The notes under the pieces: model-generated
What the model was told of the DNA's origin: nothing
Seen by the model: the letters and a program-made list of their open reading frames with translations, nothing else
Database searches by the model: none
Assembly: GCA_023898405.1 (NCBI GenBank)
Contig: CP060221.1
Span: forward strand, 2,434,172-2,498,171
DNA length: 64,000 nucleotides
Origin: Myxococcales bacterium
GTDB taxonomy: Bacteria > Myxococcota > UBA727 > JABDBI01
Reading direction: 5' to 3'
Shown: piece after piece, positions 1 through 64,000 of the stretch
Position numbering within the stretch: position 1 is the stretch's first letter
Layout of the letters: each line of letters opens with the position of its first letter
Program-made: the position numbers and the translations under genes

Positions 1-425
1 ATAAGAACAGAATTTATAGAATCAAATCTTGGTGATAAGCGCTTAACTAAGCGCCTTTTATCAATTGTTAGCTCGGTTATTGAAAGTCCAGAGAAATCTT
101 TTCCTGAGGCATTTGGGAGTTCGGCAGAATTAGAGGGGTTCTATCGGTTTGTGGAAAATCCTTACATAGAAATAAAAGACATTTTAGAACCGCACAAGCA
201 AGCTACTTTAAAGCGTATGTGCAATAAGAATAATGATATTATTATTGCGCATGATTCGAGTGAGTTTGTATTTTCAGGAAAGAGACGAGACCTTGGAACA
301 ACCTCACTAGGTAAAAGTGCAAGCTTCTTTGGCCATTTCAGTTTAGCTATTTCTGCGTCAGATAGAGAACCATTAGGTACATTGGGGTTGCATTGTTTTA
401 AGCGCGGTGAAAAAATCAGTCCTTA
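1..425 (+). pseudogene. IS4-family (IS50/Tn5-like) transposase, 5' part; starts before the window and is interrupted by IS5
   Basis: Open frame from base 1 (LGDKRLTKRL...IIAHDSSEF...PLGTLG). Matches the second copy at 47921-48977 and ends at the IS5 left IR. Confidence 0.85.
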
Positions 426-1330
426 GAGGCTGTAAAAAAAATCAATTTGGCAATTCTGGTTCAATAAATGTCGCTGTGACGAAAGTATGACGTGAAAACC
501 TTTTTGAAAGGAAATATCATGTCGTGCTTGTATGAGACCTGTTTGTCAGATTGTGCCTGGGAAGTGATTGAGCCACTTTTTCCTGCTAACGCCAAACGAG
601 GCAGACGTCGTGTCTATAGCTTTCGGAGCATAGTTGATGCCATATTCTATGTTTTAAAGAACGGCTGTGTGTGGCGTTGTTTACCCAATGACTTTCCTCC
701 TCACGGTATTGTCTATCACTATTTTCGCACCTGGTCTGTTTCTGGTTTGTGGGCGGTCTTAAACTGCATTCTCGTGGCAATAGTCAGAACCTGTGCTGGC
801 AGAGATGCAAGCCCCTCACTTGTTTCCATCGACTCCCAATCACAGACAGCGGAACCAGGAGTAGATGAGCGTGGTTTGGATGGGGGAAAGAAGATTAATG
901 GAAGAAAGCGCCACATCGTTGTTGATACGATGGGATTGATGCTCCTATGCATTTGTACCGCAGCAAATGTATCTGATAGGGTTGCCGGCGAGGAATTGGT
1001 TACTGAGCTCAATAAGCGCGAGAAGTTTCCCAGATTAGCGAAGATTCTTGGAGATAACGCATATAAGAATTTGTCTTCAGGCTTGAGAGTAGGCGTAAGC
1101 ACAGAAACTGCGGAACGTTTAAAAGGGCAAAAGGGGTTTGTACCACAAATATTTCGTTGGGCCGTAGAACGAACTTTTGCTTGGCTGAATCGAAATAGGC
1201 GTCTGGTGCGTAACTATGAGAAGAATACAAAGCATCAGGAATCAATGAACTACATCGCTAATGCAAGATTATGTATCAGACGATTGGAAAATTGGCTTAC
1301 CACCTGAGATTTGATTTTTTTTACAGCCTC
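426..1330 (+). mobile_element. IS5-family element (IS1031-like, type a), 905 bp
   Basis: Perfect 20-bp terminal IRs GAGGCTGTAAAAAAAATCAA at 426-445 and 1311-1330. TTA on both flanks. Single transposase ORF. Confidence 0.92.
519..1307 (+). CDS. IS5-family transposase (DUF4096 + DDE)
   Basis: YETCLSDCAWEVIEP, GCVWRCLPNDFPP, IDSQS, GKKINGRKRHIVVDTMG, RWAVERTFAWL motifs. ATG at 519 preferred over the GTG at 492. Confidence 0.93.
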   Translation: MSCLYETCLSDCAWEVIEPLFPANAKRGRRRVYSFRSIVDAIFYVLKNGCVWRCLPNDFPPHGIVYHYFRTWSVSGLWAVLNCILVAIVRTCAGRDASPSLVSIDSQSQTAEPGVDERGLDGGKKINGRKRHIVVDTMGLMLLCICTAANVSDRVAGEELVTELNKREKFPRLAKILGDNAYKNLSSGLRVGVSTETAERLKGQKGFVPQIFRWAVERTFAWLNRNRRLVRNYEKNTKHQESMNYIANARLCIRRLENWLTT

Positions 1331-2132
1331 TTATCGAACAAAGAACATCGATTTATTGTTAGGGGCTGCTATGACCGCGCCCTTGTAAACGGCAAGCATT
1401 TACGCGAGGAATTTGCAGAAGAAAGCAGATTGTTTTCTAAAGAAATACATCTTTCTAGAAGAAATAAAAAATCCGGCGGGGCTAATAATAAAAGGCTTGT
1501 TAAAAGAGATGCCCGCAATACGATAGTAGATATTAAAGCAAAACAAATTACATTAAAAAGATCAAACTGTGTAGATAAAAAATATGCATTATCTTTAGAT
1601 ATAAATGCTGTTCTTATTCTAGAGCGAAATCCGCCTAAAGATGAAAAGCCTATTGAATGGATTTTACTCACTCAAGAACCAATCGCTTCGCGCCAAGATA
1701 TCGAAAAGATTATCGAATGCTATTGCTCACGTTGGGTCATAGAAGAATACTTTAAAGTCCTTAAAACTGGATGCTCATATGAAAAAAGACAGTTAGAAAG
1801 CTTTCACAGCCTGAAAAATTGTTTGGGAGTCTTTATACCAATAGCCTGGTTTCTCCTGCGGCTACGCAATAAAGCAAATGAAGCAAATAGCTCACCAGAA
1901 CTTTATATACCGCCTCCATTATTAGCTATGCTGCAAAATTATACCGCGGAATCATTGCTTACTGTCGATGAAGTTTTAAGGCAAATAGCAAGGTTGGGAG
2001 GACACATTAAATATAACGGTCCTCCTGGATGGCTCGTCTTATGGCGAGGGCTTAGAGAACTTTATGCTATGTATAAAGGTTACCAAATCGCCGAATCTAT
2101 CTTGTCAACAAAAAGATGTGATCAATCATGAG
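1331..2132 (+). pseudogene. IS4-family (IS50/Tn5-like) transposase, 3' part, with element right end
   Basis: PIEWILLT, YCSRWVIEEYFKVLKTGC (YREK-like), IARLGGH...GPPGWLVLWRG. Stop at 2129-2131. Terminal 19-mer AGATGTGATCAATCATGAG (2114-2132) resembles IS50 ends. Confidence 0.88.
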
Positions 2133-2153
2133 TTCAAGCATAAGGTTGATGCC

Positions 2154-2492
2154 ATGCAAAAAATTATAGCTCTTCTTGTATGTACTCTTTGTTCTGGCGT
2201 TTTTGCCAAAAGCATTGTGATAGAGATTTGGGATATTGGTAATGGATCCTCTCGTCCGCTTATTGATGCAGTAAAAATGGAAGCCAGCATGTATGTTCAA
2301 AATAGTACTATAGTGCAAACTCATGAATATTCACCAAAGCACCCTGTTTGTGGTGGGGCTTACAAAGTTTGCTATGACGTAGCAGAGAATGCAGAGTTTA
2401 ATTCTGTGTTAGAAAAATTTAATACTATTGCTGAAACTGCTAAAGCTCTAGATTCTTGCCCCATGAGCGATAAACTCTGGCTTCATCATTAA
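2154..2492 (+). CDS. Hypothetical secreted protein
   Basis: MQKIIALLVCTLCSGVFA looks like a signal peptide. The longer ORF call starts inside the IS4 end. No family recognised. Confidence 0.6.
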   Translation: MQKIIALLVCTLCSGVFAKSIVIEIWDIGNGSSRPLIDAVKMEASMYVQNSTIVQTHEYSPKHPVCGGAYKVCYDVAENAEFNSVLEKFNTIAETAKALDSCPMSDKLWLHH

Positions 2493-2523
2493 AGTGAGCC
2501 AGCTATAACGCTTACTTTCTAAT

Positions 2524-2551
2524 AAGCCTTTAGATGTATTTCTGAAGGCTT
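2524..2551. terminator. Hairpin between convergent genes, putative terminator
   Basis: AAGCCTTTAGA-tgtatt-TCTGAAGGCTT, an 11-bp stem with one G-U pair. Confidence 0.5.
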
Positions 2552-2592
2552 CGTGAATCATTAATTTCTTATGTAGTTAAAGAAAATTATTT

Positions 2593-4488
2593 TCAAAAAT
2601 TATCAAAAAGATTCTCAGAAACAAAGGCTTTGAGGGCTTCTTCCTCACTTTTATATAAACTGCTAAATTCTATTCTACCTTCTATCCACTCTTGGTTAAT
2701 TTCATCTGAGTTGAAGTCAAAAGAGTTTAACTTATTAAGATCAAATGTAATTTTTTGCTGAATCACTAAAAAATTATGCGCGTTTGAAAAATTATCAGCA
2801 TCGGCATCGGTACTTAAAATTTGAGCAGGAAAAAATCCTGTTAGATTGATTTTATTGCCTGAGTCATGGCTAATATCAAAGTTAAAAACAGCATACTTCT
2901 GGGAAGATTTTAAAAATAGATTTAAATCATTGGCATGAATCTGATCAGCAAGTTTCCCACTGTAAGTCGCCGATTCAATGGAGGCAAGGGATATCAAATT
3001 TTGCACAAGAAGGGAGAGTTTTTTATCGTCAAGCAGTATTTGCTTGTTTTCAAGTTTGTCTTTTAGATAGTTGTAAAAAATTTGAATGGCTTGTGTCGAG
3101 ATCATTTTGCTGGCATCTGCAGACTCGTGAGTGTTTTTCGGTTTTATGATGTCCTTATTATCCCAAATATATAAACAAGAACCAAGCCTTGTTAAAGTAT
3201 CATTTAAAATTTTTATATGGTGTTTATTGTTATAAATTTCGGTAATTTTATTTTTGTCTACTTGTTTGTTTAATATGGTTGATATTTCTTGGTTTGATAT
3301 TGTGGAAAAATGTTGCATGTTGTTGTTGGTTTTTGATAAATAGATGTCTATATAGAGTGATGATAGGTTATTAATATATAAAAGATTATTAGAGAGAACT
3401 CTAAAACACAATCCTGCATCTTTGAGGATTTTAATTATGTGATCATGCTTATCTTCGAGTTTATTTTCATATGTATTAGCTAATTTAAACCAGCCTTTAG
3501 AGATGTTTAAAAACTTTGTAGCGAGCTCTTTAAGTTTTTGAGTTTTTATGTAGTTAAGGTCATCTTGAGAGAAAGAGCCTTTACTAAGGAAATAATTAAG
3601 TGTCTTCATGTATTCTTCTGACTGGAGTTTAGAAGTTATAGCGAAATTTGCTGTGGCTTTTCGATTCGCTTCAGTAATACAAAAATAATCATTGAAGTTT
3701 CTACTTACCCCTTGCACTACTCTGCTCAAGCCATCAGTACTGCCATAACTAATAGTAAGTTGATTATTATAAATTTCTATCAGCTTAGAATCCTCGATGA
3801 CGTCAAGAACTGCCATGGATTCTGCCAATTTATTAAAATTATGCACAATATTTTTTAAGTAAATTGGTTGGCAAGACTCTAAGATGTTCTGCAGAAAATC
3901 TGCAAAATTATTAAATTTATCACTAGTTTTATTAAGTGTGTTGATTATTTCTTTGTTTTTTTTATCGTCTACAAGTTTTTTTTGGTATGTATTTGCTAGT
4001 TTTTTCCACCCGAGGGAAATGTTACTTAATTTTTTAGATAATTCATGAATTGTTTTGGAGTGAAATGACCAGAAAAGTTCTTTGTTTTCATTGCTGGTAC
4101 TAAATTCACCAAAGATACTAGTAATGCTCATTATACAGGCGGTTATATCGCTTGTTATATCAAGGGCAAATTGAGCGCTATCTTCTCGACTAGCTCTACT
4201 ATGGCTAAACAAATTATTAAAAGATCTACTGGCACTTTGCAAGATTGAACCCACACCTTGGGTGCTTCCCGAACTAATAGCAAGAGTATTATCGTAAATC
4301 TCTATCAATTGCCCATCTTGTATATTCTCAAGAACTTTCAAAGATTTAGCCAGCAAGCTCAATTGATCAAGGTTTTGATGAATCAATCCGAAATTTTCAT
4401 AGTCATATTTTTCAGTCACTTGCCCTTTTATATGGACTGCTAATAAGTTAAAACTGATGAATAAAGTGAAAAAATATAATATTTTCAT
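2593..4488 (-). CDS. Hypothetical secreted protein with internal tandem domain repeats (631 aa)
   Basis: Signal peptide MKILYFFTLFISFNLLA. Repeated blocks IEIYDNTLAISSGSTQG / IEIYNNQLTISYGSTDG and NISLGWKKLANTY / NISKGWFKLANTY. Confidence 0.75.
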   Translation of the reverse strand: MKILYFFTLFISFNLLAVHIKGQVTEKYDYENFGLIHQNLDQLSLLAKSLKVLENIQDGQLIEIYDNTLAISSGSTQGVGSILQSASRSFNNLFSHSRASREDSAQFALDITSDITACIMSITSIFGEFSTSNENKELFWSFHSKTIHELSKKLSNISLGWKKLANTYQKKLVDDKKNKEIINTLNKTSDKFNNFADFLQNILESCQPIYLKNIVHNFNKLAESMAVLDVIEDSKLIEIYNNQLTISYGSTDGLSRVVQGVSRNFNDYFCITEANRKATANFAITSKLQSEEYMKTLNYFLSKGSFSQDDLNYIKTQKLKELATKFLNISKGWFKLANTYENKLEDKHDHIIKILKDAGLCFRVLSNNLLYINNLSSLYIDIYLSKTNNNMQHFSTISNQEISTILNKQVDKNKITEIYNNKHHIKILNDTLTRLGSCLYIWDNKDIIKPKNTHESADASKMISTQAIQIFYNYLKDKLENKQILLDDKKLSLLVQNLISLASIESATYSGKLADQIHANDLNLFLKSSQKYAVFNFDISHDSGNKINLTGFFPAQILSTDADADNFSNAHNFLVIQQKITFDLNKLNSFDFNSDEINQEWIEGRIEFSSLYKSEEEALKAFVSENLFDNF

Positions 4489-4659
4489 TGCGTAAATCTC
4501 AAGAATAAATAGAAAAAATAAAAATTATTAGATAACAGTATAGCTTTAAAGAAACATAAGTCAAGTTATGAATAATGATTTTTAATAATTTTTTTGATTA
4601 ATTGTATGCTAATTTGGCGATTTTTTTATGGATGTGTATGAAAACTTAGAGAGCTAAAA

Positions 4660-4680
4660 ACAGCAGAAAAAATCTGCTGT
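4660..4680 (-). terminator. Rho-independent terminator of the 4689-5885 gene
   Basis: ACAGCAGA-aaaaa-TCTGCTGT stem, followed by a T-run on the minus strand, 8 bp after the stop. Confidence 0.7.
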
Positions 4681-4688
4681 CTTTAATT

Positions 4689-5885
4689 TTATTTTATAAT
4701 GATTATTTTATCTTGGTTACTTGGTAAATGTTTTTGATAAAAATCAATAAGCATTTCTTTGAGCGAATCAGGGCTGGGAACATCGTTTTTGTCGTGCAGT
4801 ATCACTTTGAGATGATCGGCAGTAAGAGTAAAGTATTGATCATTAAACGAGACGCTCTCATAAGTATTCTTTATATTTTCAGCAAAGGCATCAGTATTAA
4901 AAAAAACTAAGAAGTAGAGAGATACTAAACGGTAACTTGCTAGGCCTATTTCATGACTATTTTCAAGTTTGAGCTGTTTTATTGCAGCAGTTGCCCACTG
5001 AGCAGAGTTATGTTGGAGTTGAGTTAGAAACGTTTTTTGCAACCTATCTATAGGGACAATGGCCAAATCTTTTAGACTATGTCGAATGGTCATTTGTTTC
5101 AGGGATTCTCTTATGTTAGAAAGGTCATTTTCTTGAGAGTATTGGGCATAGGCATGGATGAGATTCATTTTGAGAGTATGTCTAAGCTGTTCTGCTGCTT
5201 CAAATTGTTTACAGAGTGAATTGGCGCCATCAAAATTTTTATACTCTGCGGCATAGTTGCAATAGTGCTCGATCTTATCTTTTTCAAAGACGGGTCCGTC
5301 TAATTTCCAAGCCTTTGCTATTGCTGCGTACCATTTGTTTTCCTCATGATTGGCTTTGGAAATAGCATTAAGATAAGCACGTGATCCGAAACCAAATGTT
5401 GAACTTATTTTGCTAGCGCCGACATACACTGTTTCTCGAATCGACTGCAACCAGGTCTCAGAGTTTGCCACGTTACTCCATGTAGGTTTATTGGCAAGGC
5501 TAGAAATGGCTACTTTTGCAACATCTTCGCTTGCTTTTTCTATGTAATCTTTACTTCCTTGCATGATGGTTCCATATATCGAAAGGAAGTGATTTAGAAT
5601 CTGCTGAGGATTGTTGTCATCTTTGATTAAAACTTGGGCACTTTCTATGATTTTTGAGCTCAAAGATATCAAAAATTTTTGCCTAATCTCGTCATAATTA
5701 TCTATAATTTTTAGTATAGAATCACCTGTATCATCATAATTGTTTACGAGTTCCTGTGCAGCATTAATTTGTGGGTTTATTAGGGATAAAATTTCATCAG
5801 CATTTGCTTGGCCACGGCCTGTTAAGTGGAACAATAAGACAAAAAAACTCAATCGAGTTACCATTTTTTTCACTATATACTCCAA
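4689..5885 (-). CDS. Hypothetical secreted helical protein
   Basis: 398-aa ORF with an N-terminal hydrophobic stretch ending ...GQANA and a downstream terminator. Confidence 0.7.
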   Translation of the reverse strand: MEYIVKKMVTRLSFFVLLFHLTGRGQANADEILSLINPQINAAQELVNNYDDTGDSILKIIDNYDEIRQKFLISLSSKIIESAQVLIKDDNNPQQILNHFLSIYGTIMQGSKDYIEKASEDVAKVAISSLANKPTWSNVANSETWLQSIRETVYVGASKISSTFGFGSRAYLNAISKANHEENKWYAAIAKAWKLDGPVFEKDKIEHYCNYAAEYKNFDGANSLCKQFEAAEQLRHTLKMNLIHAYAQYSQENDLSNIRESLKQMTIRHSLKDLAIVPIDRLQKTFLTQLQHNSAQWATAAIKQLKLENSHEIGLASYRLVSLYFLVFFNTDAFAENIKNTYESVSFNDQYFTLTADHLKVILHDKNDVPSPDSLKEMLIDFYQKHLPSNQDKIIIIK

Positions 5886-6245
5886 TGTATGATTTCTTCT
5901 CTGCGCTGGTTAGATAATTATCCAGCATTAAAAGAAATAACTAAATTTATTGCTATATTAAATTTTTTAAAAATCAAGTAAGATTGTCGACGGAGAGTTG
6001 ATGTCTTTTTAATTTTGTTTTGTAAAATATGGCTTATCTTGTAAGTAAAAAAATGTCTTATGGTTTTCTGATAATCTAACTATCTGATGTTGAATAAGCC
6101 AAACATATCCATTATTAAGATGAAAAATATTTCCATGTTAAGAACTTCTTCGCTTGCTGTAAATTCATTGAGACATATCATAGCTACCCCCCGACACAGA
6201 GTATGCCGTTTTTTTAACTTAAAGGGACCTCATCGTGCTCTATTT

Positions 6246-6300
6246 GGATCCCCGCCTGCGCGGGGATGACACGTGGTAGTGTTTAAAACGGGGATGACAC
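6246..6300 (-). repeat. REP/RPE-like palindrome plus a partial second copy
   Basis: The minus strand reads GTCATCCCCGCGCAGGCGGGGATCC (6246-6270). CGGGGATGACAC recurs at 6289-6300. GC-rich island in AT-rich intergenic DNA. Confidence 0.6.
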
Positions 6301-6827
6301 ATAAATGGTGGTCAAAACGTGAATGACACGTGATAGTGGACAAAAATATTTTTACAGTCTCTAAATAAGGCCATTATATTTTTTGAATGCGATCCTGGTG
6401 ATGCGGATCCAGGTACACTCGGCGAAGAGCGCGCACTGGTATTAAAAAAATATCGCTCATGGATGGTGCGTTGGCCTTTAGCTCCCCAAAAAATTATTGA
6501 GGACAAATTTTATCCAGAAAATGCATTGCTTAATCTTTGTTATCACGAAGCTTTTGTCGATGAAATAATTGCCATTTCAAAAGATCTTAAAGAACTTTTT
6601 CAACTCAGGAAATTTAATGCTAGTGAAAGCAAAGAAAATATTTTCTTCCGAATGGTGGAATTTCTGAGTGTAAAAAAAGCTCCAGAGATTTTTGTCACTA
6701 GAGCGCGATGTTTAGAAACTGTTTGAAATTATTCAACGAAGACTTTTTGGTCAATACTTTCAAAGCAGTCTCTTGGACGAATGCAGTGTGGTTTAATTCA
6801 CACTGCATTGCGCTGATATTCTTGCTG

Positions 6828-7673
6828 TTATCGTATGATGGTTTGAGCATTTTTTACTTTTTCGACGGGATTTATAGTATTTCCCTCTAAAAGTGGCAGT
6901 AGAGTATGAATGTAAATATTTTCTGATAAATCGTCTTTATTCCATGTATTATCGCCTATAAAAATTAAAACGGTATCTTTTTCAGGGGTGAAGTCGATAT
7001 TTTTAAGCGCGTTATTTATGTTTTTTAAATTTTGGATAAAGCTTTCAGAATTTATGTACCAATAAAATATTCCTAATCTGTACATTAATGCTAATTTATA
7101 CCTATCAACTTCATTGTAATTGTTGTGTTTATTTAAGGCATTACGGAATTCAGTTGCAGAGTTTAAAATGGTGCGATTGTCATTTGTTGTTGCGTTATAT
7201 TTGTCGTTTAAAGATGTTGAAATTGCAGAGTATTCACCGTTATTACTGTAGTAATTAATAAACTTGCATAATTCTTCAGCTGAGGTGATAAATTCACTGT
7301 TAATATTGTTTGTAATGTTAAGTATTGTATGTCTTGATTCTAAGAAAAATTTTACATTGTAAAAATGAAACAATGCAAAGAGATGTTTTCCGCTATTTAA
7401 ATCAAATAATTGTTTCGCATGTGATTTTTTTCTACCAAGCCAATTTTTACTTTCAAGCTGATGTGTTTTTTTGCATGTTTCGATAATTTTATTAATAATT
7501 TCTATTACTAATTCCTTTTCTTTGTCCTCATTGAATTCGGCCAAAAAAACATCGAATTCCTCTTGTGTTAGATCGTTTAGATTTAAAATATTGTTAATGA
7601 ATTTGGGAGATATTTCTGCTTGAACAGTGTAACTTATTGAAAATAAAGTAAAAAATGTTACAAGTTTTTTCAT
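6828..7673 (-). CDS. Hypothetical secreted protein
   Basis: Signal peptide MKKLVTFFTLFSISYTVQA. 281-aa AT-rich ORF. Confidence 0.72.
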   Translation of the reverse strand: MKKLVTFFTLFSISYTVQAEISPKFINNILNLNDLTQEEFDVFLAEFNEDKEKELVIEIINKIIETCKKTHQLESKNWLGRKKSHAKQLFDLNSGKHLFALFHFYNVKFFLESRHTILNITNNINSEFITSAEELCKFINYYSNNGEYSAISTSLNDKYNATTNDNRTILNSATEFRNALNKHNNYNEVDRYKLALMYRLGIFYWYINSESFIQNLKNINNALKNIDFTPEKDTVLIFIGDNTWNKDDLSENIYIHTLLPLLEGNTINPVEKVKNAQTIIR

Positions 7674-7852
7674 GATTTTATATCCTTTAATGATTTGTTT
7701 TTTATGTATTATTAAAAAAACAATTTCTACTCCCCTTTAGCATAAATATACGAACAAAAAACACTCTAGCTCAATAATGGTTTTGAGCTCACCCTAAGTA
7801 TCTTGTGTGCGTTTCAAAAAGACACAGGAGGGCACGTTTGTCATGTAGAAAA

Positions 7853-9130
7853 TTATTTCTGACAAGGCTCCGATGCATAAATCTTTCGAGTAATGTTTTG
7901 AACGCAGCTTTGAAGAATTTTTCGTACTTGAGGGCCGTTGGTCCAAGGTTCGTTGTCAGAATAATCTATATCGGCACCAATCTCTTTTAGAGCTTTTGCA
8001 TAATCATCAATGTCTTTTAAGGCCAGGAGGCGGCGATCTTTTTCAGATTTACGTTCAAAGTGAGAGGAATAATATTCGTAGTCTTCAAATCCGTCGCTAA
8101 TTGCCCTGCAGATGCCATTACTAGATGTGGGGTAGGTGATTTCGTGAGCGACGTAAAATAGCGCGCATATGTCTAATGCTAATTCGGTGTGATTGCTTTC
8201 GGTGTTTTGAATAAACAAATACCATTTTTTGAAGGACGGCAAGGATCTATTGATATAGCACTGATGCCTATCTTGGTGAAGCTTGTCGTGTGCAGCCATC
8301 AGCATGCAAGAAACAAAATTCTGGTTGGCATAGTTAGAAAAATCATTTGGGCTTTCTCTTTGAATCTGAATAAAGAGCATATATGTAGCAAAGCTGCCCC
8401 ATTTTCCTCCATGAATTTCATTGTTACCCACGCTAGGATAGGGTTGGATAAATACTTTATTAAGCAAAGCATATAAAAAACCGCTAAAACCAAAGAGGCC
8501 ATTTTTGCTTAAAAATGGGATCGTATTTTTTAGGTAAGGTTGGTTTAACAGGTGACAGCTGTTAAGTGGATCGAGTAATAAAACTTCTTTTATTGATTTG
8601 TTAGGCGGTAGAAGTACAACTGATTCAATTAGTTTACGGAAAATATTTAAGATAATGTCATCGCATGAATCAATATTTGTATGTAGAAATTTTTGAGCTT
8701 TATCGGGGCAAGAAAACTGGCAAAGATCAGATATGATGATGAGTTTTAATCCGATCAGGTGCATAAGCGGAATGTCTTGACGCTCTTCGGCAATAATATT
8801 TTCAATATCAATTTGTAATTTCTGCCAATATTCCTGAAATGTTAAATATTGAGGAGCTTCCTCTATTAGAGGGCGAAAAAAATTTTGAGCAGTGTCTAAC
8901 TCTTCTTTAAAAAAATGTTGGTGTTCTACAGAAATTTTATCCTCATTTCTTTGAGCTAAAATTGCTTGCACATAACAACATATTTTTTCCAAATCCTTAT
9001 CAATAATTTCGATGCTGTTTTTTTTGGGCATTGGGATTGAGGAATAGAGTCCAAAATTACTCGCCCAAGCTGGCATTATAGTGATTAGATTTGCTAGGAA
9101 AAAGCTGCAAAATAAAAATCTCACTCTCAT
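7853..9130 (-). CDS. Hypothetical secreted protein with HDxxH motif
   Basis: ATG at 9130 gives the signal peptide MRVRFLFCSFFLANLITIMPAWA. Contains EIHGG, AHDKLHQDRH and AHEIT. Confidence 0.65.
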   Translation of the reverse strand: MRVRFLFCSFFLANLITIMPAWASNFGLYSSIPMPKKNSIEIIDKDLEKICCYVQAILAQRNEDKISVEHQHFFKEELDTAQNFFRPLIEEAPQYLTFQEYWQKLQIDIENIIAEERQDIPLMHLIGLKLIIISDLCQFSCPDKAQKFLHTNIDSCDDIILNIFRKLIESVVLLPPNKSIKEVLLLDPLNSCHLLNQPYLKNTIPFLSKNGLFGFSGFLYALLNKVFIQPYPSVGNNEIHGGKWGSFATYMLFIQIQRESPNDFSNYANQNFVSCMLMAAHDKLHQDRHQCYINRSLPSFKKWYLFIQNTESNHTELALDICALFYVAHEITYPTSSNGICRAISDGFEDYEYYSSHFERKSEKDRRLLALKDIDDYAKALKEIGADIDYSDNEPWTNGPQVRKILQSCVQNITRKIYASEPCQK

Positions 9131-9574
9131 GAATTTTTTCCACAAATAAAAAAATTGGCTCTGGATTTTTTGATTAGCAGATGGTGAAGCTTGCATAAGA
9201 GAGCTTCTGGTCAAAAAAATAAACTATGTTGCTAAATTTGTTATTTTTCGCCAGCACCACATCTTTAGAAGTTTCCTTATTCAGGTAGCTTAGAGTGAAA
9301 AAGACTTTATGTTTTACAAGGTCAGCTTTCTTCGCGATAATCTTGCAGCTTACAAGCTTTCTCTGAAAGCAAAATAAGCTAAGCCAGCCCCAAATCCAAA
9401 AAAAATCTCGCGACTAAAAAGTAGTATTGAAGAAACAAAAGGCAAGATAGAACAACGAATAGCAGAGCTGGAGACTCAACTGCGGCAATAGCTTAATTTA
9501 AAAATGCTTTCATATTGGGGTAGACAGTGGTGCCACTGCTTGCCAATCAAAACACAAACTAAATAAAGCTGTAA

Positions 9575-10495
9575 TTAAAATAAATTTTCAGAAGCATTGA
9601 TCAGAGAAAATCCATCTACGTCGTTTCCGTGAATCTTTACTCCCCAATGGAGATGTGGCCCATTTACTCTTCCTGTTGCGCCGGACTCGCCGATGATGGT
9701 GTCTTTATCGACCATCATGCCCTCTAAAACAATGGGTTTAGAGAGGTGGCAATAAAGGGTGAAAACTCCAAGACCATGGTCAATAATGATGGTGTTTCCT
9801 CCGAAGAAAAGCTCTCCCACAAACACTACCTTTCCGGTGTTGGCAGGTCTTATCTGTGTGCCAATGCGAGCTCTAAAATCTGTTCCTAAGTGTTGCGTTT
9901 TCTTAAGCTTATTAAATATTCTTTGTGTGCCAAAAATACTGGTAATTTTTGAATTTAAGGGGGCGATAAAGGCTTGGTTAAAGAAAGGGGTAGTACTGGA
10001 GTTGGCAAAAATTTTGCTTAAAAATTCATTTTCTTTTTGAACTTGTTGCATATCTTCATTTGATAATACAACTCGTTTTTTATCCACGTTGAGAGTTTCT
10101 TTGGGGTATTCAAAATCCTCAACGATAATTTTTTCTAGATTCTGTGCATAGGAATTTTCAAATTGAAAGACACAATGAAAATTTTTATCTGAAGAAAAAT
10201 ATGATTGAGACAAAAATGCAAAGGCTTCCAAATTTTTTTTGTCAACCACAAAGGGAATTTCTATCTTATCGCAGATGAGTTTTTCATTTTTAAAGGGGCC
10301 GTAGTAAGGAAATTTTATATATGAAGCCTGGCCTGGTGAAATTTTATAAGTGTTTTTTGAGGCTCTTATAGCTTCTATTTGTTTATTAACCCGGTCTTTC
10401 AGTTGAAAATAGGGAATACCGGTGCTTATGCATCCAAAGATAATCAGTGATAGCGGAACAATAGACCAAAAGAGATAATTTTTTTTTCTACTCAT
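9575..10495 (-). CDS. M23-family metallopeptidase
   Basis: HLGTDF (HxxxD), HLHWG (HxH), GNTIIIDHG, GATGRVNGPH. N-terminal TM segment. Confidence 0.92.
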   Translation of the reverse strand: MSRKKNYLFWSIVPLSLIIFGCISTGIPYFQLKDRVNKQIEAIRASKNTYKISPGQASYIKFPYYGPFKNEKLICDKIEIPFVVDKKNLEAFAFLSQSYFSSDKNFHCVFQFENSYAQNLEKIIVEDFEYPKETLNVDKKRVVLSNEDMQQVQKENEFLSKIFANSSTTPFFNQAFIAPLNSKITSIFGTQRIFNKLKKTQHLGTDFRARIGTQIRPANTGKVVFVGELFFGGNTIIIDHGLGVFTLYCHLSKPIVLEGMMVDKDTIIGESGATGRVNGPHLHWGVKIHGNDVDGFSLINASENLF

Positions 10496-10599
10496 GCTCA
10501 GTCCGTAATAAATTTGAAATAACAGTTTGAGCTCTAACAACAATGAAAATAAATTCTACCTAGGTTAAATTATTTGCACATAATATGGCTAGGCATGAA

Positions 10600-10803
10600 T
10601 TAAAGAACGAAGTAAGCCCATGCAAAGATTCCCACAACAAAGATATTTGCTAATAGCCATAGTGAAATGAAGATGCGCCTTGGCAAGCTTTGCCATATGG
10701 TAGATTGAAATTGCCGCAAACATGAAAGATAAGCATGCTTACACCTATCATTTTTGAAGTGTTGTGAATTTCTAAACGCATCATTTTCTTGACTTATATT
10801 CAT
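10600..10803 (-). CDS. Small hypothetical membrane protein
   Basis: 67-aa ORF with a C-terminal hydrophobic helix. Confidence 0.35.
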   Translation of the reverse strand: MNISQENDAFRNSQHFKNDRCKHAYLSCLRQFQSTIWQSLPRRIFISLWLLANIFVVGIFAWAYFVL

Positions 10804-10985
10804 GTTTCATAATTATACAGATTTCCTAGACCTGAAAAGAGGGTCTAAGTTCACTCTCTTACGAAAGAGAAAAAAATCATATGCTAGGAATCATAGCAAT
10901 CTTCTTTGTGTTTTAGAGCGCAGCGCTCTGAAGCGATGGTGGATGTTTTTAAGTTTTCACGGATACATATAAAAGGAAAATATAT

Positions 10986-12197
10986 ATGAAACTATGTTTT
11001 GCGGTTATCCTCTTAGTCTTATCTTTTAACTTAAAGGCTATATCACCAAAAAATAATATCACGGCAGGATTTTTTCACAGCATGTTTATAAGTGAAAATG
11101 ATGATCTTTTAGTTTGTGGAAACAACAATAAATGTCAACTGGGTTTGAAAGATAGAACTCCTAGGCCAATATTTGAGAAAATTAATAATGCGCCTAAAAT
11201 AATTGCCCTTAGTGCGGGATGTGGTCACAGTTTATTTATAGATGAAAATTATGATGTTTGGGTTTGTGGAGGTAACGAGTATGGCCAGCTGGGATTAGGA
11301 GATACTATAGATAGAAAGATACTAAAGAAAAATGATAATTTGTCAGGAATAGTTGGTGTTTATGCAGGAAATTTTTACAGTCTATTTCTAGACCAAAGTG
11401 GTCAAGTGTGGGCTTGTGGAAATAACCATTCTGGCCAGCTTGGCTTAGGTGATACTAGAAATAGATGTGCACCAGAAAAAATTAATGTGCCTAAAATAAT
11501 TGCTCTTAGTGCGGGATGTGGTCACAGTTTATTTATAGATGAAAATTATGATGTTTGGGCTTGTGGATATAACTACTATGGCGAGCTAGGATTAGGTGAT
11601 ATTATAGATAGATGGACGCCAGAAAAAATTAATAATTTGTCTGAAATAACTACTGTTTGTGCTGGGAGCTATCACAGTCTGTTTGCAAATCAAAATGGTG
11701 AAGTTTTTGTTTGTGGAAATAACTATCATGGCCAACTGGGACTGGGAAATACCGCAGGTAGACAGACACCAGAAAAAATTAATATGCCTAAAATAATCGC
11801 CATGAGTGCGGGATATGAACACACTTTGTTTATAGATGAAAATTATAAGGCTTGGGCTTGTGGAAATAACTATTATGGCCAGCTAGGGTTAAGGGGAACT
11901 GCAAGTAGGCAAACACCAGAAAAAATTAATAATTTGTCAGAAATAAGTAATGCCTGTGCGGGAAGTTTTCAAAGTCTATTTGTAGACAGGAGTGGAAAAA
12001 TTTTGGTCTGCGGATCTAATGCTTATGGGCAACTAGGTCTAGGTAATCGTTGCTATAAACAAGGCTTAGAAGAAATTGAAAATATTAGGAGCAGCTCGAT
12101 AGGTAAAAAATATGGCAAAAAACCTTTAGATTTATACCAATCCCAAAAATTAACCGAGTCTTTAATTTCTGAGTACACGCAGCAAAGCGATAACTAA
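10986..12197 (+). CDS. Secreted RCC1/BLIP-II repeat beta-propeller protein
   Basis: Signal peptide. About seven repeats of AG.xHSLF.D...V..CG.N.YGQLGLG. Confidence 0.93.
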   Translation: MKLCFAVILLVLSFNLKAISPKNNITAGFFHSMFISENDDLLVCGNNNKCQLGLKDRTPRPIFEKINNAPKIIALSAGCGHSLFIDENYDVWVCGGNEYGQLGLGDTIDRKILKKNDNLSGIVGVYAGNFYSLFLDQSGQVWACGNNHSGQLGLGDTRNRCAPEKINVPKIIALSAGCGHSLFIDENYDVWACGYNYYGELGLGDIIDRWTPEKINNLSEITTVCAGSYHSLFANQNGEVFVCGNNYHGQLGLGNTAGRQTPEKINMPKIIAMSAGYEHTLFIDENYKAWACGNNYYGQLGLRGTASRQTPEKINNLSEISNACAGSFQSLFVDRSGKILVCGSNAYGQLGLGNRCYKQGLEEIENIRSSSIGKKYGKKPLDLYQSQKLTESLISEYTQQSDN

Positions 12198-12334
12198 CTG
12201 AAAATAGTAGCTTCTTAAAAATAGAAAAATTACCGGTGTCGACATTTTAGATTGATACTGGCAATTTGCTTCTTATCCACAGCTTGTTTATCTGCAAAGT
12301 CAGATACTAATGAATAAATTATAACGAGAAAAAA

Positions 12335-12580
12335 ATGGTAGTTTGCAAAAAATTAGCGAGAGAACTCAAAGGCTTAGAACAAGCCCCTCTAGAAGGGCCC
12401 CTCGGGCAGTTGATCAAAGAACATATTAGTGAAGAAGCGTGGCTCGATTGGGTTGAAGCCGAAATGAAAATCATCAATGAAGAGCGTTTAGATCTAAGTG
12501 AAGAGAGATCTCAAATGCGCTTGTTTGAAGAAATGATTGGATTTTTGAACCTTCAAGATGTTATCGCAAGTCCTGAATAA
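12335..12580 (+). CDS. yggX: Fe(II)-trafficking / oxidative damage protection protein YggX-like
   Basis: VVCKKL...GL...P..GPLGQ.I.EHISEEAW.DW...KIINE.RLDL pattern. Confidence 0.8.
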   Translation: MVVCKKLARELKGLEQAPLEGPLGQLIKEHISEEAWLDWVEAEMKIINEERLDLSEERSQMRLFEEMIGFLNLQDVIASPE

Positions 12581-12611
12581 AGTTTGATTATCTACAAGCA
12601 ATTGAGAAATT

Positions 12612-14372
12612 ATGAGCGAAATATTTGGCAATATAAAAGATCTCAAGCAGCACCAGCTTAAAGCTGTACAATCACTCAAAGATACACATGCAGGAAGTGT
12701 AGATATTCTTACTCTACAGCTTGCACGTAAGCTTGCCAAAGCGGCCTTCTTAACCCGCCGTATGGTAGCTGTTTTTTTGGATCGCAAAGGTGAAGTGCGT
12801 TCGGTGATGGTGGGCGATGTTACTCGACTCTATTTGCCAAATATAGGCCGCTTACGAGGTACTGAAGATCGTTTGCGTGGACTGCGGTTAATCGTTGCCA
12901 GACCTACACCGCCACATTTTATGATTTCGAGTGGTGGTGAAAAAAAATATTGTTTGACGAGCGACTTCAAAACAGACTTGGAAAAATTGCGCCTTGATGC
13001 CGTGGTAGAGATTGATGCAAGTCGCGATAATATAGATGGTCCCTTGATCGTAGCCCATTTAGCAACACAGCGTTCAAACGAAGCTAATGTTATCACTGTC
13101 AAAGAAGAGTCGTTTCGTTCTATTCATCAGCTCGATATAAATTTTTCGCACTTGATAGATGAGATAGTCAAAGATCTTGCCCTATCAGGCTTGATAAAAA
13201 GTTCAGGGGAAACTCAAAAATATTTAGAAAAAGCTTTGCTTATCGGTGTTTATAACTGCAGCAAAAAAGAAGGCTTGAGCTCAATGGTAGAGCTTAAGGA
13301 ATTGGCTCGCTCTGCTCGTGTTCAAGTAGTGGAAAGCGTGTACCAGTTTAGGGCTCGTTTTTATCCGAAAACTTTTATTGGTACGGGTAAGCTTGAAGAA
13401 ATTTGTTTAAGAGCTTTGGCTTTAGGGGTTGAGATGTTGATATTCGACCACGATCTTTCACCATCGCAGTTGAATAATATTACTGATCTCACCGACCTGA
13501 AAATCCTTGATCGCAGCATGCTTATTCTTGACATATTTGCTCAACGCGCCGTTACCAGAGAAGGTAAACTGCAGGTTGAAATGGCGCAGTTGAGCTATTC
13601 GTTGCCACGATTAGCTAAAAAGCAAAGTGGATTATCCCGCCTTACCGGGGGAATTGGTGGGCGCGGTCCAGGGGAAACCAAGCTTGAGGTTGATAAGCGG
13701 CGAGTAAAGGATCGCTTAGCGAAGCTAAGTACAGAGCTTGAGCGCATTAAAAAACAGCGAGCTTTGCGTAGGCAGTCGCGCAAAAATCATGAGCTTCCTA
13801 CTTTTGCTATTGTTGGCTACACCAATGCTGGAAAATCCACGTTGCTTAACGCACTATGCAATGCCGAGATATACGCAAAAGATGAATTATTTGCCACTCT
13901 CGACCCATATTCGCGGCGCCTGCGTTTTCCTCATGAGCAAGAAGTGGTGGTGACCGATACTGTTGGTTTTATTAACCATTTGCCGGAAAGTTTGATGAAA
14001 GCCTTTATGGCAACGCTCGAAGAATTAGAAGATGCAGATATTCTTTTGCATGTGGTGGATTGTTCTGATGAAAATTATCAACTCCAAATTTCTGTAGTTG
14101 AGAAGGTTTTGCTAGAACTAAACTTAAAAGACAAAAAACGCATTCTCATTTTTAATAAGATAGACAAATTAGATGAACTCACTCTTGGGAAACGTATTGG
14201 AATTAAAGACGTTATAAAAATTTCTGCTACAGACAGAAGTGGGCTTTCTGATTTGATTGATGCATGTCTTAACTCTCTGGTTTTTATCAAAAAAATGAGC
14301 GCAAGAGAGGGTAAAAAGTCTCTTGGGGAGCCTAGTATAAATGTGGAATTCGATGGACGCTTCAAGGGGTGA
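12612..14372 (+). CDS. hflX: GTPase HflX with N-terminal extension
   Basis: ILDIFAQRA.TREGKLQVE.AQL.Y.LPRL, GPGETKLEVD.R, GYTNAGKST, LFATLD, DTVGF, NKID. Confidence 0.97.
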   Translation: MSEIFGNIKDLKQHQLKAVQSLKDTHAGSVDILTLQLARKLAKAAFLTRRMVAVFLDRKGEVRSVMVGDVTRLYLPNIGRLRGTEDRLRGLRLIVARPTPPHFMISSGGEKKYCLTSDFKTDLEKLRLDAVVEIDASRDNIDGPLIVAHLATQRSNEANVITVKEESFRSIHQLDINFSHLIDEIVKDLALSGLIKSSGETQKYLEKALLIGVYNCSKKEGLSSMVELKELARSARVQVVESVYQFRARFYPKTFIGTGKLEEICLRALALGVEMLIFDHDLSPSQLNNITDLTDLKILDRSMLILDIFAQRAVTREGKLQVEMAQLSYSLPRLAKKQSGLSRLTGGIGGRGPGETKLEVDKRRVKDRLAKLSTELERIKKQRALRRQSRKNHELPTFAIVGYTNAGKSTLLNALCNAEIYAKDELFATLDPYSRRLRFPHEQEVVVTDTVGFINHLPESLMKAFMATLEELEDADILLHVVDCSDENYQLQISVVEKVLLELNLKDKKRILIFNKIDKLDELTLGKRIGIKDVIKISATDRSGLSDLIDACLNSLVFIKKMSAREGKKSLGEPSINVEFDGRFKG

Positions 14373-14577
14373 ACCGCGCTTTACAAGCTAATTTTAGCTT
14401 GTTATAGCTTTAGTTGTTTGGTACCGGCTAGAGTACGTCTTTGCGCACAACAGCTTAATCTTTCGATATTTTCACAAGCGCTAAGTTGCCTTTGCATTAT
14501 TTGCCTTGGTACCGGTTTGAGAGCTTATTGCTTTTGGACTTGGTGGTTTGGAATTTATCGAAAATTTGGTAGGTTAA

Positions 14578-15117
14578 ATGGAAAATTTTGTTGTTAGACT
14601 AAGCTTGGATGAAGAAGAGCTTAAAAATATTATAGAGCCATTGCTCGATAGTGAAGGTTTTGAACTTATACGTTTGACTTTGAAACGTTCACAGGCAAAA
14701 TCGTTGCTTGCTCTTTTTGTTGATACTAAAGCTCAGAAGAACGGCATTATTTTAGAGAATCTTGAGTTTATCTCTCGTTTTTTGTCTGATGTGCTTGATG
14801 CCAAAGATGAAGCAAAAACTATTTTAAATAGTCGCTATGATCTTGAAGTATCTACTCCTGGAGTTGATAGACCATTAACCAAAGCTCGCCATTTTAGTGA
14901 GGCTGTTGGAGAGCGTGTGAAAATCCGCCTGCATTCTGCTGAACGGCATGGGACACGAGGATTGTTAGGAAATCTTCAAGAGGCTTTAGAAGGTTTTATT
15001 GTTTTGAAAGTTGAAGGAAAAAATGAGCTTCTTAAGATTTCTTTCGAAGAAATAGCTGAAGCCCATATAGTTTTTGATTTTACGAATATGAGTAAGCCCA
15101 AAAAGAAGCTCAATTAA
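14578..15117 (+). CDS. rimP: Ribosome maturation factor RimP
   Basis: YDLEVSTPGVDRPL motif. First gene of the nusA-infB operon. Confidence 0.95.
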   Translation: MENFVVRLSLDEEELKNIIEPLLDSEGFELIRLTLKRSQAKSLLALFVDTKAQKNGIILENLEFISRFLSDVLDAKDEAKTILNSRYDLEVSTPGVDRPLTKARHFSEAVGERVKIRLHSAERHGTRGLLGNLQEALEGFIVLKVEGKNELLKISFEEIAEAHIVFDFTNMSKPKKKLN

Positions 15118-15135
15118 CCAATTTGGGAGAAGAGA

Positions 15136-16698
15136 ATGAAGCTGGAACAATTAGATTTAGGTGCAGTGCTCGAGCAAGTTGGTCGAGAAAAAAATATTGG
15201 TAAAGAGGTTCTCGTTTCTGCGCTTGAAGATGCTATGCTGAGCGCCGCTCGCAAAAAGCTTGGTTTGGATGCTGACCTTGAAGCTCGCTATAACGAAGAA
15301 ATCGGCGAGGTCGAAGTTTATGAATTTCTGCGTATCATAAAAGATGGCGAAGTAAAAAAGTCTGGGGAAATTTTTTTCAAAGATGCAAAAAAACTGGATC
15401 CTGATCTAACTGAGGAAGCTCTTGGTGAAGATCTTGGTGTGAAACTTGAGTCTAGTGAGTTCGGTCGAATAGCTGCTCAGAATGCCAAACAGATCATTGT
15501 TCAAAGAGTGCGTGAAGCAGAACGAATGATGGTTTATAACGAGTATAAAGATCGTAAGGGTGAGATTGCTACAGGTACCGTGAGGCGTTTTGAACGTGGT
15601 GATGTGATCGTTGATTTGGGTAGAGCAGAAGCCATATTGCCGACCTCAGAACAGATTTCTAAAGAGAATATTCGTATTCACGATCGTATTGTTGCGTACG
15701 TTGTGGATGTGCTTGAGGTAGCAAGAGGAGCGCAGATTATTCTTTCTCGGACACATCCAAATCTGGTAGTGAAATTGTTTGAACAAGAAGTACCCGAAAT
15801 TGCCGAGGGAATCGTCAGCATAGAGAGCGCTGCACGAGAAGCAGGGTTTAGAACCAAAATCTCTGTCCGATCCAAAGATCAGGATGTTGATCCTGTTGGA
15901 GCGTGTGTCGGGATGAAGGGAGCTCGGGTCCAGGCGGTTGTGCAAGAGTTGCGTGGAGAAAAGATCGATATTGTTCCTTACGACTTGGACGAAGCTCGTT
16001 TTGTTTGTAATGCGCTTGCTCCAGCTGAGGCAACTCGTGTTTTGATCAATGAAGAAGAACGCAGTATGCAAATTGTTGTTCCTGATGAACAATTGTCATT
16101 GGCGATTGGACGAAGAGGGCAAAATGTGCGCTTGGCTTCACAGTTGACAGGGTGGAAAATTGACATTCAGGCTGAGTCGAAGGCGGCTGCTGAAAAAGAA
16201 GAGGCCTGGGTATCACTTTCCCAAATTAAATCGTTATCTGAGCTTCAATTCCAAACCTTGTTTAACTATGGAATTAAGAGCGTCACAGATTTTTTGGAAA
16301 CTGATAACGATACCTTAGAAACAATTCCTGGGTTTGAAGAATCTGACTTTGTTGCCTTAAAAGCGGAAGCTGAAAATGTGAAAAAGTCAGAAGAAGAACG
16401 AAAAGTTGAGCAGGGAAAATTAGTACGTATTTTTGCTAAGGTTTTGTTGGTTATTGATGAAGTTTGTAGCAAACTTGCCGAGGAAGATCGTCAGTCTGAA
16501 TTAGCTCTCGACAGCCTAGGGATAGAATCAAAAGAAAAATTGGAAGCTGTAGGTTTTAGCGATCTAGTAGATGTCTTCCTGTGCAAAGATGCGCAAGGCT
16601 TGGCTAAAAGTGCTGATCTTGATTTAGATACTGCAAAGGTGATTTTTGAAGTGGCTAAGAAGAAATTGGCTGCTCTTGATTCCCGCATTAGCTGCTAA
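15136..16698 (+). CDS. nusA: Transcription termination/antitermination factor NusA
   Basis: FGRIAAQNAKQ, S1 and KH domains, DPVGACVGMKG.RVQ, LSLAIGRRGQNVRLASQLTGWKIDI. Confidence 0.98.
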   Translation: MKLEQLDLGAVLEQVGREKNIGKEVLVSALEDAMLSAARKKLGLDADLEARYNEEIGEVEVYEFLRIIKDGEVKKSGEIFFKDAKKLDPDLTEEALGEDLGVKLESSEFGRIAAQNAKQIIVQRVREAERMMVYNEYKDRKGEIATGTVRRFERGDVIVDLGRAEAILPTSEQISKENIRIHDRIVAYVVDVLEVARGAQIILSRTHPNLVVKLFEQEVPEIAEGIVSIESAAREAGFRTKISVRSKDQDVDPVGACVGMKGARVQAVVQELRGEKIDIVPYDLDEARFVCNALAPAEATRVLINEEERSMQIVVPDEQLSLAIGRRGQNVRLASQLTGWKIDIQAESKAAAEKEEAWVSLSQIKSLSELQFQTLFNYGIKSVTDFLETDNDTLETIPGFEESDFVALKAEAENVKKSEEERKVEQGKLVRIFAKVLLVIDEVCSKLAEEDRQSELALDSLGIESKEKLEAVGFSDLVDVFLCKDAQGLAKSADLDLDTAKVIFEVAKKKLAALDSRISC

Positions 16699-16709
16699 GT
16701 GAAAATCGT

Positions 16710-17285
16710 ATGGAAAGTGTTCGCAGTTGTTTAGTGTGTAGGAAAAAGGCGAGCAGGCAGAGCTTGCTGAGATTCGTGCGCGCTCTTGATGGGGAGATTG
16801 CTTTTGATGAAAAAGCAATAGCGCCTTCACGTGGCGCTTGGATTTGTGCCACCAGACTGTGTTTAACAAAAGCTTTTGATAAGAGGTTGTTATTTCGGAA
16901 AGAAAAAGTTTTACCGATAAACTCTAAAGAAATTTTAGAGCAGGTGACGAAACGATTAAAACTAAGCTTGTTGGGAAATCTGGGTATGTTAAGGCGTTTT
17001 GGCCACTGTGAAGTCGGTCGAGATGCTGTGAAAAGTTCGATGCTTTCTCAGAATATGGCTATGGTTTTATACGCTTCTGATTTTTCTCAGCGTTCATTGA
17101 AGGAAATTCAAGAAAACTCTAGAAGGTTTGATTGGCAGGTGCCAATTGTGAAGGTACCTGTTTCAATGGACGAGTTAGGAAATTGTTTAGGGCGTGAGAA
17201 AACGGGTGTTGTAGCCCTGAATAAAAGTCGTATAACGGAAGAAATTTTGATGAAATTGAATAAGTTGGCGTCTGTGAGCCAATAA
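16710..17285 (+). CDS. YlxR (DUF448) - L7Ae/YlxQ-like fusion protein
   Basis: N-terminal RSCLVCR...LLRFV...RGAWIC (YlxR). C-terminal LGxL..GRDAV...ASD.S...LG..LGR...GVVAL (L7Ae). Lies between nusA and infB. Confidence 0.85.
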   Translation: MESVRSCLVCRKKASRQSLLRFVRALDGEIAFDEKAIAPSRGAWICATRLCLTKAFDKRLLFRKEKVLPINSKEILEQVTKRLKLSLLGNLGMLRRFGHCEVGRDAVKSSMLSQNMAMVLYASDFSQRSLKEIQENSRRFDWQVPIVKVPVSMDELGNCLGREKTGVVALNKSRITEEILMKLNKLASVSQ

Positions 17286-17383
17286 GGAAACGGACAATAT
17301 GCTGTATCGCAAAACTGCGAGTTTTGTTGAGTTGTTTATTTTCATCGACAAAGCGCTGACGAGCAGTGGTAAGGGGATGTTGA

Positions 17384-20134
17384 ATGGGTAAATTACGAGT
17401 GCATGAATTGGCAAAAAAATTAAATATGTCCAACCAGGAAGTTATTGCCAAGCTCATTGCCAATGGTGTCGAAGTTCGTACCCATTCAAGCAGTGTCGAT
17501 GAGCAGAAGGCATACAAAGCTTTGGGACTATCACCTAGTGGAGACGCAGTAGCTGTGACAAGTAGGCCAAGAACCGTATTAAGAAGACGTAGAGATCAAG
17601 CTGAAGAAAACCTGCCGGAGGAGCTTAATGCTTCGCCAGCTTCATCTCCCGTCGATGAATTGAAGACGGCTGCTGAAGAAAAGAAAAACTTAGCAGTAGT
17701 AGAAAATTCTGAAGAAAGTGAACCTGTTGAAAAACAGATCGAGTTACAACCTACTACATCCGCAAGCGAAAAAGAGGTTGTTAGTAAACCAACGCTTGAT
17801 AAGGAAGAAAAAGTGGCCCCAGCGCAAAAAGAAGCACGATTCGATGCTGGTTTCCGTCCTGAAGTTGTGAAAACTGACAAACCCTCCAATGCAACCAGTG
17901 CAACAAAGGAAACTCCTCCGAGTAATGTTGTGCGTGTAATCGATGCGGATGCTATTAAGGCACGACTCGCCTCAGAAGGTCGCTCTTTTCAGCGACGGGG
18001 GTATAGCGGAGGAGCTCACGCACGATCCGGAGGTAGTCCTCGTTCAGGAGCTGCCGGTGCTGGTAGAAATTTTGGCGGCGCGACAGAACGTGAGCCTTAT
18101 GTCCCGCAAGCAGTTTCTCCTCAACCTCCGGCGGGGCCTGACGCATCACAAAAACCCGGAGGCAGGCCTTCTAAAAAGAAAAAGGGGTCAACCAACTATT
18201 CGCGTGAAATGAGAGATACGTCCTCTGGCGGCAGAGAATTATGGCTTGCCCCTGGACGTAAGAAAAAATCATCAGCTTTAAAAACTCAGGGCAAAGCAAC
18301 TACTCTTACTCAGGCTGCTGCTCATAAACGCGTTATTGAAATGACCGATGCGATTACGGTTCATGATCTTGCTCATGCAATGGCGATCAAGGCTGGTCAG
18401 GTTGTAAGTAAACTTCTTTCCATGGGAATGATGGTTACTATCAATGAGGCGATCGATTTCGATACAGCATCCATTGTTGCCAGCGAATTTGGTTTCGAAA
18501 TCAAAAACGTAGCCTTTGAAGAGGCGAACCTGATTAAAGAGAGTGAGGATTCGCCCGAAAACCTATTGCCACGAGCACCGATTGTAACGGTTATGGGGCA
18601 CGTCGATCACGGAAAAACAAGTGTGCTCGATGCATTGAGACAGACTTCCGTTGTTAAGGGCGAAGCAGGGGGAATTACCCAGCACATAGGTGCTTATTCT
18701 GTTGAGACTGAACACGGTGCTGTAACGTTTTTGGATACTCCTGGACATGAAGCTTTTACTTCTATGAGAGCCCGCGGAGCTGAAGTTACCGACATTGTGG
18801 TGCTTGTTGTTGCAGCAGACGACGGAGTGATGCCTCAAACAAGGGAAGCTATTGATCACGCCAAAGCCGCTAAAGTGCCAGTTGTGGTTGCCATTAATAA
18901 AATGGATCTACCAGATGCTAAACCTGAGCGGGTTATGCAACAGTTATCAGAACTTGGTCTTCAACCAGAAGAGTGGGGCGGTGATACCCAGTTTTTTAAA
19001 GTATCAGCTCTAAAGAAAACAGGTTTGGATGATCTGATTGCTGGTTTGGCCGCTTTAGCTGAAGTATTGGAATTAAAAGCAAATCCAAATAAGCCAGCAT
19101 CCGGATGCGTAGTAGAAGCAAAACTCGATAAAGGTCGAGGTCCTGTGGCAACAATTCTGACTCAGTCAGGCACCCTAAAACAAGGTGATTATGTTGTAGC
19201 TGGTGAATGCATGGGACGTGTGCGTGCTATGTATGACTCCAATGGTATGTTGCTTAAAGAAGCTGGTCCATCGATTCCTGTGCAGGTGTTGGGGCTTTCG
19301 AGTGTGCCAACCGCAGGTGATCAGGTGAATGCTGTTTTAGATGATAAGACTGCAAAAACCATTGCTAATCATCGTGCTCAGAAAAACAGAGAGAAGGAAT
19401 TGCTTAAAACTAAAAACTTTTCTTTGGAAAACTTTTTGGCACAGGCTCCGGGAGAAGAAGCTAAGACTTTGCGCTTGATTGTAAAAGCCGACGTATACGG
19501 TTCAGCAGAGGCTTTGACCGCTTCCCTAGAAAATTTATCAACCAAAGAAGTTAAAGTAGAAATTGTTCACTCTGGTGTTGGCACGATTACGGAAAGTAAT
19601 GTGAATTTGGCGATGGCATCGCAAGCCATTATTATCGGTTTCAATATTAAGGCCGATGGAAAAGCCCAGGCCTTGGCCGCTCAAGAGAAAATAGATGTTC
19701 GCTATTATTCTGTTATCTATGAAGCAATCGATGATGTTAGAAAAGCAATGGCCGGATTACTAGCTCCTGTAGTTGAAGAACGCTATTTGGGTAAAGCCGA
19801 AGTGAGAATGATTATTTCTGTATCCAAACATGGCAAGATTGCCGGAAGCTATGTGCTTGATGGCAAGATTGTTCGCTCTGCAAAAATACGTCTCAAACGT
19901 AAGAATGATGAGCTTTTTGTTGGCAGCATTGCTGGTCTTAAGCGCTTTAAAGATGATGTCAAAGAAGTTGGTTCAGGCTATGAGTGCGGAATTGTTTTGG
20001 ATGGTTTCAGTGACTTCCAAGAAGGCGATATCTTGGAATGCTTTGAGCTTAAGGAAGTTGAAGCAAAATTATCGGAATCTATTTCAGCTTCCGAAGGAAA
20101 GAATAAAGATGTTGAGAATAGCCACTCAGCATAG
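17384..20134 (+). CDS. infB: Translation initiation factor IF-2
   Basis: [10 protein letters not shown]-terminus, [41 protein letters not shown]. Confidence 0.99.
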
Positions 20135-20145
20135 TTTGGGGAGTA

Positions 20146-20481
20146 ATGATGCCGACGTTTAGAAAAGAAAGAATGGGTGAAGCCATTAGGAAAGTTGTGT
20201 GTGAAAAAATGTCACGGCATCATTCGCTTATTCCATCTTGCGTGCTTACCATCAACCGAGTTGAGGTAACACCAGATTATGGTTTGGCCAAAATTTTCTA
20301 TTCAGTGTTTGGTAATATTGATGAAAACGGTGCGCAGCAGGTAATGAAAACTCATCGCTCTGAATTTCGTCATGAAGTTTCTCAAAAGCTGAATCTAAGA
20401 AAGACGCCCAAGATTGAATTTTTCTTTGATAAAAATACCGAGCATGCCTTTAAAATTGATGGTTTGCTAAAAAAAAGCTGA
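20146..20481 (+). CDS. rbfA: Ribosome-binding factor A
   Basis: VEVTPD...AKIFYS and LNLRKTPKIEFFFD motifs. Directly follows infB. Confidence 0.92.
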   Translation: MMPTFRKERMGEAIRKVVCEKMSRHHSLIPSCVLTINRVEVTPDYGLAKIFYSVFGNIDENGAQQVMKTHRSEFRHEVSQKLNLRKTPKIEFFFDKNTEHAFKIDGLLKKS

Positions 20482-20503
20482 AGCTCCCTTTATAGAGGGT
20501 GAA

Positions 20504-21205
20504 ATGGATATTTCTCTTGCTATCTTGTGTGCACTTTCATTAGAGGCAGAGCCGATCATAGATGCTCTTGATATGCGGGAATCGTTCGACGTTTTTGATG
20601 CGAGGCTTGGGCTGAGAATTTTTCTATCAGAAGACTCAAAAACCGCTTTGGTGCTTTTTGGTAAGTGCCCAAAGTATAAAGTCGATAGAATCGGCACTCA
20701 ATTTGCAACTCTTGCCGCGTGGGAAACCATCAAAGTGATAAACCCTAAAGCTTTGGCGAGTGTTGGCACAGCTGGTGGTTTTAAATCTAAGGGAGCTCAC
20801 ATAGGGGATGTTTTTTTAAGTTGCGGCCCAATTTATTACCACGGGCGGCACATTCCTGTTGAGGCTTATCATGAATTTGAGAAAGGGGCATTTTTGTCTG
20901 CAGATATAAAAGTTCCTCCTGCTATTAAAGCGGGCATTGTTTCAAGTGGAGATGCTGTTTTTGCATCGATTGATGACCATAAAAAAATGCAGCTCTTTAA
21001 TACCGATGCTAAGGATATGGAAGCTGCTGCTGTCGCTGAAGTTGCTTCTCTGTGTCATACACCTATGTTTGCCCTCAAAGCTATTTCAGATTTTGTAGAT
21101 TCAAATATTTCTACCCATGAACAATTCAAAACCAATTATAAATTTGCCATAGAAAGACTTGTAAGCGCTCTCATGAAGCTGGATCTTATCTGTGCGCAAA
21201 AATAG
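20504..21205 (+). CDS. mtnN: MTA/SAH nucleosidase (PNP/UDP superfamily), plant-type signature
   Basis: GTAGGFKSKGAHIGDVFL, SSGD, KDMEAAAVA, KAISDFVD. Confidence 0.8.
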   Translation: MDISLAILCALSLEAEPIIDALDMRESFDVFDARLGLRIFLSEDSKTALVLFGKCPKYKVDRIGTQFATLAAWETIKVINPKALASVGTAGGFKSKGAHIGDVFLSCGPIYYHGRHIPVEAYHEFEKGAFLSADIKVPPAIKAGIVSSGDAVFASIDDHKKMQLFNTDAKDMEAAAVAEVASLCHTPMFALKAISDFVDSNISTHEQFKTNYKFAIERLVSALMKLDLICAQK

Positions 21206-21208
21206 AAT

Positions 21209-22096
21209 TCAAATAGTGCCCATCATAGAAAGATGAAGTTTAAATAATTTTTCTAGACCGCGACTGTAGCGTTTTGTATTAAAACTGCGGAGCAATGCTT
21301 TTTTCTTTTTGATTTTTTTTATGCCTTTATGGTGCTCTTTTTTGAGCGTAGATAAATATTTGTGCTGAGTGTGAGGAAATTTTTCTAGATAAAGAGCCAT
21401 TTCATTAGTGCCATCACATTCTTTTTTTTCTCTTTCAAAGGTGGCGATAAGATTGCCGATACGGCCGAGCCTTTGACCTATTAAAAAAATCTCACGGCAT
21501 ACTCCCAGTTCTTTTTCGTTAAATTTATTGAGCGCCATAAGATCGATCATGCCAGCGGCAACCATACCCATATTGAAAGGACCATAGATTTTGGCTTCGG
21601 TCATGTTTCTGATCGAGGGAAAGGCTGTCATAAGTTCGGAATAACGATTAGCAAGATAAATCTGCCACACATCAAAGAGAAAAATTTCTTGGCATGCTTG
21701 CCAATTGGGCAAACCGTGCAGAATATTTTGAATGTTTTTGATGAGAAGTTGAGTAAGCTCAATAATTTGTTTTTCTTTTTCACTTTGTACTTCCTGGTAT
21801 CCGCACTGACATGGACCGCCAACTTTGTATAAAATTTTTAATAAGCTCGGATTAAAATAATGTGGATTGTCGGCCATATCGTCGAGCAAAGTGATGAGCA
21901 TGCCCAATAAAATTTTAGCCTTGAGTGCTGATTTAAAATAGCTCTCATTAACAGTATCTAGTGTTGTATAGGTATAACCCTTGACAAGAAATCGAGAAAA
22001 CAGAGCTTTTGGACGGTTATCTATGACCGACACATAATGATCGATGAGCATATCGACTTCTATAGTATCGATTTTTTGTTTGTTTGCTTTGGACAT
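21209..22096 (-). CDS. Divergent class I terpene synthase / isoprenoid synthase-like protein
   Basis: LLDDMAD (DDxxD), RIGNLIATFERE (NSE/DTE-spaced NxxxTxxxE) and a C-terminal KRY. Starts 3 bp after the P450 stop. Confidence 0.68.
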   Translation of the reverse strand: MSKANKQKIDTIEVDMLIDHYVSVIDNRPKALFSRFLVKGYTYTTLDTVNESYFKSALKAKILLGMLITLLDDMADNPHYFNPSLLKILYKVGGPCQCGYQEVQSEKEKQIIELTQLLIKNIQNILHGLPNWQACQEIFLFDVWQIYLANRYSELMTAFPSIRNMTEAKIYGPFNMGMVAAGMIDLMALNKFNEKELGVCREIFLIGQRLGRIGNLIATFEREKKECDGTNEMALYLEKFPHTQHKYLSTLKKEHHKGIKKIKKKKALLRSFNTKRYSRGLEKLFKLHLSMMGTI

Positions 22097-22099
22097 TAA

Positions 22100-23302
22100 T
22101 CATCTCTTGCTAAATTTTATCTTTTGACCACTTTTGGGGTGAAGCGTGATGAGCTGCTCTGTTTCTATTGAGTGGCCGACCGGCTCAATGTAAAAATTTT
22201 TACAAAAAATTTGTAAGATAATGCATGCCTCAAGATAGGCGAGTCTTTCTCCAACACATGATTTGTTTCCTAGGCTAAATGGCATAAAAGCTGGATTATG
22301 GTGGCAATCAATAAATCTGTTGGGATCAAAAATATGAGGGTCTTTAAAATAAGTGTGGCTGTTATGAATTTGCTTAATAGCAATGATTATTTGATCGCCT
22401 TTGTAAATGTTTAATCCTTGTATAGAAGTATTTTTTTTAGCTTTTTTTGTCACCATGTAGGCCGGAGGATAGAGCCTAAGGCTTTCTTGATAGATAGCTT
22501 TGGTGAAAATAAAATCATTGGCGATACGGTCTTGATAATGCGCATACCGGGTCAACAGCAAAAAAGTAAAAGCCAAAGATGAAGCTGTAGTCTCATGTCC
22601 TGCAAATAAAAAGGTCATGCATTGATCAATAATATGAGGGCTCTTTGAAAATAAATTTACAATGTTTTTTTCTTGTTTGGATGTCTCTTGCTTGAGCGTT
22701 GAGAGAATAAAGCCTCTGATGGAATTTTTAAGCGCAATTATTTCTTTGTTCTGTCTTGATGGTAACCAAAGCGGTAGTGATATGAGCTGATTGATGCGAT
22801 TGCCACAAATATGGTTGAGCCGTAAAAACTCTTGTCCAACTTTTTTAGAAGAATCTTTATAGTTCACACCCAAAAAAATGCGAAAAGCCGTATTAAGAAT
22901 AAGTTCGGTCATGAGTTCATCGATAGCAATTGCTCTATCATTAGGGATTGAGCTGACATAGGATAAAGCAATTTCTTCGATGACAGCTTGCAGATGAGCC
23001 AAATTATCTTGGCTAAAAATTGCGCGAGATTTTTTTCGTACTTCCTGTGAAGCTTTTCCCTCGAGTTGTACCAGTCCATGCTCACCGGTAATAGGAGTTA
23101 TTTTTTTCAAAATAGTATCGTTTTTACCAAAAGCATCTGCATAGGTGACTAAAATTTCACGAGCAGCTTGAGCGTTAAATACAAATATAAATGCTTTGTG
23201 GCCGATGTGAGATCGTTGAATACCTGGCCCCGAACGAGCCAAGCTATCTAATAATTCGATCGGGTTGCTAAGAAACATTCTTAGCCTTTCAAGGTTATCC
23301 AT
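22100..23302 (-). CDS. Cytochrome P450
   Basis: AGHETT (I-helix), ESLRLYPP (ExxR), FDPNRF, FSLGNKSCVG (heme Cys). Confidence 0.97.
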   Translation of the reverse strand: MDNLERLRMFLSNPIELLDSLARSGPGIQRSHIGHKAFIFVFNAQAAREILVTYADAFGKNDTILKKITPITGEHGLVQLEGKASQEVRKKSRAIFSQDNLAHLQAVIEEIALSYVSSIPNDRAIAIDELMTELILNTAFRIFLGVNYKDSSKKVGQEFLRLNHICGNRINQLISLPLWLPSRQNKEIIALKNSIRGFILSTLKQETSKQEKNIVNLFSKSPHIIDQCMTFLFAGHETTASSLAFTFLLLTRYAHYQDRIANDFIFTKAIYQESLRLYPPAYMVTKKAKKNTSIQGLNIYKGDQIIIAIKQIHNSHTYFKDPHIFDPNRFIDCHHNPAFMPFSLGNKSCVGERLAYLEACIILQIFCKNFYIEPVGHSIETEQLITLHPKSGQKIKFSKR

Positions 23303-23392
23303 GCACTGCTAACAAAATTAGCGGATGCAAACTTCCAGAAAAATTTTAGAGCTTAATAAAAGAACCGTCGCACAGCTGGCAGAGAATGTACG

Positions 23393-23884
23393 TTATTCTT
23401 TTTCTAGAAAAACACTATTCATATGAAGAATGTAATCCTCGTGCCTTATATAAGCTTCCCAGTCAATTCCTTGCTTCTGGGCTTGTTCTTGCAAGCTTGA
23501 ATAACTTGAATCTAAGGTACCCAAAAGATATTGAGAGAAGGGACAATCAAGTTTTGCACTTACTAAAAGAATCTCAATAGCCTGTTTATTTTTTTTAGGA
23601 CCTTGTTTCAGTAAATACAAACCAAGCGAATAGCCCGCAGGAGCATAATTATTCTCCAGAGCTTTTTGAAACCAAAATTTTGTTTTCATGCGACTATATT
23701 TATTCGAAACTTGAGTCATATAATAAGTGCCCAAAAGATACTGAGCTTGAGGGTTTTTGAGCTGAGCTTGCTTTATTAGTTGGCCCAGGCCTTGGGGTTT
23801 TAATGAGAAAGTGGGTCCTGAAAAACTACTTATTGATAAAAGATATGCAAACAAGAGAAGCAAAAAACGCCATTTCAATATCAT
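23393..23884 (-). CDS. Sel1-like (TPR) repeat protein, secreted
   Basis: AQYLLGTYY...WFQKA.E.NYAPAGYSLG and SQYLLG repeats. Signal-like N-terminus from the ATG at 23884. Confidence 0.75.
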   Translation of the reverse strand: MILKWRFLLLLFAYLLSISSFSGPTFSLKPQGLGQLIKQAQLKNPQAQYLLGTYYMTQVSNKYSRMKTKFWFQKALENNYAPAGYSLGLYLLKQGPKKNKQAIEILLVSAKLDCPFSQYLLGTLDSSYSSLQEQAQKQGIDWEAYIRHEDYILHMNSVFLEKE

Positions 23885-24080
23885 TTTTTTCTCGTGAGGG
23901 ATTAAGAACAGCTCAATAAGAATAATAAGCTTGATAAAATTATTCCAACCTAACTTGCTCAAGCCTGGGTATGGGCTCAAAAAAACATCACATATGAAAC
24001 AGTTTTATTGTTCGAAGCTGGCCTTTATGAAAAGACGTCATTATTTTTAGACAGTGCTTTGTGAAACGAAGGGAGAATAT

Positions 24081-24908
24081 ATGGCTGTTATTGTTGCTGT
24101 AGGGCAAATGACCTCAGGTTCTGATAAGGAAGTTAATCTGTCAAAGATCGAGAAAATTGTGGCAAAAGCTCGAGCACGGCAGGCAAAATTTTTAAGCCTG
24201 CCAGAAAATTGTGTTTATTTTGGCAATAATCACGATGCTTTTAGAATGGCAGAGCCTCTTAACGGAGAGAGCATAAAGTTCATAAGTGATTTAGCTCAAA
24301 AAAATAAAATGTGGATTTCTGTAGGAGGATTTCAGGAGCAAATAGCTGGTGAAAAAAAATTTTATAATTCGCATGTGCTCATAGATGACAAAGGCATCAT
24401 TGTTGAAGTTTATAGAAAAATACATCTTTTCTCAGTGAGCCTACCTGATGGAAGTACTTATCGTGAAGATAGTTCTGTACGCCCAGGGAAGGCTATAGTT
24501 TGCCATCAAACGCCTTTTTTTAAAGTTGCCTTATCAATTTGCTACGATATACGTTTTTCTTATTTGTATTGGGCTCTTAGAAACATGGGAGCTCAGGTCA
24601 TTCTTGTGCCTGCAGCATTTACCGATACGACTGGTAAAGCCCACTGGGAGATTTTGTGTAGAGCGCGGGCCATTGAAACACAAAGCTATGTCCTAGCTGC
24701 AGCTCAAAGTGGATATCATGAAAATAATAGAGTTACTTACGGTCATGCCGTGATTGTGGATCCTTGGGGAACCCTTATTGCTCAATGTGGCAATAACAAC
24801 GATATAGCCTGTGCAGAAATAGATTTAGAGTATTTAAAAAATATTCGCACCCAAGTTCCCATTGAGCATCAGCAACGAAGTTTAGATAATGGACAGCAAA
24901 AAATTTAA
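24081..24908 (+). CDS. Carbon-nitrogen hydrolase (Nit1/YafV-like, deaminated glutathione amidase family)
   Basis: LPEN (E), YRKIHLF (K), ICYDIRF (C) triad, RARAIETQ.YV.AAAQ. Confidence 0.93.
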   Translation: MAVIVAVGQMTSGSDKEVNLSKIEKIVAKARARQAKFLSLPENCVYFGNNHDAFRMAEPLNGESIKFISDLAQKNKMWISVGGFQEQIAGEKKFYNSHVLIDDKGIIVEVYRKIHLFSVSLPDGSTYREDSSVRPGKAIVCHQTPFFKVALSICYDIRFSYLYWALRNMGAQVILVPAAFTDTTGKAHWEILCRARAIETQSYVLAAAQSGYHENNRVTYGHAVIVDPWGTLIAQCGNNNDIACAEIDLEYLKNIRTQVPIEHQQRSLDNGQQKI

Positions 24909-25680
24909 AGAACGCACCTGCTTTTTACTGAGTTTTTCTTATTTGGGAGAAGGTTTCTTAGGAGTACAAGAACAGCCTGGTCTGAGAACTGTTTTGGGTG
25001 CGTTGCGCGAACGCATTGAACAATTGGCTGGGCAAAAAGCATGTGCAATGTGTGTAGCTGCCCGTACCGATAGAGGAGTGCAGGCTTTAGATAATTTTGT
25101 AACCTTTTATCTTAGAAATCCTTGTGATGCCAGTTCAACAATTGAAGGATTATTAAGAACTCAGGAGCCAGGTCTTTTTATTAAATTTGTGAAAAGAGTC
25201 TCGCCCCATGTCCATGCAAGAGCAAATGCTCATGGCAAACTATACCGCTACACTATTTTGGATAATTGCGCTGATACCGAAACTCAGAACTTAGCTTGGC
25301 ATATCGCTCCAAGCATAGATATTGATGCCATGAAAAAAGCAGTACTCAATCTAATTGGTGAGCATGATTTTTCATCTTTTAGAGGGAGAAGGTGTGGAGC
25401 TAAAAATCCTGTCAAATATCTAAAAAAAATTACCATTGCACGAGTTTCACAGTGCTTTGTCGTTATCGAAGTAGAGGGTAATGGTTTTTTACGCTACATG
25501 ATACGCAACATAGTTGGCACTTTGGTAGAAGTTGGCACGGGCTTAAGAAACCCCGTTGATGTAAAAAATATTCTTGATGCCAAAGATCGCCAGGCTGCTG
25601 GTATTATGGCGCCCGCCCATGGCCTGTGCTTAGTGAAGGTCAATTTTAAAGTTTCTGACAAAGACATCTATGAAGTGTAA
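24889..25680 (+). CDS. truA: tRNA pseudouridine(38-40) synthase TruA
   Basis: ARTDRGVQA, HARA.A..K.YRY, GEHDFSSF, GFLRYMIRNIVGTL, APAHGLCL. Confidence 0.95.
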   Translation: MDSKKFKERTCFLLSFSYLGEGFLGVQEQPGLRTVLGALRERIEQLAGQKACAMCVAARTDRGVQALDNFVTFYLRNPCDASSTIEGLLRTQEPGLFIKFVKRVSPHVHARANAHGKLYRYTILDNCADTETQNLAWHIAPSIDIDAMKKAVLNLIGEHDFSSFRGRRCGAKNPVKYLKKITIARVSQCFVVIEVEGNGFLRYMIRNIVGTLVEVGTGLRNPVDVKNILDAKDRQAAGIMAPAHGLCLVKVNFKVSDKDIYEV

Positions 25681-25831
25681 GGTTTTGCATGTTTAAGCTA
25701 TAAAATGTAACGGTTCAAACTTGAACTGACAGACACTCCCAATTAAGCTAGACTGCTTGCTTATCCTCTCGCCTGTTCCCAATAAAATGTGGAATGACCA
25801 AGAAATGCCCCAATTCATTGGGGAAGGTGAG

Positions 25832-26200
25832 CTACTTTGTTGTGAGCAGTTTACGGAAAAAAATGCGGTCATGGCCTTCTATGTAGTCTTTCATTATACC
25901 TATTTCATGGTATCCAAGCTTTTGGCAGAAATTGGCAGCCTGGAAAGCTAATGTGTCTGTTGTAGAATAGGCCACTCCTCTTTGACGACCTTCTTTTTCA
26001 GCCGCTCTCATTAATTTAGATCCGATTCCTCTTCCTCTATGGTTTTTATAAACCCAGAGTATATAAATGAAGATGGACTGCTTTTCAGCGAATAGAATCA
26101 ATCCGCCAATAATTTTTCTATTTTCATCAAAGGCCAAAAAAGATATTTCTTCGTCTTAGCCTATTTTTTGCGCATTGAAGCGAAAAGTTGCGCTAAGCAT
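25832..26200 (-). pseudogene. GNAT-family acetyltransferase, probably N-terminally disrupted
   Basis: LWV...HRGRGIGSKLM.AAE, DTLAFQA..F.QKLGY. In-frame TAA at 26156-26158 (NAQKIG*DEEISF) upstream of the 101-aa ORF. Confidence 0.6.
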
Positions 26201-26397
26201 GTTGAGAAGAATTAAGGCCGTTAAGAGTCTTGTAAACCCTTAAGTGACTTGCCGGTTCCATTACTCCCTCTAAACCTCCTCGTAGCAATTTTTAGGGGGA
26301 GCTTGTACATGGGTAAAAGAGAAGATTGCTGTCATGGTTATTATGAGCCAAAAAACATCAATAATTTATGTGCTTACTCAAAAAAAAGGAAATTTGC

Positions 26398-27093
26398 ATG
26401 AAATTATTTGGATTATTGGCAGGTATTTTAATTGCATTAATTAACATTGAGGGAAGGGCTGCCGAAATAATTGAATTATCTGAAAGCAAAATTGATGCTC
26501 AATGCATGAGTGATTCAGATTTTCAAAGTCTAATAGTAAACATAAATGAAATTAGGAATCTTATTTTGCAGTCTAAATTCATAGAAAACCCTGAGAACAG
26601 AGAGAATTATCGTAAGGAGCGATATGAAGAAGTCTATAAACTATTGAAATCATCACCGCAAAAATATGGCAAATTTAGTCTTGAACAAATAACTGATTTG
26701 TTTTTTAATAATTCGTTTTTTTTTAATTTATTGATAGAAGTTGTTGATTTTGAAACATTAAAAATTATAAAAATATGTGTTTTAATAAATCATAAGCATC
26801 GTTCATGTTATGACTTAAATGAATTTGAATCAGATTTAAGATTAATTGCCCAAAGGGCATTTGATATGGAAATGGAGAGTGCTGAAAAAAAATCTTTTAT
26901 AGAAGAGATTTTTAATTATTGCCTAAGGAATAAAAATAATAAAGCAAAAGGGTATAGTGGAAAGAAAATAGAGAAAATGTATTTAAAAATAATTGAAGAG
27001 AATATTAGAAAACGAAAACCAGACGATGTTCGTGCACCATTAGCGCCACTAAATAAACAATTTAAAATTCAAGAAAAGATAGAGTGGGATTAA
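26398..27093 (+). CDS. Hypothetical secreted protein
   Basis: RBS AAGGA and signal peptide MKLFGLLAGILIALINIEGRA. Very AT-rich. Confidence 0.65.
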   Translation: MKLFGLLAGILIALINIEGRAAEIIELSESKIDAQCMSDSDFQSLIVNINEIRNLILQSKFIENPENRENYRKERYEEVYKLLKSSPQKYGKFSLEQITDLFFNNSFFFNLLIEVVDFETLKIIKICVLINHKHRSCYDLNEFESDLRLIAQRAFDMEMESAEKKSFIEEIFNYCLRNKNNKAKGYSGKKIEKMYLKIIEENIRKRKPDDVRAPLAPLNKQFKIQEKIEWD

Positions 27094-27290
27094 AAATCAA
27101 TTCAAGTTGTTAAATTTTCATCTTTTTATAAGGAACAAAAATTTAACAAGTGAGTGATTGGTGTGTTATTAAGATTCTCTTATTTGCTTTTTTTAACCAT
27201 TTTTCTCATTTTCGAGTATTTATATAGCAGTTTTTACTTGATAACTAACCTTAACCTTAGGGCGCTAGTTGATTGATTTTTTTGCTAGCG

Positions 27291-28658
27291 CTAGATCAGA
27301 GACTCTTTCAAAAAATGGCGAGCTTCCCGCTCATATTCAGCCGCAATGTCTTGGGCGATATTTTTGCATTTTTGACTAGAAGAAGCTTCAACAAGGATTC
27401 TTAGTTTATTTTCGGTGCCGCTATAACGCACAACCACTCTGCCTAAATTTTCTAGGCTCTCATTGGAATCGGCTATGAGTCTAGAAGTTGACGGCAATTC
27501 ACTTAAAGGAATTTTTTTTGAGACGTCGAGGTTTTTTAAAATACTTGGGACAGGCTGATAAAAATTTGTAAGTTCAGAGATTGTTCTAGCAGATGAACAG
27601 ATAATTTCTATGAGCTGAAGAGCAAAATAAATTCCATCTCCTGTGTAGGTATGGGGGAACATAATGAGATGCCCAGAATTTTCTCCGCCCAAAGTAAAAT
27701 TGTTTTGACGCATGTGGCGAGCCACATATTTATCGCCAACAGGAGTTTTTTCAACTTTAATATTAAAAGGTAGGAGCGCCTGATCTAAGGCTACGCTGCT
27801 CATGATAGTGCTCACCAGGGTGTTATTTTCGAGCATTGATTTTTTTTGCAGAAATATTGCAAACAATGCAAGTATCGCATCACCGTTAATTAAAGTTCCT
27901 TTTTCATTGGCAAAGACAACGCGATCAGCGTCGCCATCAAAAGCAATGCCCAAATCTGCTCTGAAGTCGATGACGGCTTCCTCTAAGTTTTTTGGGTGTT
28001 CGCTGCCAACGTCTTGATTAATATTGTATCCATCGGGAGAAGCACCGATAATTTTTACATCTAAACCCAGTGATGAGAAAAGTTGAGGAGCAACAAATGA
28101 TGCCGCCCCATGGGCGCAGTCAATAACGATTCGTTTATCTCTTAATACACAACGATCAATGCCAGAGAGCAATGCTTCTAAATAATTTTGTTGAGCACTT
28201 TCATTCTGTATGCATAAGCCTGGGGAAGGTGATGGAGGAGCAAGCAGGATACTTGAATTATTGTATTGCTCTTCTATAAGTTGCTCGAGTTGCAGCTCTA
28301 TCTTAAATCCATCTGGTCCAAAAAATTTGATTCCATTATCGCATGCTGGATTGTGGCTAGCAGAGATAACAAGGCCAAAGGCAGCACCTTGCGCCTGAGT
28401 TGCATGGGCAACAGCTGCACTAGGAATGATGCCCAAAAGTTGGCAGTTGATACCTGTCGAGGTAATCCCTGAACTTAAAGCCAATTCAATGTAGTTTCCT
28501 GAGGCACGAGTGTCTCTCCCAATCAAGATGGAATTTTTTCCTGATTTTAGGGCCAATCCTCCTAATATTCTGCCAATCCTGCACATGTTTTCAGGGGCGA
28601 GCTTTGCAGAGGTGATAGGCCCACGTATTCCATCTGTACCAAATAATCGAGATGTCAT
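27291..28658 (-). CDS. glmM: Phosphoglucosamine mutase
   Basis: LFGTDGIRG, GRDTRASG, ISASHNP, FDGDADR, GGENSGH, RYSGTE. Confidence 0.96.
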   Translation of the reverse strand: MTSRLFGTDGIRGPITSAKLAPENMCRIGRILGGLALKSGKNSILIGRDTRASGNYIELALSSGITSTGINCQLLGIIPSAAVAHATQAQGAAFGLVISASHNPACDNGIKFFGPDGFKIELQLEQLIEEQYNNSSILLAPPSPSPGLCIQNESAQQNYLEALLSGIDRCVLRDKRIVIDCAHGAASFVAPQLFSSLGLDVKIIGASPDGYNINQDVGSEHPKNLEEAVIDFRADLGIAFDGDADRVVFANEKGTLINGDAILALFAIFLQKKSMLENNTLVSTIMSSVALDQALLPFNIKVEKTPVGDKYVARHMRQNNFTLGGENSGHLIMFPHTYTGDGIYFALQLIEIICSSARTISELTNFYQPVPSILKNLDVSKKIPLSELPSTSRLIADSNESLENLGRVVVRYSGTENKLRILVEASSSQKCKNIAQDIAAEYEREARHFLKESLI

Positions 28659-28799
28659 ATGGGTTTGGTGTCCAGTGTGTTAGAGGAAAATCAGCTCATC
28701 CATGGCAAAAAAAGTGCATTAGGACAACTGAGCCTCATAAAAAAACTCAGATTGCACCAAAGCATGGCAAAGAAAGCTATACGAGTTGTAGGAGCTAGT

Positions 28800-29705
28800 A
28801 TGAGTATCGTTGTTGTTGGATCGATTGCTTTTGATTCGGTAAGTACTCCCCATGGAAAACGTGAGAAATCGCTTGGAGGAGCTGCTAACTATTTTGCCAT
28901 TGCCGCGCAATTTTACACAAAAATTTGCATGGTTGGAGTAGTGGGAGAAGACTTTCCAAAAAGCCACTTAGAACTGCTCAAACAAAAAAATATTGATATT
29001 TCTGGTATCGCTCAAAAAGCTGGATATTCTTTTCATTGGCAAGGCGAGTACGGTTTTGATTTAAATTCAGCTCAAACGCTTAAAACAGAGCTCAATGTAT
29101 TTGAGGACTTCTTGCCGCAGCTGCCACAATCTTACCGTCATGCGGAAACAGTTTTCTTGGCAAATATTGACCCTGAATTACAAATTCACGTTTTACAGCA
29201 AATGACAAAGCCAAAAATAAAAGCTCTGGATACCATGAATTTCTGGATTGAGCGTAAATTAAATCAGCTTAAGCAAGCTATTTCAATGGTAGATATTTTG
29301 TTTGTAAATGATGCCGAAATAAGAAGTCTTACTGGCGAACATAACATTATTAAAGCAGCAAAAGCCGCATTGGCAATTGGGGCAAAAATTATTGTCATAA
29401 AACGTGGCGAATATGGTGCGCTTTTATTTTTTGACACACATGTCGCTCATGTGCCTGCATTTTTGGTGGAAGAAGTTTTTGATCCAACCGGAGCTGGTGA
29501 CAGTTTTGCGGGTGGATTTTTAGGATATCTCGATACAAAAGATGGCTTTTCTATTAATCATCTTAAAGAAGCAATGGTTGCAGGGACCGTAATGTCTAGT
29601 TTTGCCATTGAAAAGTTCTCTTTTGATCGCGTTTTGGAACTAGATGAAACTATGCTTTCAAAGCGCAAAGAACAGCTCTTAGCTTTATCTCATATTTGCT
29701 TATGA
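28800..29705 (+). CDS. PfkB-family carbohydrate/nucleoside kinase
   Basis: VVVGSIAFD, LGGAANY, DPTGAGDSFAGG. ATG at 28800 preferred. Confidence 0.93.
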   Translation: MSIVVVGSIAFDSVSTPHGKREKSLGGAANYFAIAAQFYTKICMVGVVGEDFPKSHLELLKQKNIDISGIAQKAGYSFHWQGEYGFDLNSAQTLKTELNVFEDFLPQLPQSYRHAETVFLANIDPELQIHVLQQMTKPKIKALDTMNFWIERKLNQLKQAISMVDILFVNDAEIRSLTGEHNIIKAAKAALAIGAKIIVIKRGEYGALLFFDTHVAHVPAFLVEEVFDPTGAGDSFAGGFLGYLDTKDGFSINHLKEAMVAGTVMSSFAIEKFSFDRVLELDETMLSKRKEQLLALSHICL

Positions 29706-29799
29706 GCCTTCGAGCTTCTTGTCAGATGTGGTGTTTTTGTTAGCTTTGGTCATTTTTATTGAACCAAAGTTGATTATTAACACAATTTTCAAGATAAGG

Positions 29800-30387
29800 A
29801 TGAAATGCATGCCACATCGCCAAGCACTGCTAGAGCTTTTAGCGAAATACAAAACGCTCGATAAGAAAGAACAACAAGATCAAGAAGCTATTGTTGCTTT
29901 TGTTCAAAGCAATCGAGATTGTTTTTTGCGCAGCAATCTAGAAGGCCATATAACAGCATCTTGTTGGCTATTAAGTCCAGACTATAAAGAAGTTTTGATA
30001 ACTCATCACAAAAAAATAGGATTGTGGTTACAACTTGGTGGGCATGCAGATGGCGAGAGCGATGTTTTGCAAGTAGCGCTTAAAGAAGCGCATGAAGAGT
30101 CCGGCATCGATGGAATCATAGCGCTTGAAGGAGGAATCTTTGATCTAGAAATACATTCGATAGATCGACATCAAGATGTTCCTAAACATTTGCATTATGA
30201 TGTGCGTTTTTTGCTCAGAGCTCCAAAAAAAGAATTTTGGGTTTCAGAGGAGTCGCATAATCTAGCTTGGGTAAAGATCAAAGACGTGATTGTTGAGCCC
30301 CGGTTTACCAGTTCTTTAAAGAGAATGGCTGAAAAATGGCAAAAAAAACTGGAACCCTTGGGGCTCCAGCTTGAAGAGACAGTCTAA
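29800..30387 (+). CDS. NUDIX hydrolase
   Basis: GHITAS, WLQLGGHADGE...ALKEAHEESG (Nudix box), HLHYDVRF. Confidence 0.93.
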   Translation: MKCMPHRQALLELLAKYKTLDKKEQQDQEAIVAFVQSNRDCFLRSNLEGHITASCWLLSPDYKEVLITHHKKIGLWLQLGGHADGESDVLQVALKEAHEESGIDGIIALEGGIFDLEIHSIDRHQDVPKHLHYDVRFLLRAPKKEFWVSEESHNLAWVKIKDVIVEPRFTSSLKRMAEKWQKKLEPLGLQLEETV

Positions 30388-30390
30388 AGA

Positions 30391-30744
30391 CTATTCTACC
30401 ATTGGAGGAACTCTGTAGAGATACATTGGGTTGTAGTATCCCCAGCTATAATTATTGAATCCGCAGCTGTGGTATCGGCGATAGTTTGGGCAGCCACAAT
30501 TGGTATATTGATGATGGCAGCAACCATGACCATAGCCAACATTATAAAAATTTGTTCTATGGCGGCCAAAATTCCACCAACCCATATTTGAGCTATTGCC
30601 ATCTTGTAAATTAAGATTTTCTTGATCGTAGTTGCCGTATTGTTCAATATTATCTTGATTGTAATTCACTTCATCGCTATTTGCTGAAAGAGCAAAATTT
30701 GCTGCCAAGCAGCTGAAAGTGCAGGCAAAAATAAAATATTTCAT
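30391..30744 (-). CDS. Small secreted N/Y/G/C-rich hypothetical protein
   Basis: Signal peptide MKYFIFACTFSCLAANFALSA followed by low-complexity Y/G/C/H repeats. Confidence 0.55.
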   Translation of the reverse strand: MKYFIFACTFSCLAANFALSANSDEVNYNQDNIEQYGNYDQENLNLQDGNSSNMGWWNFGRHRTNFYNVGYGHGCCHHQYTNCGCPNYRRYHSCGFNNYSWGYYNPMYLYRVPPMVE

Positions 30745-30928
30745 AATAATTCTCCAACCTAATTTATTTAAAAAACACAGTAACGCTATGATTTATCAGT
30801 GTTTACTGGTTTTATATTATTGTATTAATTGATGCTAACAACTAAGCGTGTGGATGCAGTAAAAAACAGCTTAATTAGGAAGCATAATCGGTGATTGACC
30901 ATAAATTTTAATAAATTAGACTCTTTTG

Positions 30929-32200
30929 ATGGCAATAAATAATAAAGGACAGATAGAGTGTGTTGTGCAATCCACGGCTTTTGGAGGGGAGGGTATTGCG
31001 CGCTGTGATGGAAAAGTTGTTTTTGTACCAGGGGCTCTTGAGGGTGAGCGAATCAATATCAGACTAGTCCAACAAAAAAAGTCCTATGCCCGTGCTCAAC
31101 TGCTTGAGGTTGTTAACCCCTCACCCAAGCGCATACAACCTTTATGTGAATTTTTCGCTCAGTGTGGCGGATGTCACTTTCAGCACCTTGATTATAGCTC
31201 TCAGCTCGATATTAAAAAGAATTTCGTTGAGGATGCTTTAAAAAGAATTGGAAGAATAGATGTTAGTGTGCACGGTCCTCAAAGTTCAAAGGAACAATGG
31301 TACTATCGTCGCCATATTCGTTTGCATTGGCACAATGGGCGATTAGGATTTATGCAAAATAAGTCCCATGCGCTTGTTGAGGCTAGCAATTGTCATATTT
31401 TTAGCGAAAGGGAGATAATACCAAAAATTAGGAAGTTATGTCATTCATTGGGCGAAGAGCTTCCTTATGAAATTTCCGTGCATAAATCTGGTGAACAATT
31501 TATTTTATTTTTTGAATTTTCGCGGTCACGGGGGAGTTATAAAAAGATTTTTGCTAAGGAAATTGAAAACAACGAACTTATTAAGGGAGTCATTTGGAAA
31601 GTAGGTAATCAATTTTTTGAATTGGGTAATGTTGTGATTCAATTTCCCTTGGGAAATTTAATTTTTAGTTATAATCCAAAAGTTTTTGTGCAGGCGAATC
31701 CACAGCAGAGCGAAGGCATTTATAATGAGATAAGTTTGCTTGCCAAGAAAAATAAAATGAATAAAATTTTAGATTTGTATTGTGGTTTCGGTGCGTCATC
31801 AATTTTATTAAGAAGCATGGGAATTGAGCTCTGCGGTATTGAAGTAAACCCAGAATCTATTCGTCTTGCCCGCCTAAATGAAAAAACTAATAAGCTTTAT
31901 GGCATAAGATGGATCGCGGGCGATGTAGAAAAGTTAGCAGGGAGTGCCTTTAACGAATTTCAGCCCGATTGTGTTTTAGTTAACCCGCCAAGAACAGGCC
32001 TTGCCTCAGTTGTTTGTCGAGAAATTCTTGAATATTTACCAGAGCATATTATTTACATCTCCTGTATGCCTGCTACTTTGGCCCGTGATATCAGTGCATT
32101 ATCGTGTTTTTATCGGGTGGAGTATTGTCAGAGCTTTGACATGTTTCCCCAAACCACACACATTGAAACCTTGGTTTATTTAAAGCGAAAAGAATTATGA
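30929..32200 (+). CDS. rlmD: 23S rRNA m5U1939 methyltransferase (RlmD/TrmA family)
   Basis: TRAM domain, C...CGGC [4Fe-4S] motif, LDLYCG, VNPPRTG, YISCMPATLARD, DMFPQTTHIE. Confidence 0.92.
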   Translation: MAINNKGQIECVVQSTAFGGEGIARCDGKVVFVPGALEGERINIRLVQQKKSYARAQLLEVVNPSPKRIQPLCEFFAQCGGCHFQHLDYSSQLDIKKNFVEDALKRIGRIDVSVHGPQSSKEQWYYRRHIRLHWHNGRLGFMQNKSHALVEASNCHIFSEREIIPKIRKLCHSLGEELPYEISVHKSGEQFILFFEFSRSRGSYKKIFAKEIENNELIKGVIWKVGNQFFELGNVVIQFPLGNLIFSYNPKVFVQANPQQSEGIYNEISLLAKKNKMNKILDLYCGFGASSILLRSMGIELCGIEVNPESIRLARLNEKTNKLYGIRWIAGDVEKLAGSAFNEFQPDCVLVNPPRTGLASVVCREILEYLPEHIIYISCMPATLARDISALSCFYRVEYCQSFDMFPQTTHIETLVYLKRKEL

Positions 32201-32301
32201 TGTATATTTCTTTGTTATATGTAGGTGTTCCTATTGTGAAAGATGGATAAGATGATATATTTTGAAATGAGATATTTTAACATTGTTTTTCAAGGTTAAT
32301 T

Positions 32302-33357
32302 ATGAGATTAAGTAATTTATTACAAAAAATTATTAAAATTACGTGTTTTTTTGGGGCACTGGTTCTATTTTCGTGTGATTCGATCCCAGAATCTAGCAAT
32401 AGGCTTGCAGATAAACTTGATTTATACGGGGGTTCATCACCAAATCATGAAGTAAGTAAGCCATTTGAATTTAAAAATAATTCAGAAGGCAAAGATATTT
32501 TTGATCTTTTCAGTAACAACAGTGGTTCTGACATACCACTTTTGAATTTCCCTAAAGAAGCTAATATTTTTGAAATTTATAAAAGCGGAGAGATTAAAAG
32601 TTCATTTGCCGATATTGCCGGACTTGAAAAGCCCAAAGAGTCTTTGAAAGATATCATAAAATATCTCAAAGACCCTGCTGATTTTAGACGTTTGGGGGCA
32701 GAGCCTCCGAGCGGTGTTATCTTTTATGGGCCCCCTGGAACGGGAAAAACTGCCATGGCGCGTGCCTTGGCTGGAGAAGTTGGAAAGGAAAAAGAGGTGT
32801 CTTTTATTGTTGCATCTGGTGCTAGCTTTGAAAATAAATATGTTGGTGTAGGGGCAGATAATGTTCGTAAACTCTTTGAGCTTGCCAGGAAAAATAAACC
32901 AGCAATTATTTTTATTGATGAATTTGATGCTGTAGCAGGTGTTCGAAGCGAAGAGAAAAAAAATGCACAGGTCGTTAATCAATTGCTCACAGAGCTTGAT
33001 GGATTTAGCAAAGAGGATAGAAACGATATTTTTATTATTGCCGCTACTAATTTGTTAAGTAGCATTGATCCTGCGGTAATTAGGCCGGGACGTATTGATC
33101 GAAAAATAAAAATTGGATTTCCGGATGAGATTGCTCGAAAAGCAATTTTAGGACATTACTTTTCTCTGGCTCCAGCCATAACCCATGCAAAAGCTCAAGA
33201 CTATGTGAGAGCAACGCGTAACTGGTCTGCTGCAGAAATTAAAGCCTTTGTTAACGAAGCGAGAATACATGCAACCATCAGGAATGCTCAGTATGTGGAC
33301 AAAAACGACCTTAACGCTGCATTGAAAAAGGTTCAAGACTCACGGGCTGGTCGCTAG
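32302..33357 (+). CDS. FtsH-like AAA+ ATPase with a lipoprotein signal and no peptidase domain
   Basis: Lipobox LVLFSC, GPPGTGKT, IIFIDEFD, AATN...DPAVIRPGRIDR. Ends at 351 aa without HExxH. Confidence 0.85.
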   Translation: MRLSNLLQKIIKITCFFGALVLFSCDSIPESSNRLADKLDLYGGSSPNHEVSKPFEFKNNSEGKDIFDLFSNNSGSDIPLLNFPKEANIFEIYKSGEIKSSFADIAGLEKPKESLKDIIKYLKDPADFRRLGAEPPSGVIFYGPPGTGKTAMARALAGEVGKEKEVSFIVASGASFENKYVGVGADNVRKLFELARKNKPAIIFIDEFDAVAGVRSEEKKNAQVVNQLLTELDGFSKEDRNDIFIIAATNLLSSIDPAVIRPGRIDRKIKIGFPDEIARKAILGHYFSLAPAITHAKAQDYVRATRNWSAAEIKAFVNEARIHATIRNAQYVDKNDLNAALKKVQDSRAGR

Positions 33358-33420
33358 TGTTATAAATTAGGTTTTTAACTCAAATATAGACATACTGTCA
33401 GTGCCGTTTACATAGAGGGG

Positions 33421-33972
33421 ATGCACATGCAAACTTTTAACAAAAAAGCAGGGGGCTATAGTCCTTACATAGCCGGAGCTCTCGTTGGGTTTTTGGCGAT
33501 AGCGTCTGCTTATTTTACAACCCAACTGCTTGGAAAGACGCACTACCTTGGAGCTTCTACCACTTTTGTGAGAGCTGCAGGACTACTTGAATCGAGTGTT
33601 GCGGGTGAACATGTCGAGAACAATAAATATTACAGTGAAGAGCATGTCAAGTTTGACTGGCAGTTCATATTTGTAATTGGTATTTTTTTGGGTGCGCTTA
33701 TTTCAGCAAAGTCAGATAAAAGTTTTAAGTGGGAAAAAGTGCCTCCCATTTGGCAAGAACGGTTTGGAAATTCTGTTAGTCGTCGCGCCCTATGGGCAAT
33801 TGTAGGTGGTGCCATTGCTATGATAGGTGCACGGATGGCTGGAGGATGCCCCAGTGGTCACGGATTGAGCGGGCTTATGCAGCTATCGATGAGCGGCCTG
33901 CTTGCGCTCATCATGTTCTTTTTGGGTGGTGTGGTAGTTGCTCACCTAGTGTATAGGAGAAAATCCTCATGA
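33421..33972 (+). CDS. YeeE/YedE-family sulfur-compound transporter, subunit 1
   Basis: GARMAGGCPSGH motif and multiple TM helices. Confidence 0.9.
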   Translation: MHMQTFNKKAGGYSPYIAGALVGFLAIASAYFTTQLLGKTHYLGASTTFVRAAGLLESSVAGEHVENNKYYSEEHVKFDWQFIFVIGIFLGALISAKSDKSFKWEKVPPIWQERFGNSVSRRALWAIVGGAIAMIGARMAGGCPSGHGLSGLMQLSMSGLLALIMFFLGGVVVAHLVYRRKSS

Positions 33973-34499
33973 GTACAGAACTTATTTTGGGACTTATTAC
34001 TGGAATAATTTTTGGGTTTTTGTTGCAAAAAGGACGCGTCTTGCGCTTTGAAAAGCAGATTGGCGCATTACTATTTCGAGACATGACCATTTTTAAATTT
34101 ATGTTATCGGCCATTTTGGTGGGGATGGTAGGCGTAACCCTCCTTTCCGATTTAAATCTTATTTCATTGAGTCATAAACCCATGAATGTGGGAGGAATCA
34201 TTATAGGCGGAGGGCTTTTTGGTATTGGTTGGGGAATTATGGGCTATTGCCCTGGAACTTCAGTCGGAGCGTTAGGGGAAGGACGGTGGCATGCGATTTT
34301 TGCCGTTTTAGGGATGATTTTGGGAGCAGCTATCTATGCCGAAATTTATCCTTGGGTGAAAACAAATATTTTAAGCATAAAAGATCTAGGAAAAATAAGC
34401 ATTCCTGAATTTTTTGGTATCTCTCAATGGTTGATGATAGGAGCCTTCTGGTTTGTTGTCATTTACTTGTTTTCTTGGTTTGAAAAAAAGAATCTTTAG
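33969..34499 (+). CDS. YeeE/YedE-family sulfur-compound transporter, subunit 2
   Basis: FGFLLQKG, FGIGWGIMGYCPGT. ATGA overlap with the upstream gene. Confidence 0.9.
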   Translation: MSTELILGLITGIIFGFLLQKGRVLRFEKQIGALLFRDMTIFKFMLSAILVGMVGVTLLSDLNLISLSHKPMNVGGIIIGGGLFGIGWGIMGYCPGTSVGALGEGRWHAIFAVLGMILGAAIYAEIYPWVKTNILSIKDLGKISIPEFFGISQWLMIGAFWFVVIYLFSWFEKKNL

Positions 34500-34633
34500 T
34501 TTTGTAAAAAATTTTCAGGGCGCATAATGTTTTAAAAATAAACAGCATGGATTTCATTGTGCGTCTAAGCCCGTTTCAATTTTTTGAGTAGGTGCTCGTT
34601 TACACGTCATTAAAATGTTGGTGATATGTGCAT

Positions 34634-35515
34634 ATGGATCAGAATCAGGCAATTCGCAACTTTGTTTGGCCCATGCAGCAATGCCTCAAGGATATCAAGG
34701 ACTTTGCTGAGCTTTTAGAGGAAAGTAAGGGCCATGCGAAAAATCTCCATTGTATAAGAATTTCACTGAGAAAACTCTATGTTTTGATAGAGATGCAAAC
34801 TGATATTTTTCCTGAGATTGCTCATTATAAAAATATAACCCACGAACTCAAAAAACTAAGATCTGAACTAAGCATTGTACGTGATTGGGATGTGTTTAAG
34901 CAGATGCTGTTCCCAGTGCCAATACTTACTCTATCAAAAAAGAAGTGGTATAAAAAAATCGAAGACGATATTAATCAAATTTATCTAAAAGAGTATGATA
35001 GAATCAGAAAAATTTTTGATGAAAAATACTCTGAAAATATTTTGAAAAAAATATCTGGCCTCATAGAGTCACTTACAATCTTTTATCGTGCAAGAAATAT
35101 CGATAGAGCAATAAAGGATGCTTGCAGGCGAATATTAGAACAGGATCGAACTACGCTTATAAAATTTCTTGATAAAAGTCGCTCATTGTGGGGGCTCTCT
35201 ACGGAACAACAACATAAACTAAGAATCATTAGTAAAAATTATTTATATAAATTGAAGTTTCTAAGAAATATCTTTGGCAAAAAAATTAAAAAAGAAATTA
35301 AAAATATGAAAAAAATTCAAGATATTTTATCTGAGGTCAGAGATTTTTGTATGGCGAAAAAAAAAGCTCAACTATTATTGGACAACGAAAATAACTGCCA
35401 CTATTTTTTGCTCGTAGGAGAAATCATGGGCAGAAAAGGAGCTCTTTTAGATGGGCTGGATAGAAAATTTTTTGAAAAATGGAAGGAATTTATTCATCTT
35501 CATCTGCCTTCTTAG
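34634..35515 (+). CDS. CHAD-domain (polyphosphate-binding) protein
   Basis: LHCIRISLRKL, LSIVRDWDV, HKLRIISKNYLY, IQDILSEVRD. Confidence 0.82.
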   Translation: MDQNQAIRNFVWPMQQCLKDIKDFAELLEESKGHAKNLHCIRISLRKLYVLIEMQTDIFPEIAHYKNITHELKKLRSELSIVRDWDVFKQMLFPVPILTLSKKKWYKKIEDDINQIYLKEYDRIRKIFDEKYSENILKKISGLIESLTIFYRARNIDRAIKDACRRILEQDRTTLIKFLDKSRSLWGLSTEQQHKLRIISKNYLYKLKFLRNIFGKKIKKEIKNMKKIQDILSEVRDFCMAKKKAQLLLDNENNCHYFLLVGEIMGRKGALLDGLDRKFFEKWKEFIHLHLPS

Positions 35516-35609
35516 CTTAAGCTGCTAGCAAAGCGGAATTTTATCCCTTAGCGCATCAAAATCTCTTCATTTATGAAGAGGATAATATGCGCGTTTACCG
35601 ACAGTGTTT

Positions 35610-36017
35610 CTAGCCTGGAGAATTTTGTGCTTCAATATATTTGCGCACGATTTCGACCGGCGCCCCACCGCAAGAGCCAGCAAAATAGCTCGGTGACCAC
35701 AACACACCTTTGTAATATCTTTTTTCTAGCTCAGGCCAGTTTTGCCTAAGTCTCCGTGACGAAACACCTTTTAGGCTATTTACTAGCTTAGCGATTGAGA
35801 CTTTTGGTGGATAATGAATGAGCATGTGCACATGATCCTCTTCACCATTAAATTCTTTCAAAATCACCTGATGTTCATTGGTAATTTTTTCGAAAATTCT
35901 TTTCATATCATCAAGTATATTTTTATTAAGCACTTTTCTTCGATATTTTGTCACAAAAACCAAATGAGCGTGAAGATTAAAAACAACATGTCTTCCAGTA
36001 CGAACTTCGCTTGACAT
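35610..36017 (-). CDS. tnpA: Y1 HUH transposase TnpA
   Basis: HLVFVTKYRR, EEDHVHML (HUH), NSLKGVSSR, LWSPSYF. Confidence 0.96.
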   Translation of the reverse strand: MSSEVRTGRHVVFNLHAHLVFVTKYRRKVLNKNILDDMKRIFEKITNEHQVILKEFNGEEDHVHMLIHYPPKVSIAKLVNSLKGVSSRRLRQNWPELEKRYYKGVLWSPSYFAGSCGGAPVEIVRKYIEAQNSPG

Positions 36018-36046
36018 TAGACCAGACCTATTGAAAAATAAAAGCT

Positions 36047-37207
36047 ATGAATATTTAAAAAGCTTTTAAATTCAGACTTAAGACCAATAGTATCACCTCG
36101 GTGCAGTTGGCAAGCATTGCTGGTTGCAATCGCTTAGTTTGGAATAAAGCTTTGGCATATCAAAAGGAACGTTTAGAGAACAAAGAGTATACGCTTTCAT
36201 ATTACAAAATGGCGCCGCTTTTGCTTGAATGGAAAAAAGAGCATACTTTCCTAGGTGATTGCCCATCGCAGAGCCTTCAGGAAACTTTAATGGCTCAAGA
36301 CCGGGACATTAAAGACGCATTCAATAAAAAGAGCGCTAAGAAATTTCCTCAGTTCAAAAAGAAAGGCCAATGCGATAGTTTTAGATATCCGCAGGGCATC
36401 AAAGTTAGTGACAATCGAGTATTTTTGCCTAAAATCGGTTGGGTGGGATTTTTTAAAAGCCGGGATATTTTAGGCACCATCAAAAATGCCACTGTATCGA
36501 AAAAAGGTGAGCATTGGTTTGTTTCAATTTAAACTGAACAAGAAGTGGCAAAACCGGTCCATGACTCAACTTCCATAGTGGGCGTTGATTTGGGAGTTAC
36601 AAAATTCGCCACTCTTTCGAATGGGCGAGTATACGAAGCCAAAAATAGTTTTAAGAAGCGGCAAACGCGTTTAGCGAAGCTGCAACAACGATTAACTAAA
36701 AAGAAAAAAGGATCTTCGAACTTTAAAAAACTTAAAAAGAGAATCAACAAACTACACACAAAAATATTCAATATCCGGCAAGACTATTTGCACGAAGTAA
36801 GCACTGACATCAGCAAAAACCACGCTTTGGTTGTGCTTGAAGATTTAAAGGTGGCGAATATGAGCAAGTCGGCCAGTGGAACCATTGAAGAACCAGGAAA
36901 GATGGTGGCGGCCAAGTCAGGCTTAAACCGTTCGATTTTGGATCAAGGTTGGCACAGCTTTAAAAGCATGCTGAACTATAAGCTGGAGCATCTTGGTGGT
37001 GAATTGTTGCTGGTAGATCCTCGCTATACCTCGCAAAAGTGCTCAAGCTGCGGACATACCGAAAAGGAAAACCGCTTAAGCCAGGCGCACTTTGTTTGTG
37101 TAAGTTGTGGACATAAAGAAAACGCCGATATAAATGCGGCTAAAAATATCTTGGCGGTGGGGCACACCGTTCTAAGCCTGCAACCTAAAGTAGCACTCGC
37201 TGCGTAG
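36047..37207 (+). pseudogene. tnpB: RNA-guided nuclease TnpB, with two in-frame TAA stops
   Basis: One frame: MNI*KAFKFRL ... WFVSI*TEQE (stops at 36056-36058 and 36530-36532). RuvC motifs VGVDLG, VLEDL, NADINAA and a CxxC-CxxC finger. Confidence 0.92.
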
Positions 37208-37249
37208 GGTCAGGAATCTCCCGGCATTCATGCCGGAGAGGATGTCAAT

Positions 37250-37684
37250 CCACAAAATTCTAAATTAATCGGCGAATATCAATCACAAATTAATCACGGA
37301 CAAACACGGGCACAAGTTGTCTGGAAACGAATTATTTTTCCTAACCAGCGTTCAGTTGATTTAGGTGCTATGACGGGTGTGGATTCGAGTGGAACCAGCG
37401 GAACAAATGGCACAGTCAACAACCACTATGACAAGGTCGTAATTGGACTTTTACTGACAACAGCACTAAATGCAGGTGTCCGAATAACTCAAGGGAAATA
37501 TGACCAAAATTCAGCGAACTTGACTCAAGAACTGGGCAACTCATTGGCTCAAGAGACTTCTCGACTAGGAAACAGGATAGCTGATAAAATGCTATCCACC
37601 CTTCCTACTATCAAGGTACCTATGGGTAAGAGACTGAATGTTTTTGTTGAACAAGATTTTAGTTTGGAACCTTATTTAAATTAA
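37250..37684 (+). pseudogene. VirB10/TrbI (type IV secretion) C-terminal fragment
   Basis: PQNSKLIGEY....GQTRAQVVWKRIIFP...VDLG.M.GVD..G...V.NHY, PTIKVPMGKRLNVFV.QD. 5' end cut at the IS605 RE. Confidence 0.88.
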
Positions 37685-37741
37685 TATGAATGGTTTTCGT
37701 TTCATGGCTCTCTGAAAAGCATAACCGAGTTTCATAATACT

Positions 37742-37780
37742 TCCAAAGGCTTTCCTCTTAGAAAGCCTTTGGATTTTTTT
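37742..37780. terminator. Rho-independent terminator between convergent virB10 stub and higA
   Basis: 13-bp stem TCCAAAGGCTTTC-ctctta-GAAAGCCTTTGGA followed by a T-run. Confidence 0.8.
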
Positions 37781-37784
37781 ATGT

Positions 37785-38072
37785 TCAGGCTGCCAATTTC
37801 AGCTGCCGTATTTTTGGCTTAGGTCTCATTTTTTGAACCTTCCAAATTTCATAGTCGCGCTGAAGATTTAGCCACATTTCGATGCTTGTTCCCAACAACA
37901 TAGCAAGACGCATAGCCATTTCAGCACTAATGCCAGAGTGTCCGTTAAAAAGCCTCGAAAGGGTAGTTCTTTGCACGCAAAGCTTTTGCGCGGCTTCACT
38001 AACGGTTAACCCTGTTTCTTCATTACAAAGGGCATCTCTTACTATTTCACCTGGGTGAAGTGGTTTATGCAC
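37785..38072 (-). CDS. higA: HigA-family antitoxin (HTH)
   Basis: PLHPGEI, AA.KL.V.R.TLSRL.NG..GISAEMA.RL...LGTS.EMWLNLQ..Y. Confidence 0.93.
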   Translation of the reverse strand: MHKPLHPGEIVRDALCNEETGLTVSEAAQKLCVQRTTLSRLFNGHSGISAEMAMRLAMLLGTSIEMWLNLQRDYEIWKVQKMRPKPKIRQLKLAA

Positions 38073-38084
38073 GTCAAATCCTCC

Positions 38085-38363
38085 TTAATGATAATCAAGG
38101 TAATCGATTAAATAGGCATCATTTTCTACAAACTCAAAAATGATTCTCCAATTTCCGCTTACCGTAACCGAGTAAAAGCCTTTCAGATCTCCTTTGAGTT
38201 CATGAAATCTCATTCCCGGTGTATTCATGTCTTTGGCATCAATGGCAGCATTGAGCCGCTGTAGAATGATTTTAAGGCGCTTTTCATGGGAGGCTATAAT
38301 TCCCTTTTTGCTTCCTTTTAGGAAAAATTCTCTAACACCTTTGTGTTGCCAAGACTTTATCAT
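38085..38363 (-). CDS. higB: HigB-family (RelE-like) toxin
   Basis: MIKSWQHKG...FF, LHxLKG-like RFHELKGDLKGFYSVTVSGNWRIIF, DYLDYH. True start is the ATG at 38363. Confidence 0.93.
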   Translation of the reverse strand: MIKSWQHKGVREFFLKGSKKGIIASHEKRLKIILQRLNAAIDAKDMNTPGMRFHELKGDLKGFYSVTVSGNWRIIFEFVENDAYLIDYLDYH

Positions 38364-38371
38364 GCCATCAT

Positions 38372-38399
38372 ATGTAACATGTAGCGTAACGCGCGTCAA
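38372..38399 (-). promoter_or_regulatory. Putative higBA promoter/operator
   Basis: TTGACG on the minus strand (38394-38399) and two short near-palindromes, ATGTAACAT and GCGTAACGC, just upstream of higB. Confidence 0.4.
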
Positions 38400-38415
38400 G
38401 TTGATCCAATTTTGA

Positions 38416-39506
38416 GAGGGCATCCGAAAAGTTTTAGCCTTCGGGCATGATCGTAGAGAAATAAATTTAAAAAAAGCAGGTGGCTTTCTATAGTTTTCTG
38501 CCCAGGACCCATAAATATCTGTTCGAGAGCATAGCATCGCAAGGCTAATCAAATCTATGCCATGAAAGATGATCGCGAACACGTCTATCGAAGAAGAAAA
38601 GCTCTATCCTGGTCGTAACCTCCTTGTCATGGTGTTTATGGCCGCAAATTTGATCCACGCCTCAGAGTTGCGAGGTAGATACTCGTAGTCTTTGCTCAGT
38701 CGCCTTTGGCTGTTGAGCCAACCGAAAGTTCTCTCAACGACCCAACGAAATTTGACGATCTGAAATTTTTTTCGAGGTCTTTTTACTATTTTCAACAAAG
38801 CATTGAAAAGATCTGATACCCACTGTTTAAGCGGCTCGCCACTATACCCGCCATCGCCAAAAAAGATCTTTATGCTGGAAAATAATGGCTTCAATCGTCG
38901 CAGAAGCAGTTTCGCTCCAGCCCGCTCTGAAATCGCCGCAGAGTGAACAACAACCGCAAGGACAAGGCCCAAAATATCTGTTGCTAGATGACGCTTACGA
39001 CCTTTGATCTTCTTGGCACCGTCGTATCCTTTTTCTATTGCAGGGACCGCAGTTTTAACGCTTTGACTGTCGACGATTGCAGCGCTTGGCTCTGTGCTTC
39101 TTCCAGCGTCAACCCTCACCATATCGCGCAGGACATGCAAAATGCGCTCAAAGGTACCGTCCTTCGACCAAGTCGAAAAATACTCATACACCGTTGATTT
39201 GGGTGGAAAGTCTAGCGGAAGAAGCTCCCACTGACATCCAGTTCTAAGCATGTAGCGGCAGCCATTGACTACATCGCGCATATCAGTCTTACGTGGTCTT
39301 CCGCCGGGCTTTGCTGGTGGAATTAGCGGCTCAATAAGTCGCCACTGCTCATCACTCAAATCAGTCTTGCATCGATTTTTCATAATTTACGTCGTTGCAT
39401 TTTTGATTGCATAGATTAATTTTCAACAACGACGGTATGAATTTCGTTCTCTTTTGAACAGTAGTTCGACCTCAAAATTTTTGGGTAACCCTTTTCGGAT
39501 ACCCTC
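38416..39506 (-). mobile_element. IS5-family element type b, copy 1 (1091 bp)
   Basis: IRs GAGGGCATCCGAAAAG / CTTTTCGGATACCCTC. Flanks TGA and TTA do not form a duplication. Near-identical to 55371-56461. Confidence 0.92.
38604..39383 (-). CDS. IS5-family transposase
   Basis: TDLSDEQWRLIEP, RTGCQWELLP.DFPP, IVDSQSVK, GAKKIKGRKRH, RWVVERTFGWL. Confidence 0.94.
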   Translation of the reverse strand: MKNRCKTDLSDEQWRLIEPLIPPAKPGGRPRKTDMRDVVNGCRYMLRTGCQWELLPLDFPPKSTVYEYFSTWSKDGTFERILHVLRDMVRVDAGRSTEPSAAIVDSQSVKTAVPAIEKGYDGAKKIKGRKRHLATDILGLVLAVVVHSAAISERAGAKLLLRRLKPLFSSIKIFFGDGGYSGEPLKQWVSDLFNALLKIVKRPRKKFQIVKFRWVVERTFGWLNSQRRLSKDYEYLPRNSEAWIKFAAINTMTRRLRPG

Positions 39507-39597
39507 TTATAAAATGTGCTATTTGCATTTCTCGGCAGCTCTTGAGGGTAGATCAGGTTATTCCAATCTTCTGTTCTCTTGAAGCTGCCGATTCGTT

Positions 39598-40572
39598 TCA
39601 ATTTCGACCAAAGTCGAGCTTATTAAAAAGCAATAACTGAGCTTGTGCATCTTTAATGGCGGCGCTCATCTCTCTTGCCTGTTCATTAATATTAGCATTA
39701 GCGCTTACTAGAAGATTCCTGAGGTAGTTTTCATAAACGGCAGCACTCTGTACTAATTTCTGAGTGGATTCTTGGCTTACTGTTTTTGGAACTATCTCTC
39801 TAATAATACGGTTAAAAGTCAGAAAAGCACTGGCAAAGATAAGTTTTAAGCCATCGCTTTGAGAATAAGTCCTAAATTCCGACTCATTGGGCATTCCTAT
39901 TTCATCTAGCTCACTATCGAATAGGGAACCAATTTTATTCTTGGAATATAAATGTTTTATGTCGAAGATAATATTTTGGTATCTTTCTAGAAGTTCTTTT
40001 TCAGTCGGGAATGTTGGCTCCGTTTTGGCCTCTAAGTGAAGCTTTAGCATGTCCGACATAAGTCCTGTGTCAAAGGCAAAAACTTTTTTGCTTTGGGGAT
40101 CGTATGAAAGATTATCAAACTTTAAATCATCGAAATCCAAGCCAGAGGAGAGGATGCCTTTCATAAACCTTAAGTAGGCCAATCTAAAATCTTTATTTAG
40201 GACAAATGCCAATTCTTCAATGGTTTCTCCTGGTGCTTTTTTTTGGAAAAAATGGAGGGCTTGATTCGGATCAAAACTAAATAAGGTAGTCGGCCCTAAA
40301 CCAATGGCGTAAACAAAAAATGAGCCAAATTTATCGATACAATGCTGATTAGCAAGTTTTGGCTGCGCCTTCTTTATGTACCAAATATCGTTATTGTTGT
40401 TTGACTTTGAGGTAGGCGTAAGCTGGTAGACAATATTGATATCACCCTTTCCTATCTCTGAGCCTTGTTGGTACGCCACTCCGAATATATTATAAGTATT
40501 TGCCACCAAGGTGTTTGAACTTAGTAGCTTGATCATTAGAATAAAATAAACTTTTTTTAAAAGTGAAAGCAT
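39598..40572 (-). CDS. Secreted protein-kinase-like protein
   Basis: IGKGDINIVY (Gly loop), WYIKK (beta3 Lys), DDLKFDNL (catalytic loop), AFDTG (DFG-like). Signal-like N-terminus. Confidence 0.65.
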   Translation of the reverse strand: MLSLLKKVYFILMIKLLSSNTLVANTYNIFGVAYQQGSEIGKGDINIVYQLTPTSKSNNNNDIWYIKKAQPKLANQHCIDKFGSFFVYAIGLGPTTLFSFDPNQALHFFQKKAPGETIEELAFVLNKDFRLAYLRFMKGILSSGLDFDDLKFDNLSYDPQSKKVFAFDTGLMSDMLKLHLEAKTEPTFPTEKELLERYQNIIFDIKHLYSKNKIGSLFDSELDEIGMPNESEFRTYSQSDGLKLIFASAFLTFNRIIREIVPKTVSQESTQKLVQSAAVYENYLRNLLVSANANINEQAREMSAAIKDAQAQLLLFNKLDFGRN

Positions 40573-40701
40573 AATGAATAATCCTTAAAATTAAAATAAT
40601 TTTAAAATAAAAAATACAACTAATTAAAAATTTAATCTAATACAAATAAAACAATAGTCAATCGAGATTTGCCTCCAGGGCGTACGCATGAGTAAATAAA
40701 T

Positions 40702-60350: not shown

Positions 60351-61757
60351 ATGACAAAGAGAAGTAACAAGAAATATCCAAAATCTCAACCCTCATCTGC
60401 TTTTAGGCTAACACCCATGAATCCATGTGTTGCTGGCATAGACATTGGCTCTAGGTCTGTATTTATTTGTATTGGTTTTGCCGACGGTCACCAAGAGATA
60501 CGCGAATATCTGACTTTCACAGAAGATCTCAAAAATATGCTGAGGTGGATCCAACAAAATGGTATCCAGAGCGTAGCGATGGAGTCCACAGGTGTGTACT
60601 GGATCCCGGTTTATGATATTTTGGCCCAAGCTGGCATAGACGTCATGCTAGTAAATGCATACTACCTCAAAACGGTGCCAGGTAGAAAAACAGACGTGAA
60701 GGATTGCCAATGGATTCAACAGTTACACGCCTATGGGTTACTGCGAGGTTCGTTTCGCCCTGATGACGAAGGGGTGATATTCCGTGGGTATGTAAGACAG
60801 AGAAGCCGTTTATTTGAGTTGGCATCGCAGCAAGTACAATTGATGCATAAAGCTCTGGTGCAAATGAATCTTCAACTCAACCACGTGGTAACAGACATTA
60901 CCGGTGTTACAGGGATGAGCATCATTCGGGCGATAGTCTCTGGCGAGCGAAATCCAGTAGCCTTGGCCAAATATCGAGATTGCCGATGCAAAAAAGAAGA
61001 AAAGGAAATAGCCAAAGCTCTCGATGGCAACTATCGGCAAGAGCATCTACTAGCCTTGAAACACGCACTTGAGGCTTATGATTTTTTCCACCAGCAGGCT
61101 TTAGAATGTGAAGATGCTGTAGAGCAAATGCTGAAGAAATGGCAAGTTTCTGAACGAGCAAAAGAAGCCCTAGCTGAGATTCCAAGTTCGATGGAGGAAT
61201 CTCCAACAAACCGGCGAACAGCGCGGAGGAAAACAAAATCCAATCCCAGCCCCTATCACTTTGAAGCGGATATCACTTTGGAAAAGATTCTTCACGTCAA
61301 TCTCACAGATATTCCTGGTTTGGAAGCCAATAGCATTATAAAAATCCTGGCTGAAACCGGTACCGATATGTCAAAATGGCCAAGCTCGAAACACTTTGCT
61401 TCCTGGCTTGGCCTTTGCCCTGGCAATAAAATCTCCGGTGGAAAGGTTTTGAGCAGTAGGAGCAAGCCAACTGCCAATCGAGCATCACAAGCCCTGCGCC
61501 TGGCAGCCAATTCTCTCTACCGCTCTAAAACGGCCCTTGGCGCCTATTTCCGTCGAATGCGGGCAAGACTTGGTGCTCCAAAAGCAATTACAGCAACTGC
61601 CCACAAGCTTGCCAAGATCCTGTATACGATGCTGAGGGAGCGCAAGAGTTTTAACGAAGCTGGCCAACTCGCCTACGAACAGGCGTATAAAGCGAAACAA
61701 TTGCTATCCTTGGAGAGGCGAGCCCAAGAACTTGGATATAAACTGATGGCCTGCTAA
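60351..61757 (+). CDS. IS110-family recombinase (DEDD RuvC-like + Tnp domain)
   Basis: AGIDIGS, VAMESTG, RKTDVKD, WLGLCPGNKISGG, A..A.AHKLAKILY. Start could be at 60333, 60351 or 60417. Confidence 0.95.
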   Translation: MTKRSNKKYPKSQPSSAFRLTPMNPCVAGIDIGSRSVFICIGFADGHQEIREYLTFTEDLKNMLRWIQQNGIQSVAMESTGVYWIPVYDILAQAGIDVMLVNAYYLKTVPGRKTDVKDCQWIQQLHAYGLLRGSFRPDDEGVIFRGYVRQRSRLFELASQQVQLMHKALVQMNLQLNHVVTDITGVTGMSIIRAIVSGERNPVALAKYRDCRCKKEEKEIAKALDGNYRQEHLLALKHALEAYDFFHQQALECEDAVEQMLKKWQVSERAKEALAEIPSSMEESPTNRRTARRKTKSNPSPYHFEADITLEKILHVNLTDIPGLEANSIIKILAETGTDMSKWPSSKHFASWLGLCPGNKISGGKVLSSRSKPTANRASQALRLAANSLYRSKTALGAYFRRMRARLGAPKAITATAHKLAKILYTMLRERKSFNEAGQLAYEQAYKAKQLLSLERRAQELGYKLMAC

Positions 61758-62021
61758 TAATTGAAGTAATTTTACAATAACAAAACAAATTTCTCTCAAC
61801 TTTAAAGGCCGGCGTAGCATTGGTGCTAAATGCCCGATTATAAGCTTGGTCAGCATAACTACCGATAATATCATTGGTGAGATTGTTTGTCAGAAGACGA
61901 ATAATCATCCCGTTTTAGAAGAGTGTTCAATTTTAAAGTAGTGTGTAAGTTTTATAGAAGTTTGAATAAGAATGACATAAATCGGAAATCATCAATGTGA
62001 ACTTATTTAGAAGCTAAAATA

Positions 62022-63086
62022 TTAATCAACTAGAGTCATAGCTTCGGATGTTTTAAGATAAATAGCTCCATCAACATAGTTTAATGGTCCATGAGCAACA
62101 AATTGTTCTTCACTCATGCCAAACAATGCGGGATTTAGTTTTTTCATATCGATAAATAAAGAATCATAGCCAAAAGTTTCAGCCCATTCTTCTAACGATT
62201 CTTTAGGGGCTTCTAATTGAGCCGCAACGGGATTGACCCAGTTTTGGTAAGTGTCGTAACGTGAGGCAACTAATAATACTGAAGCATAGCTTAAACCCAA
62301 TTTTTTAGACAAAAAATAACCCATTGGTTTAAAGATATCTCCATGCTTTTGAATATGACCATTGGCCGCCCAAATAATAGTTTTTTTATTGGGCGCATAA
62401 ATAGTTTTTAAAAACATGAAAATATCAGCCATAGCTTCATCGCGAATAGTCATACATATTTCTGGTTCAGAATTATCTGCTGTAATTTGAGTTTCCCAGC
62501 ATTTTTTTCTTTTCTGGTAAGAAGAAACAGTTATTTCAGCAGCTTTTTTGAGTAAGTTACTGTTAGTATTTAGGTAGCTTTCAGCGCTTGCAGGATCTTG
62601 CATATCAAAGCCGAAGAAAACAACTTTTTCATTAGGATGACTATCATTGTAATTACGAATCCAAATTATTAGCTGTAAAATGCTCTCGTCAAACCAAACG
62701 CGGTAACCGCCAGTCAAAAGCGCAGTTTTTGCATCGTTAGTTTTTCCTAAAATATAGTCATTAATGGATTGTGCACTAATCCAATTAGATTCGAAAGCAA
62801 CAGCTCTAAAGTTCTTTTTTAATATTAAATATTTTATTAAAGCACTCTTGGCCTGATAAAAGCCGCCTGAGGTATGATGAGCCTCACCCAAAGCTATCAC
62901 GTCTTTATCCCCAAAGGCCTCTCCAAAAGCCCAAAGCGAGCGTTCCTCCCAATGATCTGTTAACTTAGGCAAAATATGAAAGCCTAAAGGGAGCTCTCGT
63001 TGAACAATCATTTCACCATCTCGTACATGAGTTTTACAGCTGCAGAATAGAGCCACAAAGAAAAATAAAATAATTTTAATTTTCAT
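62022..63086 (-). CDS. Erythromycin-esterase-family (EreA/B-like) lipoprotein
   Basis: Lipobox LFCSC, ALGEAHH, VAFE, GFDMQ, RDEAMA, IWAANGHI. Confidence 0.82.
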   Translation of the reverse strand: MKIKIILFFFVALFCSCKTHVRDGEMIVQRELPLGFHILPKLTDHWEERSLWAFGEAFGDKDVIALGEAHHTSGGFYQAKSALIKYLILKKNFRAVAFESNWISAQSINDYILGKTNDAKTALLTGGYRVWFDESILQLIIWIRNYNDSHPNEKVVFFGFDMQDPASAESYLNTNSNLLKKAAEITVSSYQKRKKCWETQITADNSEPEICMTIRDEAMADIFMFLKTIYAPNKKTIIWAANGHIQKHGDIFKPMGYFLSKKLGLSYASVLLVASRYDTYQNWVNPVAAQLEAPKESLEEWAETFGYDSLFIDMKKLNPALFGMSEEQFVAHGPLNYVDGAIYLKTSEAMTLVD

Positions 63087-63094
63087 ATTTATAT

Positions 63095-63517
63095 TTAATT
63101 ATCATTAATATGAGGTTTAAGAGGAGCACGATAGTTGCCACTATTAATATATTTTATTAATGTGAAAGCGTGCTCATTGGTTAACCAGTGATGAGAACTA
63201 AGACTGCTTTGAAAAGATATGCATACTTTGCAGCAACGTTCACCAGACCCAGCTAAATGCTGAGTAGCATTTATGGCTCGTCGCAATTCATAGTCGCTTG
63301 CTTTTATATCGGCAGGGTTACCATTGTCATTACCATACATATGAGGAGATTTACTTTTGGGTACATAAGGTTCATATGCAAAAGTTTGCCCCCTTACTGG
63401 CAAATGTAGCTTAAGCGCTCCCAAATGATTATTAACCAGTTGCTCTTCAATTTTTTCCCATTTTAGCTGAGCTTCAATCCTATACATTTTCTGACCATCA
63501 TAAGTAACAATATCCAA
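63095..63517 (-). CDS. Hypothetical protein
   Basis: TTG start with upstream GAGGGTG, 8 bp upstream of the esterase gene. No family recognised. Confidence 0.45.
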   Translation of the reverse strand: MDIVTYDGQKMYRIEAQLKWEKIEEQLVNNHLGALKLHLPVRGQTFAYEPYVPKSKSPHMYGNDNGNPADIKASDYELRRAINATQHLAGSGERCCKVCISFQSSLSSHHWLTNEHAFTLIKYINSGNYRAPLKPHINDN

Positions 63518-63535
63518 AAATTCACCCTCATATGA

Positions 63536-63753
63536 TTATAAGAAGCATAAACCGCTTTTTTTGAAAACACCCATCTAACGAAACCCAGGAATTTGGAGCC
63601 AAAACAGCCTCACTAATCTTAAGAGTTTTCATAATTTCTTTTATGAGTTCTTGGGCCTGCTCAAAAACCAGGTGCAAAGCCAAAAACTATCTTGATTGGC
63701 GGCATTTGAATAAGGCTATCGCTCACTAAAGCCTATTCTATACTGCACTACGG
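63536..63753 (-). repeat. ~215-bp dispersed repeat, copy 2 (inverted)
   Basis: Reverse complement of 59999-60212 with scattered substitutions and small indels. Confidence 0.9.
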
Positions 63754-63838
63754 CTAAGATTTTCTTCATCGCTCATCTGGCTCACGCAAGAAAAATCCAA
63801 GCCAAAATCCTGCTGCTCACTCATTTGGAAATTTTAGT

Positions 63839-64000
63839 CTAGGTGGCAAAGTTGAGGATATAGCTAAGGTCCATCTTGAAATTTGGGTCTTTTTCCATTT
63901 TGTTGTCCTTGTCATCTATATCAGCTTGACTCGTATTGCCTTCGATGATTGAAGACAAATCTACAAGCAAATTTGCACACACAGACTCATCTTCTTCTGC
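63839..64000 (-). CDS. C-terminal end of an acidic hypothetical protein starting beyond the window
   Basis: Open frame AEEDESVCANLL...YILNFAT* ending at TAG 63839-63841. Confidence 0.5.
   Translation of the reverse strand, partial: AEEDESVCANLLVDLSSIIEGNTSQADIDDKDNKMEKDPNFKMDLSYILNFAT

Follow-up and report, generated by a model that had tools for sequence, protein, structure and literature searches.

A cytochrome P450 gene coupled to the gene of a putative, divergent class I terpene synthase in an insertion sequence-rich bacterial genome

Described class I systems and the layout of the locus

Canonical bacterial class I cyclases (e.g., hydropyrene synthase, 8b4l; T-muurolol synthase, 9hqz; and the pentalenene and 10-epi-cubebol synthases) are all-helical proteins of about 300 aa that consist of a single alpha domain, in which a DDxxD motif and an N/S-T/E triad lie about 140 aa apart and a basic residue precedes the triad Glu. 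In bacterial terpene clusters, such synthases are frequently paired with a cytochrome P450. The pairs formed by epi-isozizaene synthase and CYP170A1 (albaflavenone) and by pentalenene synthase and PtlI are adjacent, co-directional, and tightly coupled. Plant-type enzymes (PF03936; e.g., isoprene synthase, 3n0f/3n0g, and AtTPS18, 7bzc) carry the class I domain at the C terminus, together with N-terminal beta/gamma domains. Among noncanonical synthases, class IB is marked by the motifs DYLDNLxD and DY(F/L/W)IDxxED and class ID by D(N/D), ND, and RxxKD (PMC11234867). Classes IE and IF were described together with class ID (Abe et al. 2024), and some of the noncanonical synthases are clustered with P450s (PMC11234867).

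The window (i.e., the whole stretch of DNA analyzed, 64,000 nucleotides) contains a P450-synthase pair that resembles the described ones in adjacency, orientation, and tight coupling but differs from those of CYP170A1 and PtlI in that the P450 precedes the synthase. We consider the pair, with a probability of roughly 0.7, to be a two-gene, probably co-translated cassette whose 295-aa product is a divergent single-domain class I (i.e., ionization-dependent) terpene synthase. The features are as follows, in window coordinates.

21209..22096, minus strand: divergent class I terpene synthase-like protein, single alpha domain, 295 aa (ORF, AF2 model, Foldseek, 52-member alignment)
21266..21271, minus strand: R276-Y277 (Tyr invariant, Arg variable, n = 52)
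21401..21421, minus strand: acidic extension E226-x-D228-x-T230-N231-E232, directly after the triad (family alignment, n = 52)
21428..21454, minus strand: NLIATFERE, NSE/DTE-type triad N215/T219/E223 plus R222 (invariant, 52/52)
21869..21883, minus strand: DDMAD, first metal-binding motif, D72 to D76 (D72, D73, A75, and D76 invariant, 52/52)
22097..22099, minus strand: 3-bp spacer from the P450 stop (TGA) to the synthase ATG (sequence read)
22100..23302, minus strand: cytochrome P450, 400 aa (ORF; Pfam p450, E = 1e-49)
22250..22279, minus strand: P450 heme-binding loop FSLGNKSCVG, Cys349 as proximal ligand (motif search)
23393..23884, minus strand: Sel1-like repeat protein, predicted secreted, 163 aa from the ATG (Pfam Sel1, E = 0.08, below cut-off)

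The junction (...AGA TGA tta ATG...) bears out the spacing of exactly 3 bp from P450 stop to synthase start given in the earlier note on this DNA; in relatives, the two ORFs mostly overlap instead (by 4 to 14 nt). The two genes probably share one transcript with coupled translation. Since the promoter scan around the cassette did no better than on shuffled sequence and the terminator scan found no convincing terminator there, this operon assignment draws on gene spacing. The rimP-nusA-infB-rbfA operon and truA adjoin the pair, and five IS6-family transposase copies occur in the window, in agreement with the housekeeping-core, IS-rich setting proposed earlier; an RCC1-repeat protein is also encoded, and an Rfam search of the window returned zero RNA families. 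A GlmM-like (phosphoglucosamine mutase) ORF, named by eye and unscored, lies beside the pair as well.

The Sel1 protein claimed upstream exists as an ORF (23393 to 23980, minus strand), with an internal ATG (MILKWRF...) at 23884, where the gene called in an identical public contig (163 aa) also starts. Its Sel1 assignment is weak (14 bits versus a cut-off of 30.7; one repeat, residues 77 to 111), and by eye there are three AxYxLG-type repeats in all and a signal-peptide-like N terminus. Tblastn detected it at none of the 41 genome loci, and it is thus not a conserved partner. On testing for conservation as partners, the Sel1-like, PNP-like, and nitrilase neighbors were all rejected as parts of the cassette; the nitrilase recurs in the closest relatives only, as local synteny.

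The P450 (Pfam p450 match over residues 20 to 391) has a complete set of signatures, comprising the I-helix motif (AGHETT234), ExxR (ESLR273), PxRF (PNRF327), and the Cys-containing heme loop (FSLGNKSCVG342). Its nearest solved structure by sequence is CYP175A1 (E = 8.8e-25), while it matches the CYP170A1 and PtlI models weakly (76 and 62 bits) and belongs to no curated equivalog.

Fold and metal-binding motifs of the synthase

No curated HMM of Pfam or NCBIfam recognizes the synthase above threshold. Its best Pfam match is to Terpene_synth_C (PF03936; E = 0.072; 12.8 bits versus a threshold of 26.3) and aligns residues 196 to 254 with profile positions 172 to 234, over the triad region; NCBIfam yielded nothing useful. 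Among 52 family members, 14 match PF03936 (best E = 1.6e-5) and 15 match PF19086, all at sub-threshold or marginal scores. No meaningful match among PDB sequences came from the window protein, the profile of the family, or the member with the best Pfam match, and the link to terpene synthases is therefore made through structure comparison only. Homologues are named "hypothetical" or by a generic superfamily name in the databases; NCBI calls one member "isoprenoid biosynthesis enzyme family protein", and UniRef calls a Peredibacter starrii homologue "Phytoene synthase". Our literature search found no description or characterization of the family. With neither an HMM, a PDB sequence match, nor a published account at hand, the subfamily stands as uncharacterized, as had been proposed.

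The AF2 model of the 295-aa protein (pLDDT, 92.9; pTM, 0.91) is all-helical, with 12 helices. A Foldseek comparison with the PDB, the check suggested earlier for an isoprenoid-synthase fold, placed class I terpene synthases at all of the top 50 positions (TM = 0.53 to 0.68; E = 1e-4 to 1e-3), including hydropyrene, tolypothrichol, T-muurolol, pentalenene, aristolochene, and isoprene synthases as well as class IB enzymes (BalTS/beta-prene synthase; 5yo8 and 6loo). The TM range and the rmsd of about 5 to 6 A indicate, at the level of a predicted model, a shared fold and not a close relative. In the model, DDMAD lies at the C-terminal end of helix 51-76 and NLIATFERE at that of helix 194-225, and the helix break at the invariant M176-G177 falls between them. 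Motifs at helix ends, 143 aa apart and with an intervening break, form the canonical class I layout as modeled.

The fold ranking also bears on whether the protein could be a head-to-head or chain-elongating prenyl synthase (i.e., phytoene/squalene or FPP/GGPP synthase). Such enzymes share the isoprenoid-synthase superfamily fold, and the UniRef name of the P. starrii homologue would fit. However, the top 50 PDB matches contain no prenyltransferase and no squalene or phytoene synthase, an SQS_PSY or polyprenyl_synt match occurs in none of the 52 members, and the second motif is N-x3-T-x3-E, not Asp-rich. We therefore rejected the phytoene synthase and prenyltransferase readings on motifs, Pfam, and fold ranking, and find a prenyl synthase hardly credible here.

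The family alignment (52 homologues, 37 to 59% identical to the window protein) shows that D72, D73, A75, D76, N215, T219, R222, and E223 are invariant (52/52). Invariance across homologues at this level of identity argues that the metal motifs did not arise by chance. DDMAD at residues 72 to 76 supplies the DDxxD motif, and N215/T219/E223 supply the NSE/DTE ligands at the expected distance downstream. Both had been recognized from the sequence, as had the absence of the second Asp from the triad, where the non-ligand position after N215 is Leu or Val in the family. Directly behind the triad follows the acidic extension (E226, 51/52; D228, 52/52; T230, 51/52; N231, 48/52; E232, 52/52).

The arginines that are typical of canonical class I enzymes follow a different pattern. 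As noticed earlier, there is no Arg about 46 aa before the triad; Lys169 sits at exactly -46 from N215, in a column with Lys in 33 and Arg in 6 of the 52 sequences. R163 (at -52) is Arg in 29/52 homologues, and no position between residues 160 and 190 of the alignment (n = 52) holds an invariant Arg that could represent the pyrophosphate sensor. Invariant or nearly invariant basic residues are found on helix H instead (R201, R209, and R212). The terminal RY is present in the window protein at 276-277, as claimed, but only its Tyr is a family feature (Y277, 52/52), while position 276 is Ser, Lys, Ala, Asp, Leu, or Glu in relatives. The family thus shares size, fold, and ligand spacing with canonical bacterial cyclases, including the basic residue (R222) before the triad Glu, and differs from them in its low identity (9 to 15% in the fold alignments), sub-threshold PF19086/PF03936 scores, variable sensor (K169) and RY positions, Leu or Val at the second triad site, and E-x-D-x-T-N-E extension.

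This pattern leaves some room for use of the terpene synthase fold in another diphosphate-dependent reaction (i.e., prenylation of a non-isoprenoid acceptor or conversion of a substrate premade by the P450). The nonconserved sensor and RY arginines, a set of invariant residues of the family's own (R201, Q208, D228, E232, D142, E167, and D185), and the P450-first gene order, which leaves the order of the reactions unfixed, would all suit it. Against it, the full DDxxD and N-T-E ligand set is typical of ionizing synthases, the top fold matches consist entirely of terpene synthases or cyclases, and no acceptor-supplying genes (polyketide, indole, or quinone) occur among the annotated neighbors or the ORF families shared by many loci. 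We regard such a reaction as improbable.

Plant-type class I domains give the best Pfam match of any member (PF03936, E = 1.6e-5) and fold matches with TMq values of 0.64 to 0.68; the family differs from them in being bacterial, in lacking N-terminal beta/gamma domains, and in showing sub-threshold sequence similarity only. As a lead, the plant stretch after the DTE motif (...E-x-x-R-G-(D/E)-x-x-(N/K)-S) resembles the corresponding ...E-x-x-E-G-D-x-T-N-E of the family. Like the noncanonical class I-like synthases, the family is missed by standard HMMs and has a class I-like three-dimensional structure. Membership in class IB or ID was ruled out by motifs, since the family has DDxAD and NxxxTxxRE. 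Classes IE and IF were found in actinomycetes, and no actinomycete is among the 41 genome loci.

Distribution of the family and its gene neighborhoods

The synthase family comprises at least 605 clusters at 50% identity. The 41 genome loci include 27 from Bdellovibrionota, and the remainder include Uabimicrobium, Legionella norrlandica, and Myxococcota-like metagenome-assembled genomes (MAGs); the P450-synthase pair recurs mainly in predatory bacteria. The earlier note had made its reading depend beforehand on conservation of the P450 linkage, and at 33 of the 38 informative loci the gene immediately upstream, in the same orientation, encodes a P450. At P450-less loci, an FAD monooxygenase is adjacent instead. 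Two P450 lineages accompany the family, being 38 to 57% and 28 to 33% identical to the window P450, respectively. The reading of the pair as a class I terpene synthase with its P450 is thus supported by the fold, the invariant metal motifs, and the conserved gene coupling.

In most relatives, the cluster also encodes an FAD oxidoreductase, a divergent LysR regulator, and either an IsoI-like glutathione S-transferase (GST) or GFA as a glutathione enzyme; the latter two alternate in these extended clusters. No copy of the LysR, FAD oxidoreductase, GST, or GFA gene was detected by tblastn within the 64-kb window. The window's clade retains the P450-synthase core only, as do relatives that are 46 to 59% identical. 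The description of the cluster as minimal therefore applies to this clade but not to most relatives, whose clusters are larger.

A reduced cluster in a genome with many IS copies could be taken for a decaying or catalytically dead remnant, with tailoring genes that the window's clade lost or never had. Yet the synthase gene is intact although the genome carries these copies; its product is full length and matches the family at each of the 25 invariant and 45 nearly invariant positions. The 3-bp coupling to an intact P450 is also kept, and the same minimal pair is retained in relatives of only 46 to 59% identity. Decay is therefore very improbable. A MAG and metagenome contigs of other samples also carry the synthase gene, with 100% identity.

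The GST of the extended clusters matches a single NCBIfam model, that of IsoI, the isoprene-epoxide GST of isoprene degradation (E = 3e-42, full length). Since its score (145 bits) is far below the cut-off (300 bits), the likeness holds at the family level only; the GST also differs from IsoI in that its cluster looks biosynthetic, not catabolic, and it is absent from the window. The resemblance suggests that glutathione may open a terpene epoxide. It could also be read with a class I synthase whose product is not a cyclized skeleton but an olefin or alcohol that is small or acyclic (e.g., a hemiterpene such as isoprene, or a product of the linalool/nerolidol/farnesene type); the oxygenase would epoxidize this product, and the GST of larger clusters would open the epoxide. 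Isoprene synthase (3n0f and 3n0g; TMq = 0.64 to 0.68) is among the best fold matches, the IsoI-like GST alternates with the glutathione-dependent GFA, and 295 aa is small for a terpene synthase. On the other hand, similar-sized cyclases rank equal or higher in Foldseek, the IsoI score falls short as described, and the window's clade has neither GST nor GFA. We consider a small or acyclic product unlikely.

Distant relatives that keep the motifs are fused C-terminally to DXP synthase, and others are PilZ-fused (REC-PilZ); D228 is conserved in both groups. DXP synthase is the first enzyme of the MEP pathway, and these fusions may provide an isoprenoid link for the family; they would also suit a small product made from direct MEP flux. 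ORFs beside members of this sister clade were checked as possible paralogues of the synthase family and are not.

Proposed pathway and significance

For the preferred reading (i.e., a divergent class I terpene synthase coupled to a P450), we infer a substrate, reaction order, product, and biological role as follows. Primary metabolism would supply the prenyl diphosphate. Beside the pair in the window there is no prenyl-diphosphate synthase, ferredoxin, or reductase, and no prenyl-diphosphate synthase is clustered at the loci with annotated neighbors. On the weak ground that no such synthase is clustered, we tentatively favor FPP, and hence a sesquiterpene. D72/D76 and N215/T219/E223 would bind the diphosphate through a trinuclear Mg2+ cluster, and ionization would yield an allylic cation to be cyclized or quenched in a hydrophobic pocket. 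The upstream P450, ligated by Cys349 and served by redox partners encoded elsewhere, would then hydroxylate or epoxidize the hydrocarbon. The pair thus probably makes an oxidized terpenoid. In the window's clade, the pathway would end at this oxidized terpene, while in most relatives the product may be processed further by the FAD oxidoreductase and the IsoI-like GST or GFA under control of the divergent LysR regulator.

A much broader proposal, which we advance tentatively and regard as doubtful, is that the family is a large, HMM-invisible terpene synthase clade (at least 605 clusters), concentrated in predatory and host-dependent bacteria and coupled to an oxygenase in nearly every case and to a glutathione enzyme in most; it would make a structurally new oxidized (in many lineages, thiol-conjugated) terpenoid for predator-prey or host interaction; its DXP synthase- or REC-PilZ-fused sister clade would tie synthesis to MEP flux and c-di-GMP signaling. 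The carriers named in this proposal are Bdellovibrionota, Uabimicrobium (a phagocytosing planctomycete), a Legionella, and the small-genome, IS-rich, Myxococcota-like lineage to which the window belongs.

Surveys of bacterial terpene synthases begin with curated families. Since this family scores below the thresholds of the curated models, such surveys have probably skipped it. The largest functional screen of bacterial terpene synthases covered 334 enzymes drawn from IPR034686 (PMC12009305). Our literature search found no report of terpenoid chemistry in predatory bacteria. With its two genes, the pair is compact, well conserved, and easy to express; further leads come from the glutathione-linked tailoring of the extended clusters and from the fusions of the sister clade to DXS and PilZ. 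The family would open a new class I branch that lacks the invariant Arg sensor and the RY arginine, and it would therefore be useful for asking what diphosphate activation truly requires. A further direction that it suggests is the terpenoid chemistry of predatory bacteria.

Synthase-P450 pair and the class I fold

Three minus-strand open reading frames (ORFs) lie where the earlier note had placed a terpene synthase coupled to a P450 and preceded by a Sel1 protein:

23393-23980, minus strand: Sel1-like ORF (195 aa; 163 aa from the ATG at 23884)
22100-23302, minus strand: cytochrome P450 ORF (400 aa)
21209-22096, minus strand: synthase-like ORF (295 aa)

The P450/synthase junction reads AGA-TGA-tta-ATG, and the spacer between the stop of the 400-aa ORF and the start of the 295-aa ORF is exactly 3 bp, as had been noted. 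The 400-aa protein matches Pfam p450 (E = 1e-49) and contains the I-helix motif AGHETT234, ESLR273, PNRF327, and the heme loop FSLGNKSCVG342; judged by these signatures, it is unambiguously a cytochrome P450, and it is intact. The 295-aa protein has the three motifs previously read from it, i.e., DDMAD (residues 72 to 76), NLIATFERE (215 to 223), and RY (276 and 277). The G+C content across the pair (0.37 to 0.39) is within the normal range for the window.

The match of the 295-aa protein to Pfam Terpene_synth_C (residues 196 to 254; E = 0.072) scored 12.8 bits against a cut-off of 26.3 bits. An NCBIfam scan gave no relevant match, and PDB sequence searches with the window protein, the family profile, and the best member as queries gave none. 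A word-indexed search returned 54 homologs, from which 52 sequences (37 to 59% identical to the window protein) were drawn for the family alignment. When these members were scanned singly, PF03936 was matched by 14 (best E = 1.6e-5) and PF19086 by 15, while no other Pfam family recurred in more than 3 of the 52. On the basis of these scans, the 295-aa protein is placed outside every curated terpene-synthase family. The family profile retrieved 605 clusters at 50% identity from the 1.84 billion representatives searched (290 at E ≤ 1e-30).

The metal-motif residues D72, D73, A75, D76, N215, T219, R222, and E223 are invariant in the 52-sequence alignment, as are K61, F141, D142, N150, E167, M176, G177, D185, R201, Q208, D228, E232, and Y277; that the synthase-like gene is a dead remnant is very unlikely. 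The AlphaFold2 model built from the alignment is all-helical (pLDDT, 92.9; pTM, 0.91). Helices 51-76 and 194-225 carry DDMAD and the N-T-E triad, respectively, at their C-terminal ends, and a helix break lies between the two at M176-G177. In this model, the predicted helix layout is the classical class I arrangement (i.e., helix D, kinked helix G, and helix H). A Foldseek search against the PDB established the class I fold that the earlier note had proposed: all of the first 50 matches were class I terpene synthases (TM-scores, 0.53 to 0.68; sequence identity, 9 to 15%), including hydropyrene, tolypothrichol, T-muurolol, epi-cubenol, pentalenene, aristolochene, ent-kaurene (BjKS), isoprene, and sesterterpene synthases, BcBOT2, and the class IB beta-prene synthase. 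Named family members are annotated "hypothetical protein" or "isoprenoid biosynthesis enzyme family protein" (Peredibacter starrii WP_321390476.1), and the UniRef name "Phytoene synthase" also occurs among them. Prenyl-chain and squalene/phytoene synthases were absent from the first 50 Foldseek PDB matches, and we regard a phytoene or prenyl synthase as an exceedingly improbable identity for the protein.

Distribution, P450 linkage, and larger clusters in relatives

With each GTDB species represented by one genome, a scan yielded 41 loci with a family member, 27 of which are from Bdellovibrionota (Bdellovibrio, Pseudobdellovibrio, Bacteriovoracaceae, Halobacteriovoraceae, and Oligoflexia). The others are from "Candidatus Uabimicrobium" (3 loci), "uncultured Myxococcales" MAGs (3), Nitrospirales MAGs (2), and, with one locus each, Legionella norrlandica and gammaproteobacterial, Cryomorphaceae, Pseudomonadota, deltaproteobacterial, and unclassified MAGs. 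An identical synthase is present in MAG GCA_020430645.1 and in metagenome contigs of other samples. The nearest locus (L001; 55% identity) shares the order nitrilase-P450-synthase with the window.

The coupling to a P450 is tight and conserved: tblastn with the window P450 placed a co-oriented P450 gene directly upstream of the synthase in 33 of the 38 informative loci (i.e., those with at least 1.2 kb of upstream sequence), and of the three loci with short upstream sequence, two have P450 fragments where the contig ends. The two ORFs usually overlap by 4 to 14 nt in relatives, and the pair also occurs in metagenomic relatives that are 54 to 59% identical. The partner P450s form two groups (38 to 57% and 28 to 33% identical to the window P450); therefore, more than one P450 lineage serves the synthase family. 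Among the exceptions, an FAD_binding_3 monooxygenase takes the upstream place of the P450 in one Nitrospirales locus, the deltaproteobacterial locus has such an enzyme directly downstream, and two Uabimicrobium loci (L025, 6740-8852; L026, 6607-8852) have tandem synthase paralogues. The five exceptions, judged by the four with annotated neighbors (all but the second Nitrospirales locus, L023), still indicate an oxygenase partner or a paralogue. The tandem paralogues adjoin a Ser/Thr protein kinase, and a nearby protein of 293 aa matches Pfam Prenyltrans (E = 4e-10), the alpha-alpha toroid repeat of prenyltransferases and terpene cyclases. P450, synthase, FAD enzyme, and GST are all present in the third Uabimicrobium locus (L037).

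When all ORFs of the loci were clustered, further components recurred. A divergent LysR-type regulator is encoded in 24 loci; in 18 of the 37 that were informative, an FAD oxidoreductase (~420 aa) weakly similar to geranylgeranyl reductase/UbiH lies downstream, and a GST follows it in 16 loci. A GFA-family protein (glutathione-dependent formaldehyde-activating enzyme fold; E = 7e-25) is found in 11 loci, all without the FAD enzyme and GST, and the Peredibacter cluster has a Rieske oxygenase in addition.

Genes after the pair in relatives (FAD oxidoreductase and GST, or GFA; Rieske oxygenase in Peredibacter)
L004, 5045-7023
L022, 8867-9277
L048, 8831-11630

Two unrelated glutathione-dependent families alternate at one position, which suggests a thiol-addition step on an oxidized, perhaps epoxidized, terpene. 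The sole NCBIfam match of the GST is IsoI, the isoprene-epoxide glutathione S-transferase (E = 3e-42, under the equivalog cut-off). An acyclic or hemiterpene type of synthase feeding an epoxide/glutathione route is a minor possibility. None of the LysR, FAD oxidoreductase, GST, and GFA genes was found in the window or beside the pair in its nearest relatives (L001, L003, L042, and L043). Since these genes are missing from both, the description "minimal cluster" fits the window's clade but not the family, many members of which have a larger cluster.

Genome setting

The Sel1-like ORF adjoins the pair, as had been reported, and has a signal-peptide-like start and Sel1-like repeats. However, its Pfam score is below threshold and no homolog is present at any related locus; it is a neighbor and not a component of the cassette. 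A PNP/MTA-nucleosidase-like gene, located where the rimP-nusA-ylxR-infB-rbfA operon ends, is convergent with the pair, on whose other side are a nitrilase gene, truA, a GNAT gene, and an ORF that we take from its sequence to be GlmM-like. The convergent neighbor (20504-21205, plus strand) belongs to the PNP_UDP_1 family; its best matches (MTA/SAH nucleosidase) and weaker ones (hopanoid-associated phosphorylase HpnG, E = 3.8e-9, and futalosine hydrolase) are all under cut-off, and no link to the pair was found in other lineages.

Five ORFs of equal length (242 aa) lie within 10 kb:

41762-42490, minus strand
44380-45108, plus strand
47132-47860, minus strand
49038-49766, plus strand
50973-51701, plus strand

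The one scanned is an IS6-family transposase (DDE_Tnp_IS240, E = 4e-42). These ORFs point to a local IS expansion, with copies possibly bracketing composite elements, and together with the operon and truA they confirm the IS-rich genome and housekeeping surroundings described earlier. A 403-aa RCC1-repeat protein (10986-12197, plus strand; Pfam RCC1, E = 8e-69; RCC1-like domain, E = 3e-82) would fit a bacterium that interacts with a host or with prey; RCC1 repeats are eukaryote-like, and domains of this kind are known from intracellular bacteria such as Legionella. It is plausible that the bacterium is host associated. The best named relatives of its IF-2 (~70% identical) are in MAGs recorded as "Myxococcaceae/Myxococcota bacterium". 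A 241-aa ORF (26368-27093, plus strand) has a start resembling a signal peptide and matches no Pfam family; it lies in an AT-rich stretch (G+C content, 0.34) with housekeeping genes on both sides.

Proposed reaction and relation to known enzymes

Position -46 from the triad is occupied by Lys169, in keeping with the earlier observation that no Arg is present there. In this column, 33 of the 52 sequences have K and 6 have R, the R163 column is Arg in only 29, and no Arg between residues 160 and 190 is invariant. The residue before Y277 varies, relatives having S, K, A, or D there. Of the basic residues, R201, R209, and R212 on helix H and R222 are invariant or nearly so, and an invariant extension peculiar to the family directly follows the triad (E226-x-D228-x-T230-N231-E232). 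Since the effector-triad Arg is reported to be conserved in class I enzymes (PMC11234867), we rank the family as a variant of class I and not as a plain member. Another diphosphate-dependent reaction on the terpene-synthase fold is improbable.

In the class I reaction that we propose, the synthase would hold a prenyl diphosphate via a Mg2+ cluster on D72/D76 and N215/T219/E223, and the diphosphate would be contacted not by the canonical Arg sensor and the RY Arg but by other basic residues (candidates, K169, R201, R209, R212, and R222, together with Y277). Ionization would give a carbocation that is cyclized or quenched, and the product would be oxidized by the P450 with redox partners encoded elsewhere. 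We favor FPP as the substrate, the weakest step of the argument, because no prenyl-diphosphate synthase was seen among the annotated neighbors of the loci and FPP is the prenyl diphosphate that bacteria generally make for primary metabolism.

A sister clade reached at profile E values of ~1e-40 comprises proteins of 300 to 350 aa and multidomain proteins. Most members displayed keep DDxAD and NxxxTxxRE, D228 is invariant, and an adjacent P450 was absent from both contexts examined (n = 2). In four of these distant relatives (P0304, P0310, P0315, and P0267; profile E, ~1e-38 to 1e-43), the synthase-like domain is fused C-terminally to a DXP synthase that is either complete, as in P0304 (DXP_synthase_N, E = 1.8e-88; Transket_pyr; Transketolase_C), or degenerate. 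DXP synthase is the first enzyme of the MEP pathway, and these fusions lend independent, Rosetta-stone-type support to an isoprenoid function. Two others (P0260 and P0261) are fused to a response-regulator receiver domain and PilZ, or to PilZ, a c-di-GMP-binding domain, alone; this architecture suggests that terpene synthesis may be signal controlled.

The cassette is a real feature, a variant of the class I terpene synthase-P450 type, and would work like the bacterial cyclase-P450 pairs epi-isozizaene synthase/CYP170A1 and pentalenene synthase/PtlI. In a comparison by published motifs with the non-canonical classes IB and ID (PMC11234867), the family departs from both because it retains the canonical metal motifs. 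Classes IE and IF are of actinomycete origin. In the largest functional survey of bacterial terpene synthases, the enzymes were taken from IPR034686, and Bdellovibrio and Legionella go unmentioned (PMC12009305). The literature searched, without most subscription journals, contained no published description of the synthase family, and within it the suggestion of an uncharacterized subfamily stands. A divergent synthase beside a P450 is in itself no surprise for a specialist; the cassette offers a clean, readily tested way into a still unsampled clade of terpene synthases whose ecological distribution is intriguing.
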